IMG/VR virus record: IMGVR_UViG_3300046004_001292 | Location: 1,395-65,394 of that record | Reading direction: 5' to 3' (one strand) | Length of the DNA stretch: 64,000 nucleotides | Origin: a virus | Lineage: Duplodnaviria; Caudoviricetes | In this document: positions 1-64,000 of the stretch, one piece after another | How positions within the stretch are numbered: position 1 is the first letter of the stretch | Layout of the letters: each line of letters opens with the position of its first letter | The notes under the pieces: generated by a model | What the model was told of the DNA's origin: nothing | The model's database searches: none | What the model saw: the letters and a program-made list of their open reading frames with translations, nothing else | Translations under genes and position numbers: made by a program

Positions 1-1257
1 AGCAAGACGACTGGCAAACAGACGCTTGCTCTTGCAAAGAATGACGCGCTTTTTCAAGCGATGCTCAACGGGGACAACGAAGACGTTGCCGCTTTGTGTG
101 AGGCTCGCCTCAAAGTTAAATCGACCACTGAGCGTACGCGGGCGCAGCGGTTTCTGGACATCTCGAAGCGCGGAAGACTACCTGTTCCGCTCTCGTACTA
201 CGGTGCCAAGTCCGGGCGCTGGACGGCCAGCAAAGGCAGCGCCATCAACATGCAGAACCTCAAGCGAGGATCGTTCTTGCGCAAAGCTATTATGGCTCCC
301 GAAGCGCACCAACTGGTCGTCGGTGATCTGTCACAGATTGAACCGCGAGTTCTTGCGTGGCTGGCTGATTACGAGGACATGCTACTCATCTTCCGGCAAG
401 GCGGTGATCCTTACGCAGCGTTCGGCGCTCAGATGTTCAACATACCGGGCCTTACAAAAGAGTCACACCCTGATCTCCGCCAGTCGGCGAAGTCCGCGCT
501 TCTGGGCTGTGGTTACGGACTGGGCTGGGCTTCATTTGCCGCCCAGCTACTCGTGGGTTTCCTCGGTGCGCCGCCTCAACGCTACAACAAAGACTTTGCA
601 AAGAAGCTCGGCGTTACCGCGACGTACATACAGAAGTTTCTTGAGTGGGACGACAACGTCAAGAAGATGACGGAGATTCCGCACACCTGCACAGACGACG
701 AGCTGCTGGTGCACTGCGTAGCGGCCAAGATGATCATCGACAAGTACCGCGCCACGGCGTGGCCTGTGGTGGCGTTCTGGGATATGTGCGGCTCGTTGAT
801 CGAGCGCTCACTTTACGGCGGCAACGAATTCACGTATAAATGCGTCACCTTCCGCAAAGAAGAAATCGTTCTGCCCAACGGCATGAGCCTGTTGTACCCC
901 AACCTGAGACAAGTCAGGGAGAAGGTCAAGGACGAGGACGACAACGAGAAGGAAGGCGGCTTGCAGTGGGTGTACGGCGATGACGCAACGAAGCTGTATG
1001 CTGGTAAGATAACGAACAACATCGTGCAGGGCGTAGCCCGCATTGTGATGACTGACGGCATGCTGCGCGTAGACAAGAAGTACCCTGTGAAGGGCACCGT
1101 GCACGACGAGCTAATTGCTGTGGTGCCGGACGATGAAGTTGATTTCGCTAAGACTTGGGTCTTGGCGCAAATGACTATGGAGCCGAAGTATTTGCCGGGG
1201 ATTCCTCTGGCCGCTGACGGTGGCGCACACCGTCGATATGGGTTGGCCAAAAACTGA
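1..1257 (+). CDS. Family A DNA polymerase, C-terminal part (5' truncated by window edge)
   Basis: The frame is open from position 1 (SKTTGKQ...). Motif A DLSQIEPR, motif B RQSAKSALLGCGYG and motif C TVHDE are present. Confidence 0.95.
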   Translation, partial: SKTTGKQTLALAKNDALFQAMLNGDNEDVAALCEARLKVKSTTERTRAQRFLDISKRGRLPVPLSYYGAKSGRWTASKGSAINMQNLKRGSFLRKAIMAPEAHQLVVGDLSQIEPRVLAWLADYEDMLLIFRQGGDPYAAFGAQMFNIPGLTKESHPDLRQSAKSALLGCGYGLGWASFAAQLLVGFLGAPPQRYNKDFAKKLGVTATYIQKFLEWDDNVKKMTEIPHTCTDDELLVHCVAAKMIIDKYRATAWPVVAFWDMCGSLIERSLYGGNEFTYKCVTFRKEEIVLPNGMSLLYPNLRQVREKVKDEDDNEKEGGLQWVYGDDATKLYAGKITNNIVQGVARIVMTDGMLRVDKKYPVKGTVHDELIAVVPDDEVDFAKTWVLAQMTMEPKYLPGIPLAADGGAHRRYGLAKN

Positions 1258-1272
1258 CCAAGGAGAGCAACT

Positions 1273-1575
1273 ATGATGATCCCGACCAGCATCAAGATCG
1301 GCAAGACACGATACCCCGTGGTGCAGCCGTTCGCAATGATTCCCCCCACACACGCGGGCAGCGTGACGTACGGACACAACATCCGTGTTGCGTTGACGAT
1401 GCGCACGGGGAGCCGACTTGTTGTACGTTCAGATCGCCAACGCAGCGAGACTTTCTGGCACGAGGTGACGCACGCCATCTTGCACGACATGGGCAGCAAG
1501 CTCGAAGCCAACGAACAGTTTGTCACTGCGTTTTCCAAGAGGCTCAACGATGCGATACGTTCCGCAAAGTTTTGA
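1273..1575 (+). CDS. Small zincin-like (HEXXH) protein
   Basis: WHEVTHAILH followed by NEQFV; AGGAG RBS upstream. Confidence 0.7.
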   Translation: MMIPTSIKIGKTRYPVVQPFAMIPPTHAGSVTYGHNIRVALTMRTGSRLVVRSDRQRSETFWHEVTHAILHDMGSKLEANEQFVTAFSKRLNDAIRSAKF

Positions 1576-1813
1576 AGAGCAGACCAAGGTCGACGTCATG
1601 GAGCTGTTGGGCTGGACAGTCACACACCCGGCCTTTGACTCTGAGCACACAAAGCGGGGCTGGTTGTACGCAAACCCGCCAGCCACAGTCCGAGACAACT
1701 ACCCAATTCCTGTGATAGCGGACAGCTTTGAAGACGCGTTCAACTATTTTTTACGGAACAAAGACAGATATGAAAAAACCAGCATGGTCTCACTCCTCCC
1801 TCAAAGACTTTGA
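1550..1813 (+). CDS. Hypothetical protein
   Basis: ATG at 1550 with AAGAGG upstream; fills the gap between neighbouring genes. Confidence 0.5.
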   Translation: MRYVPQSFEEQTKVDVMELLGWTVTHPAFDSEHTKRGWLYANPPATVRDNYPIPVIADSFEDAFNYFLRNKDRYEKTSMVSLLPQRL

Positions 1814-2435
1814 GGGCTGCGCACGGCGCTACCACGAGGTCAAGGTCTTGAAGAAGTACCCCTTCCAAGAGACCGAGGCCACGCGCTACGGCAACCAAGT
1901 GCACGAGTCGCTTGAGCTGTATGTCCGGGACGGCAAGCCGATCCCACCCGAGCACGCGCAGTTCAAGGACGTGGCCGACTCGCTCATCAAGAAGCCCGGG
2001 CGCAAGCTGGCTGAGTTCGAGATGGCGCTGACCGTGGACTTGAAGCCCACCGGCTGGAAAGAAAAGGACGTGTGGGTGCGCGGCATTGCCGACATCCTGA
2101 TTGTTGACGACGACAACCTGACGGCGTGGGTGGGCGACTACAAGACGGGCAACAACAAGTACCCTGATCGTGACCAGCTCGTGCTCATGTCCTGCATGGT
2201 GTTCGAGTACTTCCCGCACATCCGCAAAGTCAACTCGGCCTTGCTCTTCATCGTGAAAAACAGTATGGTCAAGTTGCAGATGACGCGTGATCAGAAGGCT
2301 GCGGCGTGGTGGCGCTACCGTGAGCGCACGGCGCGGCTCGAAGCGTCTTTTGCCAACGACGTGTGGAACCCAAACCAAACGCCGCTGTGTGGCTGGTGCC
2401 AAGTCACTGGCTGCGAATTCAACCCCAAACATTAA
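1770..2435 (+). CDS. PD-(D/E)XK (RecB/Cas4-like) exonuclease
   Basis: WSHSSL..F..C, G..VH, RGIADIL, DYKTG, QL and a C-terminal CGWC..C cluster. Confidence 0.9.
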   Translation: MKKPAWSHSSLKDFEGCARRYHEVKVLKKYPFQETEATRYGNQVHESLELYVRDGKPIPPEHAQFKDVADSLIKKPGRKLAEFEMALTVDLKPTGWKEKDVWVRGIADILIVDDDNLTAWVGDYKTGNNKYPDRDQLVLMSCMVFEYFPHIRKVNSALLFIVKNSMVKLQMTRDQKAAAWWRYRERTARLEASFANDVWNPNQTPLCGWCQVTGCEFNPKH

Positions 2436-2445
2436 GGAGCCTGAA

Positions 2446-2706
2446 ATGCCCTACAAGAACCCCGAAGACCGCGCTGCATACCCAGCGTACGATCAGAAAC
2501 CCGCCGTGAAGAAAGCCCGTGCCCAGCGCAACAAAGCGCGGCGCATGCTGGAGGCCGAAGGCGTTGTGCACAAAGGCGACGGCAAAGACGTTGACCACAA
2601 GAAACCACTGTCCAAGGGCGGCACCACGACGCGCAAGAACCTCACGGTGAAGCCCGCAAGTGCCAATCGTTCGTACGCTCGCAAGAGCGACCACTCGATC
2701 AAGTGA
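2446..2706 (+). CDS. Small HNH endonuclease-like protein
   Basis: DVDHKKPLSKGG...NL...ANRS; AAGGAG RBS before ATG 2446. Confidence 0.8.
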   Translation: MPYKNPEDRAAYPAYDQKPAVKKARAQRNKARRMLEAEGVVHKGDGKDVDHKKPLSKGGTTTRKNLTVKPASANRSYARKSDHSIK

Positions 2707-3092
2707 TGCCCAGTATCTACACCCCGCCCCCTGCGGGCGGTCTTGTCAGTTCTGCCGGACACACCCTGACCGCGCCCATCAGTGGTGCAACCTTCGCTTT
2801 TCACAACAGCGGTAACGACTTTGCCTCAAAAGTTTTTCGTGCGCCTGATGGCATCATTTCAAACGACGTGGAGGTGAACATGGAAGACCTTGAAAGCCTG
2901 CCGTTCAGCACACCGATAGAGACGCTGATCAATCTCTGGGTAGCACGTTATGGAAACGAATGGGTAGACGTCAAAGACGTGCTTGCCGAGGAGTTCTACG
3001 GACTCACCTACAAGCGGCTCAAATCTATGGGCAAACTTGAAACACATTACCTGACGAACCGGGCGCGGTTCGTATGTAGAAAACCAATATAG
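2703..3092 (+). CDS. Hypothetical protein (paralog of 3102-3470)
   Basis: Overlapping start/stop with the HNH gene; shares an F..P...L..LW...(Y/H)G..W.D block with the next ORF. Confidence 0.7.
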   Translation: MMPSIYTPPPAGGLVSSAGHTLTAPISGATFAFHNSGNDFASKVFRAPDGIISNDVEVNMEDLESLPFSTPIETLINLWVARYGNEWVDVKDVLAEEFYGLTYKRLKSMGKLETHYLTNRARFVCRKPI

Positions 3093-3101
3093 GAGTGCAA
3101 C

Positions 3102-3470
3102 ATGAGTTTGATGAACAGTGTATTTGGCGGGGCCTACCCCGGATCGCAGGCGGACTACGAGGAGCACCTGCGGCAGCTGCGCAGAGTTGACGCAGCACAG
3201 CAAAAGCAGCAATACGCAGCGCAACAAGGACTGGGGGGCATGAAACAAAAGCTGCCAAGGCTCAACCCCAACGAGATTGAGGCGTTTAACGTCCCGCTGG
3301 CGCAACTTGTCACGTTGTGGCGGATCAAGCACGGGGATGCGTGGTACGACGCAGAACATCCTCGACCAGAACCCGGCAAAGACTTCTACACGGACGCTTT
3401 TGACCGTTTGAACAAAGCCAACATGTTTGAGATGTTTGAAGGTTGGTATCGTTTGAAAGAAGACGCGTAA
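3102..3470 (+). CDS. Hypothetical protein (paralog of 2703-3092)
   Basis: AGGAG RBS; TAATG coupling to the helicase gene. Confidence 0.75.
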   Translation: MSLMNSVFGGAYPGSQADYEEHLRQLRRVDAAQQKQQYAAQQGLGGMKQKLPRLNPNEIEAFNVPLAQLVTLWRIKHGDAWYDAEHPRPEPGKDFYTDAFDRLNKANMFEMFEGWYRLKEDA

Positions 3471-5032
3471 TGCAGATCATTGACAACAAGGCGCTGGTGG
3501 TGCGCACACGCAACCCACACAAGTACAGCGTCATCCCAAAACACAAAGTGCTCTCTGAGCACGACGGCACATATGAAGTGGCCGTGTACTGGGGACTGGA
3601 CGAGATGCGCGTGCTGCGCAACCTCGGCGTGAAGAACGCACCATCCCCCATCACACGCAAATACGCATGGCCCGGCCGATACAAGCCGATGGATCACCAA
3701 GTCGACACAGCCAGCTTCCTCACGCTGTACCGCCGCGCATTCTGTTTCAACGACCCCGGCACCGGCAAGACGCTGAGCGCACTGTGGGCAGCGGACTACC
3801 TCATGAAGCGCGGTGACGTGCGGCGTGTGCTGATCCTGTGCCCCCTGTCGATCATGCACAGCGCGTGGATGGGGGACATCAACAGCAGCATCATCCACCG
3901 CTCCGCTGTGGTGGCCCACCATGCGCAGGCATCGCGCCGCATCGAGATGATCCAGAAGAACTACGAGATCGTCATTGCCAACTATGACGGCCTGAACCTG
4001 ATCGCCAGCGAGATCAATGCAGATGGTCGCTTCGATCTGGTCATCGTAGACGAAGCCAACGCGTACAAGAACCCGGGCACGCGGCGCTGGAAGGCGCTGA
4101 ACTCGATCCTCAAGCCCGAGACGTACCTGTGGATGATGACGGGCACACCGGCCTCGCAGTCCCCCGTGGATGCGTACGGCTTGGCCAAGCTGGTGAACCC
4201 CGGTGGCGTGCCCAAGTTCTTCACGGCGTGGCGCGACAAGGTGATGAACAAGCTGACCATGTTCAAGTGGGCAGCCAAGCCCGATGCACGCGACACAGTG
4301 TTCAGCGCCTTGCAGCCAGCAATACGTTTCACAAAAGCGCAGTGCCTTGACCTGCCCCCGGTGCTGACCGTGACGCGTGAAGTGCCGATGACCCCGCAGC
4401 AGAACAAGTACTACAAGATGCTCAAGGAGCAGCTCATGGTGCGCGCAGCGGGTGAGACGATCAGCGCCGTCAATGCGGGTGTGGCCGTCAACAAGCTGTT
4501 GCAGATTTCGTGCGGCGCGGCATACACCGACGACAAAGAAGTTGTGGAGTTCGATGCAGCTCCGCGCTTGAGCGTGTTGGAGGAAGTGCTGGAGGAGACG
4601 GACCGCAAGGTCATCATCTTCGCGCTGTTTCGCAGCAGCATCGACACCATCGTGCGCCACCTGACCAAGAAGGGTTACGCCGTTGAGCAAATCCACGGCG
4701 ACGTGAACGCGTCCAAACGTGGGCGCATCATTCACGACTTCCAGAACACGCCCACCATCCAAGTGCTGGTCATGCAGCCTGCGGCCACTGCCCACGGCAT
4801 TACCTTAACGGCAGCTGACACGGTGGTGTTCTTTGGCCCGCTCATGAGCGTGGAGCAATACATCCAGTGCATCGCCCGAGCTGACCGCAAGGGGCAGGAC
4901 TCCGACAAAGTCACCGTGGTGCACATCGAGTCGAGCCCCATCGAGAAGAAACTTTTTGGGGCCATGAAAACCAAGGTTTCTGACAACACGTTGCTGGTTG
5001 GCCTGTTCGACAGCGAAGTGAAAAATTCTTAA
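3470..5032 (+). CDS. SNF2-family (SF2) helicase
   Basis: DPGTGKT (motif I), IVDEA (II), MTGTP (III), HGITLT and ARADRKGQ (VI). Confidence 0.93.
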   Translation: MQIIDNKALVVRTRNPHKYSVIPKHKVLSEHDGTYEVAVYWGLDEMRVLRNLGVKNAPSPITRKYAWPGRYKPMDHQVDTASFLTLYRRAFCFNDPGTGKTLSALWAADYLMKRGDVRRVLILCPLSIMHSAWMGDINSSIIHRSAVVAHHAQASRRIEMIQKNYEIVIANYDGLNLIASEINADGRFDLVIVDEANAYKNPGTRRWKALNSILKPETYLWMMTGTPASQSPVDAYGLAKLVNPGGVPKFFTAWRDKVMNKLTMFKWAAKPDARDTVFSALQPAIRFTKAQCLDLPPVLTVTREVPMTPQQNKYYKMLKEQLMVRAAGETISAVNAGVAVNKLLQISCGAAYTDDKEVVEFDAAPRLSVLEEVLEETDRKVIIFALFRSSIDTIVRHLTKKGYAVEQIHGDVNASKRGRIIHDFQNTPTIQVLVMQPAATAHGITLTAADTVVFFGPLMSVEQYIQCIARADRKGQDSDKVTVVHIESSPIEKKLFGAMKTKVSDNTLLVGLFDSEVKNS

Positions 5033-5041
5033 AGAAAGGAG

Positions 5042-5084
5042 TTGCATGCGAAAAAAACACATGTATGATGTCAAATCTTAGACA
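5042..5084 (+). promoter_or_regulatory. Putative sigma70 promoter overlapped by a TGTCNA-N4-TNGACA operator
   Basis: TTGCAT (5042) -16 nt- TATGAT (5064), followed by the palindrome TGTCAAATCTTAGACA (5069-5084). Confidence 0.5.
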
Positions 5085-5112
5085 AACCCCCCACCGCTTT
5101 TAGGAGAAGCAA

Positions 5113-5580
5113 ATGACTGAAATAGACGACGAAGCCCCCACCGCGAGCACCACGGCCGAGCGCCGAGCTGAAGCTGAAGCATTGGCCGCTGTCCCCATGG
5201 ACAGACTGGCCAAGGTGTACCGCAAGATGGCTGCCAAGATTCAGGAACTGACCACTGAATACGACGCGGCAGTCGAAGAAATCAAACGCCAACAAGACGC
5301 TGTGAAGACGGCGCTCAAGGACCAGATGCTCGTGATGGGTGTCAGCTCCGTGCGCACCGAGAACGGCACTGTGGTGTTGTCCACCAAGACACGCTACAAC
5401 ACACAAGACTGGGACTCGTTCAAAGAGTTCATCAAAGAGCACGACGCCATCGACTTGTTGGAGAAGCGCATTGCGCAGACCAACATGGGCACGTTCTTGG
5501 AAGAGAACCCCGGTGTTGTCCCGCCCGGTCTCAACTCGATGACCGAGTACGCAATCAGTGTGCGCAAGCCCACAAAGTAA
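5113..5580 (+). CDS. Conserved phage coiled-coil protein of the replication module
   Basis: AGGAG RBS; coiled coil followed by GVSSVRTENGTV and DWDSF. Confidence 0.75.
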   Translation: MTEIDDEAPTASTTAERRAEAEALAAVPMDRLAKVYRKMAAKIQELTTEYDAAVEEIKRQQDAVKTALKDQMLVMGVSSVRTENGTVVLSTKTRYNTQDWDSFKEFIKEHDAIDLLEKRIAQTNMGTFLEENPGVVPPGLNSMTEYAISVRKPTK

Positions 5581-5600
5581 ATTTCAACAGGAGAATCAAA

Positions 5601-6578
5601 GTGAGTAACGTAACGCTCTTCAACCCTTCCCAAGTCCCCGCCTTTGCCAAAGCGCGTGGTGAACTGTCGGCCATGGCCAAAGCCCTTGCGGGTGGCGGTG
5701 GTGGTGGCAAGCGTGTGTCCATCAAAGGCGGCGTGTTCCGTCTGGTCAACAACGGCAAAGAGATTGCTGCCATCGACGAGCGCTATCTCGACGTGGTGGT
5801 CGTCAACGCTGCGCCCAAGGTGTCCCGCGTGTTCTACATGGCCAAGTACGATGCCGAGAATCCAGCACCTCCAGATTGCTGGTCGGCTGACGGCGAGAAG
5901 CCAAGCCCTGACAGCGAGAACAAGCAAGCCTCGACCTGCTCCGAGTGCCCACAGAACATTGCTGGCTCTGGCCAAGGCCAAAGCCGCGCATGCCGCTACC
6001 AACAGCGTCTGGCCGTCGTGCTGGCCAATGACCAAGAAGGTGATGTGCTGCAACTGGCGCTGCCAGCAACTTCGATCTTCGGCAAAGAGACTGGCGACAA
6101 CCGCCCACTGCAAGCGTACGCTCGCTACTTGGCCGCACAGAACATTGACCCGTCCGAAGTTGTGACGCGCATGAAGTTCGACACAGCGTCCGAGTCGCCC
6201 AAGCTGTTCTTCAAGGCCATGCGCTGGTTGACCGACGACGAGTACCCGAACATCAAGGAGCAAGGCGCTTGCGATGACGCCATCAAGGCGATCACCATGA
6301 GCGTGGCCAAGATGGATAACGTGTCCAAGCCTGCCGATCCAAGCATTGGCGGTGAACGCCCTGCAGCAAGCAAGGCCAAGGCCGAGGCAGCGCCCGAAAC
6401 TGATGACGAAGCCCCAGCTCCACCACCCAAGGCCAAAGCGAAAGCCAAGCCCAAGGCGGAGCCGGTTGCCGAAGAACCAGAAGAGCCAGTCGTGCGCACG
6501 GAAGAAAAGAAGCCGAGCGCTGTACCAGCAGCCAAGTCCAACTTGGCTTCCATGGTCGATGACTGGGACGACGAGTAA
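5601..6578 (+). CDS. Putative ssDNA-binding/annealing protein
   Basis: PDCWS..G, CSECPQN and RAC cysteine cluster; P/A/K/E linker; acidic C-terminus DDWDDE typical of SSB tails. Confidence 0.65.
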   Translation: MSNVTLFNPSQVPAFAKARGELSAMAKALAGGGGGGKRVSIKGGVFRLVNNGKEIAAIDERYLDVVVVNAAPKVSRVFYMAKYDAENPAPPDCWSADGEKPSPDSENKQASTCSECPQNIAGSGQGQSRACRYQQRLAVVLANDQEGDVLQLALPATSIFGKETGDNRPLQAYARYLAAQNIDPSEVVTRMKFDTASESPKLFFKAMRWLTDDEYPNIKEQGACDDAIKAITMSVAKMDNVSKPADPSIGGERPAASKAKAEAAPETDDEAPAPPPKAKAKAKPKAEPVAEEPEEPVVRTEEKKPSAVPAAKSNLASMVDDWDDE

Positions 6579-6584
6579 TTAAAC

Positions 6585-6611
6585 AGGAGGGGGCTTCGGC
6601 CCCCGCACAAC
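6585..6611 (+). promoter_or_regulatory. cUUCGg hairpin between SD and start codon of the HTH gene
   Basis: AGGAGG, then GGGGGC-TTCG-GCCCCC (6589-6604), then 7 nt, then ATG 6612. No U-tract. Confidence 0.55.
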
Positions 6612-6890
6612 ATGGCATATTCCCAACAAGTGATTGACGCGGTTCAGAGCGCCCCCAAGACGCTGGGCAACCAGCTTGGGCGCTGGGCCGTGTATCTCAA
6701 CTTCCCCGTGACCAAGATTTCGGAGCTGACCGGCGTGTCCCGTCAGACGATCTACAACTGGTTCGGCGGCGGTGAAGTATTCGTGGCGTACCGGCCAACG
6801 GTGACGTCTCTCGTTCAAATTTTGCAGTCTTCCGGCACGGCCGAGGAGGCATGGAGTAAAGCATGCAAGGCATTCGACCACAACAGCTGA
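6612..6890 (+). CDS. Helix-turn-helix DNA-binding protein
   Basis: VTKISELTGVSRQTIYNWF HTH signature. Confidence 0.85.
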   Translation: MAYSQQVIDAVQSAPKTLGNQLGRWAVYLNFPVTKISELTGVSRQTIYNWFGGGEVFVAYRPTVTSLVQILQSSGTAEEAWSKACKAFDHNS

Positions 6891-7003
6891 CCGACCAAGA
6901 GCTTCTGGACTACGCGCACCTGACCGGTTACGACAAGCTGCCCCCAGAGTGGGTAGAGGAAATCTGCAAGCGCTTCGCCGCACTGCTGGACGACGGCAAG
7001 TAA
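6863..7003 (+). CDS. Hypothetical 46-aa protein (not in ORF track)
   Basis: GGAG RBS; translates MQGIRPQQLTDQELLDYAH...DDGK*. Confidence 0.55.
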   Translation: MQGIRPQQLTDQELLDYAHLTGYDKLPPEWVEEICKRFAALLDDGK

Positions 7004-7021
7004 CCCAACCCAAGGATTTTT

Positions 7022-9982
7022 ATGACACCGCTGGAGTTCTTAGCGGCTGTTTTGCCGTCCCCGGGTCACGGGTACTATTGCGCGGCAGAACTGAGCACAA
7101 CAAAGAAGGAGCACAAATATGCTGAAGACATCGAGGGGCTCGACCCCGCCATAAACAAGTGGCACGCCGCAAACAAGGACGTCTACTTCGCGCTGGCCAC
7201 GTTCGAGAAGTCCGGCTCACGCTTGGCTGACAACGCGCAGTTCGTGAAGGCCCTGTTTGTTGACATGGACGGGTACGCGTCCAAGAAGGCCGCAGCATTG
7301 GCGCTCAGTGAGTTTCTGGACAAGACAGGCTTGGCCGCGCTGGGCACCCCGTGGGTGGTGGGTTCGGGCGGTGGGCTGCACTGCTACTGGCCGCTGGACA
7401 AAGAGGTCGACATTACCTCTTGGAAACCTGTTGCTGAGAACTTCAAACGGCTGTGCAAGCAAGAAGACCTGCGCATCGACATGACGGTGACAGCCGACTC
7501 GGCCCGCGTTCTGCGCGTGCCGGGCACAACCAACTTCAAGAAGAAGTACGACACACCCCGCCCTGTGAAGCTCATGAGCACAGGCGACACCTTCTCGCTG
7601 GAGCAGATAGAAACTGTCATCAATGACGTTCTGGTGCCCGAGATGCAAGCGCCAAAGTTCGAGGCCATTCCCGGACGGCGGCTCAAACGCGAACCCAACG
7701 CAGCGCAGATCAAGCTCATGCAAAACAGCGTGACGCTGTTTGAAAACATCCACGCCCGCACCGAGGCTGGCGTGGGCTGTGCACAGTTGGCCAACTACAT
7801 TGCCAACCCCAAGGAAGACGGCCTTGAGCCGATCTGGCGCGGGATGCTTTCATGGACCAAGGTCTGTGAGGACGGCGAAGACTGGTCCAAGTGGTTGAGC
7901 GACCTGCACCCCTATCCCGCCGAGCGCATGCGCCAGAAGCTGGCCGAGATTAAAGGGCCGTACCCCTGCACGAAGATGGACGGCGAGAACCCGGGGCTGT
8001 GCAATAGCTGCCCCCACTTTGGCAAGATCACCAACCCCTTGGCGCTCGGGCGCGAGGTCAAGACCGACAACACTGAGAAAGACGTTGTGGTGGACTACGA
8101 AGCGCCCAACGTGCCGGACGATGTGGACTTGATGTTCGACATGCCCGACGAGGCCACGGACATCGACATGGGGGAGGACTCCCCACACCAGAAGGTCAGA
8201 AGGCCCAAGGCCCCGCGTGGATTCAGCTACGGCACCAACGGCGGCGTCTACTGTGAGCGCGAGGACAAGGACGGCGAAGGCAAGAAGTTCACCAAGCAGA
8301 TTCAGGTGCTGGCCTACGACATGTTTGTCGTGGACATGCTCAAGCAAGAGACCGACTACGTTGTGCACCTTGTGGCGCTGCACCCCATGGGGGCCAAGAA
8401 CGTGACGATGCCCAGCAAGCACGTGGTGTCCAAGGACGAGACTGTGAAGTTCTTGGCCAGCCAGAACATTATTGCCAGCTACGGCAAGGGCAACGACCAG
8501 AACCTGTTTGATTACGTCAGGGCCTGCGTGGAAGAGGCTTCACTGGCCAAGAAGGCTGTGGACATACCGCTGCAGTGCGGCTGGCAAAAGGACGGCTCGT
8601 TCGTCTACAACTACCGCGTGTTCACGCCTGACGGCCGCGAGCTGACGGTGCCCATGCCCGGCTTGGAGAACATCAACAAGAACACCAGCAGCAGCGGCAC
8701 GCTCGACGACTGGCGGCAGTTCTGGGACTTGATGGCCAAGCGCAAGATGAATACCATGCTGGCCATGTGCCTTGACAGCTTCGGCTGCTCGTTGATGCGC
8801 TTCTCGGAGTACGAAGGCTTTGTCTGGCACATCGGCTCCACGGAGTCAGGCACGGGTAAGTCACTCACGCTGAGCGCCAAGGCGGGCGTCTGGGGGCACC
8901 CGATCCACTACCGCACAGGCAAGGGCACATCCCCCGTGGCCATGCAACAACGCGCAGGCCTGCTCAACAGCATGCCGCTCCTGATCGACGAGATCACCAG
9001 CAAGGCGCGTGGTGATCTGGAGTGGGCACCGACCTTCATCTTCGACCTGACAGAAGGCCAAGGCAAGGAGCGCATGGAGTCCGGCTCCAACAAGGAGCGC
9101 GTCAACAACAGCACATGGAAGCTGACATGCACGATGACCTCCAACACACACCTGACCGACTATATGTCGGGTGCACGCAAGCACAGCTCCAACGGCGAGA
9201 TGCTGCGCATGCTGGAGTGGACCCCCAACCAAGCGCTCAAGTGGGCCGACGAGGACCGTGAAGCGCTCAAGAAGATCAAGACAAACTACGGTGTGGCTGG
9301 CGAAGCGTGGGTCCGCTGGATGGTCAAGAACCAAGACGCGTGCGCAGCGATGTGGAAACGCATGCACGAGCGCCTCAAGAACGAGTTTGAGTTCGTGGAC
9401 GACGAGCGCTACTGGCATGCAGGCTGCACGGCCATCTTGGTGGCCGCAATGCTGACGGGTCCGAAGTATGCCAACTTGTTGAACGTGCCGGTCACTGGCG
9501 TGCTCGAAGCCCTGCGGGAACTGGTCAAGAGCGCTCGGAGCACTTTGCGGCGCAGCGTGCGCACGGCGGAGGACGTGCTCAACGCCTACACCCGGGACAA
9601 CTACGGCAGCTTCGTGGTGCTGTGGAAGACCGACGACAAGCGCATCCTCACCGCATGGGGCACCGGGGACACCGTGGAGAAGTCGATCACGCGCAACAAA
9701 GTGCTGGGCCGCATTGAGCACAACACGTTGCAGACAGGCTTTGTCGAGTACTTTATTGAGGAGCAACTGCTCAAGCAGCACTGCGTTTCAATGAGCTTCG
9801 GCTACGCCGACTTCAAGAAGCAGCTCGAAGCCAAGGTCGGCTGGCACGTCAGCTACACGAAGAAGGACATGCTGGCCAAGACCAACGGACCCAACATGCG
9901 CGTCAACGTGATGCACATCAGCCGCAGGGCGGACGACATTGATGAAGCTGAACTACCCTTGGTCCCGCCTGCAGCCGGGTGA
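7022..9982 (+). CDS. Primase-helicase (AEP/RepB-like primase, Zn-binding region, DUF927-type helicase)
   Basis: FVDMD, SGGGLHCYW and RVLRVPGT primase motifs; PC..C..CPH; Walker A ESGTGKS and Walker B LLIDE. Confidence 0.88.
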   Translation: MTPLEFLAAVLPSPGHGYYCAAELSTTKKEHKYAEDIEGLDPAINKWHAANKDVYFALATFEKSGSRLADNAQFVKALFVDMDGYASKKAAALALSEFLDKTGLAALGTPWVVGSGGGLHCYWPLDKEVDITSWKPVAENFKRLCKQEDLRIDMTVTADSARVLRVPGTTNFKKKYDTPRPVKLMSTGDTFSLEQIETVINDVLVPEMQAPKFEAIPGRRLKREPNAAQIKLMQNSVTLFENIHARTEAGVGCAQLANYIANPKEDGLEPIWRGMLSWTKVCEDGEDWSKWLSDLHPYPAERMRQKLAEIKGPYPCTKMDGENPGLCNSCPHFGKITNPLALGREVKTDNTEKDVVVDYEAPNVPDDVDLMFDMPDEATDIDMGEDSPHQKVRRPKAPRGFSYGTNGGVYCEREDKDGEGKKFTKQIQVLAYDMFVVDMLKQETDYVVHLVALHPMGAKNVTMPSKHVVSKDETVKFLASQNIIASYGKGNDQNLFDYVRACVEEASLAKKAVDIPLQCGWQKDGSFVYNYRVFTPDGRELTVPMPGLENINKNTSSSGTLDDWRQFWDLMAKRKMNTMLAMCLDSFGCSLMRFSEYEGFVWHIGSTESGTGKSLTLSAKAGVWGHPIHYRTGKGTSPVAMQQRAGLLNSMPLLIDEITSKARGDLEWAPTFIFDLTEGQGKERMESGSNKERVNNSTWKLTCTMTSNTHLTDYMSGARKHSSNGEMLRMLEWTPNQALKWADEDREALKKIKTNYGVAGEAWVRWMVKNQDACAAMWKRMHERLKNEFEFVDDERYWHAGCTAILVAAMLTGPKYANLLNVPVTGVLEALRELVKSARSTLRRSVRTAEDVLNAYTRDNYGSFVVLWKTDDKRILTAWGTGDTVEKSITRNKVLGRIEHNTLQTGFVEYFIEEQLLKQHCVSMSFGYADFKKQLEAKVGWHVSYTKKDMLAKTNGPNMRVNVMHISRRADDIDEAELPLVPPAAG

Positions 9983-10136
9983 GGGCTTTTTCGTCCCGGC
10001 CATTGATACGGAGAAAGCCCGAGAACTCGGGTTGCGCTCAGCGGTAGCTCAGCGCCTCCGTATCAAAGCCGTGGCCGTCATCAAGGACGGGATGCTCGGG
10101 GTTTGGTTTTACCGCCCCCCTCGCCCACCTCACTGA
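9939..10136 (+). CDS. Small putative DNA-binding protein
   Basis: YPWSRLQPGEGFFVP motif; last gene of the + module, converging on the late module. Confidence 0.6.
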   Translation: MMKLNYPWSRLQPGEGFFVPAIDTEKARELGLRSAVAQRLRIKAVAVIKDGMLGVWFYRPPRPPH

Positions 10137-13100
10137 TCCTGCACTTGCCGCACACGCTGGGTGAAGCGCTTCGCCGCCTCGTCCGCCGCTTTCTCAAGGT
10201 TGTCGATCCGCACCCGCTTCTCGGCGGCAGTCAGGTCACTGCGCTCCTGAGTTCTGCGCAGGTCCGCGTTGATGCGCCCCACCAACTGGCGGTATTGCCC
10301 GGCAGCCGAGGCCACGGCCAGACGCGCACGGTTCTCGTCACGGTAGGCCACGGCGTCTTCCCGGCGACCTTCTGCCACGAGCTTGTTGAGCGTCGTCTTG
10401 GCGGTCATGGCCTTCTCTGCCATCTCGTACGCAACGTCCTTGTCGCCTCCGCCGTACTTCTTCTGGAAGGCAGGGCCAAGCACAGGCAGCTCGGACAAGC
10501 GCTTCTCTGGGGCCTCGCCCTTGCCTTCCCGGGCAAACAACCCGTTGGTGGTAGCAACAACAGCCAGCGGCAGCACGCCAAAATAGCCGCGCACAATGTG
10601 CTCGATCTGGATGGGAGACAAGATAGGCAGCGCCTTGCTCATCGCCTTGGCCAGCTCCGTGGTGTTGGCGTTGTAGCGCTCCTCGGTGTCCATGCCTTGG
10701 AAGCGGCGGGACTCGATGTCGCTGCCTGACATGAAGTTCTTGTTGGTCCAGACCTCGAACGCAGGCTTGACGATCTGTGGGATGCCCATGGACGAGTACC
10801 CGGGGATCGAGTTCAAGAACATGTCCTTGAGCGCCTTCCACTGCTCTTTGCTGTCGGTCTCGGCACGCATGCCGTCCACAGCGGCCACGGCCAGCGAGTA
10901 GAAGTAACCGGCTTCAAACGGGATGGGCAGTTTGATTGGCTCGTCCAGCCCGGGGATTGGCAAGAAGAAGTTGGTGTACTTGTCCCGTGGGCGTGCGTTG
11001 CGGAAGGTCTCGTCATCTTCCATGGCCATGGCGTAGACGAGGCCGGTGGCCACCAACAGCATGGCGTTGTTGAAGAACTTGCGCTTGATCTGTTGCTGCT
11101 CCTCAAACGGCATGTTGCCACGCGCTGCCTTGAACAGCACGTTCAGACCCTGAATCTGGGCGTTGAAGAACGGGATCAATCGGCTGGCGTACTGCAGCGT
11201 TGGAGACAGGCCGCGCTTGTAGAAGTTCATGGACTCCATGGTCATCATGTCGGCTTCGACATCGGACAGACCGTTGGCCTCGGCGTTCTCGTACACCAGT
11301 GAGCGTGTGGCGGCATCGGCACGCAGCGCGGCACGGTCAGCCGCAGCAAACACCTTGTCCATCACGCTCTGGTCTTTGCCGCTGGCGATCTGCAGCGCCA
11401 TCTTTTTCATGTCCGAAGTGTCGCCCGCAAAGATGCCGGACTGCACCAAGCCCTTTTCCAGCAGCTTCATCTGAGCGTCACTGGTGCCCCGGTTCATGCG
11501 CACGAACTCTTTGCCCGCCTTGAGCACGGCAGTGAACGCGTTGTAGTTCAGGCCACCCGTGAACGCAGCGGCCATGGGGTCACGGATCAACTGGCGCGCA
11601 ATGTACAGCGGCGTGCGGGTCACGCCCGAGCGCAGCAGATCGGCAGCCACGCCGCCCAGCTTCAAGAACTCGGGCAGCGCCAGATGTGAGCCTTCCAAGC
11701 TCTGCACCAACAACTCAGCAGGAACGCCTTCGGCCGCAGTGCCCTTGGTCTCCACCTTGAGCCAGCGCTCGCCTGTGTCCTTCTCGTTGTTGGGGTCGGG
11801 CTCTTGCTTGAAACGGATCACGCCCGGGTCAGCCGGACCGGTGCCGGAGTGAATCTGCATCACGTCCGACTTCTTGCCCATGGCCTGCAACGCGTAGGCC
11901 ACGTTCTTTGTGGCCATGTTGGTCAGCGCCATGTCGGTCAGCAAGAACGTGTTCAGCGGCAGCGACTCGTTGAGCGGCAAGATTTTGGTCTCACCACCTT
12001 TGAGCGACGCGAGGTACGGCTGGCGGCGGATGTCACCGATCGAGACCATCACGTTGTTGCCAAAGTTCAGCTCGGCCATGCCGTTGTCCTTGACGCGGTA
12101 GTAGGGCACGTAGTCCCCACCGGCCAGCAACTTCTCAGCAACCTGTTTTGGAATGGCACCAGAAGCGGCCAAGAAGCTGATCTGCCCCTTGTTGTAGGCG
12201 TTGTACGCCCGGCGCACGGCTTCGAGTGACTTCTCCAGCGCTGGGTCAGCTTCGACAGCCGCCATGGCAGCGTCCAGCTTCTCTTGCGTCACGCCCAGTT
12301 CCCCGAGGTCCAGCTTCGACAGGCCTTTGTTGGCTGCGCGCTGGGCGATCATGTACGTGGTGGCCACGTCGATCTTGCTCTGGGTGTCGGTGCCGGGCAT
12401 GTCTGCGATGGCGTCGAACACATCCTTGGCGCTGTGCTTGTTGGTGCTGCGCACGCCGTAGAAGCCCTTGGCATCTTTGTACAGCTCCAGCGGGCCCATG
12501 CTCATGACGGTGTACGCCACGGGCATCTTCTGGTCGGCCTTCAGCACGTTGTACATGGCCTGCGTGAACTTGGTGTCGTCACCCATTTCGGCAGCGCCCG
12601 CCTTGAACACCTCACGCAGCCCGGCACGCATGTCCACACCCTGCATCTCAGCCTGCAGCGCCACGGAGTCACCCAGCTTTTGCTTGAGCGTTTTGGGCTG
12701 GGCCACGATGTCCCGAGACAGCGCCTCGATGGCATTGGCAGATGTTTCGGGCTCTGCCCGCATAGGGCTTACGTCCGCCAAGAAACCACCAGCGGGGGCT
12801 TTGCCGCTGTAAATTTCATTTTTGGTTACATCCAAAACTTCTTCGGTAAGCGCCACAGCTTCTGCAAACAGCGACTGCGCAGCTTTACCCGGCATGTTAA
12901 AGAATTGCGCCAGTGTTTCAACAAAGCGTGTGAAGATGCTCTTGCGTGGTTTGCTTGAAGGGATTTCTGCCAGCAGCTTCTGGAACTCACGGTTTGCAAA
13001 AAGTTCGGCCACAAACTCTTTGTGGTTTGTGAGTCCGTAAATTCCGGCAGGAGTTTGCGCCAGCCCCATCTTGTGGTTGCGAAAATATGCGCGCCCTTCG

Positions 13101-16100
13101 GGTGTAGCCAACCAAGACGCCGTTTGCTGCCGCAGCGACTCCATTTGGTCTGCCAAATCAGTGCGTAGTTGCATGCCCCGTACCGTGGCCGCATGTGTAA
13201 GCTCGTGCAACAAAACTTTGTTGGCGCTCATCCCCGCTGTAACAGGGGCGCGAGTGTAAATCACGTCGTGGCGTGAACTGTAAATACCTGCAGCGTTTCC
13301 CTTGAGCAGCCGATCAATTGCGTAAACCCGCCCTGCCCCTTCTTGTACAGGCGCTGCAGCAAACACGTCTGCGAGTTTCTCAAACAGCGCACGAACTTGC
13401 GGCGACGTTGTGCGTTTTGCGCCGTACCGAGCCGCTTCGGCAAACGTCATCCCGTGGAAAGGAGCGTCTTTGACGAACGTCGTGCCTAAGTTTTTTGCAA
13501 CTTGATCTGAGGTGTAGTCTTCCGCCGTGTTACGTACGGGCTTTTGCGTAGGGGCTATCGCCGCTTTTTTAGCAAGCAGTGTTTTTACGGGTACACGCGG
13601 TGCTACTTTTGGCTCAGTGTCCGAAAAATCTTCAACTCGCATTTTCCTAAGTTCGGCCAGCAGTTGCGTATCCTCCGCAACGTATTCCCGATACTTTGGG
13701 TTACCGGAAAAAACTTCGAGGTCGGACTTTGTTTCCGCAATTGCTTTTGCTAGTGCGTCACGAATCTTTTCTGAAAAAGGAATTGCGCGGCGATCTCGGC
13801 CTACTTGGCGTTGGACCGCAACCGCTGCTGCGGCTTCCGCTGTGTCGTCTGTTGGGAGTGCGCCTTTGTAATACACGGGGATGTATTTGAGTCTTAGAGC
13901 CTCTGAGGAACGCAACAAGTCTTGCGCTAACCTTTCTCGCGCACGCGCTTGCATTTTTTCAAGCGTTGTCGGGCCACCAATCTCAACGGCAGCGCCGCCG
14001 GGCTCACCCTTGCCTTCAAACAAAGTCTTCTGAGGCTGGCGTGCTTTGGCTGCTTGCGAGCGTGTAAGAGGTTCGCCGGATGTTGATGCGCCGGTTGTGC
14101 GCACACTTGCGTCTTCTACGCGCCGCGCACTTGCTTGCTCGCGCTCTTCAGCAGTGGGCTTGGCCCGGACTTTTGCTGCGGAGGGTGCTTCAAGTTCGAT
14201 GCGTCCTTCCGAGATCATGCCGGACAACCACTCTTCCCGCGCAATCACGTCTGCCAGTTGTTTGATCTGCGACTTCATGCCGACCCAGATAACGTCAGTG
14301 TTGCTCAGCTCCGCTTTTGCTCGTGCAAGTTCGGCCTCCGCCACGTCCAGCTTAGGGCCAAGGGCATCGCGCTCTGTCGCAGACTTAGCCTGCTTGTACG
14401 CTTTGGCCAACGCATCGCGCAGATTTTGTTTGGGCTCCACCATGTCCCGGCCAAGCGCGGCTTTAGATTTGTCTTGCGACTGCTTGATGGTTTTTTCGAG
14501 CGCCGTGATGCGCGCGCGATAACCGCCCAAAACCCGAGCAGGGTCGCCGCCGATGGCTATTTTTTCGCCAGCGGTCAGGTCTGGCAGTGTGCCGCCTTTT
14601 TCTCGTGCAAGCAGCTGGGCTTCGGTCAGCGCAGGGTACTGCGTGGCCTTGTCGTACAGCGGCAGGTTGTTGAGCGCCTGTTCTGCAGGTTTGATGCGCC
14701 CCGCTGCCACCTGCGCGTTGCGTTCAGCTTGGCGAACAGCCTCGTCAGCGCGTTTCTTGTCAGCGGCGTCTTTGCGCATACGGTTCTGCAGCTCTTTGTT
14801 CTCCTCCTGCAAAACGCCCAGCTCTGTCTGCACCGCCCGCAACTCTTGCTTGGCTTGGTCGATTCGCTCGACCGAAGGAGCCTTGTCAATAAGTGCGGTC
14901 AGCTTTTGAACGGCTGCAAAAGACTGCAACTGCCCATCCAACACCGACAGCGCGGAGTTGAGAAGCGCCATGTCTGTTTGAGCGTCTTGTAGCTGTGCAT
15001 TGACGGCGTCAATGTTTGCCACCAGCTCTTGCACACCACCTTCGTTGTAGCCTTGTTCGATGACTTGCTTACGCGCTTGCTTGAGGTCTTCAATTGCGCC
15101 AGCCAACACCATGCGGTCCACCGTGGACTTACCGGCTGCCGCACGGATGTCCGCCATGTCGCGTTTGGCTTTGGCCACGTCTTTGTTGGCTTTTATGATT
15201 GCGTCAGCGTTGCGGTACTCGGCGTACTGCTTGAGGATGTCCTCAATTTCGGCCACGAGCGCGTTGGCACGTTTTTCCAAAGCAGGGATAGCCTGCGCGC
15301 GCTTGGCAATTTCTTCGTCGCGTCGCAGTTGCTGGCGCAAGTTCTGCACAAACTTGCTCTTCATGAACATCTGGAATGCGCCACGATTGCCTTTGATGGC
15401 CCCGAGCTTTTCTTGCTCTTCTGGGAACAGCGACTTCTGCCCGGTATCGACTCGCGCAGCCTCTTCCTGCATGCGCAGCGGCTCGCTCAACTCGCGTGCC
15501 AGAGACAACTCGCCCGCGCGCGCAGAAGGACCACGCAGCGTTGAAGGTTGTGTGTCCGCCACGCGCTTGGTAACGTCGGCTGCGCCCCGCACGCCTGTGC
15601 GGCGGTCTTCGACATCTGGTTGGGCAATAGGCGTCTTCAATCCTGACGCTGCTTGGCCCGGTTGTGCTCCAGTGATCTGGCGCACTTGGCTGGTGCCTGC
15701 TTCTGTTGGCGCGGTAGTGGACGCCTGCGCTTGCTGTTCTGCCGAAGGGGGGAAAGTTTGCAGGTCCAGTGTGCGGCTCTGACCTTTACGCGGCACGCCT
15801 TCCGCACCGCTTTCAATCTTGGCCAACTGTTCGTCCAACAAAACAAAATAGTCAGCCCCCGACTGCGGCAACGCTTTCTCGGCGCGGAGCAAGAGGTCTG
15901 CTGCTTCAGGAGACAGGTCATAAGCGGCCAGCACACGGTTGAGCCGGTCTGCCAACTCTTCCCGGGTAACGGGTGCGGTGCCTTCGTTGCGGCCACGAAG
16001 TTTGAATTCAGCGCCGGGTACTCGGCGCAAGTTGCGGGCTTTTTCTTCCTCGGCCGTGAACGTGACGTCGTCGCCTGTCAGCTTCTGCTGCATCTGCCCC

Positions 16101-17989
16101 ATGGCAGCGGACCCGGCCGGTGCGGATTGCTCGGTGCCAAAAAGGCTGAACTGATCGGACAGGTTTGCCCCCAACGAGTACGGCGTGGTCTCGTCAAACA
16201 CACCGCGAGACCCGGCTTGTGGAGCGCCCATCCGTTGCAAGCCAGCAAACTCTCCGCCAAGCGCTTGCTCGCGCTGCGCCTCTTGGATGTCGCGCTCGGT
16301 TTGCGCACGTTGCTCTTCCAGCGCGGCCTGCTCTTCCGCTTCCACACCTGCTACGCGTTGTTGACTTGCGGCGGTGCCCAGACGCCCCTGTGCGGCGCGG
16401 GTCTTCTCGTACTCCTTGATCTGCAACGCCAAGCCGCCCAAAAGCGTTTCGTTCTGGCGTTTTGTCAGGCCGGGCATAGGCGTGCGTGTCTGCACTACAT
16501 CCATAGCTTTCAGCGGGTCCACCATCAAGTAGCTGGCGTAGTCTGCAACAGTTGGGGGCGTGATCATCTGCTGGTCAGCCAGCGCTTTTTGCTGCGCCAC
16601 GTACTCTTGCACGGGATCAACGCGCTGTGCCATGGCAAACGGGTCGCCTTCAACCGGGGCAACTTTCTTCGGCACCCCCACACCCTGCTGCGCAGACGCT
16701 TGCTCAGCGGCGTATTCTTCAGGCGACAGCCCGGCAACACGCGCTTCTTCGGCGGCAGCGGCTTGCTCTTGCGCAGCACGGGCTCGGATGGGTGCGGTGC
16801 GGCGGTACTCGGGCACGATGTCTTTGAGCTGCGCGTTGATTTCCTTGATCGCCTTCTGGGCGTCGGCGTACTCGGCCTTCTCGACCGGTGTGGCATCTTT
16901 GCCCGGTGTTTTGAGCGCGGCCTTGCGTGCTTGGAATTCTGCCAACAACGTGTCGTACTCTTGGCCAACCCGCAGAGCGTGGTCTGGGGTCTGGCGCTGG
17001 GCTTCCGCTGCTTGCTCTGCAACACGTTGCTGTTCGGCGGCTTGCTGGGCCAACACGCTGCGCTCCTCGCGCTCGGCCTTGGCTGCCTGTGTCTGGGCCC
17101 CGCTGCGCTCGATGTACCGACCTGCAGGTGCAAGCGTGCCGCCCAGCACCGCGCCGCCGATAAAGCTGTCGATGTACTCTTTGCGGGCTTCGGGGTCAGC
17201 GATGTTCAGGCCTGCTTGCAAACGCTCCAGCGTCTGCTGGGCAACCTCTGTGATGCCTTCACGGCCCATGGCCATGCCCGTCTTGGCGGTGTAGTCCATG
17301 GCGGCTTTGCCCAGCGTCTGGCTGGCGATGGCCTTGGCCTGCTCTGTCGTCAGCTTGGAGCCCACGGAGCCAAACAACTTGCCCACACCGGGCAGCAACG
17401 CCATGGCGGCAGTGTCGATCAGCGCTTGAGGGACGGCTGCGGCAGCCGCTTTGCCAAGGCTGGCTTCTTCCAGTGACTTGCCGGTGTCCATCTGCCGCGC
17501 CAAGTTGGAGCCTGTGAACTGGCCCGTGGACACAGCGCCTGCGCCCAGCAAACCCAAGCCAGCAGCAACCGGGGCAGTAACCGGCGCGGCCAAAGCGGCA
17601 AGGCCTGCGGCTGCCGGGGCAGCCATGTACGGCAGGGAGCCGCCAAGGGTCTCTTTAAACTTCTGGAAGGGGGCTTCGGTCCAGCCTTCTTCGGTGGGAG
17701 TGAAGCGCTCTTGTGCGCGTTTCTGCGCAGCCTCGTACTCCTTTTGGGCCTCGGCCTCGCTCTTGACGCCCAGCTTGCCTTTGAGCAACTCAAACTCACC
17801 GCCCAGTCGGGTGGCACCGGCAGACATCGCGGCCTTGAACCCCTTGGTGTCTTGCTTGGGTTTAGCTTCTTCTTCTAACCCGAAAGCCTCGGGGTACATG
17901 CGCTGCGCCCGCTCCCATGTTTGCGCGGGGGTTTCTCCCTCACGAATTGCTACAGTTGTGCCGTCGGGTAGAGGGATTGCTTTTGCCAT
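10130..17989 (-). CDS. Giant (2619 aa) polyvalent/ejection protein with zincin domain and LPD38-like C-terminus
   Basis: N-terminal Gly/Ala hydrophobic segments; long coiled coils; LLHELTHAAT...EFVAE zincin; C-terminal IPFFNAQIQG, P.PFEAG and SPIQIEHIVRGYFG resembling LPD38. Confidence 0.8.
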   Translation of the reverse strand: MAKAIPLPDGTTVAIREGETPAQTWERAQRMYPEAFGLEEEAKPKQDTKGFKAAMSAGATRLGGEFELLKGKLGVKSEAEAQKEYEAAQKRAQERFTPTEEGWTEAPFQKFKETLGGSLPYMAAPAAAGLAALAAPVTAPVAAGLGLLGAGAVSTGQFTGSNLARQMDTGKSLEEASLGKAAAAAVPQALIDTAAMALLPGVGKLFGSVGSKLTTEQAKAIASQTLGKAAMDYTAKTGMAMGREGITEVAQQTLERLQAGLNIADPEARKEYIDSFIGGAVLGGTLAPAGRYIERSGAQTQAAKAEREERSVLAQQAAEQQRVAEQAAEAQRQTPDHALRVGQEYDTLLAEFQARKAALKTPGKDATPVEKAEYADAQKAIKEINAQLKDIVPEYRRTAPIRARAAQEQAAAAEEARVAGLSPEEYAAEQASAQQGVGVPKKVAPVEGDPFAMAQRVDPVQEYVAQQKALADQQMITPPTVADYASYLMVDPLKAMDVVQTRTPMPGLTKRQNETLLGGLALQIKEYEKTRAAQGRLGTAASQQRVAGVEAEEQAALEEQRAQTERDIQEAQREQALGGEFAGLQRMGAPQAGSRGVFDETTPYSLGANLSDQFSLFGTEQSAPAGSAAMGQMQQKLTGDDVTFTAEEEKARNLRRVPGAEFKLRGRNEGTAPVTREELADRLNRVLAAYDLSPEAADLLLRAEKALPQSGADYFVLLDEQLAKIESGAEGVPRKGQSRTLDLQTFPPSAEQQAQASTTAPTEAGTSQVRQITGAQPGQAASGLKTPIAQPDVEDRRTGVRGAADVTKRVADTQPSTLRGPSARAGELSLARELSEPLRMQEEAARVDTGQKSLFPEEQEKLGAIKGNRGAFQMFMKSKFVQNLRQQLRRDEEIAKRAQAIPALEKRANALVAEIEDILKQYAEYRNADAIIKANKDVAKAKRDMADIRAAAGKSTVDRMVLAGAIEDLKQARKQVIEQGYNEGGVQELVANIDAVNAQLQDAQTDMALLNSALSVLDGQLQSFAAVQKLTALIDKAPSVERIDQAKQELRAVQTELGVLQEENKELQNRMRKDAADKKRADEAVRQAERNAQVAAGRIKPAEQALNNLPLYDKATQYPALTEAQLLAREKGGTLPDLTAGEKIAIGGDPARVLGGYRARITALEKTIKQSQDKSKAALGRDMVEPKQNLRDALAKAYKQAKSATERDALGPKLDVAEAELARAKAELSNTDVIWVGMKSQIKQLADVIAREEWLSGMISEGRIELEAPSAAKVRAKPTAEEREQASARRVEDASVRTTGASTSGEPLTRSQAAKARQPQKTLFEGKGEPGGAAVEIGGPTTLEKMQARARERLAQDLLRSSEALRLKYIPVYYKGALPTDDTAEAAAAVAVQRQVGRDRRAIPFSEKIRDALAKAIAETKSDLEVFSGNPKYREYVAEDTQLLAELRKMRVEDFSDTEPKVAPRVPVKTLLAKKAAIAPTQKPVRNTAEDYTSDQVAKNLGTTFVKDAPFHGMTFAEAARYGAKRTTSPQVRALFEKLADVFAAAPVQEGAGRVYAIDRLLKGNAAGIYSSRHDVIYTRAPVTAGMSANKVLLHELTHAATVRGMQLRTDLADQMESLRQQTASWLATPEGRAYFRNHKMGLAQTPAGIYGLTNHKEFVAELFANREFQKLLAEIPSSKPRKSIFTRFVETLAQFFNMPGKAAQSLFAEAVALTEEVLDVTKNEIYSGKAPAGGFLADVSPMRAEPETSANAIEALSRDIVAQPKTLKQKLGDSVALQAEMQGVDMRAGLREVFKAGAAEMGDDTKFTQAMYNVLKADQKMPVAYTVMSMGPLELYKDAKGFYGVRSTNKHSAKDVFDAIADMPGTDTQSKIDVATTYMIAQRAANKGLSKLDLGELGVTQEKLDAAMAAVEADPALEKSLEAVRRAYNAYNKGQISFLAASGAIPKQVAEKLLAGGDYVPYYRVKDNGMAELNFGNNVMVSIGDIRRQPYLASLKGGETKILPLNESLPLNTFLLTDMALTNMATKNVAYALQAMGKKSDVMQIHSGTGPADPGVIRFKQEPDPNNEKDTGERWLKVETKGTAAEGVPAELLVQSLEGSHLALPEFLKLGGVAADLLRSGVTRTPLYIARQLIRDPMAAAFTGGLNYNAFTAVLKAGKEFVRMNRGTSDAQMKLLEKGLVQSGIFAGDTSDMKKMALQIASGKDQSVMDKVFAAADRAALRADAATRSLVYENAEANGLSDVEADMMTMESMNFYKRGLSPTLQYASRLIPFFNAQIQGLNVLFKAARGNMPFEEQQQIKRKFFNNAMLLVATGLVYAMAMEDDETFRNARPRDKYTNFFLPIPGLDEPIKLPIPFEAGYFYSLAVAAVDGMRAETDSKEQWKALKDMFLNSIPGYSSMGIPQIVKPAFEVWTNKNFMSGSDIESRRFQGMDTEERYNANTTELAKAMSKALPILSPIQIEHIVRGYFGVLPLAVVATTNGLFAREGKGEAPEKRLSELPVLGPAFQKKYGGGDKDVAYEMAEKAMTAKTTLNKLVAEGRREDAVAYRDENRARLAVASAAGQYRQLVGRINADLRRTQERSDLTAAEKRVRIDNLEKAADEAAKRFTQRVRQVQDQ

Positions 17990-18011
17990 GATGTGCTCGA
18001 ATTGTGTCGGC

Positions 18012-18048
18012 TAAAAACAGCCCTGCGGTCGCCGTACTCCGCAGGGCT
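18012..18048 (-). terminator. Intrinsic terminator/attenuator upstream of the giant gene
   Basis: 10-bp stem AGCCCTGCGG/CCGCAGGGCT followed on the - strand by GTTTTTA. Confidence 0.6.
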
Positions 18049-18054
18049 TGCTGA

Positions 18055-19791
18055 TTATGGGCGAGTCGGTTTGTCGATGTCAACCGCAGCCGGGGGCGCA
18101 TAGAACGCGGCAGATGTGCGACGGAACTGGTCCAGTGTGAGTGGCTTTTCCATGTTCTTTTCACGACGACCGTTTTCTTCCAAGAACAGTTTGAGCAACT
18201 GCGTGCCTTGCTTGTCGCCCGTAAGTTCTTTGTACTTGGTCATACCGGAGGCAAAGCGCTCCGCATCTGTCGTACCCGTTCCCAAAAGCATTGCTGCGCG
18301 GGCCTCTGCAGGAAGCGCCCCTGCCCGGGCGTTTGCGCCGCGCTCTTGCATGGCCGCAATGCTTTCGCGTGAAGCCAGCTCCGCCTTCTTCTCTTGTCCC
18401 GACATGTACGATGTGAACGTAGCCTCCGCCTGTTTCCTGTTCATACCGTATACGTCTTTGGCAAAACCAAAAACCATCTTTTGGCCTTCAAGAATGGCGC
18501 TGTCACGATCTTTTTCTAGCGCACGAATCTCACGGCTGTTGAGGTCTTTCCGGTTCAGACGCAGCTCAGAGATTCGGTCGTTGGCCTCATCCAAACGCTC
18601 CTGCGCTGCGCGCAGGTCTTTGATACCGGCGGCGTACTGGGCCGTACCGACCTGCGCACCTTTACCGATGGCCTCCATCAGCTTGCCCGGAGTGGACATG
18701 ATTGCAAGACCTGCGTTGAGTAGGGCCAGTCCGGTGTTTTCATTTTTCTGCGCCGCAAGGCCCTTGGCGCGTTCAACAAGTCGATCGGAACGGTCTTTGT
18801 ACACATCCCCCTCAGACTCAATTTCTTTTTTGCGATCGTCAAGGCGCTGCTGCACTTGCATGTCCGCTTTGTTTCTGATTTCAACAAGCTGGTTGCTCAG
18901 TTCCCCGATTTTGTAGTTCGAGTCTCCCATGGCCTCCGCTTGCGCTTTCCGAATAGCGTCCATGCTAAACGGGTCAGCAGCAGGGCGTGCGGCAGGAGCG
19001 CCGATGCCCGAAACCTTGCGGCCCGTGTCAGCTTTGGCGGCTGCAGGCGCGGTGGGTTTTGGCTTGTCTGCGGCTTGCTTTGCTGCGCGCTCTGTCATGT
19101 ACAGGTTGGACGCAGCGTCGAACTGCGCCATGTCTTGCGCGGCACTGGCGTTGGCAGCGGCAGCGGTGTCGGCTTTTCCAATACGTGCTTGGTCTTCGGC
19201 CGACAAAGGTTGCCCTTTAAGCGCGCGGATACGTGCCTCTTGCACACGCTTGGCTTCGGTTGATTCGCCAAATTCCCTTGCCCAACGACGGAACAGTGGC
19301 TCGTCTTCTGCAGTGCGCGGCTGTGTTTGAAAGATGCTTGTGCCCGCAACAAAACCGGGGATGTCGCCTGTCAGCGACTGCGCGCCCCCACCAGCCTGAT
19401 ACCGTGCCACACCGCCCTCGGCCATCATCATGACGGGCTCTTGGCTGTAAGCCATACCGCCTTCGTCGTAGCCGTCATAGCCCGCGATGCCGCCGTCAGC
19501 CATCTGCTGCATGTTCTGTGCAGGTAGAGCCGCAAGCCCACCATCGGCCATCATGACCGGCTCTTGGGGAGCCATCTGGGCGATGGCCGCGTCAGCGACT
19601 TTGGGTTGCGGCTGCATACCTTGCATAGCTTGGCCAGCGGCACGCAGCTCTTTGCGGCGGTTGGATTCGGATGCAGCAAGCGACACGATGTACGGGTCAT
19701 TCTTGTGCATCTGCGCGTAGTTCTGCAGCGCCGAATCCGGCTGCAGTTTGGCCAGCATGGATGTGAGCTGGTTGACGTTGATTCCTGCCAT
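18055..19791 (-). CDS. Putative internal virion/ejection protein (578 aa)
   Basis: Position among large genes after the tail nozzle; tandem MADGG/MAEGG motifs; coiled coil; LALLNAGLAIM hydrophobic patch. Confidence 0.7.
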   Translation of the reverse strand: MAGINVNQLTSMLAKLQPDSALQNYAQMHKNDPYIVSLAASESNRRKELRAAGQAMQGMQPQPKVADAAIAQMAPQEPVMMADGGLAALPAQNMQQMADGGIAGYDGYDEGGMAYSQEPVMMMAEGGVARYQAGGGAQSLTGDIPGFVAGTSIFQTQPRTAEDEPLFRRWAREFGESTEAKRVQEARIRALKGQPLSAEDQARIGKADTAAAANASAAQDMAQFDAASNLYMTERAAKQAADKPKPTAPAAAKADTGRKVSGIGAPAARPAADPFSMDAIRKAQAEAMGDSNYKIGELSNQLVEIRNKADMQVQQRLDDRKKEIESEGDVYKDRSDRLVERAKGLAAQKNENTGLALLNAGLAIMSTPGKLMEAIGKGAQVGTAQYAAGIKDLRAAQERLDEANDRISELRLNRKDLNSREIRALEKDRDSAILEGQKMVFGFAKDVYGMNRKQAEATFTSYMSGQEKKAELASRESIAAMQERGANARAGALPAEARAAMLLGTGTTDAERFASGMTKYKELTGDKQGTQLLKLFLEENGRREKNMEKPLTLDQFRRTSAAFYAPPAAVDIDKPTRP

Positions 19792-19800
19792 GATTTTTCC

Positions 19801-20817
19801 TTATGCCATGTTGGCGATTGCCAAATCGGCCAGACCAGAACCTACGTAACCGCCACCGGCAAACGCGCCCAGCCTGCTTGCGCCAAGAGCTGCGGTGCCC
19901 AAACCGACGGCTTGCGACATCGTGGATGGTGGGGGTGTGAACATCGACTGCGACTGCTGTGTCAGAGGCAGGCCACGGATCATGTCGGACATAAAGCCCA
20001 ACTGCTGGTACGGGCGCTGCTGCGCGTTCAGGAAGTCTTGGTACTGTGCGCCGAGGATGTTCTGCACCTGCTGTTGCTGCTGCCCGCCGTACTGGTTCTG
20101 CAGCTTGTTGATGTCCAGCATCTGCCCGGTGTACTGCCCGCCAAGCGTGCCAAGTTGACCGGCTGCCCCCAGCGCCAGTTGACCGCCTTGCATACCGAGG
20201 CCCGCACCGTACTGCGAAGACTGCTCGCGCAACTGCGCGGCTTGTTGTGCAGCTTGCTGCTCAGCGTTGAACTGGCTCATGGCTTGGCTATAGGCGTCCT
20301 GTGTGCCCTTGTTCTGGATGTCGCCCATCTGCATGGCCAGATTGCGCTGAGCCTCGGCGTTCTCGATGGCTTGGCGGGCACCACCAAACGCACCAGCCCC
20401 TGCAGCTTTGGCACCGCGCTGAGTGCCCGCAATGTCTGCTTGGCGCTGCGCTTCGCGCTTGTTGATGTCCACCACCTGCTGCATGTACGGCGACATGTAC
20501 TTGTCCGCAGCGCCGGGCTGCGTGAAGCTCTGCGACTGGTATTGCGATGGGCCGTACTGCGTGCCCAGCCCGCGCTGCGCTGCCAACTGGGCAAGACCTG
20601 TGGCCTGCTCGATCTGAGCGGCTGGGGCCATGGAGCCGATGTTTGCAAACGACTGTTGCTGCAGGGGGTTGAACTGCGCATAGCGCTCGCCTTGGTACTG
20701 CAGGTACGGGTTGGACGACAGGTCTGTAAGACCGGCTGCCTGCCCCAGAAGCGTTTCCGCATAGGGCTTGAGTACGTCGGAAAAACCGTACTGCGTTTCG
20801 GTGGTTGTGGTTGCCAT
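19801..20817 (-). CDS. Putative ejection/DNA-transfer protein (338 aa, Q/A/G-rich)
   Basis: YMSPYMQQVVD and GAFGGARQ motifs; C-terminal glycine zipper and FAGGG. Confidence 0.7.
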   Translation of the reverse strand: MATTTTETQYGFSDVLKPYAETLLGQAAGLTDLSSNPYLQYQGERYAQFNPLQQQSFANIGSMAPAAQIEQATGLAQLAAQRGLGTQYGPSQYQSQSFTQPGAADKYMSPYMQQVVDINKREAQRQADIAGTQRGAKAAGAGAFGGARQAIENAEAQRNLAMQMGDIQNKGTQDAYSQAMSQFNAEQQAAQQAAQLREQSSQYGAGLGMQGGQLALGAAGQLGTLGGQYTGQMLDINKLQNQYGGQQQQQVQNILGAQYQDFLNAQQRPYQQLGFMSDMIRGLPLTQQSQSMFTPPPSTMSQAVGLGTAALGASRLGAFAGGGYVGSGLADLAIANMA

Positions 20818-20826
20818 GACTGTTCC

Positions 20827-23277
20827 TCAAGCAGGGAGATGTTTGTCGGCGCGGCTGTTGGCCGCTACGCGGTTCTTGCCGGTGGTCTTGCCCCGGGCTC
20901 TTTGCACACGGTCCATCATGGCGTACAGCTTGCGCGCACCTGCTTCTGTGGAGCCGTTGCCCAGTTCAGAGACGATGCGCGCAGGCACCACGAACTCACC
21001 GTCGGCCAAGCGTGCGGGTTGCTTGCCGCCAATTGTTGCAGGGATGTCGTCAGACACGCCGTCACCGGGGCCGCGCAGCAAGCGCCCGCCATCAGAGTAG
21101 CCGCCGAGGTTGTACTGGGAGGCCGCGCCACCGCCAGCCAACGCACCCAGACCGCCAAGGGCCATGCGGCGTGGCATCAAGCCCCCATTCTTTGCGGTGT
21201 CTCCGGCGGAACTTGCTGGTGGAGTCACGGTCGTCACAAGGGCTTCAGTAACCCATTTACGGTCCGTCGGGTTCCACACCCACTTCTTGCCTGCAGGAGG
21301 TGCCGTCTTGGGCGTAGCGTTCGGGTTGGTCAACTCGTCTGCCACCTTGGGGCCCTTGTAGGGGTTGTCCATGCCCACTGACTCCCAGTAGGGTTTGGCA
21401 ATTGGCGTGTTTGGCGGCAAGTACGGATTGGTTGGGTACGGGCCTTGGCCCATGAGGTACTGGTGCGCCTGCAGCGAGCCGCCAGTCATCACGTCTTCTG
21501 GGCGTGGGGTGACCGGTACGGGTGGGCGAGGATTTGTTGGGCCGGGGGTTGTTGGGCCGGGCGTTGTTCCGCCACCGCCACCGCCACCGGGACGTGGAAT
21601 GGGGTCTGCGCCAGCGCCGGTACGCATCAAGTTGCGGCGGGCCAGACGTTCATTTTCTTCACGGGCCTGTGTCAGCACGCGAGGGTCGGTGTAGGGGTCA
21701 ATGCCTTGCTTCTTGTACACGTCTGCCAGCGTGCCCTGACCCAGCGGGTTGGGCTGCTTCAGCATGTTGTCGAGGTACGCCTTGTCGTTGGTTGTTGCTT
21801 TGTAGTCGCTCATGCCGCCAAACGATGGGGCTGCGCCTGCCTGCAAGAAAATGTTTTGGTAGCCCTTTTCTGAGCCACCCATGGCCGTGGCGATGTCTTT
21901 GACGTTGACGCCGTACTGGTTCATCAGCTCCATCATTCTCTGGGGGTCGTCGCGGTTGTCCAGAAACCCAGCGCGGATGGCCTGCACCTGCTCGGGGCTG
22001 TATGCCTGCGAATAACCCTGCTCCACAGTGCCTGCGCTGACAGTTGGGCGAGAGTCGTACCCGCCGCCACCAACAACCGGGCCAGTGGGTGCATCCGCCA
22101 CATTAGAGCCGGGAGCAGAGCCCACGTTGCCGTATGCACGGGCTCGTTCGACATCGGCGTTGCTCACACCGTATTGGGCCTGCGCAGCAGCAAGCGCTTC
22201 GGCTGACGGGTTTGTTTGCAAGTATGCGTTGATGCTGGCCAGTTGCTCTTCGGTCATTCCGCCGTCAGCAAAAGCAATCGCTCCGCCGTTGGCGAGGGCC
22301 ATCAAACCGCCAGCTTTGCGGCCGATCGGCGTGCGGGCGTTGGGGTCGCGGGCGTTGGTGTACTCTGACAGGTTGCGTGTGCCCCACTCACTGGCTTTGA
22401 CAGGGTCGAAGTACTCGTATTTGCCAGTGCGCCAGTCGTAGCGGGCCGGGCGGATGTAGCCGGGGTCACGCTTGGTTTCAGGCAAGCCTTCTTCGTCTTC
22501 CGGTGCCATCAGGGCGGATGCGCCTGCGGCATACAGCGCCTTCTTGTTGGCCTTGGCAAACTCGCCAAACGTACCCTTGTCGTAGATGCTCTGCGCGCCT
22601 TGCTTCAACGCTTCCAGCCCTGTGGGTGGTGCGGCACTCTGGAACCCGGCCGTTGCAATTTGTTCTGCCACGGGCATTTGAGTGGTGGTCGCAATCTCAA
22701 CCGGCGTAGCGCCCGCACTCATCAACGCTTGTTGTTGCGCAGAGGCTGCTTCAGCGGCTCCGGCGGTTCCGGTCGTACTTGCTGTTGTAGTAGCCGTGGC
22801 AGGCATGCCCGCACCAGCGAGTTCCGCCGGAGTAGCGCCCGCACTGATCAGTGCTTGATTCTGAGCAGAAGTTGCGGCGGACTGTTTCATCGCCTCCTGT
22901 GCGGCAACTTCGCTCACACCCGCGTTGGCCAGACTGCCAGCCAAACCCGCCCCACCGTACGCACCCAGCCCGGCCAAGAGGCCTTCTTTCAAGCTGCCTT
23001 TGGCCAAGCCGTAACCGGCACCAACAACGCCCGCTGACATCATGGCCGACAAGCCGAAGCCTGCAGGGCCCAGTGCCGCGCCCAAAATCACCGGGAGCAA
23101 GGACTTCAGCTTGAACGCTTCGGGCAGGCCGGTCTCGGGGTTGATGGTCAGTTTTTCGCCGTGGGCGCGAGCAAGCGCGTGCAGGCCAGAAACCTCGCTG
23201 GGTGCCATGTGCACCAGCATCGTGTCGCCATAACGTCCCTTGGAGGACATGTCTTGGGCAAGGGCGTGTAAGCTCAT
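20827..23277 (-). CDS. Putative ejection protein (816 aa)
   Basis: N-terminal GRYGDTMLVH...INPETGLPEAF; glycine-zipper hydrophobic stretch; two xxGG clusters; C-terminal GPGDGVSDDIPA...LADGEFVVPA domain. Confidence 0.7.
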   Translation of the reverse strand: MSLHALAQDMSSKGRYGDTMLVHMAPSEVSGLHALARAHGEKLTINPETGLPEAFKLKSLLPVILGAALGPAGFGLSAMMSAGVVGAGYGLAKGSLKEGLLAGLGAYGGAGLAGSLANAGVSEVAAQEAMKQSAATSAQNQALISAGATPAELAGAGMPATATTTASTTGTAGAAEAASAQQQALMSAGATPVEIATTTQMPVAEQIATAGFQSAAPPTGLEALKQGAQSIYDKGTFGEFAKANKKALYAAGASALMAPEDEEGLPETKRDPGYIRPARYDWRTGKYEYFDPVKASEWGTRNLSEYTNARDPNARTPIGRKAGGLMALANGGAIAFADGGMTEEQLASINAYLQTNPSAEALAAAQAQYGVSNADVERARAYGNVGSAPGSNVADAPTGPVVGGGGYDSRPTVSAGTVEQGYSQAYSPEQVQAIRAGFLDNRDDPQRMMELMNQYGVNVKDIATAMGGSEKGYQNIFLQAGAAPSFGGMSDYKATTNDKAYLDNMLKQPNPLGQGTLADVYKKQGIDPYTDPRVLTQAREENERLARRNLMRTGAGADPIPRPGGGGGGGTTPGPTTPGPTNPRPPVPVTPRPEDVMTGGSLQAHQYLMGQGPYPTNPYLPPNTPIAKPYWESVGMDNPYKGPKVADELTNPNATPKTAPPAGKKWVWNPTDRKWVTEALVTTVTPPASSAGDTAKNGGLMPRRMALGGLGALAGGGAASQYNLGGYSDGGRLLRGPGDGVSDDIPATIGGKQPARLADGEFVVPARIVSELGNGSTEAGARKLYAMMDRVQRARGKTTGKNRVAANSRADKHLPA

Positions 23278-23278
23278 G

Positions 23279-23587
23279 TCAGACCTTTATTTTCAGTACT
23301 GTTGTGGCGCTGTCGTAGTAGACAGACCCCACACGGAGGTTAGCGTAGTCCGCATCGGTAGGCAAGCTGGCAATGAACGCCCCGGGAGTCGTCGGATCGG
23401 GTTGCGAAAAGCTCAACCCTGAGATGATTTCCGTGCCGTTGCGCTGCGTGGCTCCTGCCATTGGACCCGGAGAAACGAGCTGGTTGAAGAACAAGCGCAT
23501 CACGTTGGTGAGCCTGTCCATGTATTGACGATTGTATTCCTCTGGGGCCAGCGGAAGGTTGGGAGAGGTCGTATTAGATTGAGCCAC
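23279..23587 (-). CDS. Hypothetical virion protein
   Basis: LPLAPEEY motif; tightly coupled to the nozzle gene. Confidence 0.65.
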   Translation of the reverse strand: MAQSNTTSPNLPLAPEEYNRQYMDRLTNVMRLFFNQLVSPGPMAGATQRNGTEIISGLSFSQPDPTTPGAFIASLPTDADYANLRVGSVYYDSATTVLKIKV

Positions 23588-23590
23588 AGG

Positions 23591-25450
23591 TTATCTCCTA
23601 CCGTCAGGGCGAATGTCCATACGTGGTGCACCGAGCTGCCACGTGGTGCCAACTTGGCTGGAGTCCAGCTTGAAAATCAGCTGCCGACCGCGCACCCGGG
23701 TGTAAATCTGCCCGGTGAACTCCTCGGTGATCACGTACGTGCTGCCTTTGACCACGGCCTGACCGGCAGAAGCGGTGACCCCGGAGCCCGAGTTTGTGAG
23801 CCCTTGCAGGGTCATTGTGACCTGCGGGGCGGGGGAGGGCGAGGAGCCGCCAAACGTCAAGTCCGGGAGCACGCGCCAGACAAACCCGAAGTTGTGGCCG
23901 TCACCAATGTCAAACTCCGAAGACGAGATGTTCGACACAATGGGGGCGGGCATCGCTGTGGAGTTGTCGTCCACGCCGTCTTCGTGGTTGACGATGTTGT
24001 TGATGTAGGTTGCGGCAATCGGGTACGGCTGCAGGCCGGTGTCCAGCCACGCGGTGCGGCCCATGGTGCCGTAGTACCAGATTTTTTCGAGGTAGTTGTA
24101 GATGACATACCTGTCCACCACGGTGGAACCGGCCGAGCAGTAGAACCACCAGACCTCGTTGAAACCCTCGTTGGTGCCAGCAAACACCTGCGCGGCCTGA
24201 TCTTGGTTGAAGTCACTGAACACGTAGCGGCGCAGGTCGCAATTGAGCGTCTGCACCCGGCCGTCGTACGCGTAGAACTTGTCCACGCCCATCCAGTAAA
24301 TCACGCCAGAAGCCAGCGCCACGGCGTTGGGGCCCGCGATGGAGATGTTGTCCGCAAGCAATTGCGTGCCCCAGACATAGGGTGGCCCAAGGTACTGCAG
24401 CGAATACAGCGCCTGATCGGTGAACGTGACGATTTCCTGCCGGGTCTGGATGGCCGTGACAATTTCAGAGCCGTGTGACAGCCGGATGCTGCCTGCTTGG
24501 TTGGTGATGGCCGGAGCCCACGTAAAAGGGTCTTCCTGATCCGACCAGCGGATCAGCATGGGGTCGATCGTTGCCGCGCCGTAATCGTTGGTGCCAAACA
24601 CCAGCACAAAGCGGGACGAGTCCGATACGATGATTTTGTTTTGAAACAGCGGCGTGTCTGCGTCACCTGACACGGTCAAGTTGACCCCCCGAACAGTAAC
24701 TCCGGCTGAAGCGTCCCAGTAGTAAATGCCCCCGCCGCGCGGCCCAAAGATTAAATCTTCGCCAAAATTGAACTGGTTCCACAACTGCAAGGGGATCGGG
24801 TCTGCCGCTCCTGTCCCCCACGGGCCAGCACCCCAACCACCTGCGCCCCACCCAACAAGCGGGATTTGAATATCGGGGCCCGTGTTAAGTTGGTACGCAG
24901 CAACGACCGCTGCCCCGCCGCCGGGAGAACCTGACACGTCAGTGGCGTTGGCCACCGCAGAAACTGTGATGGTGTAGCTGTTTGCGCTCAGGACGGTGAC
25001 TTGGTGCTCCGCATTCAGCACGCCCGCTGTGATGTTGCCGCCAAGGCCTGCTGCCCCGCTGAAGGTCACAAAATCCCCAGTGAGGCAGCCATGTGCGGTG
25101 TCCGTGACGGTGATGACGCTGGAGCCCAGCGTGGCCACGAACGGGTTGTTGTTGATGGTGGGTGTGGCGCGGATTGGCGTGATGTCGTAGTACTGCCCGC
25201 CCAGATTGATGTAAAACTTCAGGTTTGTACCCACGCCCAGCAGGTTGGCTCCGCCAAGGGTGATCCAGTTCCACAGCGACCGGCAAACGCCCAAAAACGT
25301 GAACGCGCTGAAGCGTGTCCAGCCACCAATCTTCTCAGGGTTGCCTTGGCGAAAGCGCACCTTGTCGCACTCGTACCAACCCCCTTCGGTGGTGTACCGT
25401 GTGTTTTCCCGGTTGACCCCGGGTTTGAACAGTATTTTCTGAAGTGGCAT
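23591..25450 (-). CDS. Tail nozzle / P22 gp10-like stabilisation protein
   Basis: 619 aa, beta-rich, with IRWSDQE, YWMG and EVWWFY propeller-like motifs; located upstream of the ejection genes. Confidence 0.7.
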   Translation of the reverse strand: MPLQKILFKPGVNRENTRYTTEGGWYECDKVRFRQGNPEKIGGWTRFSAFTFLGVCRSLWNWITLGGANLLGVGTNLKFYINLGGQYYDITPIRATPTINNNPFVATLGSSVITVTDTAHGCLTGDFVTFSGAAGLGGNITAGVLNAEHQVTVLSANSYTITVSAVANATDVSGSPGGGAAVVAAYQLNTGPDIQIPLVGWGAGGWGAGPWGTGAADPIPLQLWNQFNFGEDLIFGPRGGGIYYWDASAGVTVRGVNLTVSGDADTPLFQNKIIVSDSSRFVLVFGTNDYGAATIDPMLIRWSDQEDPFTWAPAITNQAGSIRLSHGSEIVTAIQTRQEIVTFTDQALYSLQYLGPPYVWGTQLLADNISIAGPNAVALASGVIYWMGVDKFYAYDGRVQTLNCDLRRYVFSDFNQDQAAQVFAGTNEGFNEVWWFYCSAGSTVVDRYVIYNYLEKIWYYGTMGRTAWLDTGLQPYPIAATYINNIVNHEDGVDDNSTAMPAPIVSNISSSEFDIGDGHNFGFVWRVLPDLTFGGSSPSPAPQVTMTLQGLTNSGSGVTASAGQAVVKGSTYVITEEFTGQIYTRVRGRQLIFKLDSSQVGTTWQLGAPRMDIRPDGRR

Positions 25451-25481
25451 CGTTTACCTCGGCTTTGCGGCATTTTCGCAC

Positions 25482-26000
25482 TTAACTCAGGAACAGCGCA
25501 ATCTCAGCCTCCCGGCGCTTGACCAGCCCGGGGAGAACCTTGCCGCCGCCCTTGGTCCACGCCCGGAACGCCTCGGCTGCGCCGTCCCAATCACCCCGGT
25601 TGGCCTTCATGCGGATGGTGCTGCGCTGGAGGTTGCCTAGCCCGAAGTTGAACGATATAGATACCAAAGCGTCAAAGCTGCCTTGCCTGCCAACAACGCC
25701 GGGAACAAGACGAAGAACACCCCGTTCAAAAGTTCCGACATCAACACGGAATAGTTCGTCGATCTCTTCTTTCGTCCAGACACGGTTGTCCTCCGGTTTC
25801 AGTGGCATTTCCTTGCGGATCATGGGGGTTGGCTTGCCTTCGACACGCATCACGGGGAGCCTGATCTGCTCTTGGTACAGGACATGGCCGTAGCCAATCG
25901 TCCAGATGTGCGCTGGGCACAAGTAAGGCCGAGAGCGTTTACCCTCGAACCGGTGCATCAGGTCTTCGCCTGCCCTGCTCAATTTCACTTCTTGCTCCAC
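25482..26000 (-). CDS. Endolysin, GH24 phage lysozyme
   Basis: FEG...YLCPAHIWTIGYGH catalytic E-x8-C-x5-T; FDALVS..FN.G; LPGLVKRREAE. The start may be GTG 25988. Confidence 0.92.
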   Translation of the reverse strand: MEQEVKLSRAGEDLMHRFEGKRSRPYLCPAHIWTIGYGHVLYQEQIRLPVMRVEGKPTPMIRKEMPLKPEDNRVWTKEEIDELFRVDVGTFERGVLRLVPGVVGRQGSFDALVSISFNFGLGNLQRSTIRMKANRGDWDGAAEAFRAWTKGGGKVLPGLVKRREAEIALFLS

Positions 26001-26491
26001 TGGCGGCTACCAAACCAGAACCCAATGATGCCGCCCAGCATGGCCATCTCATCAGCGCTGAAAATCAGGTCTGAGTAGCGGATGATGTCGTCAATGCTGG
26101 TGATCAGACCCGGCTGCTGGTACAGGTACCAAGCCATAAAGGCGTTGATGCAAACCAGCTCGGCCACAAAGATGTAGGTCACCGTTGGGCGCACAGTGCC
26201 CACGTAGTTGGAGACCCATGTGGAGGCCTTCTCAAGCACCTTGGCGTCATGCTCAAGAGCCGCCTCGGTCATCCGGGCGTCGGTCTCCATGGCAACTTGA
26301 TCGGTGCGGACCTCTTCGATCTTCAGTTGGGCGGCAAAACCCTGCGCGGCCATAGCCAGCTCACGCTCGTTTTGAAGTGCAGCCAGCCGAAGCTCGTGCG
26401 CTTGGTCGGCCTTGTTCTGGAAGAATTCCAGAAGTTTTGGGAGACCGGAGATCAGCAAACCCCCAAGAGTTGAAAACAGTGAAAGCATCAA
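25985..26491 (-). CDS. Putative holin (multi-TM)
   Basis: Hydrophobic N-terminus, VRPTVTY, two further TM segments and a FWFGSR ending; adjacent to the endolysin. Confidence 0.65.
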   Translation of the reverse strand: MMLSLFSTLGGLLISGLPKLLEFFQNKADQAHELRLAALQNERELAMAAQGFAAQLKIEEVRTDQVAMETDARMTEAALEHDAKVLEKASTWVSNYVGTVRPTVTYIFVAELVCINAFMAWYLYQQPGLITSIDDIIRYSDLIFSADEMAMLGGIIGFWFGSRQWSKK

Positions 26492-27105
26492 TGACCCCTT
26501 TTAACAAGCATGTTTGCTGCAATGTCCAGCATGGAGTGGACGTGCTCCATGTTCTGCGGCTGCTCTACCCAGCCAGCCGTAATCTGCCCAATGAACCTGC
26601 TGCGATCTGGCGGTATGCTGATACGGCAGGTGAACGAAACGCCCTGCGCAATATACCAAATGCCCAACTCCGACTGCGCCCTCAGATATGGACTGCACGG
26701 CGTCTCACCCGCCATCAACTTCACCACGTCGTTGTTGTTTGCCACGTTTGTTGTGAACAGGCCAACATCCAAACCTTCCATCTCCTTACTGCGCCCGTCC
26801 TTGGTGTACAGGCGGTACAAGACCCGTGTGCCAAAAATTGGGTTGACCTTGAAGATGGCAACAAACTTGGCGTCGGTCTGTTTGAACAAAACACTTGCCG
26901 CATCGTCAACCCGATCTTCATGGATCACGGGCATCTTTTTGTTCTCTTGGTAAGCACCAATCAACACCGTCTGGTTCTGCCAGACAAAGTACCCGGCAAA
27001 CGCAACCAGACCCATGACGAGGATGGCGACCAGCTTAAAGGGCGAATCAACATAAGCCAGCACCTTGTCCAGCACGCCAAGAGCTTTATCGCCAGAATCC
27101 GCCAT
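26488..27105 (-). CDS. T4 holin T-like protein (single TM plus periplasmic GAF-like domain)
   Basis: LGVLDKVL amphipathic helix, one TM, then ..AKFVAIFKVNP.. and FIGQITAGW, recalling T4 gpT blocks; lies in the lysis cassette. Confidence 0.6.
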   Translation of the reverse strand: MADSGDKALGVLDKVLAYVDSPFKLVAILVMGLVAFAGYFVWQNQTVLIGAYQENKKMPVIHEDRVDDAASVLFKQTDAKFVAIFKVNPIFGTRVLYRLYTKDGRSKEMEGLDVGLFTTNVANNNDVVKLMAGETPCSPYLRAQSELGIWYIAQGVSFTCRISIPPDRSRFIGQITAGWVEQPQNMEHVHSMLDIAANMLVKRGH

Positions 27106-27193
27106 TCAAACTCCAGATCAACACTTTGGCGCACCACACCGCCAGCCCAACAATAAGGGCCGCTGCAAAGAATGCTACGGCCCAGTCTTTCAT
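27086..27193 (-). CDS. 35-aa single-TM peptide (not in ORF track)
   Basis: MKDWAVAFFAAALIVGLAVWCAKVLIWSLNGGFWR*; ATGA overlap with the upstream gene. Confidence 0.5.
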   Translation of the reverse strand: MKDWAVAFFAAALIVGLAVWCAKVLIWSLNGGFWR

Positions 27194-27789
27194 GGCACCG
27201 TGGCGGGGGTGGTTGTGGTCGTTGTGGTGTTGGTGCTGGTCACCACAGTTGGAGTAGCCGTATTGTCAGTAATACTGCCACCAGCAAGGCGACCACTGTT
27301 GCCAGAGTTTGACCCACTGTTTGCTCCTATTGAGTAAGAACCTGCGCCGATTACACCATTTCCACCAATAGTCGTCACGTTGGCTGCTGGCGCTTGAATC
27401 TTGGATGCAATGCCGACAAACGCTGCGTTGGTGCTGACACCCAGAGCTGTTGCATTGTCAGACTGGCGCATGCCCAGCGTGGTCTGCTTGTTCACGGTAT
27501 ACACCTGCCCGATGGTTGGCAGCAACAAGCCGGTCCACTGCATGGCGTAGTCGGCCCACGACTTGGGAGCAGCAATCTGAGCGTTCTGCTGACCGCCGCC
27601 CATCTGCAAGGACATGACCGCCGCAACCTTGGCCGTGGTGTCGCCTTGACGGGCGATATCAGCCAGAGCTTGGTAACGCGCCGTTTGGGCCGCTGCTTGC
27701 GCTTTGTGGGCGTCAGCATAGGCTTGGTACTCGGCAGTGGCGCAGCCTGTCAGGGACAGGGCGCAGAGGATGATGGCGATCAGTTTCAT
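27190..27789 (-). CDS. Lipoprotein
   Basis: Signal peptide MKLIAIILCALSLTGC with LTGC lipobox; Thr-rich tail. Confidence 0.75.
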   Translation of the reverse strand: MKLIAIILCALSLTGCATAEYQAYADAHKAQAAAQTARYQALADIARQGDTTAKVAAVMSLQMGGGQQNAQIAAPKSWADYAMQWTGLLLPTIGQVYTVNKQTTLGMRQSDNATALGVSTNAAFVGIASKIQAPAANVTTIGGNGVIGAGSYSIGANSGSNSGNSGRLAGGSITDNTATPTVVTSTNTTTTTTTPATVP

Positions 27790-28106
27790 GGTTGCTCCTG
27801 TTGGTAGTCCATCGGCCCGACCGGCGCACTCAAGTCGGGATTCTTGATGATGTTGAAAATGCGCGTGTTGTCTTCGAGGGCCATCAATTCATGAGGCTCT
27901 CCGGCGCGGAAATCCAAAAGCTGCCCAGCGGTTGCCTCCAGCGACCAGTCATGGGAGTACGCCTTGAGCTTTCCACGGGCAACAATGGTGATGTGCGCGG
28001 TCTCCTCGGTATGGTTGTGCTTTGGCAGCACATCCCCCGCTTTCTCGAAGTCGTACTTAAAGCCTCGGATTGACCCGAGGTCTTTAAGAGGCTTAATCGA
28101 CAACAT
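27786..28106 (-). CDS. Cupin-fold protein
   Basis: LPKHNH...HITIVARG...PHELMALED metal-binding cupin motifs. Confidence 0.8.
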   Translation of the reverse strand: MLSIKPLKDLGSIRGFKYDFEKAGDVLPKHNHTEETAHITIVARGKLKAYSHDWSLEATAGQLLDFRAGEPHELMALEDNTRIFNIIKNPDLSAPVGPMDYQQEQP

Positions 28107-28533
28107 TTGGCGTGCTTCCCGGTGCGGCAGTGTCGCCTGTTGGTGTGACTTGCACCCAAGACAATGTGGCCTCGTCCCACTCGTAATACGGCGGATTGTT
28201 TGGTACCGGCATCGGGATTGGAGCTTCCCACAAATAAGAGAAACTGTTCATCACCCACGACGGGTACGGGGATGGCGGGGTAAAACCAGCGCCTTCTGGG
28301 CCATCAGGAAGCCATGTGTATCCGATACCTGCAAAGTTTTTGCGAAACGCTTTGGATTGGTCTGGATCAGGCGTATTGGTGTTGGGGGTGTAATAAATAC
28401 CGCCCCGGGTGTTATAGCTGGTCTGCACAAAAGTGGCCGGGTCTCCCCAGTTCCCTGTGTCGATCTCAGCTTGGTCAATGACCAGCACACGCCGAACAAT
28501 GTTGTTCTCGTCGATTTGGGCAAATTGGCTCAT
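28093..28533 (-). CDS. Tail-fibre-associated protein
   Basis: QTSYN...FRKNFAGIGYT...PYPSW...WEAP.P.P...W; follows the glycine-rich fibre gene. Confidence 0.65.
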   Translation of the reverse strand: MSQFAQIDENNIVRRVLVIDQAEIDTGNWGDPATFVQTSYNTRGGIYYTPNTNTPDPDQSKAFRKNFAGIGYTWLPDGPEGAGFTPPSPYPSWVMNSFSYLWEAPIPMPVPNNPPYYEWDEATLSWVQVTPTGDTAAPGSTPNVVD

Positions 28534-29498
28534 GCTACGTATGTCCCAGAAGATGTGAAGGTATGGTAGGTGTACCCGCCTGCAGAGGTAACGGTTCCGC
28601 CTGTACCGCGCTGTGCTCCGAGGTAACGAATAATCACGACGCCAGAACCACCAGCATTCGCCCCCGGGTAGTTAGCATTTCCGAAGCCGCCACCACCGCC
28701 GCCAGTGTTTGCAGAACCGCTTGCAGGAGATGTATTAAATCCGCCGCCAATAGCGCCGCCTCCGGAACCACCCGATCCTCTTCCACAATAAAAGTTACCG
28801 CCACCGCCACCGCCACCAGCATAAGTAGTGCCGTTACTCCATGCCGTTCCGCCTCCGCCATTACCGGCACTGCCAAAAGCGTTACCACTACCCCCCACCG
28901 CTCCCGCGCCGCCGCCACCGCCACCAGCCAAAGCGGAGTTTCCGCAGCAATCAGTAAAGTTTGAGCTGCTCCCACCGTTATTGCCCTGACCTGCAATCCC
29001 CGCTGCGCCCGCAAAAGCAAGAACAGCGCTTGCGCCGCCACCAGAACCTCCCGAATTGCCGCTTGCTGATGCTCCGCCACCCGTCCCGCCGCCAGTGGAG
29101 GTGATTGTCAAAAAGGAAGTGTTGGAGCCGTTTGCACCGGATGCCCCGCCACTACCTACAGTTACTGCGTTTGAGGAGCCAGAATTTATGCTGCCCGATG
29201 CCGTGCGATAGCCTCCTGCGCCGCCGCCACCACTACCGCCGCCACCGTAGTTAGATTGAAAGATACCACCGCCCGCCCCGCCAGCAACAACCAAATACTC
29301 AATGGTGTAAGCGTTCGACTTCCCGTAAAGCGAATTCATGCTCCATGAGGTGCCGCTTCCGCCAACACCCGCAAGAGTGCGGACTGCTGCATCGTTCATT
29401 GAGATAGTCGCGGTCAGGCTCAGACCGAGTTCTTGAGCGACACTGACTGGGCTTGATGTGCCTCCCATGTTCAGGGGGCCGCTTGCTGGCATTACCAT
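28530..29498 (-). CDS. Glycine-rich tail fibre/adhesin
   Basis: YLVVAGGAGGG, ANTGGGGGG, GGSGVVIIRY and YTYHTFTSSGT motifs. Confidence 0.75.
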   Translation of the reverse strand: MVMPASGPLNMGGTSSPVSVAQELGLSLTATISMNDAAVRTLAGVGGSGTSWSMNSLYGKSNAYTIEYLVVAGGAGGGIFQSNYGGGGSGGGGAGGYRTASGSINSGSSNAVTVGSGGASGANGSNTSFLTITSTGGGTGGGASASGNSGGSGGGASAVLAFAGAAGIAGQGNNGGSSSNFTDCCGNSALAGGGGGGAGAVGGSGNAFGSAGNGGGGTAWSNGTTYAGGGGGGGNFYCGRGSGGSGGGAIGGGFNTSPASGSANTGGGGGGFGNANYPGANAGGSGVVIIRYLGAQRGTGGTVTSAGGYTYHTFTSSGTYVA

Positions 29499-29507
29499 GT
29501 TCGCTCC

Positions 29508-30389
29508 TTATGGGGTGCCGTAGGCGGTGATGTTGTCTTTGGCGATCAGAGCGCCTGCGCTGCTGAACGAGGCAACCACGGTGCCGCCGTACTTGATCAC
29601 GAGCTTACCGCCTTCTTCCATGATTGTGAAGTTGGTTGTTGTCAGGCTTGTGACGGAGCCGCCCAGCGTGATGTTGCCCGTGGATGTCACCGTGCCCGAA
29701 AGCGTCAGGCCGTTGGCGGAGCCAGTACCTGCAACCGAAGTCACAGTACCTGTGGCTGTACCAGCGCCGATGGCTGTGCGGAAGTCCGATGCACTCAGAG
29801 ACGAGACGGTGTTGTCCGCATTGAAGCGTGGGAATGTCACCGCGCTTGGATTGGTGATCGTGAAGAGGTTGCCGCCCAGCGTTGTTGCGCCGAAGTTGGT
29901 CCGTGCCGCTGATGCAGTTGACGCGCCTGATCCACCAGAGGCAACAGGCAGGGCCGTCAGCAAAGTCAAGGAAGACAGAAAGCTGATCTGCTCGCCCACA
30001 TCCGTGCCGTTGTTGTACACCACCGTGCGCGTGCCGGGAGGGACTGCCACACCGGTCAGGCCCGAGACCTTGACCGTCACAGCGAAGCTGGAGCCGTTGA
30101 TGATCAGGTAGGGCTTCTGGATGGCCGGGACGTTGATCGTGCCCGCAGCAGACACCGCGCCAGAGGCAATGTTCAAACACAGTGCCCGGGCATCCTGCGC
30201 CGCCGTGGTGTTGGCCAGCGTCAGTGTTGCCACGTTGGCCGTAAAGTCGCCGGAGTCCAGAGTGGCCATGCCCACAATGGCCTGCTCGATGGCAGTACCA
30301 ATGTTGGAGTTGGTCGTGGTGCCCCAAGCGCCTGACTGCTCACCGTTGCCGATCAGCTCAAACTTGAGGTTGGAGAAGGTGCTTGACAT
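29508..30389 (-). CDS. Tail protein
   Basis: GEQSGAWGTTTN N-terminus; LPVASGGSGA and GTVTSV fibre motifs. Confidence 0.7.
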   Translation of the reverse strand: MSSTFSNLKFELIGNGEQSGAWGTTTNSNIGTAIEQAIVGMATLDSGDFTANVATLTLANTTAAQDARALCLNIASGAVSAAGTINVPAIQKPYLIINGSSFAVTVKVSGLTGVAVPPGTRTVVYNNGTDVGEQISFLSSLTLLTALPVASGGSGASTASAARTNFGATTLGGNLFTITNPSAVTFPRFNADNTVSSLSASDFRTAIGAGTATGTVTSVAGTGSANGLTLSGTVTSTGNITLGGSVTSLTTTNFTIMEEGGKLVIKYGGTVVASFSSAGALIAKDNITAYGTP

Positions 30390-30391
30390 GA

Positions 30392-32656
30392 TTATCCTTT
30401 CGCCTCAAGGGCGGCTACACGGGCTTCAAGTTCGTTGATTGCGGCCAACAGCAAGGGCACAAGGCGTTCGTACCGAACCGTCAAATACTTGTCGTCGATA
30501 GGGGCTGGAGCAACAACCTCCGGCATGATGGCCTGCACCTGTTGAGCGGAAACACCGACTTCACGGACAGAGACATACCCGAGCGCCTGAGCAGTTTCAT
30601 TGGCATGGTAGTAGAAGCTGTCTAGTGTGCGAACCTTGGCCAGTGCATTCTCAATACTGCCAATACGGGTCTTCAGCCGATCGTCAGAGTAGTACGCCGT
30701 GACGTTGTTGGTTGCGCGAATTTCACCAGCGGTGCCAGACGCCGCAGTGCCAACACCCAAGGAAGCCAACTGCGTGTTTGTGTTTGTTGCTTGCCGGGAG
30801 TCGCTCAAGCGAGAGTCGTTTCCTTGACAGGCAGTGCCCGAAGAGGTGCCGTACGAAACGGTGGCAGTTACCGCAGCGGAGCCATTGAAGCTCGTGCCCG
30901 TAAGGCCTGTGCCGAGGGTCAGTGCATTGGTTGTATTAGCTGTTACCGTGATGTTTGCGGAGCCGTTAAACGACACGCTGTTGATGGTTCTGGCCGTTTG
31001 AAGTGTTGTTGCAGTGCTGGCATTCCCGCTCAACGCCGCAGTAATCGTGCCCGCGCTGAAGTTGCCTGAGCCATCACGAGCTACAACTTTACCTGCTGTG
31101 TTGGCATCTGTAGCATCCACTGCCGCAGTGACTGCGCCAGAGCCGTTGTAGCTTGTACCGGTCAGATACGAACCCAATGTCAAAGCGTTCAGGTTGCTGC
31201 CCAAAGCCACGCCCGAGATCGTGCCAGCACTCCATGTAAACGCTGAGCCGTTCCAGTTCAGGACTTGGTTGGATGCCGAAGGCGCTGTGGCAAAGCCTGT
31301 GGTGCCCGAGCCGGTCTGGTATGCGATCCGGTTGGCCGCGCCGCCTGCAAGGTTGGTCGCTGTGGTCGCGCTGGTTGCTGCACCGCTCAGTGTGGCAGTA
31401 ATGGTCCCTGCGCTGAAGTTGCCCGAAGCGTCACGCGCCACAACCTTGGAGGCCGTGTTTGCATCCGTGGCATCCACAGCAAAGGTGCGGGCTGCTGAGC
31501 CATCAAACGTGCCCGCAGCGGTCAGGAATGTGCCTGCCGTCAGGGCGTTGGCCACCGATCCGGCTTGGCCTGAGATGTTGCCCGACACCGCTGCACCCGA
31601 GATGGCGATGGCCGTGGGGGTGACGCCCGTGACTTGACCCTGTGCGTTCGTGGTGATCACCGGGACAGAAGATGCTGAGCCGTACGTGCCCGCAGTGCCA
31701 GTGTTGGTGATGCTGAACTGTGTGCCGGAGAGGGTCAGGCCCGTGCCTGCGCTGTAAATCTGCGCTGAGCTGATCTGGGCAAACGTGATGTTGGTTGTGC
31801 CAAACGTGATGACACCCGTCGTGTTGCAGGTGTATGTCTCGCCAGCGCCGGTTGTACCCTGCTGCACGAAAAACGTGGAGCCCTCGCTCAACGTGTCAGG
31901 ACCAGCAAAACCGAAAGTGTCTGTGTCGTCTGAGCGCGTCAACACCCAGTTGGTTGAGCCCGAACCCACATCAGTGACCACATAGACACCGTTTTGGGTC
32001 TGCGTGGTTTGCTGGTACACCAGCACGCGGTCTGCTACGCTAACCGTCACACCGTCGATCACCAAAGCAGCTTGAGTGCCTGCGTTGGTCAAGGTTGCGC
32101 CCACACCGGCTGTGCCGTTGTTGTAGGTTGCGTTCAGGTTGATCGGTGATTCCACCCGCACTGGCTGGTGGAAATGGATGCCAGAAGCTACCAGCGTATC
32201 CACATAGTTCTTGTTGACCAGATCATTGCCCGTGGCTGGAGTGGTTGTGATCGTGCCTGCAGTGATGTTGGCCGTGGTGATATTGGCGGTGCTTGCGCCC
32301 AAGGTGCCGATGTCCAGCGCTGTGACGGCGGAGCCCGCTGCGTCCAGATACACCGAACGCGACGATGGGTAGGTGACAAACACGTCCTTGGAGCCAGCGG
32401 CAAAATCTACCAGCGAGCCAGCATTGCTGGACGAAACCACGGTCGTGCGTGACAGGGTTGTGCCAGAAGAGGTGTATGTGCCAACACCCACCTCCCAAGC
32501 GCCCGTGGCAGCATCCACGATGGCATAAAAGGTTTGGTTGCCGTTACCAACAGCGGCAAAGGATTGGAACCCTGCGGCTGCGCCAGCCAACGTAACCGTG
32601 CCGGTGCCGGTTGTTGTGGTTGTTTCCTTGACGCGATCTTTGAGTGCCAATGCCAT
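30392..32656 (-). CDS. Tail fibre with C-terminal intramolecular chaperone (peptidase S74-like)
   Basis: DRVKETTTTTGTG N-terminus; internal repeats; YYSDDRLK cleavage motif; GVSAQQV...PEVV and a terminal coiled coil. Confidence 0.88.
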   Translation of the reverse strand: MALALKDRVKETTTTTGTGTVTLAGAAAGFQSFAAVGNGNQTFYAIVDAATGAWEVGVGTYTSSGTTLSRTTVVSSSNAGSLVDFAAGSKDVFVTYPSSRSVYLDAAGSAVTALDIGTLGASTANITTANITAGTITTTPATGNDLVNKNYVDTLVASGIHFHQPVRVESPINLNATYNNGTAGVGATLTNAGTQAALVIDGVTVSVADRVLVYQQTTQTQNGVYVVTDVGSGSTNWVLTRSDDTDTFGFAGPDTLSEGSTFFVQQGTTGAGETYTCNTTGVITFGTTNITFAQISSAQIYSAGTGLTLSGTQFSITNTGTAGTYGSASSVPVITTNAQGQVTGVTPTAIAISGAAVSGNISGQAGSVANALTAGTFLTAAGTFDGSAARTFAVDATDANTASKVVARDASGNFSAGTITATLSGAATSATTATNLAGGAANRIAYQTGSGTTGFATAPSASNQVLNWNGSAFTWSAGTISGVALGSNLNALTLGSYLTGTSYNGSGAVTAAVDATDANTAGKVVARDGSGNFSAGTITAALSGNASTATTLQTARTINSVSFNGSANITVTANTTNALTLGTGLTGTSFNGSAAVTATVSYGTSSGTACQGNDSRLSDSRQATNTNTQLASLGVGTAASGTAGEIRATNNVTAYYSDDRLKTRIGSIENALAKVRTLDSFYYHANETAQALGYVSVREVGVSAQQVQAIMPEVVAPAPIDDKYLTVRYERLVPLLLAAINELEARVAALEAKG

Positions 32657-32665
32657 TTTTAATCC

Positions 32666-33316
32666 TTACGACGGTAGTTGCGTCCAGCCGGGAGACTGGT
32701 CGGTGTCAATTGTTGCCCAGACCAACTCCCCGCCGATGTTAATGTAGAGTTGTACACCTGTTGGGTACACGTTGGCTTCCTTGACAACGCCCAGAGTGCT
32801 CAAAGCACTGACGGCTTCCGCAATTGACACATTCACACTAAGCTGGGCCACTTGGGCCGTAGTACCCGTAGCGCTTTCTGCAATGGCCACAGAGACCAGA
32901 AGGCCCCGGTTTGAAGAGTCCGCTCCAGTGGCTGCTTCGGCCTGCGCGGCCAAGACTGTACCTGCTGCAGTCTGCGTTGCTGTGCCGGTGGTGCTCTCCG
33001 CCTGCGCTGCCAAGAAGGTGCCAATGGCCGTCTGGGCTGCTGCAGCCCCGGCCTGTTCCAGAGCGTTGGCCACCATGGTGGCAATAACGGACTGGGCATC
33101 TGCGGCAGCGGCTGTCTCTGCCTGTGTCGCCACCATGGTGGCAATGACGGACTGGGCATCTTGGGCGGTTGCACCCTCATCTACCCTCTTCCCGCGAATA
33201 ACGCTTGGGGCCTCAGACAACTCGGACGCTGTAGCGGCGTCCGAAACAGAGACGGCAAACGTGTTCCCGCCTAAAGAGGCGAAGGGTGCTTGGGCAAAAG
33301 TGACATCACCAAACAC
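32666..33316 (-). CDS. Ala-rich repetitive tail protein
   Basis: MFG...FAQAPFA start; roughly 19-aa A/T/Q repeats (DAQSVIATMVA twice). Confidence 0.65.
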   Translation of the reverse strand: MFGDVTFAQAPFASLGGNTFAVSVSDAATASELSEAPSVIRGKRVDEGATAQDAQSVIATMVATQAETAAAADAQSVIATMVANALEQAGAAAAQTAIGTFLAAQAESTTGTATQTAAGTVLAAQAEAATGADSSNRGLLVSVAIAESATGTTAQVAQLSVNVSIAEAVSALSTLGVVKEANVYPTGVQLYINIGGELVWATIDTDQSPGWTQLPS

Positions 33317-33327
33317 CGCACGTCCTA

Positions 33328-33906
33328 TCAGGCTGCGTCAAGCGAGAAAGAGTAGGTGACGTTCAGCGTATCGCCGCTGTCCACAGTCTTGTCACCGCCA
33401 GTGAAGTCACCGGCCGAGAACAAGATGCCGGATGTGCCGCTGCTAACGCTGGTCAAAAACGCGCCCGCAACCACAGTGCTGTTCACCAACATAGCAAACG
33501 AGCTGGCACTGGCGGAGTTGGAAATCACCGATGGGTCAGCCGTGGTGGCCGTGCCAAATGTCACCGCCTTGCGGTTGCCGGTGTAGGCAGTGCCGGGAAC
33601 TAGCTCTGTCCAGCCTGCGTGCGAGGCCAGTGTGTCGCCAGCGGCAAACGATGTGCCGGAGCCGGGACCCTCAACCAAACCCAGATACCAAGCAGCGGTG
33701 TAGCCAGAAGCAGCAAAATACTTGCTGTTCATGTCCTGCAAGCCTTGGTTAACCACGAGGTTGTGGAAGGTGTCCGACCACTTCTCTTTTCCGTCTGCGC
33801 CCACGCAAGTGACGGTAAATACGCCGCCAGCGCCAACACGTTCAGTGCCTGCGCGTTGCGTGATCAGGCCTGCTGTAACGCTGTCTGAAGCTTTGCTGTT
33901 TTCCAT
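33328..33906 (-). CDS. Virion structural protein
   Basis: NLVVNQG...WYLGL...GDTLNVTY beta-rich protein in the tail cluster. Confidence 0.7.
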   Translation of the reverse strand: MENSKASDSVTAGLITQRAGTERVGAGGVFTVTCVGADGKEKWSDTFHNLVVNQGLQDMNSKYFAASGYTAAWYLGLVEGPGSGTSFAAGDTLASHAGWTELVPGTAYTGNRKAVTFGTATTADPSVISNSASASSFAMLVNSTVVAGAFLTSVSSGTSGILFSAGDFTGGDKTVDSGDTLNVTYSFSLDAA

Positions 33907-33915
33907 GATGTGTCC

Positions 33916-34362
33916 TTATGAAATACGCACGATAGCGCTGTTGGCATCGGCAGTTGGGAAAATGACTTGGAAGGTGTCGTTGTTCACGGTCTTGTCTGCG
34001 CCGAAATCTAGCACAGCCACGGACTTGTTGCCCTCGGTGCTGTTGTAGATCAGTGCTGCACGAGCCGTGAATGTTGCGCCCGTCCAAGAGGTGTTGGCAA
34101 AGCTGAAGTAGGCTGTTGGCGTACCCGCCAAGTTGTTGGCTGCCACAGGGGTCACCGTGATGGTCAGCGTGTTGCCGCCCGCCGTGTAGCCAGTACCAAC
34201 GACTTCGCCCGATGTGGTGTACGCCGCAGTGGCGTAGCCAAGATCGGCGGCAGCCGTGTACAGCGCGATCTTGAATGTGTCGGGCGATGTGGGTCCAAAG
34301 TTGTGGATGCCCTGCGGCAGCTCCACTTTGAACGACGTAGTTGCGGTTTGTAGAATTGCCAT
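33916..34362 (-). CDS. Virion structural protein
   Basis: SFKVEL...FKIALYT...GYTAGG...ALIYN...VLDFG. Confidence 0.7.
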   Translation of the reverse strand: MAILQTATTSFKVELPQGIHNFGPTSPDTFKIALYTAAADLGYATAAYTTSGEVVGTGYTAGGNTLTITVTPVAANNLAGTPTAYFSFANTSWTGATFTARAALIYNSTEGNKSVAVLDFGADKTVNNDTFQVIFPTADANSAIVRIS

Positions 34363-34363
34363 A

Positions 34364-35044
34364 TCAGGTCACCCCATTGTTTTGCGGTAGGGGTGGTGCA
34401 CGGAACTGACCGCTTCTGTAAGCGTCGGAACGCTCAAGCCCATCCCCCAGACGTTTGGCCAGCATCATAGCTTCTTTGAACTTGCCGTCGTAGAGCTGCA
34501 TCAAGTCGGTTTCACCCTTCATGTAGGTGTACGCCTCAACCAGCGAACCGTACAACAGCACGCTGTCAAAGTTGTCACCCAGCCACGAAGTGCCCTCATC
34601 AACGATCGATGGGGGGTAGTAGAAGTAATGCAACTCGGCCGTATACGTGCCGTTGGGTGTAGGGCCCAAGATAAACGTCAACTCATTGATGTCACTGGAC
34701 TGTGGGCCAAACAGCGCGTAGTACTTGGGGAAGCCCACGGCGGAAGGTACGGGGTACGCCTGCCGGATGAAGTTCACATCCTTGTTGAGCAGGTACTCGT
34801 ACGCCCCCGTGACGTTGTCCACCACGGCCAGTGAGTAGACCGACAGAAAGTCGCTCGGGCAAGCCAGATACTTGTTGGCCGCAGTCGTCGTGCCCGTGAC
34901 GTTTTTGCGAAGCGAAGGGAACTGCACCATGTTGAAGATGCGCTGCTCAGCCTGCTTCACAAACACGGGGACCTCCGCCTCAAAGGCGGTGTCTTGGTTG
35001 TCTGTGTAGGCGATGATCGCCGCCTTCAACTGGGTGTAGTTCAT
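34364..35044 (-). CDS. Head-tail adaptor / tail tubular protein A-like
   Basis: AEQRI, PKYYA, GPTP and LLYGSLVEAY motifs. Confidence 0.65.
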   Translation of the reverse strand: MNYTQLKAAIIAYTDNQDTAFEAEVPVFVKQAEQRIFNMVQFPSLRKNVTGTTTAANKYLACPSDFLSVYSLAVVDNVTGAYEYLLNKDVNFIRQAYPVPSAVGFPKYYALFGPQSSDINELTFILGPTPNGTYTAELHYFYYPPSIVDEGTSWLGDNFDSVLLYGSLVEAYTYMKGETDLMQLYDGKFKEAMMLAKRLGDGLERSDAYRSGQFRAPPLPQNNGVT

Positions 35045-35051
35045 TCAGTCC

Positions 35052-35252
35052 TCACGCCATGGGCCCACGGGCCATCGTGCCTTTGGTAGCCGCGCCAGTG
35101 CCACGAATTTTGATACCGCTGGTTTTGACGCCGGGATACTCGTTGCTGTGGTTGTTGGCCACGGACACGTTGGTGTCCCTCATCGCCTTCATGGCGTTGG
35201 TCTTGGGCAGCACAGCAGGCTGCGCGGCTTTGGGTTGTTTGTATGTTGCCAT
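35052..35252 (-). CDS. Small basic protein
   Basis: IRGTGAATKG motif; coupled to neighbouring genes. Confidence 0.7.
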   Translation of the reverse strand: MATYKQPKAAQPAVLPKTNAMKAMRDTNVSVANNHSNEYPGVKTSGIKIRGTGAATKGTMARGPMA

Positions 35253-35253
35253 A

Positions 35254-35418
35254 TCAACCCCCCTTGCGGCCGGGAGACTTCTGGTTGGCGACTTTGGCCA
35301 AGTTGCGTCCCATCTTCAGCATGTCGCTGTTGGTCTTGCCACCAGCACGCAGCTTGGTGGGCTTTGCACCGGGGTGCAGGTTTGCTTCGTGCTTGCGCAC
35401 TGCGGTTTTTGCGTCCAT
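35254..35418 (-). CDS. Small basic 54-aa protein (not in ORF track)
   Basis: MDAKTAVRKHEANLHPGAKPTKLRAGGKT...GRNLAKVANQK; AGGAG RBS. Confidence 0.65.
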   Translation of the reverse strand: MDAKTAVRKHEANLHPGAKPTKLRAGGKTNSDMLKMGRNLAKVANQKSPGRKGG

Positions 35419-35419
35419 G

Positions 35420-35812
35420 TCAGACTCCTATCTGTACCGTTACTGTACCAACTTCCACGTTCAACGCCAAATAGTTCGGCGTCAACGCGTTATCAAAGAA
35501 CCGGGACCCGCCAACCGGGTTCCAGCCCCACTGAATGTCTCTCGATCCGCCGGTCAGGTTACCCGCCGCGTTCGGCCCGGCCGTCACGTACGTGGTGTCC
35601 CGGCGGGGGTTGCGCACGGCCTGCGGATCATCTACCGGGTACATCCCCAGCAACAGCTGTGGGTGGTCCGGGTCCCAGCACGTGTCGCACACCATGAGGT
35701 TGTACCGCTTGGTCTTGATGACCTCTGTGCGCAACGAGGTCAGTTTGAAGCGAAAGCCACAACGATCGCACTGGGCGATCGAGTTCTTGGCGCTGGCAAA
35801 CCGATTACCCAT
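35420..35812 (-). CDS. Zn-finger-containing late protein
   Basis: CDRCG...VCDTCWDPDHPQ. Confidence 0.7.
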   Translation of the reverse strand: MGNRFASAKNSIAQCDRCGFRFKLTSLRTEVIKTKRYNLMVCDTCWDPDHPQLLLGMYPVDDPQAVRNPRRDTTYVTAGPNAAGNLTGGSRDIQWGWNPVGGSRFFDNALTPNYLALNVEVGTVTVQIGV

Positions 35813-36510
35813 TACGTCCCGCTCCCAATGAACATCTGACGCGGCACAAACCGCACAGACGCCTTCTCGCGATCTTCATCAGAGGCCAGTTGCCAAGCCT
35901 CATCGTACTGCTGTTTCAAAACACCCATACGATCGGCACCGCCGGGCACCTTCAGGGCCAAGTAGTAGGCCAAGCCTGCCACCATGCAGGGGACAAACCG
36001 GAAGGGCATGTCCATCGTGTTGACGCCGTTGCCAGCGTCTTGGATGCGCTTCATGCGCCAGTACACGAACGTGTAGGGCTGCGAGTTGTCCGGGACTGGC
36101 CAGACGGTGATGCGCGGGGTGTTCAAGCGCTCAATCCAGACCTGAATGGGTCGGGCTTGCTGCAGCTTGTTGGGGATGGTGGCGTAGGTGGAGACGCTGA
36201 TCCGGGTAATGGTCAGGTCCGCCTGCGTCGAGGCGCTGCCCGCGCCCGTGCGAACCACATGCTCCAGCAGGTCCACTGTGTCGGCCGGAAGGTCGTATGT
36301 TGCCGTGCCTGCCACCAGATTGATGGAGCCCTGCTCGAACGTCCACATGTTGACGCCACGGTTGGCCCAGTCGGCAAACATCAGGTTCAGCGATCGGCGG
36401 GCCGTGCGCAGGTCGTAACCCGTACGCATCTCCGAACCCACGCGCTCGAACGCCTCCTCGACGATCTCCGTCAAATCGAGGTTGAATGCAGAGGTGCCAG
36501 AAGTTGCCAT
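35812..36510 (-). CDS. P22 gp4-like head-tail adaptor
   Basis: EEAFER.G, ARRSLNL...WANRG, WPVPD and GLAYYLA. Confidence 0.7.
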   Translation of the reverse strand: MATSGTSAFNLDLTEIVEEAFERVGSEMRTGYDLRTARRSLNLMFADWANRGVNMWTFEQGSINLVAGTATYDLPADTVDLLEHVVRTGAGSASTQADLTITRISVSTYATIPNKLQQARPIQVWIERLNTPRITVWPVPDNSQPYTFVYWRMKRIQDAGNGVNTMDMPFRFVPCMVAGLAYYLALKVPGGADRMGVLKQQYDEAWQLASDEDREKASVRFVPRQMFIGSGT

Positions 36511-37536
36511 TTAGAACGCCCCGCCTTGGTAGCCCATGGGCTGTTGTTGCTGCTGCGGTTGCTGGATTGGCAGTTGCATTGGTTGCTGTTGCTGCATTGA
36601 GCGGTTTTGCGTCTGTTGGCCAAAACCACCAAAGCCGCCGCCACCCATGAACGGGTTCTGCATCTGCTGGCCGTAGCCGCCCATGCCGCCAAAACCACCA
36701 AAGCCGCCACCGCCCATGAAGGGGTTCATTTGCTGTTGGCCAAAGCCGCCCATGCCCCCGCCCATGAAGGGGTTCATCTGTTGTTGGCCAAAGCCACCGT
36801 AGCCGCCAAAGCCGCCCCCGCCCATGAAGGGGTTCATCTGCTGGCCAAAGCCGCCCATGAACGGGTTCATTTGCTGTTGGCCAAAACCACCAAAGCCGCC
36901 GCCACCCATGAAGGGATTCATCTGCTGTTGGCCAAAACCACCAAAGCCGCCACCGCCCATGAAGGGGTTCTGCTGCTGTTGGCCAAAGCCGTTGTAGCGG
37001 CCACCCAAAGGCCTGTTTTGGCGGGATGGGCGGCTCATCTGCTGCTGGGGATCGTAATCGCTGCGCGGGCCATCGGCAGATAGTAGGGGTCCCCGACCGT
37101 CATAGGTTCCCATCATGCCGGGCGTGTCCCGACCATCCCGGTACGTGCCTGTGGTTTCATCAAAGTCGGGAGTGCCCCCAATGTAGCCAAGGTCGTTGTT
37201 CTGCGTAGGTGGTGGGTTCTTTATGCGGTGTGGGCCGCGAGGACCAAACATAACGGGGTCGCTGCCCTCAAACGGCAGGGGTGTTGTTCCGCCGGTTTGC
37301 GGAGGGTAACCCGGGGGGCGCATGCCGCCATCGCCGTCCATGATGACCGGCTCTTGGCCATATCCCGGAGGCAGTTTGTTGGTGGGGCGGTTTGTCGTCC
37401 CACCCAGCATGCCCGGTTGCCGCTGGCTGTAACGGGGATCGTCTGACGACAAAGGGCGCAGGTCGCGGGACTCTGCGCCAGTTGCAGGGTTGTATTGCGA
37501 GCCGCCGTACACGGGGCCGGATGGGTACTGGTACAT
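36511..37536 (-). CDS. Low-complexity, prion-like protein with QQQMNPFMGGGGFGGFG repeats
   Basis: Open 341-aa frame abutting both neighbours (TAATG coupling); seven NPFMGG repeat units. Confidence 0.7.
   Translation of the reverse strand: MYQYPSGPVYGGSQYNPATGAESRDLRPLSSDDPRYSQRQPGMLGGTTNRPTNKLPPGYGQEPVIMDGDGGMRPPGYPPQTGGTTPLPFEGSDPVMFGPRGPHRIKNPPPTQNNDLGYIGGTPDFDETTGTYRDGRDTPGMMGTYDGRGPLLSADGPRSDYDPQQQMSRPSRQNRPLGGRYNGFGQQQQNPFMGGGGFGGFGQQQMNPFMGGGGFGGFGQQQMNPFMGGFGQQMNPFMGGGGFGGYGGFGQQQMNPFMGGGMGGFGQQQMNPFMGGGGFGGFGGMGGYGQQMQNPFMGGGGFGGFGQQTQNRSMQQQQPMQLPIQQPQQQQQPMGYQGGAF
36614..36990 (-). repeat. Coding tandem repeat, seven units of about 36-69 nt
   Basis: Recurrent CCCATGAA(G/C)GG(G/A)TTC and TGGCCAAA blocks, with synonymous variation between units. 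Confidence 0.9.
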
Positions 37537-37769
37537 TATCTGAACCTCGCGGTTTTTGCTGCCACTTTGGGCGGCTGTTTCACAAACTGCTTGCCCACGG
37601 CTTTACCCGCACGCTTGGCTTTTGTGGTGGCCGCATACTCTGCGGGGCTGAGCGATTTTATCGCCTTCTCTGGCAAATAACGCTCCCCCGTCTTGGAAGA
37701 CGGCTTCCCACTCTTGGTGCGCCACTTCTGGTCGCCCCAGTCTTTGAGGGATTGCTGGGGCGCTTTCAT
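37536..37769 (-). CDS. Small basic protein, DUF5872-like C-terminal half
   Basis: QSLKDW..QKW...ERYLP.KA...LS...Y. Confidence 0.65.
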   Translation of the reverse strand: MKAPQQSLKDWGDQKWRTKSGKPSSKTGERYLPEKAIKSLSPAEYAATTKAKRAGKAVGKQFVKQPPKVAAKTARFR

Positions 37770-38170
37770 TACACCATCCGACCTTTGGTCTTACCGCGTT
37801 GAGCGCAGCCATCGGCGCGTTTGGAGGCAGAAACAACCCCGCCTTTTTTCATGCCGCGAGCTTCCCGGCGTTCTTCCGCAGCGGCTTCTTTACGAGCTTG
37901 GCGCACGGTCGGATCGTCCGCAGATTCCCCGACGGTTTTATCACCTGCACGCCACACTTTGTCTTGTGCTTTGCCTGCAGCATAACGTGCGCCAGCGCTG
38001 CGGGAAGTACCGTACCCACCATCGTCCTGACCCACCATACGTGCCAGTTTACGCCCCGTAGGCTCTTTCATGGCGTTGCGATCTTCGTTAAAAACGAGAC
38101 CTAGCTCCGTAAAATCTTCAAGGCGCTTCTCTTCCTTGAGCCGCTTGGCGTTTGGGGTTTCTTTAGTCAC
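37769..38170 (-). CDS. Hypothetical protein with C-terminal MKKGG...RADGCAQRGKTKG tag
   Basis: GGAGG RBS before GTG 38170. Confidence 0.65.
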   Translation of the reverse strand: MTKETPNAKRLKEEKRLEDFTELGLVFNEDRNAMKEPTGRKLARMVGQDDGGYGTSRSAGARYAAGKAQDKVWRAGDKTVGESADDPTVRQARKEAAAEERREARGMKKGGVVSASKRADGCAQRGKTKGRMV

Positions 38171-38438
38171 GGTAGCCACCTCCGGCTGCTTTGTATTTCT
38201 TGGCCACAAGCTGCGCTTTGCGGGCTGACCACTGGCCTGCCCCGGTGCCCTGCGTTGCAGCAGCTTTGACTTGGCTCACGATACGCTTGCGCAGATCGGG
38301 CTTGGTGTAGTTGCCAGCCGCATTGACTTTGCCGCCTTCAGCGTACTGCGTGAAGTCGGTGTCATCCCGGCGTGCTTTTTTCACGCCTTTGGGCATCTTG
38401 GAAGGGAGCACTGCCCCCATGCCGCGACTGGCCATCAT
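38163..38438 (-). CDS. Small basic protein, DUF5872-like N-terminal half
   Basis: YAEGG, then NYTKP.LR...GQWSARKAQL....YK..GGGY. Confidence 0.7.
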   Translation of the reverse strand: MMASRGMGAVLPSKMPKGVKKARRDDTDFTQYAEGGKVNAAGNYTKPDLRKRIVSQVKAAATQGTGAGQWSARKAQLVAKKYKAAGGGYRD

Positions 38439-38439
38439 G

Positions 38440-38769
38440 TCAGCAGGCCTTGCCGCCCATGGCCATCTTGACCATGGTGCCCTTGGTGTGACCCTTGGAC
38501 ACGCAGCCGTCGGCACGCGTGACGCCGCCCTTGGCCATTTTTTTCATCGGCATGTCCGCTTTAGCACCTGCCTTGTTTTTCGCAATCATCGCTTTGAAAG
38601 CGGGGTTCATTTTCGTTGCCATATCGCCACCTTTTGAAAATTTGCGGCCCTTGTCCGCGTTGGAAAAATCTTTGCCCACGGACTGTGGGACACCTGTTTT
38701 CTTCGCAAAGGCTGGGTTGTTGGCCACAGCCGCCATGAAGTTGTGTTGCTTTTTACTCGTGCTGGGCAT
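38440..38769 (-). CDS. Small basic protein with three xxGG tags
   Basis: MPSTSKKQHNFMAAVA...FSKGG...MAKGG...RADGC..KG.TKG...MAMGG. Confidence 0.7.
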   Translation of the reverse strand: MPSTSKKQHNFMAAVANNPAFAKKTGVPQSVGKDFSNADKGRKFSKGGDMATKMNPAFKAMIAKNKAGAKADMPMKKMAKGGVTRADGCVSKGHTKGTMVKMAMGGKAC

Positions 38770-38998
38770 TGCCGCCTCGCAGGTTGTCAATCTTGCGCTC
38801 CAGCCGATCAAACCGGTCCATCAACTGCTGCATGTCGGCCCGGAACTCCGAGCGCGTGATGTGATCCCGTGCCACTTCCTCGCGGGTGCGGTTGAGCAGA
38901 ATGCCAAGACGATTGATCTCGGCAAACCTTTCTTTCAAAACGAACCCCAGCATGGCCACAACGGCTGTGAGCACAAGGTTCCAGACCATCATTTCCAT
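38753..38998 (-). CDS. Single-TM plus coiled-coil protein
   Basis: Hydrophobic N-terminus, then LNRTREEVARDH...DRLERKID. Confidence 0.7.
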   Translation of the reverse strand: MEMMVWNLVLTAVVAMLGFVLKERFAEINRLGILLNRTREEVARDHITRSEFRADMQQLMDRFDRLERKIDNLRGGNAQHE

Positions 38999-38999
38999 G

Positions 39000-39254
39000 T
39001 CAGCACTTCCACGCCCGCAGGCTCTTGTTGATGCGGGAGTTCGGGTCCTTCTTGGCCTTCTCTCCGGTCAGCTTCTCTTTCATGCCTTCCATACGGGCAC
39101 AAAAAGAGTCGCGGCGTTTGCCGCCCTCTGGCTGGGGAGCCTTCAGGCCGGGTTTGCCGGGGTTGGCCTTGTTGTACGAGGCGCGCCCTTTCGCGTTCAG
39201 GCCACCCTTTTCGGATTTGCCTTCTTTGCGTGTCCATGCAGGCGACTTAGCCAT
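39000..39254 (-). CDS. Small basic protein
   Basis: GGLNAKGRASY...RRDSFCARM...SRINKSLRAWKC. Confidence 0.75.
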   Translation of the reverse strand: MAKSPAWTRKEGKSEKGGLNAKGRASYNKANPGKPGLKAPQPEGGKRRDSFCARMEGMKEKLTGEKAKKDPNSRINKSLRAWKC

Positions 39255-39534
39255 AGAACACCGTGATTTTTGCGGCGGCTGGGAGCGTCACATGGACGTT
39301 CGTACGAAACAAAATCCCTTGGCCGGGAAGTGGCATCGTGATTGGTTGCGTGCCCGTTGCAATGTTGAACTGCAACAAGATGGTGCCGCCTGCGCCGCCA
39401 TCACGAAAAATAACATCCCCGGCGGTTCCGCCAGAAATGCAGTGATAGGCTCTGACGCGAGTGCGGTACGCCACCACGGTAGCCGTAGCTTCGGTGTGTA
39501 CCGATAGGACGTCGGTTTGCATCGTCATAATCAA
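39247..39534 (-). CDS. Small beta-rich virion protein
   Basis: AGGAG RBS; PGQGILF...TVFYG. Confidence 0.7.
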   Translation of the reverse strand: MIMTMQTDVLSVHTEATATVVAYRTRVRAYHCISGGTAGDVIFRDGGAGGTILLQFNIATGTQPITMPLPGQGILFRTNVHVTLPAAAKITVFYG

Positions 39535-39571
39535 TCTCCTGTTTTGCAGAGGCCGAGGCCCCCGAGACTAA

Positions 39572-39808
39572 TTAACCGGCGGAAACTTTGAGGGTGCCTG
39601 CATCGTTCCAGAGACGGCCAGCAACTGTGGGGTCTGCTGTTGGCAGTGCGGTCATGGAGATGGATGCGTTGGTCAGCGATGCGACGCCAGAAGCTGTCAG
39701 CGTGGTAGCTGCAACAGCGCCGGTAACGGTGCCAGTGACGTTGCCAGTGATGTTGCCCTCAAAACCGTTGTCGGATTTGACGGGACCGGAGAAGGTAGTG
39801 CGTGCCAT
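39572..39808 (-). CDS. Small virion (head fibre/decoration-like) protein
   Basis: MARTTFSGPV start; LPTADP.VAG.LWND.G.LKVSAG end. Confidence 0.7.
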   Translation of the reverse strand: MARTTFSGPVKSDNGFEGNITGNVTGTVTGAVAATTLTASGVASLTNASISMTALPTADPTVAGRLWNDAGTLKVSAG

Positions 39809-39890
39809 GATGGGTTCCTCATGCGGTTAAGGCGTATCTGTCTGCATGACGTCGGCCCGGAGCCGTCAGATACACCGGAAAGTCCGGGGA
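39809..39890 (-). ncRNA. Candidate cis-regulatory double-pseudoknot leader RNA
   Basis: 10-bp stem with a G-U pair valid on the - strand, plus two 6-bp loop pairings, one of which overlaps the SD. Confidence 0.55.
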
Positions 39891-39905
39891 GTGTGGGCAA
39901 TATAA

Positions 39906-39940
39906 CCCAAAAGAAAAGGGCCCACAAGGGGCCCTTCTCA
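39906..39940 (-). terminator. Intrinsic terminator after the major capsid gene
   Basis: AAGGGCCC-CTTGT-GGGCCCTT followed by TTCTTTT on the - strand. Confidence 0.85.
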
Positions 39941-39955
39941 TTTAAGCCCAAGGGC

Positions 39956-40888
39956 TTAGGACGAACCGGAGCTGCCCCAGATACCCAATGGGTCAGACCA
40001 GCCGAACGAATAACGCTCGCGGGCCTTGTAGCGGACGTTGCCGGTGTCGAAATCACCATCCATCGAGGTGGCCAAGGCGGCGCGCTCGAAGTGCTTCAGG
40101 CCGTTTGGAACGTCTGTGGTCAGGAACCAAGCGTTGTTGTCGGTCAAGAAGTGGTTGACGGTGTAGCCACCGGAGATGGTGCCCATCTGCTTCAACGCGT
40201 TGATGTCGTTGTCGGCAGTGCCCACACGCAGTTCGGTGTCCAGCAAGCGCTTGGCAACGAACATCAGTGATGGAGGGATCACCAGCTTGACTGGCTTGGC
40301 TGCAATCAGCAGTTGACGCTCGTCCGTCCAAGCAGCGATCTGGATCGTTGCGTTTTCCAGCGACGTCTCGTTCAAGTCCACACCAGTTGTTGGGCTGTTG
40401 TAGTTCACGCCGCCGCCCACGAGTGGGTGGCCAACGCGAGTGCCGGAGCTGTTGTTGCCGAACAAGGAGACGCCGTCGCCGCCGGGGGCAGCACCGGAGA
40501 AGCCAGTGTTCAACACGGACGCAGCTTTGACCTGCTTGGTGTAGGCCATGCCACGGGCCAGTGCCTTGGTGTAGCGGGCGGACAAGCTGTCGTACAGGTT
40601 GTCTTCCACAGCTTCTTCAGTGATGGAGAAGCCCAGAGCGATGGTTTCGTGGGTGTAGCGAGCAGTGAAGGCTTCTTGCGCGTTGTCGTAAGCGATGGCG
40701 GAGCCTTCGTTCTTGACAGGTGCAGCACCAAAGCCGGACAGCTTGGTTTCTTCTTCGAACGAACGCTCAGATTTCTCTGTTTCGTACAGTTCTTTGTGCT
40801 CTTCGCCGTAGCGTTTGTACTCCAAACCGAACAAGGCGTTCAGGCCGGGGAGCAGCTCTTTGAGCAGTTGTGCGCGTGAAATTGCCAT
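39956..40888 (-). CDS. Major capsid protein
   Basis: 310 aa; follows the scaffold and decoration genes and precedes a strong terminator; AARYTHET-like ARYTHETIALGF.ITEEA and YKARERYSFGWSD motifs. Confidence 0.85.
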   Translation of the reverse strand: MAISRAQLLKELLPGLNALFGLEYKRYGEEHKELYETEKSERSFEEETKLSGFGAAPVKNEGSAIAYDNAQEAFTARYTHETIALGFSITEEAVEDNLYDSLSARYTKALARGMAYTKQVKAASVLNTGFSGAAPGGDGVSLFGNNSSGTRVGHPLVGGGVNYNSPTTGVDLNETSLENATIQIAAWTDERQLLIAAKPVKLVIPPSLMFVAKRLLDTELRVGTADNDINALKQMGTISGGYTVNHFLTDNNAWFLTTDVPNGLKHFERAALATSMDGDFDTGNVRYKARERYSFGWSDPLGIWGSSGSS

Positions 40889-40901
40889 GGTGAGTTACTC
40901 C

Positions 40902-41504
40902 TTACAGGCCGACGTTGTTCAGGTACGAGTGTGCACTGGGGTTGAACTTAACCAACACATCAGTGAACGCATCGCCGGGAGTGGACGCAAAGCCCACGAT
41001 ACGGAAGGCTGCAGCGGTGGTCACCACAGTGGCATCCAATGCGCTGTTCGACACGCCAGTCTGGGTAGAACCAGTGCTGGTGCTCTGCGCAGCGGCAAAG
41101 AAGGTGTTGGTGCCCAACACGGTCTGTGCGCCGGAGCCGTCCAACTGTGCTTGGAACACGACGTTGGGGTCAGTGATGACCTTGGCCGACACCACGCCGG
41201 TTGTGCCGGAGGGGTAGAACTGGCTGAAGATCAACTGGCCTTGGGCGTTGAAGTACTCGCAGCCGACGAACACGCCGATTGCGCCAATACCGTTGCCGCC
41301 AAGGTTGTTGGTGGTGATGTCAGCGCCAGTGGCGGTAGACAGGGCCAAATAGCCGTCAGCGCCAATGATGACGACTTGGCCATAGAAGAGGTTGGTGGCT
41401 TCGCCAGCGGGGTCAATCAGAAAAGTCTGAGTTGCACCAGCATAAGGCATGCCATCAACGCGATTTACGGGGCGCAGCCCGTAGGGAGAAGCGGTTGTTG
41501 CCAT
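40902..41504 (-). CDS. Capsid decoration/cement-like protein
   Basis: PYGLRPV, GVFVGCEY and DPNVVF; immediately upstream of the major capsid gene. Confidence 0.65.
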   Translation of the reverse strand: MATTASPYGLRPVNRVDGMPYAGATQTFLIDPAGEATNLFYGQVVIIGADGYLALSTATGADITTNNLGGNGIGAIGVFVGCEYFNAQGQLIFSQFYPSGTTGVVSAKVITDPNVVFQAQLDGSGAQTVLGTNTFFAAAQSTSTGSTQTGVSNSALDATVVTTAAAFRIVGFASTPGDAFTDVLVKFNPSAHSYLNNVGL

Positions 41505-41518
41505 TTAAGGACTCCTTG

Positions 41519-41977
41519 TTACTTTGAACCAGAACCAAAACCGCCACCGCGACTGGTCGTTGACTTGCGGTCAGCGAAAAGTGGCATGCGGGGGTCGTTG
41601 TTTCGCATGAAGCTGTTGTCGACAGATTCCATCTGGGCCTGCGCTTGTTTGGCGTAATACTCGTCCCGGGCCTGTGCGCGTTCACGCGGCATCTTGCAGA
41701 GCATGAGGCCACCGAGTTCGACGTTTCCGGTCTTTGCATTTCCTTCAAGCATGAGCTCAGGATGGTCGACTGCTTTCACCGGTTCCCAGCCTTCACGCAT
41801 CTTGGTAGACACGTTCGTGTTCTGGGCTTCGCCAAGCACGTGTGTCGCAATCCAGCGATAAACGTAACCGGGCTCAGGTGTCGGATCGGGCAGTGCGCTC
41901 GGAGGTGTGTAAACGATCCGAGAAGTTTTATCGCGTGCCTCAAGGGCGCGGGGGTTCCGGTTGAGTGTTTCAGCCAT
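41519..41977 (-). CDS. Conserved head-assembly protein
   Basis: YRWI...REGWEPV...GGLMLCKMP. Confidence 0.7.
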   Translation of the reverse strand: MAETLNRNPRALEARDKTSRIVYTPPSALPDPTPEPGYVYRWIATHVLGEAQNTNVSTKMREGWEPVKAVDHPELMLEGNAKTGNVELGGLMLCKMPRERAQARDEYYAKQAQAQMESVDNSFMRNNDPRMPLFADRKSTTSRGGGFGSGSK

Positions 41978-42911
41978 TCGATTTCTCCAGTTTTGCTACT
42001 TCAGCAGCGTATTGCTGCGGGGTCAGTCCGTACTTTTTTGCCAGCGCAACTTGCGTCGGTGTTAGCTGGACTTTTCGGGCTCCAGTCGAACGGGTCGCTG
42101 GGGCCACGACAGAAGCAGGTCGTCGGGAGCCATCGCCGGTCTTCGGCCGGTCTTCATTTCCGAACACGTCCGGGAATGTCGACTTCATGCGAGCGTCGAT
42201 TCGCTCGAAGTATTCGTCAGAGCGGGGATCAAGCCCCGTGTTCACTAGCTTTTGGTGCAGCCCTAGTGCGAAGCTGGTGTGTTCTTCAAAACCTGACGCC
42301 CCAAACCACTGGTTTTTTGCCTGCCAGCGCAGAGTCTTTTCGTCGACTTGAGGTGCAGCGTCTTGCTGTTGATACGTTTGTACCGCAGGTTCGTCCACCT
42401 GTAAAGGGGTGTGACGGAAATTTTTTGCAGCTTCCGCACGCATCTTGGCGTCCATCAACGCTTCTTGCGCAGCGATCATGGCTTCTGTGTCAAAGGACTC
42501 GTTGGCTTCTTTCAAAGCGCGCTTGGCCTTGTCGACTTCGTTGTCTGCAATGTGTTTGACAGAGGCGGCGTAGTGCTCGGAGCCGTTGTTCACGTACTGC
42601 TTGAGCTTGTTGTTCTCCGCCATCATGTGCTGTGCAAGGCGCTCCAGCTCCTGCTTCTCGCGCAAGAGCGACTCCTTGGCCCGGCGCTCATCGTGGCGTG
42701 CGTGGGTCAGGTCCTTGATGCGCTTCTTGACGTTGTCGGAGTAGTTTTCGATCTCCTCGTCAGTGGGGTCGGCCACTTCGCGGTCCAGCGGCTTGCGGCC
42801 ACGGTCCCGCTCAGGGGTGTCGTCGACGATCTCAATCTCGACGTCGGTGTCTGTGACTACCTCGACGTTGGTCTCATCGACCTCGTCGGGGAACTTGTAG
42901 GACTCAGCCAT
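41970..42911 (-). CDS. Scaffolding protein
   Basis: Acidic N-terminus, long coiled coil, C-terminal LTPTQVALAKKYGLTPQQYA; start at ATG 42911 with AAGGAG RBS. Confidence 0.75.
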   Translation of the reverse strand: MAESYKFPDEVDETNVEVVTDTDVEIEIVDDTPERDRGRKPLDREVADPTDEEIENYSDNVKKRIKDLTHARHDERRAKESLLREKQELERLAQHMMAENNKLKQYVNNGSEHYAASVKHIADNEVDKAKRALKEANESFDTEAMIAAQEALMDAKMRAEAAKNFRHTPLQVDEPAVQTYQQQDAAPQVDEKTLRWQAKNQWFGASGFEEHTSFALGLHQKLVNTGLDPRSDEYFERIDARMKSTFPDVFGNEDRPKTGDGSRRPASVVAPATRSTGARKVQLTPTQVALAKKYGLTPQQYAAEVAKLEKSNG

Positions 42912-42921
42912 TTTTACTCCT

Positions 42922-43356
42922 TCATGCGCGGGTGTAGCCGCGAGGGTCTTGCACAACACATTCAATTTGGTCGTCGTTCAGAATCCTGAACTCCTTGCCA
43001 AACACCTTGAAACGCGTACCGGTGTAGGTACGCACGAGCACAAAGTCGCCCTCTTTGCACCACGCTCCCGACGGGAACTTGGCAGGGTCTTTGTACGCGT
43101 CTGGGCCAACACGCAAAACAAACAACACGGTTGTGGCGTGTTCTTCGGCGCGCAGGGTGGCGGCATCTCGAACGAGGTCGAGCGATGTGCCAGCGATCTT
43201 TTCATCGACGTTGGGGACAATGCACAGCAGCTTGTAGCCCGTCGGAACCGGCAGTGCTGACGCTTTTTCGTCGCTGCTGGCCGCTTCGTCTGGGGCGTCA
43301 ATTGGCTGGATGTGTTTGGGCAAAGTGATGCCCGGAGGCAGAATGATTTCACTCAT
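42922..43356 (-). CDS. GroES (Cpn10)-like co-chaperonin
   Basis: P.GYKLL, VLRVGPDAY, KEGDFVL...YTGTRF and RILNDDQI. Confidence 0.8.
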   Translation of the reverse strand: MSEIILPPGITLPKHIQPIDAPDEAASSDEKASALPVPTGYKLLCIVPNVDEKIAGTSLDLVRDAATLRAEEHATTVLFVLRVGPDAYKDPAKFPSGAWCKEGDFVLVRTYTGTRFKVFGKEFRILNDDQIECVVQDPRGYTRA

Positions 43357-43543
43357 CTGATTTCTCAACTTTCTCTGCAAGGTCTAGGAGATGACGCTCT
43401 GCGGTCGCAAGACCCTGAATGATTCCGCAGAGTTTTTGGTATTCGTCAAAGTTGCGGCATGCACCACTGGCCAAGTCATCGGCGTAGTTGTTCATGTCGG
43501 TGCGTAATTTCTCGCGCAATACGCGTGCGAAGTCTTGGATCAT
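43349..43543 (-). CDS. Hypothetical protein
   Basis: EYQKLCGIIQGL; coupled to both the portal and GroES genes. Confidence 0.75.
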   Translation of the reverse strand: MIQDFARVLREKLRTDMNNYADDLASGACRNFDEYQKLCGIIQGLATAERHLLDLAEKVEKSDE

Positions 43544-46089
43544 TGATCAGATTTTCCAGTTGGTTTTTGGGACTGGGCCAGCAGCTGCGCGGCGCGCAGT
43601 CGCTGCTCCGCTTGGCTCTTGGCGACATCGACGCCAATCTTCAGGCCTGCTTGGCGCTCGGCCGCGTCGGCTTTGGCTTTGCTTTCCTGAATCTGTGCAC
43701 CCACGCGCAGGGACTCCAGCTCCAACTGGCCGCTGACTTTCTCCTGCTCGAGCTCTTGCTTGTCGGAGGTCGCAGCTGCGTTGATGGCCATCTGCTGCTG
43801 CTTGAGTTGAAACTCCTGCTGGGCCAACTGCATCTTGGCCATCTCCACTTGGCTCTTGACCTGCACTTCTTGCTGCTTGATCTGCAGCTCCTGCATCTGC
43901 ATCTGCAACACGGGGTCCTGCATCTGCTGCTGGGCCTGCGCCTGCTGGGCCTGCGCTTGGCTTTGCTGCACCACCTGCTGCGCGGCCTGCGCCATCATGC
44001 CGGACAGGGCGATCTCGATCTCCGGTGGCAGCTTGTCGTCCTCGGGTGGCAGGGGCATACCCAACTGAGCCTCGATCTGCTGGCGCATCTTGAAGCCCAA
44101 GTGCTCGGAGATGTGTGCCTGCATCTCCGCCATGATCTTCTGGGCCTGCGGGTTCTGGCCAATCACCTGCGCAACCATGGGGTCCTGCATCATCATGTTG
44201 TGCACGGCCATGTGGGCGTCGTGGTTCTGGTGCAAGAAGGCCTTGACTGGCTTGCCGCGCAGGATGGCTTGGTTCTCGGACACGGGGTCCACCGGCTTCA
44301 TGTCGTCTTCGATCGGCACGAGCTTGTTGGCTTCCTTGATGCCCAACACCTCCAGCATGCCACGGTGCAGCGCGGGCAGGTCGTAGATGTCCGGTGCCAT
44401 CTGGGCCATCTGGATCACCGCTTGGTACTGCACCACGCGCTGGCTCAAAGTGGCCGCGTTGGGGTCCGACACTGGCAGGATGTCGACATGTCGGTAGTCC
44501 GCCGCCTTGGCGCGCGGGCCCTCTTCGCCGTCGGGCTCGTACGAGTACTCGTCGTCCGTGTAGTCGCGGATGATGGCTGCCAACAACTGCAGCTCTTCCT
44601 TGAGGGCGTAGTGCACACGCGCCTGCACGGCAGTCATCACTTTCAACTGGCGCTCAAGCAGCGCCAGCGTGGAGCCCACGGGTGCGTTGGCACCCATGTC
44701 GCTGATCTTCATGTCGGCTGTCGCGGCGAACCGGCGACCTTCCTCGACCACGTTGCCCAGCAGCGCCATGAGAACTTGGCTCGGCTCCTTGTAGGGCAGC
44801 GGCATGATGTTGTCGCGGATGGCACCGGAGCCCACGTCCACGTCGCGCCACTCGCCCGGGGCGATCGGAGTGTCATCTCCCTTGATGCGCAGGCCGCGAG
44901 TCTTCAGGCCACCGGGCAAGTTGGACAACGTGCCGGAGTCGATCAACTGACGCATCAAACTGGTGGCCGACTTGGCGAACCCGCCGATCAGGTGGAACAG
45001 GCCAAAGCCATACGCACCAAAGCCGGGGATGTACTGGTAGTGCACAAAGTGCTGGCGCTTGAGCCTGAGCGGGTCGTCTTCGCGCCAGTTGCGGCGCACG
45101 GACAGCACTGTGTTGGTCCCCCGGATGAAGGTCACCACGTACGGCAGCGCGATGCCGGTGGGCTCGCCATCGTCCTCGTCCTCGAACCCTTTGAGGTCCA
45201 AGTCCACGTGGCACTCGTACAGCGTGAAGCGCTCGTCGTTCAGATCGCTGAACCCGGTCTCCTTGTCCTTGGCCTTGTTGATCTCGTCGATGGCCTTGTC
45301 GGGGTCACCCAGATCGGTGTCCACATAGAACCCGGCCTGCTGCAGTTTGATGATCTCGTTCTTGGTCTTGCGCATCACGTGTGTGACGCGGTAGCACGAC
45401 TGTATGTCTGAGGTGCCGTAGGGCAGCAAGATGTCCTCGGCCGGGATGAAGACCGACACCTGACGGTCAAGGCTGGGGTCAAAATAGACCTTCTTGAACG
45501 CCGAGCCGGTGGCCGGGAGGCTCCACAGCATGCGCTCGTGCTCCGCGCGGAACTCCTTCATCACCTCCGTGAGCTGGAAGTTCATGTCGGCTGCCACGCG
45601 CTGCGCGGCCTCCTTCTTCTCGGAGGTCTCCTTGCCCACGATCTTGGTGCGCACCGGGCCAGCGGCCGGGAACGTCTCGGTGATGGTCTCTGACTGGAAC
45701 CTGACAACAGCCTCGGTGATCATCGGGTGAAACACCCCGCTGGCCCCGTTCCACGGCTCCGTGCGCTCCTCCATGTTCAGGCCCAAGAGCTTGAGGCCCT
45801 CGGTGTAGGCCTTCTCCCAGTCTTTGCGGCTGCCGCGATCGTTGTCAATGTCGCTGGACAAGTCCCCCGCCACCGTGGTCAGCGCGCCCTCGGCCATGTA
45901 CTCGGCCAAGTTGGCGTCAAAGTCATCGGCCGAAGGCTCGGCCTTGGCGATCTCGAGCTCCATGTCGCCCATGTCGATGCGCACGGCTTCCGGGTCTACG
46001 ATCTCAATCTCGATGGGGTCCAGCCCTTCGGCGGCTGCCGCAATGCCCGTGGGCTGCTGGAACAGCGCCTTGTCGATATTCGTGGCCAT
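43540..46089 (-). CDS. Portal protein with long Q-rich C-terminal coiled coil
   Basis: Directly downstream of TerL; GSAFKKVYFD and YGFGL..LIG motifs; P22-like barrel tail. Confidence 0.88.
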   Translation of the reverse strand: MATNIDKALFQQPTGIAAAAEGLDPIEIEIVDPEAVRIDMGDMELEIAKAEPSADDFDANLAEYMAEGALTTVAGDLSSDIDNDRGSRKDWEKAYTEGLKLLGLNMEERTEPWNGASGVFHPMITEAVVRFQSETITETFPAAGPVRTKIVGKETSEKKEAAQRVAADMNFQLTEVMKEFRAEHERMLWSLPATGSAFKKVYFDPSLDRQVSVFIPAEDILLPYGTSDIQSCYRVTHVMRKTKNEIIKLQQAGFYVDTDLGDPDKAIDEINKAKDKETGFSDLNDERFTLYECHVDLDLKGFEDEDDGEPTGIALPYVVTFIRGTNTVLSVRRNWREDDPLRLKRQHFVHYQYIPGFGAYGFGLFHLIGGFAKSATSLMRQLIDSGTLSNLPGGLKTRGLRIKGDDTPIAPGEWRDVDVGSGAIRDNIMPLPYKEPSQVLMALLGNVVEEGRRFAATADMKISDMGANAPVGSTLALLERQLKVMTAVQARVHYALKEELQLLAAIIRDYTDDEYSYEPDGEEGPRAKAADYRHVDILPVSDPNAATLSQRVVQYQAVIQMAQMAPDIYDLPALHRGMLEVLGIKEANKLVPIEDDMKPVDPVSENQAILRGKPVKAFLHQNHDAHMAVHNMMMQDPMVAQVIGQNPQAQKIMAEMQAHISEHLGFKMRQQIEAQLGMPLPPEDDKLPPEIEIALSGMMAQAAQQVVQQSQAQAQQAQAQQQMQDPVLQMQMQELQIKQQEVQVKSQVEMAKMQLAQQEFQLKQQQMAINAAATSDKQELEQEKVSGQLELESLRVGAQIQESKAKADAAERQAGLKIGVDVAKSQAEQRLRAAQLLAQSQKPTGKSDQ

Positions 46090-46103
46090 GATTTAAATCT
46101 TTC

Positions 46104-47633
46104 TTAGTAGTACGCCGCCCGGCGGGATGCGTAGAAGCGCTCTTCTTGCTCGTCGGTGTCCAGCGGGATGAACCCGCCCCGGCGAAAGCGTAACAGCGCC
46201 TGAGATGTGGTGTCAACGAAGTCATCGTTCTCTCCGTTGGGAAAGGATGCGACCTCCTCGATCACCTCGCGGGCCCACCGCTTGTCCGGTGCCCAGACCG
46301 AGCCAGAGGCAAACAGGTCAGACACCGCGTTGAGCCGGACGATTTTATCGTTGCCCCGGCTGGGGCTGAACTCCTCGACCGGGATGCCCACGGCCCTGAG
46401 TTCTTGGATCAGCGGCGCGCCAGCGGCCTTCTTCTCCACAATGAACGCGTCGGGCTCCCACTCCTTGTAGTGCTTGAGCGCGATCACCTTGAGCTCCGGG
46501 AAGGCCATGCGGTCCTTGAACGCGTCCAGCAAGATGACCTGCGCCTTGTCGTTCTCTTCCTCGTTGTAGAACACCCCCCACGTGGTGCACGCGGAATAGT
46601 CAGCCGTGTTGCTGGTCTCAAACGCCGTGTCCCAGCTCTGGATGATGTAGTCGCAGCGCGGCGGCTCGTCTTTCTCCCACACGCGCCACGACTTGCGCGA
46701 GATGATGGCTGCGTTGTTGCTGGTGGGCTGCTGCATGTACTGGGCGTTCCAGTACTGGGGGTCGATCGACGCCTTTGTCGCCTTGAGGGTGGCCAGCGGC
46801 CACTGCTCGGGCCACAGGGACTTCTCGTTCTCCGTGTCCTCGTGCAAGATGGCCGGAAGCTCCACGATCTCCCACGGCTCGGACGCCGGGTTCTTGGCCT
46901 GATAGTCAATCAAGCGCCCTGTCAGGTCCAGCTTGCCCCAGCGCGTCATCACGATGATGATCGCCCCGCCCGGCATCAGTCGCTGGAGCGGGCCCGTCTG
47001 GAACCAAGACCACGCAGTGTCGAAAGCCAGCCGTGAGTTGGCCTTGACGTCCTGCTCCGAGTGAGGATCGTCAATAACGAACAGATCAGCACCACGACCA
47101 GCAAGAGCGCCCCCTACGCCTGCGGCGTAGTATTGGCCCCCGGCTGAAGTGCTCCACTTGCCTGCCGCTTTTTGATCGTCTGCCACCAGCGTTCGGGGGA
47201 AAAGGCCATGGTAATCCTCGTCAGCGAGCAAATTTCGCACCCGTCGGCCGAAATCTTCCGACAAACCAGCGGTGTGGGTGCCCATGATGATCTTCTTCTC
47301 GGGGAAATTGCCCAAAAAGAAGGCAGGAAACAGGTACGAGCTGAATTCTGACTTGCCCATACGCGGCGCGATGTTGATGATCACCCGTTTCTTGGTCCCG
47401 GCGATCACTTCCGCGAAGATTTTGGCCAGTTTTCTGTGGTGGGGGCCGATTTTGAAGCCCGGGTACACCGCTTTGGCAAACTCGATCATGTCCGACCGGG
47501 CCAAATTCTTCTGCTTGTGCGCCTGTGCCTTGTCCAGCAGCTCCAACGCCTCCAGCTTCTCGGCCGCAGACAGCTTGCCGAGGTTTTTGAACAGCGCCTG
47601 CGCTTGCTCAGGCGTCAATGTCGCTGGTGTCAT
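46104..47633 (-). CDS. terL: Terminase large subunit
   Basis: APRMGKS Walker A, VIDDP Walker B, MTRW; nuclease motifs QSWDTA and NDDFVD. Confidence 0.95.
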   Translation of the reverse strand: MTPATLTPEQAQALFKNLGKLSAAEKLEALELLDKAQAHKQKNLARSDMIEFAKAVYPGFKIGPHHRKLAKIFAEVIAGTKKRVIINIAPRMGKSEFSSYLFPAFFLGNFPEKKIIMGTHTAGLSEDFGRRVRNLLADEDYHGLFPRTLVADDQKAAGKWSTSAGGQYYAAGVGGALAGRGADLFVIDDPHSEQDVKANSRLAFDTAWSWFQTGPLQRLMPGGAIIIVMTRWGKLDLTGRLIDYQAKNPASEPWEIVELPAILHEDTENEKSLWPEQWPLATLKATKASIDPQYWNAQYMQQPTSNNAAIISRKSWRVWEKDEPPRCDYIIQSWDTAFETSNTADYSACTTWGVFYNEEENDKAQVILLDAFKDRMAFPELKVIALKHYKEWEPDAFIVEKKAAGAPLIQELRAVGIPVEEFSPSRGNDKIVRLNAVSDLFASGSVWAPDKRWAREVIEEVASFPNGENDDFVDTTSQALLRFRRGGFIPLDTDEQEERFYASRRAAYY

Positions 47634-48216
47634 CAGGCGTTGGGGGTGTGGTGTTGATTTCGACGATGTCCGTCACGTCAGCGTCGGACACATCCATGAA
47701 CTTGGCCAGCTTTTCCTTGAGGCGCTTGTCGATCTCGTCCTCGGTCATGTCCGTTTTCTTGACCTCGATCTTGTCGGTGAACAGCCCCACCTCCGTGACC
47801 TTGCCCAGTAGGCCGAGCGCCTTCAAGCGGATGTTGGGGTTGGCGTTGTTGGTCTCCTCGACCAGCTTGGCCACCGTGTAACCGCGAAGTTCCTTGGCCT
47901 GCTCGATGAACTCCCAGTCGTAGGCCGTCAGCATGCCCGTGATGTGGCGCACAGCCTCTGGCGTCTTGAGCTGGACCAGCGCAGCCTTCTGCTCGGTCGT
48001 GTCGGTGTTGGTGGTCAGGGCCTGAAACGCTTTGCGCGCGTCCGCCTTCTCCAGTGCATCAATGACTTCGTCGTCCGGTGGAGCGCCCAGCTCCTGCAAC
48101 CAACTGGCGGTTGAAACCTGCGCAGCCAAGACTTCTCCCGGCTCAGCGTCGGCCAGTCTCGTCATGATCCCGGGCGGTGTTGGCTCCGGGTTGAATTGCA
48201 CCAAGTGTTCAAACAT
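47608..48216 (-). CDS. Terminase small subunit (putative)
   Basis: First late gene, upstream of terL; RLKALGLLGK..EVGLF motif. Confidence 0.7.
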   Translation of the reverse strand: MFEHLVQFNPEPTPPGIMTRLADAEPGEVLAAQVSTASWLQELGAPPDDEVIDALEKADARKAFQALTTNTDTTEQKAALVQLKTPEAVRHITGMLTAYDWEFIEQAKELRGYTVAKLVEETNNANPNIRLKALGLLGKVTEVGLFTDKIEVKKTDMTEDEIDKRLKEKLAKFMDVSDADVTDIVEINTTPPTPDDTSDIDA

Positions 48217-48279
48217 ATTGCGTAGGCCGTGTAACCTCGTTGGGCGTAATGTACACCCATTTTTGGAACGTGTGGGGCG

Positions 48280-48376
48280 TGTCTAGTGTTTGACAGGGGT
48301 TTCTTGGGTCTTTTTTAAAAAATTGGAGTGGGGCGCATTTCTTGCGCAAGGGGGTGGGTTTGTCAAAGTTTTTACA
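48280..48376. promoter_or_regulatory. Two TGTCNA-N4-TNGACA operator-like palindromes upstream of the late operon
   Basis: TGTCTAGTGTTTGACA (48280-48295) and TGTCAAAGTTTTTACA (48361-48376). Confidence 0.5.
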
Positions 48377-48508
48377 AAGTGCTGGGAGCGGGTGCCAAAC
48401 AGTGTTCTTGCAAGCTCGCCCTGTCTGCTGCATAAAGGCTTGGTGGGGGGTGGGTGGGGTCTGCGGTACGCCGTTTGCCCCTTCTGATACGTACCAAAAT
48501 ACACCCTT

Positions 48509-48517
48509 TGGTATAAT
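48509..48517 (+). promoter_or_regulatory. Extended -10 early promoter
   Basis: TGGTATAAT, followed by a hairpin-rich leader before the first early ORF. Confidence 0.65.
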
Positions 48518-48589
48518 AGAGGCATCGGTTAGGGATTGGCCCTGACCGATACGGGCCACACCGGCCCACATCATTGGAGTTACTGAATC

Positions 48590-49021
48590 ATGAACTGCTC
48601 TATCAAAACTGTAGCCGCTGGCTACGCTGCATTCCTCAAGGCTGGCACGTCATACGGTGCTGCATTACAGGCCGCTGTACGTGAGACATCCGTGTCTCAC
48701 CCTGAGTTGCTGGCAGCACTGGCCAAGGTGCACGCCAAGCACTATGCGTGCAATACGACTTGGAGCGCCAAGGGTACAGCCGTGTTTCACACTGGCCCTG
48801 AGTCAACACGTGAGACGCGTCACGTTGCTGCCCAGAAGTCTTGGAGTCGTAACGTCGGGGTTCACTTCAGCACTGGTGAGACAGCCCGGTCTCACCATCA
48901 CCAACCCGTTGCCGTGAAGCGTGCCAAGGTCAACGCCATCGTTGACGTGTGCGCTGGTTTGACCAAGGCCGAAGTCGTGGCTTTGCTGGCCGCTGTGCGC
49001 GAGACTATCAAGTTTGAGTAA
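48590..49021 (+). CDS. First early protein, hypothetical
   Basis: GGAG RBS; contains two GTGAGAC palindromes. Confidence 0.7.
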   Translation: MNCSIKTVAAGYAAFLKAGTSYGAALQAAVRETSVSHPELLAALAKVHAKHYACNTTWSAKGTAVFHTGPESTRETRHVAAQKSWSRNVGVHFSTGETARSHHHQPVAVKRAKVNAIVDVCAGLTKAEVVALLAAVRETIKFE

Positions 49022-49115
49022 CCGATTGGTTTTTTCAATCGACTCTGCATTCGAGGGGTGGCCGTTGTTCCGCCCACTGTCAACCCAGCAAAGCGCCAGC
49101 GAGCTGGCACCAACC

Positions 49116-49140
49116 GCCCGGCTTGTCCGGGCTTTCTTTT
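49116..49140 (+). terminator. Intrinsic terminator
   Basis: GCCCGG-CTTGT-CCGGGC followed by TTTCTTTT. Confidence 0.75.
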
Positions 49141-49178
49141 ATCCGTGAGACACAGCGTCTCACCACTTGGAGCACACC

Positions 49179-49370
49179 ATGAGCAACCGTAACCGTTACA
49201 CCATCAGCATCCGTGAGACTGAGCGCACCAAGCTGCGCGCCCTGCGTGAGGACTTCGTGCACCTCGCCACCGACAAAGCCTACAAGCGCAAGGTCATCGA
49301 AGAGGCTCGCGCCCGTGACGCTGCATGGGACACCTACAAGGCAGGCACACGCCAGCTCCGCTTCAAGTGA
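49179..49370 (+). CDS. Hypothetical early protein
   Basis: GGAG RBS directly after a palindrome. Confidence 0.7.
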   Translation: MSNRNRYTISIRETERTKLRALREDFVHLATDKAYKRKVIEEARARDAAWDTYKAGTRQLRFK

Positions 49371-49419
49371 AGCGATCCACCCCCGTGAGACACCGTGTCT
49401 CACGGGTCTTTGGTAACAC

Positions 49420-49735
49420 GTTGTGGAGAAACTATGCAAATTTTGCATGTCCACTGTTTACAACGCCGTGGACAACACGTGGGCGTCCTGTAACCCGCAT
49501 GGATACTAGCGTCCCACACCCACTGTCCAGAACACTACTATATATAAATAGAGATTTAGAGATATATGTATATATGTGCGTGCAAGTGGACAGAACTTAT
49601 CCCGTGGCTTTGTCCAGCTTTGCTCTTTCGGGATTTGATAGTCATGTGGGTCAGCACCCCCCGCAACCCGCATAAACAAAGGCTTTCCGCTGTCCCATTC
49701 GGGTGTCCACTTGCTTATAAGAGGTGGACAATGTA
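49420..49735. other. Candidate replication origin
   Basis: AT-rich core at about 49535-49575, flanked by seven TGTCCA/TGGACA hexamers resembling DnaA boxes. Confidence 0.45.
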
Positions 49736-49765
49736 CACTTCGTTACATCATCATTGGAGCAAACC

Positions 49766-50635
49766 ATGGAAAACTGTTATCTTTCACCTGCACCGGGCAC
49801 GCATGCCGCCATGTGTGCGACCTGCAAAAACATCAAACCACTGGCTGAGTTCAAGCGAGACCTATCCCGAGCACAGGCCAGAGCGCGGGGTTATTCAGGC
49901 AACGCCCCTGTGGAAATCGAGTCATCCATGTGCAAGGCATGCCAACCCCGCGCCAAAGGTTTGAGCGAACTCACGACCAAAGAAATCCACAACCGCGTCA
50001 ACAGCGGGGATTTGTACGCCCGCATCGCCAACGCTGAGCTGGAGAAACGCAAGATCAAGGCAACGATCAACAGGCAGATGGCCACCAGCGCCGTGTGGCG
50101 TACGGCCAAGACTGCGCCGTGGACCGAAGTCATGGCGGGAATACGCAAGGAGCTGGCATCCACGCAGCAGCAAGAGAAGCACGTCAAGAACGCTTGGCCT
50201 GACCTCGACCTTACATTCTTTTTGGAATACAAGCTGGTGCTCACCCAGACACGGGAGCGTATCAAGTTCATGTGGCAGGGCAAAGGTCTGCCACCCCAGC
50301 ACATGCAGTGGGAGAACTACATTGAGTGGGAAGAGCGCCTGCGCATCAAGCGTTTGTGGGAGACCCTGCCGCCCGAGTACCGCAAACGAGCTCGACTGCC
50401 CAGCTTGGCCACGCACGTGCCCTCACCAGACGAACGTGTGCCGCCCAAAGTGTCCTCACTGGCCAAGGACGGTAGCCCCAAGGCACGGCTTGAGCGAATC
50501 AAAGCGCGGCGCGAGGCGGGCTTGCCCATGCCCCCACCATGGCCCGAGATCAAACAGCCGGTCAAACCACCGGAGGTTTTCGTGCCTGCACCAACCACCA
50601 CGGACTGGTCAGCCATACCGTGGGAGGACATGTGA
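49766..50635 (+). CDS. Zn-finger protein
   Basis: CATC..IKPLAEF...CKAC; GGAG RBS. Confidence 0.75.
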   Translation: MENCYLSPAPGTHAAMCATCKNIKPLAEFKRDLSRAQARARGYSGNAPVEIESSMCKACQPRAKGLSELTTKEIHNRVNSGDLYARIANAELEKRKIKATINRQMATSAVWRTAKTAPWTEVMAGIRKELASTQQQEKHVKNAWPDLDLTFFLEYKLVLTQTRERIKFMWQGKGLPPQHMQWENYIEWEERLRIKRLWETLPPEYRKRARLPSLATHVPSPDERVPPKVSSLAKDGSPKARLERIKARREAGLPMPPPWPEIKQPVKPPEVFVPAPTTTDWSAIPWEDM

Positions 50636-50728
50636 TCCTTCCCCAAGGGAACGGTCATCAACCTTTCTTGAACCCGTGAGACGCAATGTCTCACAAACCG
50701 CTGCCAGTCGGCCACTGGCAAACAACTT

Positions 50729-51181
50729 ATGGAGAACGCAATCATGAACCTCAACGACATGCCCATCACAATGGCCGAACCCCAACAGCCAGCCCACGCT
50801 GTGCACCACACGCTCATCGACGCGCTGCTCAACCAGTTCACCATGCACATCGACATGCTGGTGGAGACCAAGTTCCACGCCATGCTGGCCAACCGCAACG
50901 CGCTCAAGCTCATGGACGAGGAGCTGCACAAACGCATCGAGACCATGATCGAGAACCGCATGCTCGACCACGAGGGCAGCAGCGATCACTTGGACGAAGC
51001 AAACGTGGAGCAGCTCGCCGCTGACACCGCACGTGAGACGCTGGCCGAGTACGCCCGCACGCAAAAAGGCTGGGTCACAGAGGATCAGGTCAAGGACATC
51101 ATCACCACGCAAGTGGACGAGGAGCTGGACAACATTGACTGGGACGAGAAGGTCAAAGATGTTCTGCGTGAGATGTTGTGA
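50729..51181 (+). CDS. Acidic helical hypothetical protein
   Basis: D/E-rich; probable start at 50744. Confidence 0.75.
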   Translation: MENAIMNLNDMPITMAEPQQPAHAVHHTLIDALLNQFTMHIDMLVETKFHAMLANRNALKLMDEELHKRIETMIENRMLDHEGSSDHLDEANVEQLAADTARETLAEYARTQKGWVTEDQVKDIITTQVDEELDNIDWDEKVKDVLREML

Positions 51182-51191
51182 GGAGATGGCC

Positions 51192-51344
51192 ATGCACGAA
51201 CTTGACAAGGCCATCGACGCCCTCGAAAAAATCATGCGCCATGCGTGGGACATGCTGTCGGAGAAAGACCAGACAGCGCTCGCACGTGCGTATGCCTTCG
51301 CGCTGATCCGGCGCATAGCTGACAAAGGAATGGAGAGATCATGA
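51192..51344 (+). CDS. Hypothetical protein
   Basis: GAGGAG RBS; ATGA coupling. Confidence 0.55.
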   Translation: MHELDKAIDALEKIMRHAWDMLSEKDQTALARAYAFALIRRIADKGMERS

Positions 51345-51478
51345 AACGATACACCGGGCCAGCAAAGCCCATCCCCACACACGTGAGACAACCCGTCTCA
51401 CGCTACATCACGTGCGCCATCTACACGGCGTGCACTGTCGTCCTCTTGTTGGACTTGTTTTATTGGAGAGCAGGATGA
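51341..51478 (+). CDS. 45-aa single-TM protein (not in ORF track)
   Basis: MKRYTG...CAIYTACTVVLLLDLFYWRAG*. Confidence 0.55.
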   Translation: MKRYTGPAKPIPTHVRQPVSRYITCAIYTACTVVLLLDLFYWRAG

Positions 51479-51777
51479 AAAGAATCAGCTTGTGGGCACT
51501 GCCCGCGCACATGACAGCCGCACAACCTATGGCGCTGCCGACCAAGACCGTCACGACGGTGGACTACGCCGCAGTGCTCGCGCACTTGCAGGCGCACGGC
51601 TTCATGGTGCTGCACGTACCGGTGGAGAAACTGCGCATCAACAAGTCGGGCATACACGAGGCCCCGGATGTCAAGTGCATCATCAGCGCAGCGGCCATGC
51701 GCAAGTGGCCGAAGCTCAACACGTACCGCATCGACGCCACGCGGTGGCTTATCAAACTACAAGGAGAAAGCAAATGA
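51475..51777 (+). CDS. Hypothetical protein
   Basis: ATGA coupling on both sides. Confidence 0.6.
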   Translation: MKRISLWALPAHMTAAQPMALPTKTVTTVDYAAVLAHLQAHGFMVLHVPVEKLRINKSGIHEAPDVKCIISAAAMRKWPKLNTYRIDATRWLIKLQGESK

Positions 51778-52049
51778 GATTCAAGATCAGATTCGGCAAC
51801 GCTGAGCTGTTGCTCACAGCAGAGCAGCTCGACGCCATGGTGGCCCTTGCTGAGCAGGCAGAGACCATCGAGGAGCACTACGTGGGCAAGCAGACCGGGT
51901 ACGTAGGCCACGAGAACAACTACGAGTACCGCTTCGCGCTGTTCGATACGCAGCGCAGCGCCGCAGTGCAGGTCATGTCAACACAGGAGCTAGACAAGTG
52001 GCACACACTCAACGCATACCGTCAACAAGCAAAGGAGAATGAGGAATGA
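51774..52049 (+). CDS. Hypothetical protein
   Basis: AAGGAG RBS. Confidence 0.65.
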   Translation: MRFKIRFGNAELLLTAEQLDAMVALAEQAETIEEHYVGKQTGYVGHENNYEYRFALFDTQRSAAVQVMSTQELDKWHTLNAYRQQAKENEE

Positions 52050-52375
52050 ACCACAAAGACAATCGCGGACATTTTGTCCGCAACTTCGCGGGTGACCGCA
52101 CAACAAAAGAGGAGCAAGCAATGACTGAAGAAAAGAAACCCAAGATCGCCCTCACATATGAGGAACGGCAAGCTCTGCCGATCATCCAGAAGCTACTCAA
52201 GCGCAAGCCCGAGGCGTTTGAGCTACTCATGAAGGACATGACCAAAGCCGCCGCAGTCAACGTGCTGCTGACTGCCAAGAAAGAGATGCAAGACCTGCAC
52301 CTCATGGCGCAGTCAATGGTGGCCGCTGCAGGAATCGTTGTGAAGATGGATCAACCCAAGGAGAACGAGCAATGA
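52046..52375 (+). CDS. Hypothetical protein
   Basis: RBS present; alternative start at 52121. Confidence 0.6.
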   Translation: MNHKDNRGHFVRNFAGDRTTKEEQAMTEEKKPKIALTYEERQALPIIQKLLKRKPEAFELLMKDMTKAAAVNVLLTAKKEMQDLHLMAQSMVAAAGIVVKMDQPKENEQ

Positions 52376-52542
52376 AAGCGTACACAGTACACATCCAAGC
52401 AATCGAGTTCTACACCATCGAGGTGCAGGCCAAAGACAAGGAGCAAGCCGAGGAGTACGCATGGCGCTTGTTCCCGCATCACAGCGCCAACTACGGCGAG
52501 AACAACGTGACCGACATTGAGGAGCACAAAGATGGAAAATGA
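52372..52542 (+). CDS. Small DpnD/PcfM-like protein (not in ORF track)
   Basis: MKAYTV...IEVQAKDKEQAEEYA pattern. Confidence 0.5.
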   Translation: MKAYTVHIQAIEFYTIEVQAKDKEQAEEYAWRLFPHHSANYGENNVTDIEEHKDGK

Positions 52543-53212
52543 AATCGAACAGACAGAGTTCAGCTATCAAGAACTCAGCCAACGTGCCAAGGACAAGGCG
52601 TTGCAGTGGTTCAGCGAATCGCTGGATCACGAATGGTGGGACGGTGTGTACGAGAACGCCAAAGCAGACGGGCCTGAACGTGGCTTCGAGATTGACGACA
52701 TACGCTTCTCAGGCTTCTGGTCCCAAGGTGATGGCGCATCGTGGACAGGGGGCGTGCGCATCAAAGAGTTCCTCGACTACCACCTCAAGGAAGATCACCC
52801 CGACTACGGCCGGTACTTCGTGCTGCAAGCCATCCTCAACGAGGGGTACGACTGGGTCGAGCGCTACACCAACGTCAACCGCAGCGGCTTCCACTACGTG
52901 CACGACAACATGATGCGCCTTGAGAGCATCAGCTACAGCAACCTCGAATGCCTCGACGAGGACGATGAAGAGCGCTTGCAAGAGGAAGGCCCGCTGCAAC
53001 GTGCGAACGTCTACCAACTGTACAAGGGTGCGGACATCGACCAACTGATCGACGCCCTTGAGACGTGGATACTCGAAGAGGCACAGGCCTACGCACGGCA
53101 GATATACAAAGACCTTGAGTCCGAGCACGACTACCTCACCAGTGAGGAGTCACTGATCGAAGCCGCCGAAGCCAACGGCTGGATGTTCGACGAGGACGGG
53201 GTGTTGGTATGA
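52532..53212 (+). CDS. Highly acidic conserved phage protein
   Basis: YQELS..AKDKA, FSGFWSQGDGAS, IYKDLESE.DYLTSEE and W.FDEDG motifs. Confidence 0.8.
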   Translation: MENEIEQTEFSYQELSQRAKDKALQWFSESLDHEWWDGVYENAKADGPERGFEIDDIRFSGFWSQGDGASWTGGVRIKEFLDYHLKEDHPDYGRYFVLQAILNEGYDWVERYTNVNRSGFHYVHDNMMRLESISYSNLECLDEDDEERLQEEGPLQRANVYQLYKGADIDQLIDALETWILEEAQAYARQIYKDLESEHDYLTSEESLIEAAEANGWMFDEDGVLV

Positions 53213-53484
53213 CACCAAGCGAGTGGGTCTTGGTCGCGCCGACCATCTTGACGGTAGCGGGTCTGGAGTTCACTGTACACAACCACGGCGAACACATCAT
53301 CGTGTACAACACAGACCGGCTCGGCCGCAGGCACGAGTACCACCTGTGGCCCACCACAGGTACGTGGCGACACAAACCCCCGGGAAACGAATGGGGTACT
53401 GGGACCAACCACACCCATATCAGGAAAAAGTTCGGCGGTGTGCGCGGTCTCGTGCGCTACATGCAAGAAGTTCTTACCGAGTAA
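53209..53484 (+). CDS. Hypothetical protein
   Basis: HN.G.H.I...WPTTG.W. Confidence 0.6.
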   Translation: MTPSEWVLVAPTILTVAGLEFTVHNHGEHIIVYNTDRLGRRHEYHLWPTTGTWRHKPPGNEWGTGTNHTHIRKKFGGVRGLVRYMQEVLTE

Positions 53485-53530
53485 TCAACCGTGAGACATG
53501 TCGTCTCACACAACACTAGGAGAAGCAACC

Positions 53531-53899
53531 ATGGGATACAGATCAGAAGTAGCGTACGTCATCAAGTTCGACACCATCGAGCATCGTGATGCCTTTGTCA
53601 CGCTCGTGCTGGCCAAGAACGACCCGATTGTGACGGAGGCCATCAACGACACGACCCACGATCAAACAGATGACCCCGTCATCACATTCAAGGCGGGCGA
53701 TGTGAAGTGGTACGACAGCTACCCCGATGTGCAGGTGCACCACCAAATGATGCGCGACGCGACCGAGCTGTACGAAGCCGAGTGGCGCTTCGTACGCATA
53801 GGGGAAGAGACCACCGACATCGAAGTGCAGGAGGAAGGGCACGAGTTCGAGCTGTGGGAGTACGTCGATCCTGTCAGCTCCATCCGCACAAGTTTTTAA
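53531..53899 (+). CDS. Hypothetical acidic protein
   Basis: MGYRSEV...VKWY..YP.V...FVRIGEE..DIE. Confidence 0.75.
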   Translation: MGYRSEVAYVIKFDTIEHRDAFVTLVLAKNDPIVTEAINDTTHDQTDDPVITFKAGDVKWYDSYPDVQVHHQMMRDATELYEAEWRFVRIGEETTDIEVQEEGHEFELWEYVDPVSSIRTSF

Positions 53900-53923
53900 T
53901 CACCAACCCAAGGAGAAGCAACC

Positions 53924-54889
53924 ATGTTTTCATCATCCATTCACACGCTGCCCAGCATCGAGACGTGGGAGGCAGCACACAGCACGTTCAACAACACGCC
54001 GCGCCCAAAAGGCCCACGCAGCACACAGAAGTGGAACGACAACCAACGCCCGCTCAAGGACAACCGCTCGTGGCACTACCGCATCGAGCGCATCAACGAG
54101 GGCGAGTACTACGATGTGATCCTGCACAGTACCGTGATGGCACGCTACTACAAACCAACAGCAGACGGGCGGCGCGTGCTGTACACCGGGCACCCCTCCA
54201 ACATGAGCAAACAGTTCATGCGCCACGTGCTCAATGTGCGCCATCAAAACACGTGGATGACGACGGACGGGCGCACTGTGGCAGTGCCTATCGCCAACAG
54301 AGACAGCATCCCAGACAAAGGCTCCTCGTTCAGCGCTGACCTGTGGCTGGTTAAGCATGAGGTGCTCTACGGCCTGCGCCTCGACGTGGCCAAGTCATCG
54401 CACACAACACACTACGTCAAGCGCATGAGCCCCGACGACAAGGCCGCGCACAAGCAAGCGCGGGCCAACATGGAGAACCTCATTACGCTGGCCTGCATGC
54501 GCATACCCGAATTCCTTGGGCGTGTGTACCTCGACTACGACTTGCTCGAACCGTTCCAAGGGGTTGACGTAGATTATGCCGAGCGTGCCGCGTTAGATTC
54601 GCTTGCATCAGGACAGTTCGCCGCACTCAAGCCGGAGTCACAAGAAAGGCACATCGCTGAGTTCATGCGACTGGCCGAGGATGTGTTCGACTACGAGGCG
54701 GTCAAGGTGGCGGAGCGCTACCCCAACGAATCCATACTGGAACACGTTACAGAGAAGACTCTGGCTGACGCGTTGTGGAGAATAGCCAAGCGAGAGTGCA
54801 GCACCCTCAAGCGCAAGTCCGACGCCATCCAACTGGCCCCGTTCATGGACGTGAAAGACTTCCCCAACACAGCCACGCCCTACCCCTGA
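53924..54889 (+). CDS. Hypothetical protein
   Basis: GGAGAAGCAACCATG start; 321-aa ORF. Confidence 0.75.
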   Translation: MFSSSIHTLPSIETWEAAHSTFNNTPRPKGPRSTQKWNDNQRPLKDNRSWHYRIERINEGEYYDVILHSTVMARYYKPTADGRRVLYTGHPSNMSKQFMRHVLNVRHQNTWMTTDGRTVAVPIANRDSIPDKGSSFSADLWLVKHEVLYGLRLDVAKSSHTTHYVKRMSPDDKAAHKQARANMENLITLACMRIPEFLGRVYLDYDLLEPFQGVDVDYAERAALDSLASGQFAALKPESQERHIAEFMRLAEDVFDYEAVKVAERYPNESILEHVTEKTLADALWRIAKRECSTLKRKSDAIQLAPFMDVKDFPNTATPYP

Positions 54890-54935
54890 CGTATCAGGGA
54901 GAGAAGGAACGGTCATCAATCTTTTTGCAAAGGAG

Positions 54936-54965
54936 TTGTCAAACAATGGACAAATGATATACACT
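54936..54965 (+). promoter_or_regulatory. Putative promoter with overlapping TGTCAA-N4-TGGACA operator
   Basis: TTGTCA -18 nt- TACACT upstream of the AAA ATPase gene. Confidence 0.5.
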
Positions 54966-55039
54966 ACCTCATCAGTTGTTTTTAACCCCGTGAGACCTCT
55001 GTGTCTCACACAATTTTTCATCACTAGGAGTTCTCAATC

Positions 55040-56164
55040 ATGAACAAAATGCTTTCTTTCACTCAAGTCCTCAACCTCATCGCCGCTGTTGGCGACAAGC
55101 GTACCGTCATCGTCGAGGGCGAGAACGGCATAGGCAAGACCGCGCTGTTCCACGCGCTCAAGAAGCACCCCAAGTTCGCTGGCCACATCGCAGTTGACCC
55201 CGTCGATTGCACACAGTTGTCCGATGGTTCTGTGTGGATGCCTGACCTCGACCGCGAGAACGGCGTGTCACGTGAGTTGCCAAACGAGCGCTTCGGTGTA
55301 TCGCGCACCAATCAGATGGGTGTCAACGATGCCAAGCCAATCATGGTGTTCCTCGACGAGATCGCCAAGGCTCCGCAGTTCATCAAGAACGTGCTGGCCC
55401 CGATCATCTACGAGCGCCGCGTGGGCAACTACCACATGCCCGAGGGTAGCGTGGTGTTCTGTGCAACCAACTTGGCTGTTGAGGGTCTTGGCGATAGCAT
55501 TCAAGCGCACCTGCGCAACCGTCTCGTGTTCGTCAAGATGCGCAAGCCTACCGCTGGCGAGTGGGTGCAGTGGGCCATCGACAAGGGCGTCAACGCTTCG
55601 GTGATCGCGTTCGTCAACAGCTACGCGCAGGTCATGGACTCGTTTCTCGACTACGAGAAGGGCGGCAAGCACGAGGGCAAGCAGCAAGACAAGGACAACG
55701 GCTACATCTTCAACCCTCGCTCGATGGCACTGGCCTACGCTACGCCGCGCAGCTTGGTTGCAGCGGGTGACGTGCTCGATGCTGGTGACGGTGTGCTCGA
55801 CGATGACACGCTGGAGGCTGCGTTGATCGGTACGCTGGGTGCCACGACTGCCGAGGCGCTGTCTTCATTCGTACGCTTTGGCCGTGACATCTGCTCGCTC
55901 GAACGTGTGCTCAAAGACCCTGCGACTGCGCCGCTGGCCGACAACCCCACTGCTCAGCTTGTGCAGGTGTTCCAGTTCGTCTCACGCGTTGACAACCGCG
56001 ACGATGCGGCCAAGGTTGTTGAGTACGTGCTGCGCATGCGCACAGAGATGCAGTCGATCTTCTGCAACAGCGTGGCCAACTCGTCCAACATTGCGCACTA
56101 TGTGTCGTTGACGAACTTCGGTTCGCTCTTGGCATCGCACAAGATTTTCTTCAGCACGAAGTAA
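55040..56164 (+). CDS. MoxR-type AAA+ ATPase
   Basis: GENGIGKT Walker A, VFLDE Walker B, ATN sensor I, LRNR Arg finger and TPRS. Confidence 0.9.
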   Translation: MNKMLSFTQVLNLIAAVGDKRTVIVEGENGIGKTALFHALKKHPKFAGHIAVDPVDCTQLSDGSVWMPDLDRENGVSRELPNERFGVSRTNQMGVNDAKPIMVFLDEIAKAPQFIKNVLAPIIYERRVGNYHMPEGSVVFCATNLAVEGLGDSIQAHLRNRLVFVKMRKPTAGEWVQWAIDKGVNASVIAFVNSYAQVMDSFLDYEKGGKHEGKQQDKDNGYIFNPRSMALAYATPRSLVAAGDVLDAGDGVLDDDTLEAALIGTLGATTAEALSSFVRFGRDICSLERVLKDPATAPLADNPTAQLVQVFQFVSRVDNRDDAAKVVEYVLRMRTEMQSIFCNSVANSSNIAHYVSLTNFGSLLASHKIFFSTK

Positions 56165-56167
56165 GTC

Positions 56168-56509
56168 ATGAGCACAGTACGCGCAATGAACAAGTACGAC
56201 TATGTGGCTGAGAATATAGTCATCGAGGAGCTGCTGCGTACCCCGAAAGGGGCGCTGCGGCTCGACGCTAAAGCGGCGTACAAGGAGGGGTGGGCAATGC
56301 TCTCCGTGTACGCTTACTGGTACGACAAGGTGCTGGCCGGGAAGCTGCTGGCCGGGAAGCCCGCTATGGTTCAACGCATCATCTTGCACCGCATGTTTGT
56401 GCCGCGTGACACGCCCAAGGCGGAGAAGAACCGCATGCTGCGAACCATGTGCGATCTGTTTGCTGTGAAGCACGGCACTGAGTACGCACTGAGGAGTAAG
56501 CTGAAATGA
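56168..56509 (+). CDS. Hypothetical protein
   Basis: Coupled ORF between the ATPase and vWA genes. Confidence 0.55.
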   Translation: MSTVRAMNKYDYVAENIVIEELLRTPKGALRLDAKAAYKEGWAMLSVYAYWYDKVLAGKLLAGKPAMVQRIILHRMFVPRDTPKAEKNRMLRTMCDLFAVKHGTEYALRSKLK

Positions 56510-56856
56510 CGGACTCGCTGTACTCACTGACGCGCCCACGCACCGATCTGTACTGCCGCAACATAGACGGGGACATCGTGATCGTGTCTAGGATATGGAA
56601 GGGTGTTGCCAAGGGCAAGACCGCCGTGTCTCTCTATGTCGGGCGCGGCGTCAAGGACAAGGTGGTGCGCCTGATACACCGTCAAGTCTTCGACAACGCC
56701 ACGCACACGAAGGCCATGCTAGAGGCAGCGCGTGACACAGTCGCCCACTTGTGGGCGCTCCACTACGGCATAAGCGATTATGTTGTGGTCTACGAAGAAC
56801 CTCTCACCCGAGAGCTATTTCACCCCACTGAACTTCAACAGGAGAAGCAACCATGA
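56506..56856 (+). CDS. Hypothetical protein
   Basis: GAGGAG RBS; ATGA coupling. Confidence 0.6.
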   Translation: MTDSLYSLTRPRTDLYCRNIDGDIVIVSRIWKGVAKGKTAVSLYVGRGVKDKVVRLIHRQVFDNATHTKAMLEAARDTVAHLWALHYGISDYVVVYEEPLTRELFHPTELQQEKQP

Positions 56857-58043
56857 GCTTTGACAAACTTACCCCCAACCAGAAAATCCAAGCGTGCAAC
56901 ATCGACGTGATGCGTCACCACAAATTCGCGCTGCTGTCCGGCATCGTGTGCATGGGCAAGTCCGAGGCATGTGATGACATGCCCACTGCTGCAACCAACG
57001 GCAAGGACAAGATGTACGGCACCGCGTTCATCAGTGACCTGACACGCAAGGAGCTGCGCTTCGTTGTGCTGCACGAGAACTTCCACGTGGCGCTCAAGCA
57101 CTGCGTCTTGCCAGCGTACATTGGGTACAGCAAGCGCTTCGGTCCGCAGATCAACAACGCGGCCATGGACTACGTGGTCAACGGCCTGATCGACGAGCTT
57201 GACCCTGACCGCAAGTTCATGGACTTCCCCGCCAAGATCAGCGTCTTGTTCGACGAGAAGTTCAAGGGCATGTCGTACCCGCAGGTGCTGCAAGAGTTGC
57301 TCAAGGATGCTGACGAAGAGCAACAGCCGCAGGCCATGGACGACCACCAGATGAACGGCGAGGGTGGTGGTGACCCCATGACGCCCGAGGAGTCCGAGAA
57401 GCTGGGCAAGATGGTCGACGATGCCAACCGCCAAGGCGAGTTGCTTGTGCGCAAGATGCGTGGCGATAAAGAGGGTGGCCGTGACATCCTTGGCACAGCG
57501 CAGGAGCGCGTGACCAACTGGCGCGATGCGTTGCAGGACTTCATCAGTTCTGTGTGCGTTGGCGACGAGAACTCACGCTTTTGCCCACCTAACAAGCGCT
57601 TGCTTGCGTCCGGCTTCATCATGCCTTCGCACTTCGACGAGAACATTGGCGAGATCGTCATTGCGTGTGACACGTCAGGCTCCATGCACTGGGCATACCC
57701 TGTTGTGTTCGGTGAGGTGGCGCGTATCGTGCAGAACACACGGCCCGACAGCGTGCGCATGCTGTGGTGGGACACGGAGGTGTGCGGCGATCAAGTGTTC
57801 AAGCCCGAGCAGTACCAAGACATTGCCACGCAGCTTGCACCCAAGGGCGGTGGCGGCACTGTTGTGTCATGTGTTGCTGACTACGTGGCCGAGCACAAGA
57901 TCAAGGCCAAGGCTGTCATCATGCTGACCGATGGCTACATCGAGTCCGACTACCGCATGACCGACATGCCGACCTTGTGGGGTGTCGTGGACAACGAAGA
58001 CTTCATGCCACGCGCAGGCAAGGTGTTGAGGATTCGTCCATGA
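56853..58043 (+). CDS. Metallopeptidase-vWA protein (DUF2201-like)
   Basis: TAATNG, LHENFH (HEXXH), N.AMDY.VN, MIDAS DTSGS, GGGGT and LTDG. Confidence 0.88.
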   Translation: MSFDKLTPNQKIQACNIDVMRHHKFALLSGIVCMGKSEACDDMPTAATNGKDKMYGTAFISDLTRKELRFVVLHENFHVALKHCVLPAYIGYSKRFGPQINNAAMDYVVNGLIDELDPDRKFMDFPAKISVLFDEKFKGMSYPQVLQELLKDADEEQQPQAMDDHQMNGEGGGDPMTPEESEKLGKMVDDANRQGELLVRKMRGDKEGGRDILGTAQERVTNWRDALQDFISSVCVGDENSRFCPPNKRLLASGFIMPSHFDENIGEIVIACDTSGSMHWAYPVVFGEVARIVQNTRPDSVRMLWWDTEVCGDQVFKPEQYQDIATQLAPKGGGGTVVSCVADYVAEHKIKAKAVIMLTDGYIESDYRMTDMPTLWGVVDNEDFMPRAGKVLRIRP

Positions 58044-58264
58044 GCGAGCCTGAGCTGGTCAAGTGGAAACTGTGTAAACCCGTCACGGTGGACATGTTTG
58101 ACTTCCGGGTCAGGCGTGTGCACTTCGGGGCACCTTACATGTACGCAGTGGAGGCCAAGCGCCCCACAAGCGTCGTGTACGTGCTGGCTGAGTTCACCAC
58201 CAGTGCGCCTCTCACCAACGCGTTGCGTGATACGTGCATCAACCTTGTGAGGTGTGCAGCATGA
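58040..58264 (+). CDS. Hypothetical protein
   Basis: ATGA coupling. Confidence 0.5.
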   Translation: MSEPELVKWKLCKPVTVDMFDFRVRRVHFGAPYMYAVEAKRPTSVVYVLAEFTTSAPLTNALRDTCINLVRCAA

Positions 58265-58521
58265 GCAAAGGCATTGACTTCGACTTCCGCCCGAGGGGGC
58301 AGTACCGACGAGGGGAGCGCCCCCTTTTTGTCAGGCCCCCGTTCAACCAATCAGGGCAGATCATCTACGGCACCTACTCGGAGCCGGGCTTTAGCCCACC
58401 AGTCGTGGCATTCATGCACGACTTCTACGCAGTCAGCGCTGACGAGCAACGGCAGATGGTGCAGAGCACGATCTTGCTCTGCGAAATGATGTACCACCAA
58501 CAACTGGAGAACCAACCATGA
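58261..58521 (+). CDS. Hypothetical protein
   Basis: ATGA coupling. Confidence 0.55.
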   Translation: MSKGIDFDFRPRGQYRRGERPLFVRPPFNQSGQIIYGTYSEPGFSPPVVAFMHDFYAVSADEQRQMVQSTILLCEMMYHQQLENQP

Positions 58522-58745
58522 ACCAACCGATACCCAACGCACTGGCCAACACGGTCTTGCTCGCAGATCACGACGAGGCAATACAACGCGCAGTCGTCGA
58601 TGCAGTGGAGAAGATCATTGTGAACTACTTACAGCTCAACATGCAAGTAGTCAGCACCAACATTGTCTCGTACCAACAAGCCCACATTGAGCGCATTGCT
58701 TTGCGTGCGCTCAAGTATCACTTCACCAACGCAAGCAACATCTGA
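58518..58745 (+). CDS. Hypothetical protein
   Basis: GGAGAACCAACCATG start. Confidence 0.65.
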   Translation: MNQPIPNALANTVLLADHDEAIQRAVVDAVEKIIVNYLQLNMQVVSTNIVSYQQAHIERIALRALKYHFTNASNI

Positions 58746-58760
58746 TAAGGAGAACCAACC

Positions 58761-59639
58761 ATGAACACAACTCGCTATAACCTTGATACCTGCGCCATGC
58801 TCACCGAATTCAACGCCAGCGTGTGGACCGCACGCAAGCTGGACAGGGGCGCAACAGACGAGATCGTCACATCCAAGAACGCTGCGGCCAAGGATGCAGC
58901 ACGCGTCAACAAGCACCTGCTTGCAGGGCGCACAGAGCTGGAGGTTATTCAACAGATGATTGGCCGTGCTCGCACCTACGTGTACGACCACACGCTGCCA
59001 TGGTCTGACTCGGGCCTGCGCTTGCTGCCTACTGCCAACTTCGAGCGCTTCGCTACCAAGATGAACGGCTTCGAGGACGAGTTCGCATTGATGGTCGAGT
59101 CGTTCGTCAACATCTATCCCACGCTCATTACAGCGCAGGCCATGGCCTTGGGTGATATGTTTCAGCGCAACGACTTCCCTTCACAGAACGAGATCATGAC
59201 CAAGTTTGCCTTCCGTGTGAACTACCTGCCCGTGCCTACTGCGGGCGACTTCCGTGTGGACGTGGGCAACGCTGCGATGGACGACATCAAGGCCAAGCTG
59301 GAGCGCATTGCACAAGAGCGTGTGGACGCCGCCATGCAGGACGTACGCCAGCGCCTCGGGGATCATTTGAAGCGCATGTCTGACCGGCTCACCACCGACT
59401 ACGTTGAGGGCGAAGCCAAGGCCCGCAGGTTCCACGACAGCCTTGTCGATGGTGCCTTGGAGCTGTGCGACTTGACCAAGACACTCAACGTGGTCAATGA
59501 TCTGGACCTCGAAGCCGCACGCAAAGCCCTTGAGCAGACGCTGTGCGGCGTTGACCCCAAAGACCTGCGCAAAGATGAAGCGCTGCGCCAAGACACCAAG
59601 AAAGCCGTTGATGACATCCTCAACAAATTCTCCTTTTAA
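58761..59639 (+). CDS. DUF3150-like protein
   Basis: WTARKLD, TLPW.D.G.RLLP, YP..I..A and DFRV motifs; near the AAA/vWA genes. Confidence 0.7.
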   Translation: MNTTRYNLDTCAMLTEFNASVWTARKLDRGATDEIVTSKNAAAKDAARVNKHLLAGRTELEVIQQMIGRARTYVYDHTLPWSDSGLRLLPTANFERFATKMNGFEDEFALMVESFVNIYPTLITAQAMALGDMFQRNDFPSQNEIMTKFAFRVNYLPVPTAGDFRVDVGNAAMDDIKAKLERIAQERVDAAMQDVRQRLGDHLKRMSDRLTTDYVEGEAKARRFHDSLVDGALELCDLTKTLNVVNDLDLEAARKALEQTLCGVDPKDLRKDEALRQDTKKAVDDILNKFSF

Positions 59640-59640
59640 G

Positions 59641-60090
59641 TTGGAAGACTTGAAGATAGACACGGTGCCATTAGCTAGGGGTTTCCTACCGCAAGCGACT
59701 TGGTACGCACGCTTCGTTCTTGCTGATACGAGACGGATCGCGGAGCTGACATCGTGGCGCGACAAGATAGGCGTTGTTGGCCATATCGAGTTGGCTGGCC
59801 GCTCTTGGCTCAACCCGGACAAAGTCGGATACAGCGCACGTATCGGGAGCTTCAGCGTGCGTGTTGAGCTTAGAGACTATGTTATCGACGACGCGCTGAA
59901 CTTAGAGGACGCGTTGTGGTTCGCATGCAGGGAACTCAACCCAATGCTGGAGACGTTCACCACGTTGTTCGGCATCAAGAACGACATCGACATCGTTGTC
60001 GAACACGGGCTTCGGCCTGTCAACAAGCTGTTGCACAACATCGTGCAACCTTTTAGGCAAACAACTCCGAAAGGAAGGTTCACACTATGA
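59641..60090 (+). CDS. Hypothetical protein, start uncertain
   Basis: Open frame filling the gap; ATGA coupling at the 3' end. Confidence 0.4.
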   Translation: MEDLKIDTVPLARGFLPQATWYARFVLADTRRIAELTSWRDKIGVVGHIELAGRSWLNPDKVGYSARIGSFSVRVELRDYVIDDALNLEDALWFACRELNPMLETFTTLFGIKNDIDIVVEHGLRPVNKLLHNIVQPFRQTTPKGRFTL

Positions 60091-60248
60091 ACACGAAATT
60101 CTTGACCCTCGCCCGTAAGAACTTCTGCAACGACTGGGCACCAGTCCATGTGCAGCGACACAACATGCGCCAGTGGGCTCGCTCGCTGCGCCTGCTCGGA
60201 AACAAGTGGCTGCTTGCCACCCCCATCAATCAACCCGCAACCAAGTAA
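60087..60248 (+). CDS. 53-aa hypothetical protein (not in ORF track)
   Basis: MNTKFLTLARK...RHNMRQW.RSLR.LG.KWLLA. Confidence 0.6.
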   Translation: MNTKFLTLARKNFCNDWAPVHVQRHNMRQWARSLRLLGNKWLLATPINQPATK

Positions 60249-60260
60249 GGAACGGTCATC

Positions 60261-60839
60261 ATGCCAGACATCAAAACCGCGCTTGAGCAAGCGCTCGCAA
60301 AAGCTCAACACGCAACCCAGCTCCCTACCGATTGGGACGACGAAGGCGGCGAAGCCGCTATCGAATCCATCACCACCAAAGCTAAGGAGGCAACCATGCC
60401 CAGACAATTCTTCACCACAACCAACAACGTGACACGCGCCACGTTCGACTTCGTACTCAACAACCCCGGCAAGACCCGCAAGGAAATTCTCAACGCGCTC
60501 GCTGCGCAAGGCTACAAACAGGGCTCCACGTCCTCACTGATAGGCCAGTTCACAAAGCAGGGGTACATCGTCAACCGTGACGGCTTTATGTTTGCACAAC
60601 AGGCGGAGTACAAGCCCTTGAAGACATCGCAGCGCAAGGCCGCGCAAACCCCCGCACCAAAGGCAGCACCAAAGGCATCACCAAAAGCCACACCGAAGGC
60701 AGCACCAAAGCCAAAAGCCAAACCAGAACCCGCGCCGCAGATCAACGCTGCGTGGGATGCCGAGACCCTGCTCAACAACCTGAGCATCAAGCAAGCGCGT
60801 GCGCTATACGATGAGCTGCGCAAAATCTTCGGAGGCTGA
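60261..60839 (+). CDS. Winged-helix-like protein with PKA-repeat linker
   Basis: FDFV..NPG.T...STSSLIGQ...GYI, then APKAAPKASPKATPKAAPK. Confidence 0.7.
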   Translation: MPDIKTALEQALAKAQHATQLPTDWDDEGGEAAIESITTKAKEATMPRQFFTTTNNVTRATFDFVLNNPGKTRKEILNALAAQGYKQGSTSSLIGQFTKQGYIVNRDGFMFAQQAEYKPLKTSQRKAAQTPAPKAAPKASPKATPKAAPKPKAKPEPAPQINAAWDAETLLNNLSIKQARALYDELRKIFGG

Positions 60840-61036
60840 CATGAGCGAATGCCAACACCGCTGGGAGCCCGTCGAGGGGCCGGGTATGTACAAGTGCGCC
60901 CGATGCGGCGCGTTCAGGAGGATCATCAAATGAACGAAGACGAAGACAAGCCAACCCCGGCTGACGGGCAGTTGATCTGGATACTGTGGGCCTTCATCAC
61001 GTTGATGCTGGGCCTGTTGACATTGAGGAGTTGTTT

Positions 61037-61552
61037 ATGACCAAAGACGAAGAACTGAGGCAACTGATTGAAGACCTTATCAGCGCGATGGAGTATCACG
61101 TTGAGCAGACAAGGCCAATCCATAGCACCACCGTTGCGCTTCAAGCCGCAAGGGAGGCGCTAAAAACAATGCCAACATCTTTGGTGTGTGATTGCAACCA
61201 AGGTCAGGTGTGCCACGTATGCGACCCAATTACCCCACCCGCACAGCCATCACCTGTGCAGCCTGTGGGGACGTATGGGGAAATCCATGAGTCAATGCAA
61301 GCCCTATTGAGAAGCGGACTGCAAAGGGATCAGCAAATCTACATGGCGATGAAGGACAGACCCCTCTACACCACCCCACCCGCAGCACCTGTGCCGCTGA
61401 CGGATGAGCAGATTGATGAAATAGTTAATCGCTTAGACCCACTATTTCTTGATGTGCCACAAAGTTTTACAACAGACTTTGCCCGCGCCATCGAAGCCGC
61501 CCACGGCATCCGAGCCATCGAAGCCAAACTCAAGGAGAAGAACAATGGATAA
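61037..61552 (+). CDS. Mosaic hypothetical protein (TPPA / VQPV modules)
   Basis: GAGGAG RBS; MTKDE start; EAKLKEKN end. Confidence 0.7.
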   Translation: MTKDEELRQLIEDLISAMEYHVEQTRPIHSTTVALQAAREALKTMPTSLVCDCNQGQVCHVCDPITPPAQPSPVQPVGTYGEIHESMQALLRSGLQRDQQIYMAMKDRPLYTTPPAAPVPLTDEQIDEIVNRLDPLFLDVPQSFTTDFARAIEAAHGIRAIEAKLKEKNNG

Positions 61553-62213
61553 AGACGAAGCATTGAAGCTAGCAAAAGAATGTGGCGCAACGACATACAC
61601 AAACCGTCACTATCCTGACGCAACAGCCGTGACGTTTAGCCCCATTGCGTGGGAGAAATTCTGCAAGCAAGCCCTTGAAGCACCTGTGCAGCCTGTGGCG
61701 TGGGTGCTGCTCCGTGAAGACGAGGACGGCTTTGAACCTATCCAGTTTTACGGCGGCAAGGAAAAGCCCGAAACAGCGGGGGAACTCAAGCCGCGGTTTA
61801 CTTTACGCCCGGTCTGTTTTGCTGACACCACCCCACCCGCACAGCCAGCACCTACTGTGCAGGAGCCTGTGGCGCTGCATGCAATGGCAAAACGCCGGGT
61901 TTTTGATGCGATCCGTGGCGCATACGACCTCGGCTACAACGATTCCAGAGGCGCACGAGCAGCTCATGGCGACTCTGCGCCGGGCTACAAAGGCCGAGAC
62001 GTTGAATCGGATCACGGCGGCGCTCTGATTTCTGCATTGGAGCGCTACACCACCCCACCCGCAGCACAGCGACCTTGGGTTGGGCTGACGGATGATGCGA
62101 AGCTGGACTTAATTAGCGATGCCAAAGGGATTGGCGGTCGTGTTCGATCTGACGCGCAGTTGCTGGTACTGTTGGATATGCAAGAAGCCAAACTCAAGGA
62201 GAAGAACACATGA
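61545..62213 (+). CDS. Mosaic hypothetical protein (TPPA / QEPVA modules)
   Basis: MDKDEALKL start; EAKLKEKN end. Confidence 0.7.
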   Translation: MDKDEALKLAKECGATTYTNRHYPDATAVTFSPIAWEKFCKQALEAPVQPVAWVLLREDEDGFEPIQFYGGKEKPETAGELKPRFTLRPVCFADTTPPAQPAPTVQEPVALHAMAKRRVFDAIRGAYDLGYNDSRGARAAHGDSAPGYKGRDVESDHGGALISALERYTTPPAAQRPWVGLTDDAKLDLISDAKGIGGRVRSDAQLLVLLDMQEAKLKEKNT

Positions 62214-62365
62214 CCAAAGAAGACGCACTCAAACTGATCAAGCTGCTGTCCGCGATGGAGTCGTGGGCGTTCAGCACCAAGACCCAACTGCCCGACTACC
62301 TGCACGAAGACCTGTGTCTTGCTGTGGAGAAGTTGGAGAAAATTGTTTTGAAGGAGAAGCCGTGA
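62210..62365 (+). CDS. 51-aa hypothetical protein (not in ORF track)
   Basis: MTKEDALKLIKLLSAMESW... Confidence 0.6.
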   Translation: MTKEDALKLIKLLSAMESWAFSTKTQLPDYLHEDLCLAVEKLEKIVLKEKP

Positions 62366-62844
62366 GAAAGCGTAGCAAGTACAAACCCCGGCAGATCATC
62401 CCGGACACCATGACGTGGGTGCGGGCGGGCCTGAAAAAAGTTGACGAGATCAGCGCAGGCACCACGCTCAAAATTCGCAACCACGATGCCATGAACAACC
62501 TGCGCCTTGGCGTGGCCGCGCGCTTTGACATCGACGCACTGATTGACGCTGCAAATATCACCGAAGCGCTGGCCAACCGGGGCATAGGTGCGGACTGGAA
62601 GCTGGAGATACGCGCTGGTCAAGATGCCATCCTTGCGCTGGCTCGCCGGGGTGTGGCTAACAACTTCCGCTTCATTGTCAAAGGCCCTGAGCTTGTGGCT
62701 TTGAACCTGCTCATGGAAGTCCACGATGCGCAGCTTGAGACCGTGACCGTCAAGCAGCTTGAGACCGCCATGGCCGATGTCATGGAGAGCTTGCGCTTGA
62801 AGAAGATGCGCCCTATTGTGGAGGCCCCACATGCAAGTGCTTGA
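62362..62844 (+). CDS. Hypothetical protein
   Basis: GTG start MRKRSKYKPR; AAGGAG RBS. Confidence 0.7.
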   Translation: MRKRSKYKPRQIIPDTMTWVRAGLKKVDEISAGTTLKIRNHDAMNNLRLGVAARFDIDALIDAANITEALANRGIGADWKLEIRAGQDAILALARRGVANNFRFIVKGPELVALNLLMEVHDAQLETVTVKQLETAMADVMESLRLKKMRPIVEAPHASA

Positions 62845-63136
62845 CCTCGTTCAGTTCGACCCCGACCGCAACTGTTTTGTTTTGAAAGGAACCCCCATGC
62901 CCGCACAGAAATGTAACTGCCACCCGTTTTCGCCCTTCCATTGGGCGCGCAACCACCAGCCCAGCGTGTTCGCGACCGACCTGCATTTTCGGGCCAAGGG
63001 CCTCAAGGAAAAGAGCGCTGCACAACACGTTGTGGACAGTGCCGAACGAGAGAAAAGATTGATTGCATACAAGCAGTTCGACGTATACTCCAAGGCTGGA
63101 CAAGGTGCAAAACGCACCAACAAACACGAGCAGTAA
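62831..63136 (+). CDS. Hypothetical protein
   Basis: GGAGG RBS before ATG 62831. Confidence 0.55.
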   Translation: MQVLDLVQFDPDRNCFVLKGTPMPAQKCNCHPFSPFHWARNHQPSVFATDLHFRAKGLKEKSAAQHVVDSAEREKRLIAYKQFDVYSKAGQGAKRTNKHEQ

Positions 63137-63155
63137 TAACTTCAGGAGTAGCAAC

Positions 63156-63395
63156 ATGACACAGACAACAGCCGACACCGTGCAGATCGGCGGCACGCAC
63201 TACAAAGACATGGGCATGCAGCCTTGGCATGTCATGGAGGCGGTACTCACGCCCGAAGAATTCAAAGGTTTCCTCAAAGGGAACATCATCAAATACGCCA
63301 TGCGTCAGGGCAAGAAAGAAGGCACTGACGACGGCAACAAAGCCCAGCACTACAAGATGAAGCTGGACGAAATTTGTAGCAAACACGAGAGCTGA
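63156..63395 (+). CDS. DUF3310 (SaV-like / T7 gp1.7-related) protein
   Basis: QIGGTHY...GFLKGNIIKY..R.GKK...D..KA.HY. Confidence 0.85.
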   Translation: MTQTTADTVQIGGTHYKDMGMQPWHVMEAVLTPEEFKGFLKGNIIKYAMRQGKKEGTDDGNKAQHYKMKLDEICSKHES

Positions 63396-63419
63396 GTTCA
63401 TGGTTGCACAACGCGTACA

Positions 63420-63530
63420 AGCCCGGTAGATGCGAGTACGTTTTGTCGGTGAGAGGGCGCTCAGCTCGCGTTACCCAACTCACCAACTCCTCACAGCGGC
63501 GGGGGCGCTGAATCTACCCATACCCCCGAC
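63420..63530 (+). ncRNA. Candidate structured RNA with multi-stem junction and pseudoknot
   Basis: Nested stems plus a loop-tail pairing CGGGGG/CCCCCG in a 165-nt intergenic gap. Confidence 0.5.
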
Positions 63531-63560
63531 CATTTACCAACACATCACGGAGAAGCAACC

Positions 63561-63866
63561 ATGGCATCAACGCCAGAAGCACTGGTCAAAAAGAAGATCA
63601 GAAAAATACTTGACGCCGAGGGCGTCTACTACGCCATGCCTATCGGCACGGGCTACGGCAACAGCGGCGTGCCCGACTTCCTGTGCTGCATTGGGGGGCG
63701 CTTTGTAGCCATCGAAGCCAAGGCAGGCAAAGGTAAAACCACCGCGCTGCAAGACGACAACATACGAAGAATCCGCGACGCGAAGGGCGCTGCCATGATT
63801 TTTAACGAAGAAAACCTTTACACGCTGGAGCCGTTGATTCACTTCATACGGGGGCGCGATGAATAA
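63561..63866 (+). CDS. VRR-NUC nuclease / Holliday-junction resolvase-like
   Basis: PE..VK, GVPD, IEAKAG and TALQ motifs. Confidence 0.88.
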   Translation: MASTPEALVKKKIRKILDAEGVYYAMPIGTGYGNSGVPDFLCCIGGRFVAIEAKAGKGKTTALQDDNIRRIRDAKGAAMIFNEENLYTLEPLIHFIRGRDE

Positions 63867-64000
63867 AGACATTGCAAATAAAGCGGTGGAGGCCATCACG
63901 AAGGCCGCGCAGGACATGACCACGCAACAGAAGGAACACTTCGCCAGCGTGCTGACGTTGCTGGCAACGTGTTATGGAAAAGATGCGACGTTCGGCCCCA
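63859..64000 (+). CDS. Hypothetical protein, 3' truncated
   Basis: ATG at 63859; the frame is open to the window end. Confidence 0.5.
   Translation, partial: MNKDIANKAVEAITKAAQDMTTQQKEHFASVLTLLATCYGKDATFGP

Follow-up and report, generated by a model that had tools for sequence, protein, structure and literature searches.

A covarying double-pseudoknot leader RNA ahead of a hypervariable, putative capsid-surface gene in aquatic phages: a candidate translational operator

The stretch of DNA analyzed here (the window, 64,000 nucleotides) is nearly the whole of a complete 65.4-kb virus record and belongs to a podophage. It carries genes for a family A DNA polymerase, an SNF2 helicase, a terminase, a portal, SU10-type adaptors and tail fibres; no phage RNA polymerase was recognisable among 69 of its open reading frames (ORFs) scanned against Pfam. 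On the minus strand the major capsid protein gene, which shares approximately 70% nucleotide identity with the annotated capsid gene of phage Pag-Yong1 and 66% with that of phage DSL-LC04, is followed by a terminator, a TATATT hexamer, a leader of approximately 84 nt and a gene for a 78-aa protein. The fold region of the leader (39809-39892, minus strand) holds four helices, namely a main stem (M), an inner hairpin (Y) and two pseudoknot helices (PK1 and PK2). The features of the locus are given below in the order of the minus strand; R1 and R2 are two covariance models described further on.

39956..40888, minus strand: major capsid protein gene (310 aa), upstream neighbour of the leader; PHROG major head protein match
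39905..39939, minus strand: intrinsic terminator of the capsid gene, 11-bp stem (39939-39913) and U tract; terminator scan
39899..39904, minus strand: -10-like hexamer TATATT, read from the sequence; predicted transcription start at about A39892
39806..39898, minus strand: covariance-model match to the whole leader as far as the AUG; 70.6 bits with R1, 66 bits with R2
39883..39888, minus strand: PK1 5' strand CCCGGA, complementary to the Y loop UCCGGG (39861-39856)
39867..39876, minus strand: main stem M, 5' strand GGUGUAUCUG, 10 bp with 39840-39831
39867-39865, 39853-39851 and 39842-39840, minus strand: GAC triplets at the junctions (GAC-1, GAC-2 and GAC-3)
39853..39865, minus strand: inner hairpin Y (C-G-G-C / G-C-C-G), set between the A of GAC-1 and the AC of GAC-2
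39844..39849, minus strand: PK2 5' strand UCAUGC, complementary to GCAUGA (39824-39819)
39831..39840, minus strand: main stem M, 3' strand CAGAUACGCC, whose first base is the C of GAC-3; pairs with 39876-39867
39819..39824, minus strand: PK2 3' strand GCAUGA, whose last 2 nt are the first 2 of the Shine-Dalgarno (SD) sequence
39816..39820, minus strand: SD sequence GAGGA, 7 nt 5' of the AUG
39572..39808, minus strand: downstream gene for a 78-aa protein (MARTTFSGPVKSDNGF...), N-terminus conserved and body variable; ORF list

The helices follow one another in the order PK1(5')-M(5')-Y, with the PK1 partner in its loop, then PK2(5')-M(3')-PK2(3'). The core of Y, GGC-UCCGG-GCC, lies at 39864-39854, and its loop (39856-39861) provides the 3' strand of PK1. 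The closing pair of Y is formed by the C of GAC-1 and the G of GAC-2, and that of M by the G of GAC-1 and the C of GAC-3. The single non-Watson-Crick position in M is a U.G (39874/39833), which would be a C.A on the other strand. The original prediction had drawn the main stem, the inner hairpin and both pseudoknots in this way, had pointed out the three GAC triplets and the upstream TATATT (39904-39899), had placed the leader behind the capsid terminator and had taken the lone wobble as a sign of a minus-strand RNA. These elements were all found where it had put them, with the terminator stem at 39939-39913 behind the capsid gene, and related phages retain the GAC triplets and show compensatory changes in all four helices.

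Folding of the window sequence by itself was uninformative. The minimum free energy of the best nested structure was -27.3 kcal/mol (z = -0.19), 86 of 200 shuffled sequences folded equally well, and a contiguous helix of at least 10 bp occurred in 142 of 3000 mononucleotide shuffles. Taken alone the leader is no better than chance, and the case for its structure rests on its relatives.

Relatives were collected by a capsid-protein scan of IMG/VR, which yielded capsid relatives in at least 599 confirmed stretches. The phage group is abundant and aquatic, and the leader was searched for in the best 80 of these loci (79-100% capsid identity). The element was present in 71 of the 80, as well as in phages DSL-LC04 and HTVC023P. 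A gene starting M..T.F.GPV was present in 46 of the same 80 loci and in the cultured phages Pag-Yong1 and DSL-LC04. Covariation was assessed on three alignments. The first was a plain MAFFT alignment, not fitted to any structure, of 45 leaders, i.e., those of the window, DSL-LC04 and 43 IMG/VR loci, from which two duplicates (L021 and L046) and two loci lacking the element by eye (L001 and L078) had been left out. The other two were produced with covariance models, one built on M and Y (R1) and the other on PK1 and PK2 (R2), so that each helix pair was also assessed on an alignment made without it. Among 83 sources R1 gave 72 matches (the window, DSL-LC04 and 70 of the 80 IMG/VR loci) and R2 gave 73 (including 71 of the 80).

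In the MAFFT alignment 90.2% of 1037 cells were paired, compared with 22.4-44.1% when the 3' partners were slid by one to three columns, and in 21 of the 24 pairs both partners varied. The covariation score was 0.499, a value reached by none of 500 shuffles, and the controls scored at most 0.135. RNAalifold, applied to the same alignment, independently returned exactly M (10 pairs) and Y (three pairs). On the R1 alignment, in which PK1 and PK2 were unfitted, 90.8% of the cells were paired against 23-40% after sliding, with both-sided changes in 22 of 24 pairs and a score of 0.628; on the R2 alignment, in which M and Y were unfitted, the corresponding values were 93.5% against 23-43%, 22 of 24 pairs and 0.687. 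Over the three alignments the scores thus ranged from 0.50 to 0.69, with controls at or below 0.14. Covariation in homologous loci had been set beforehand as the test of the predicted fold, and it was present on every alignment, with 21-22 of 24 pairs changed on both sides.

Each helix contributed to this signal. All ten pairs of M varied on both sides, 44 sequence versions of this stem occurred among 70 distinct leaders, and its closing pair changed from G-C to A-U in 11 leaders. In Y 97-98% of the cells were paired, and its middle pair was UA in 31 leaders, AU in 30, GC in seven and CG in two. PK1 had 98.3% of its cells paired, with variation on both sides in four of five pairs (R2 alignment), and occurred in at least eight core versions among the 70 leaders (e.g., CCGGG/CCCGG, CUGGG/CCCAG, CUAGG/CCUAG, CUCGG/CCGAG, and CCUAG/CUAGG). 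In PK2 all six pairs varied on both sides and at least six contiguous base pairs could form in 69 of the 70 leaders; there were approximately 20 versions, e.g., ACAUGC/GCAUGU, ACAAGC/GCUUGU, AUAUAC/GUAUAU, UAGUAG/CUACUA, GUAGCAG/CUGCUAC, AUGCAA/UUGCAU, and CCUCAAG/UUUGAGG. In the alignment G.U cells numbered 78 and A.C cells 15, and the folded strand is therefore the sense (minus) strand RNA, in line with the wobble in the window. The only unpaired bases that were 96-100% conserved were the A of GAC-1, the AC of GAC-2 and the GA of GAC-3, and these near-invariant junction positions point to a precise three-dimensional fold or a binding site. Judged by these covarying changes, the leader is a real, strongly conserved, structured and knotted RNA.

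Nine of the 80 IMG/VR loci gave no match. Four of these have less than 100 nt of sequence past the capsid gene, and L027, L042, L052, L060, and L078 have 400-1500 nt of downstream flank and gave no leader match even with the search filters off. In L078 the M..T.FSGPV gene is present and the leader is absent. A single match was obtained in the 64-kb window (R1, filters off), and likewise one per genome in all five near-complete relatives.

Cultured phages provided an independent check. Pelagibacter phage HTVC023P is marine, was included in neither covariance model and has a leader of only 31% G+C, which scored 52.8 bits with R2. Its neighbours are the capsid terminator and a TATAAT on the 5' side and, on the 3' side, gp41, whose product begins MANTTFQGPV. 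All four helices are present with new sequences (M, AUUUUGUAG/CUACAAAAU; PK1, CCUAG/CUAGG; PK2, GUAUAG/CUAUAC), the three GACs are intact, and AGGAG stands immediately 3' of PK2. A weak, diverged copy was detected upstream of gp62 in HTVC027P (10 bits), and the Pag-Yong1 and Roseobacter phage CRP-902 loci gave no leader match in the covariance-model search. A blastn search with the 95-nt window leader against 50,697 phage records returned no match, the query being too short and diverged, and the copies in HTVC023P and DSL-LC04 were found by the covariance models only. These cultured carriers make the function of the leader directly testable.

The position of the leader relative to the translation start is fixed. 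Each of the 73 model matches runs up to where an ORF starts, its last three bases being ATG in 69 cases and the start codon adjoining the end of the match in the other four (L041, L067, L074, and L079). Of the 70 distinct leaders, 44 have the 3' strand of PK2 flush with the SD sequence; the strand runs 1-5 nt into the SD sequence in 16 others and stops 2-5 nt upstream of it in 10. This conserved register ties the leader to translation initiation. The claim that the RNA occludes the SD sequence applies to part of the set: PK2 covers two of the five SD bases in the window, the SD bases GAGG lie inside its 3' strand in L011, L035, and L049, and some overlap exists in the 16 leaders just mentioned, but it does not extend to those in which PK2 is flush or upstream. 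Most leaders leave the SD sequence itself single-stranded, and occlusion alone therefore fails as a general mechanism.

The proteins encoded downstream of the 73 leaders range from 75 to 246 aa. Their bodies are unrelated, and at least four types of N-terminus occur, M..TTFSGPV.S.NGF, MGFATHLGPWLLGT, MALSTTQSIWRSGGG, and MARSTFEGPILSG. In L004 and L005 the capsid proteins are 98-100% identical to that of the window and the gene body differs, and between such loci similarity breaks just past the conserved N-terminus. For a 151-aa type (L082) an AF2 model of modest confidence (pLDDT 63.4) was compared with the PDB using Foldseek; four of the six best matches were three phage capsid entries, Pam1 (E 5e-4), Ralstonia GP4, and Helicobacter KHP30, and the entry for the trimeric cement protein of KHP40. 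The DSL-LC04 homolog is annotated as "cement protein", which agrees with these matches, and a sequence search of the PDB with it gave nothing significant. On this modest-confidence model the 151-aa type is predicted to fold like capsid cement proteins. The 78-aa type of the window has only its N-terminus in common with the 151-aa type; it gave weak fibre-like leads and unnamed viral clusters (Atlas), and in Pfam only a sub-threshold match to DUF4847. The leader thus appears always to precede a hypervariable gene for a capsid-surface protein, cement-like or fibre-like, and, judged by the alignments, is more conserved than the surface-protein cassette behind it.

Transcription is predicted to start 0-3 nt before PK1, at about A39892 in the window, so that the leader appears to be the entire 5' untranslated region (UTR). 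In 62 of 71 loci a -10-like hexamer (TATATT in 40) precedes PK1 by 6-14 nt, and the distance from its end to PK1 is 7-9 nt in 49 of the 62. A perfect TTGACA at a spacing of 16 nt was present in 10 of the related loci and a -35 with at least four of six positions in 16; the window copy has no -35, and a consensus promoter scan called no promoter there. In L005, which has 98% capsid identity and a different upstream context, similarity to the window resumes exactly at PK1. RNA-library contigs from runs X1, X9, and X10 (three studies) span the leader and have ends at 39867-39892, and in run X2 there was depth across 39815-39896 with no leader piece among those listed. The terminator side (39897-39937) was spanned by no contig in the four runs, a gap that proves nothing by itself. 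The contigs give a weak hint of transcripts starting at the leader, and contigs cannot fix RNA ends.

The window was searched against Rfam 15 (4227 models), and at the gathering thresholds there was no match anywhere in it. When matches with E-values up to 10 were admitted for the region 39500-40100, they centred on the terminator (39894-39990) or lay elsewhere and none modelled the leader; the weak ones touching its 5' edge (39876-39905) were of the terminator type. The element had been proposed as novel pending such a scan, and no known family took its place at either threshold. It shows what is expected of a generic structured cis-regulatory leader, namely compensatory changes on the sense strand and a fixed place before the SD sequence and start codon. 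On these comparisons the leader is an RNA family absent from Rfam, of a known kind, the pseudoknotted 5'-UTR cis-element, and its architecture is unusual in that a double pseudoknot surrounds a three-way junction and spans the entire predicted 5' UTR.

Our literature search found no description of this double-pseudoknot leader. A survey that mined IMG/VR intergenic regions reported 8,495 unnamed "DNAVirus_N" csRNA candidates and described leaders of GP20, GP32, terminase, resolvase, RusA, and a major capsid protein (PMC10690425). A cement-gene leader or a double pseudoknot is not among these. The csRNAs of that survey, and phage leader motifs such as GP20-a and GP20-b in Rfam, are of the same kind as the present leader in being covarying intergenic RNAs directly upstream of a phage gene. 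CMfinder-type csRNA models would hold only the nested part of our leader, and a motif as abundant as this one may already sit in the DNAVirus_N catalogue in that form.

A cis-regulatory switch or protein-binding RNA, as the original prediction had it, is the most plausible class of function that the sequence comparisons suggest. More specifically, the leader may well be a cis-acting translational operator, probably bound by a factor. PK1 would tie down the 5' end of the transcript and PK2 would dock a helix flush against the SD sequence, and the state of the knot would then govern access of the 30S subunit and probably also the lifetime of the mRNA. A trans-acting factor, most likely a phage protein, would read the invariant junction and stabilise the knot, and synthesis of the cement or fibre protein would as a result be tuned or delayed relative to capsid assembly. 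A Pfam search for such a regulator found no RNA-binding family among 69 ORFs of the window, which encodes small basic proteins at 37536-39254. This result, the single-stranded SD sequence of most leaders, the M..T.FSGPV gene without a leader in L078, the five flanked loci lacking a match and the unremarkable folding energy in the window weigh against the operator. The downstream protein is hypervariable, and classical autogenous control would therefore need an N-terminal peptide or another phage protein; the downstream proteins seem too variable to serve as a common binder except via their short conserved N-termini, of which there are the at least four types given above. The leader suggests post-transcriptional control of a virion surface protein, an assembly step for which few RNA regulators are known.

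The closest functional parallels are found among protein-bound operators. The nested-pseudoknot leader of the Escherichia coli alpha operon, bound by S4, and the rpsO pseudoknot, bound by S15, are translational operators. The phage protein gp32 represses its own translation via a 5' pseudoknot (PMC10690425). The S4, S15, and T4 gene 32 operators have in common with the present leader one or more 5'-UTR pseudoknots at or beside the ribosome-binding site of a single gene, conserved unpaired bases, and a phage or assembly setting in which protein dosage matters. The leader differs from them in that it matches no Rfam model, has a helix order of its own, precedes a hypervariable protein and has only a putative binder. 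By analogy, it would work most like these protein-bound pseudoknot operators while being a member of none of their families.

Alternatively, the leader could be a constitutive guard of the 5' end and insulator of the ribosome-binding site, a reading that we consider doubtful though worth weighing. The knot would bury the 5' triphosphate and protect the RNA from 5'-end-dependent decay, and the SD sequence would stay exposed despite a variable cassette or read-through RNA, with no switch operated by a ligand or protein. Hairpins within a few nucleotides of the 5' end stabilise bacterial mRNAs, e.g., that of ompA, and PK1 begins 0-3 nt from the predicted +1. The unpaired SD sequence of most leaders and the free swapping of downstream cassettes, seen as different genes behind capsid genes whose products are 98-100% identical, also fit this reading. 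However, a plain hairpin would suffice for end protection, and the presence of two pseudoknots and of near-invariant junction bases kept from 31% to 60% G+C argues for a more specific job. In its extreme form the guard would be an exoribonuclease-resistant knot. Flavivirus xrRNAs share with the leader a 5' end that pairs inward, an internal element that pairs with the 3' tail and a central junction, but the roles are swapped, since in the leader it is a hairpin loop that takes up the 5' end, and the tail pairs with the junction strand; no model matches. We know of no bacterial or phage setting for xrRNAs.

It appears unlikely, if conceivable from the conserved junction, that the leader is a sensor, i.e., either a new aptamer or riboswitch-like class or an operator coupled to assembly, which the conserved N-terminal peptide of the encoded protein would read. 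Its pocket would be formed by the A, AC, and GA junction bases between the pseudoknots, and translation of the cement or fibre gene would be gated by the state of the host or by the supply of unassembled protein.

A riboswitch proper, in which the M/Y/PK2 junction with these bases would hold a small molecule or ion and binding would stabilise PK2 at the SD sequence, is rather improbable. Small translational riboswitches are of similar size and have pseudoknots and an SD-adjacent helix. The preQ1-II, preQ1-III, SAM-II, SAM-V, and NAD+-II riboswitches are, like the leader, shorter than 100 nt, with a pseudoknot 3' strand reaching the SD sequence and an invariant junction, and in some subtypes of the leader the SD sequence does lie within PK2. 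In contrast to these riboswitches, the leader has a mostly unpaired SD sequence and controls a gene for a virion surface protein, not one for metabolism or transport, and no Rfam riboswitch model matches it. The preQ1, SAM-II, SAM-V, NAD+-II, fluoride, and guanidine-III classes were rejected on the same two grounds, the lack of an Rfam match and the nature of the downstream gene. Moreover, there is little sign of an alternative fold: a competing 5' hairpin of at least 4 bp is possible in 62 of the 70 leaders, but it stems largely from palindromic CCGG or CUAG cores.

We place even lower the likelihood of a new class of self-cleaving ribozyme that processes the leader. Phage genomes are rich in small ribozymes, and a compact double-pseudoknot fold with few invariant unpaired bases would suit one. 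The hammerhead and hepatitis delta virus (HDV) topologies had already been dismissed by eye, and this judgment agrees with the Rfam search, in which no ribozyme model, including those for twister, pistol, hatchet, and hammerhead, matched up to E = 10. HDV-like ribozymes form a nested double pseudoknot in the order P1-P2-P3-P1'-P1.1-P4-P2'. The covariation-supported helix order of the leader does not map onto this order, no HDV-type match was found in Rfam, and a comparison by hand showed it to be unlike twister as well. The RNA-library contigs have no common internal end that would suggest cleavage, and contigs cannot really show cleavage.

A put-like antitermination element, i.e., a cis-acting RNA that modifies RNA polymerase for a late operon starting at the leader, is very unlikely. 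The leader does stand directly behind a putative promoter, where a run of small genes begins, and the terminator scan placed a terminator-like site downstream at 39440-39413, but a role in transcription would not account for the close and conserved spacing of PK2 and the SD sequence, and no put-like or other antiterminator family was matched. Three smaller proposals were considered and dropped: a link to a CsrA-type GGA site, an anti-SD in the linker from PK1 to M, and pairing between the Y loop and the SD sequence, for which complementarity was at most 3 bp or limited to one subtype.

It is scarcely credible that the conserved unit is a DNA site, such as a promoter or operator, a target for a homing endonuclease or a joint at which cassettes recombine, because, although 19 loci carry an ORF of 97-254 aa inserted between the capsid gene and the leader, the compensatory changes on both sides of 21-22 of 24 pairs and the 78 G.U against 15 A.C cells mark a strand that is transcribed and folded. 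The inserted ORFs encode GIY-YIG/NUMOD3 homing endonucleases in three loci (L005, L023, and L073) and a methyltransferase in one case; those in L041 and L079 have weak, below-cutoff Mutator-like matches, and the rest matched no Pfam family above the cutoff. Several of the inserted ORFs belong to an unnamed family of approximately 200 aa. Insertions of the endonuclease and methyltransferase type among these 19 loci therefore identify a hotspot for mobile DNA, and the leader is a landmark for this homing-endonuclease hotspot and for the exchange of cassettes behind it.

In 19 of the related loci (L005, L023 and L073, with the homing endonucleases listed here, and 16 further loci) an extra ORF separates the capsid terminator from the leader, the conserved double-pseudoknot RNA, and this site is a hotspot for mobile genes.

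L005, 2543-3304: GIY-YIG/NUMOD3 homing endonuclease, above Pfam cutoffs
L023, 2554-3306: GIY-YIG/NUMOD3 homing endonuclease, above Pfam cutoffs
L073, 2523-3227: GIY-YIG/NUMOD3 homing endonuclease, above Pfam cutoffs

The inserted ORF of L071 is a methyltransferase, about eight others share an unnamed family of approximately 200 aa with the pattern ...YYFTG.PC..GHIA.RKTKG..., and those of L041 and L079 gave weak Mutator-like matches below the cutoff. The leader was intact in every locus with an inserted ORF, and a predicted TTGACA-type promoter then stands before it. The conserved leader DNA itself could be the homing target.

Within the leader, the 5' strand of PK1 (the pseudoknot between the 5' end and the inner hairpin loop) is also complementary to the adjacent linker that precedes the main stem M (CCGGA/UCCGG; window 39875-39888, - strand). 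Such a local helix of at least 4 bp was possible at the same place in 62 of the 70 distinct leaders compared and, since the local partner is CCAG in three leaders of the CUGG type, it is not only an effect of a palindrome. PK1 and the two outer pairs of M would have to compete with this local 5' hairpin, which may represent an intermediate on the folding pathway or an alternative conformation of the leader.

No match to the leader models was obtained between the capsid terminator and the MSTTLFPAPVK gene of the Planktothrix phage Pag-Yong1 (L001, 3958-4019). Inspection by eye of this interval revealed a 9-bp stem, GACCCGGGG/CCCCGGGUC, and a segment of its loop, CCGUCUCC, that is complementary to GGAGACGG, which covers the SD; together these may form an analogous, simpler SD-pairing pseudoknot. 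In L078 (3087 onwards) a MAQTRFSGPVVSDNGFEG gene, which seems to follow directly after an upstream ORF, lacks the leader upstream, and the leader is therefore not obligatory for this gene family.

The following features were identified in the window downstream of the leader.

39413-39440 (-): second terminator-like hairpin, with a 12-bp stem and a T tract
37536-39254 (-): five small, very Lys/Arg-rich ORFs (77-146 aa) and an 81-aa ORF
36511-37536 (-): 341-aa repeat protein, its gene flanked by the small basic genes and by that of the adaptor
10133-17989 (-): 2,619-aa ORF whose C-terminal part carries an LPD38 domain ('large polyvalent protein')

On the - strand the Lys/Arg-rich run, which is probably the 'small gene cluster' of the original prediction, comes directly after the gene headed by the leader and a 95-aa ORF (39247-39534). 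One of its five Lys/Arg-rich ORFs is DUF6321 and the 81-aa ORF matched a PHROG lipoprotein family; the run could encode proteins of the virion interior or proteins that bind nucleic acids. The terminator-like hairpin falls within the 95-aa ORF; its resemblance to a terminator may be fortuitous, or it may act as an attenuator inside the run of small genes.

The 341-aa protein had no family in Pfam or PHROG; its C-terminal two thirds consist of about nine tandem copies of a low-complexity, Gly/Phe/Gln-rich motif like FGQQQMNPFMGGGGFGG. The LPD38 ORF lies in the genome's tail/ejection region.
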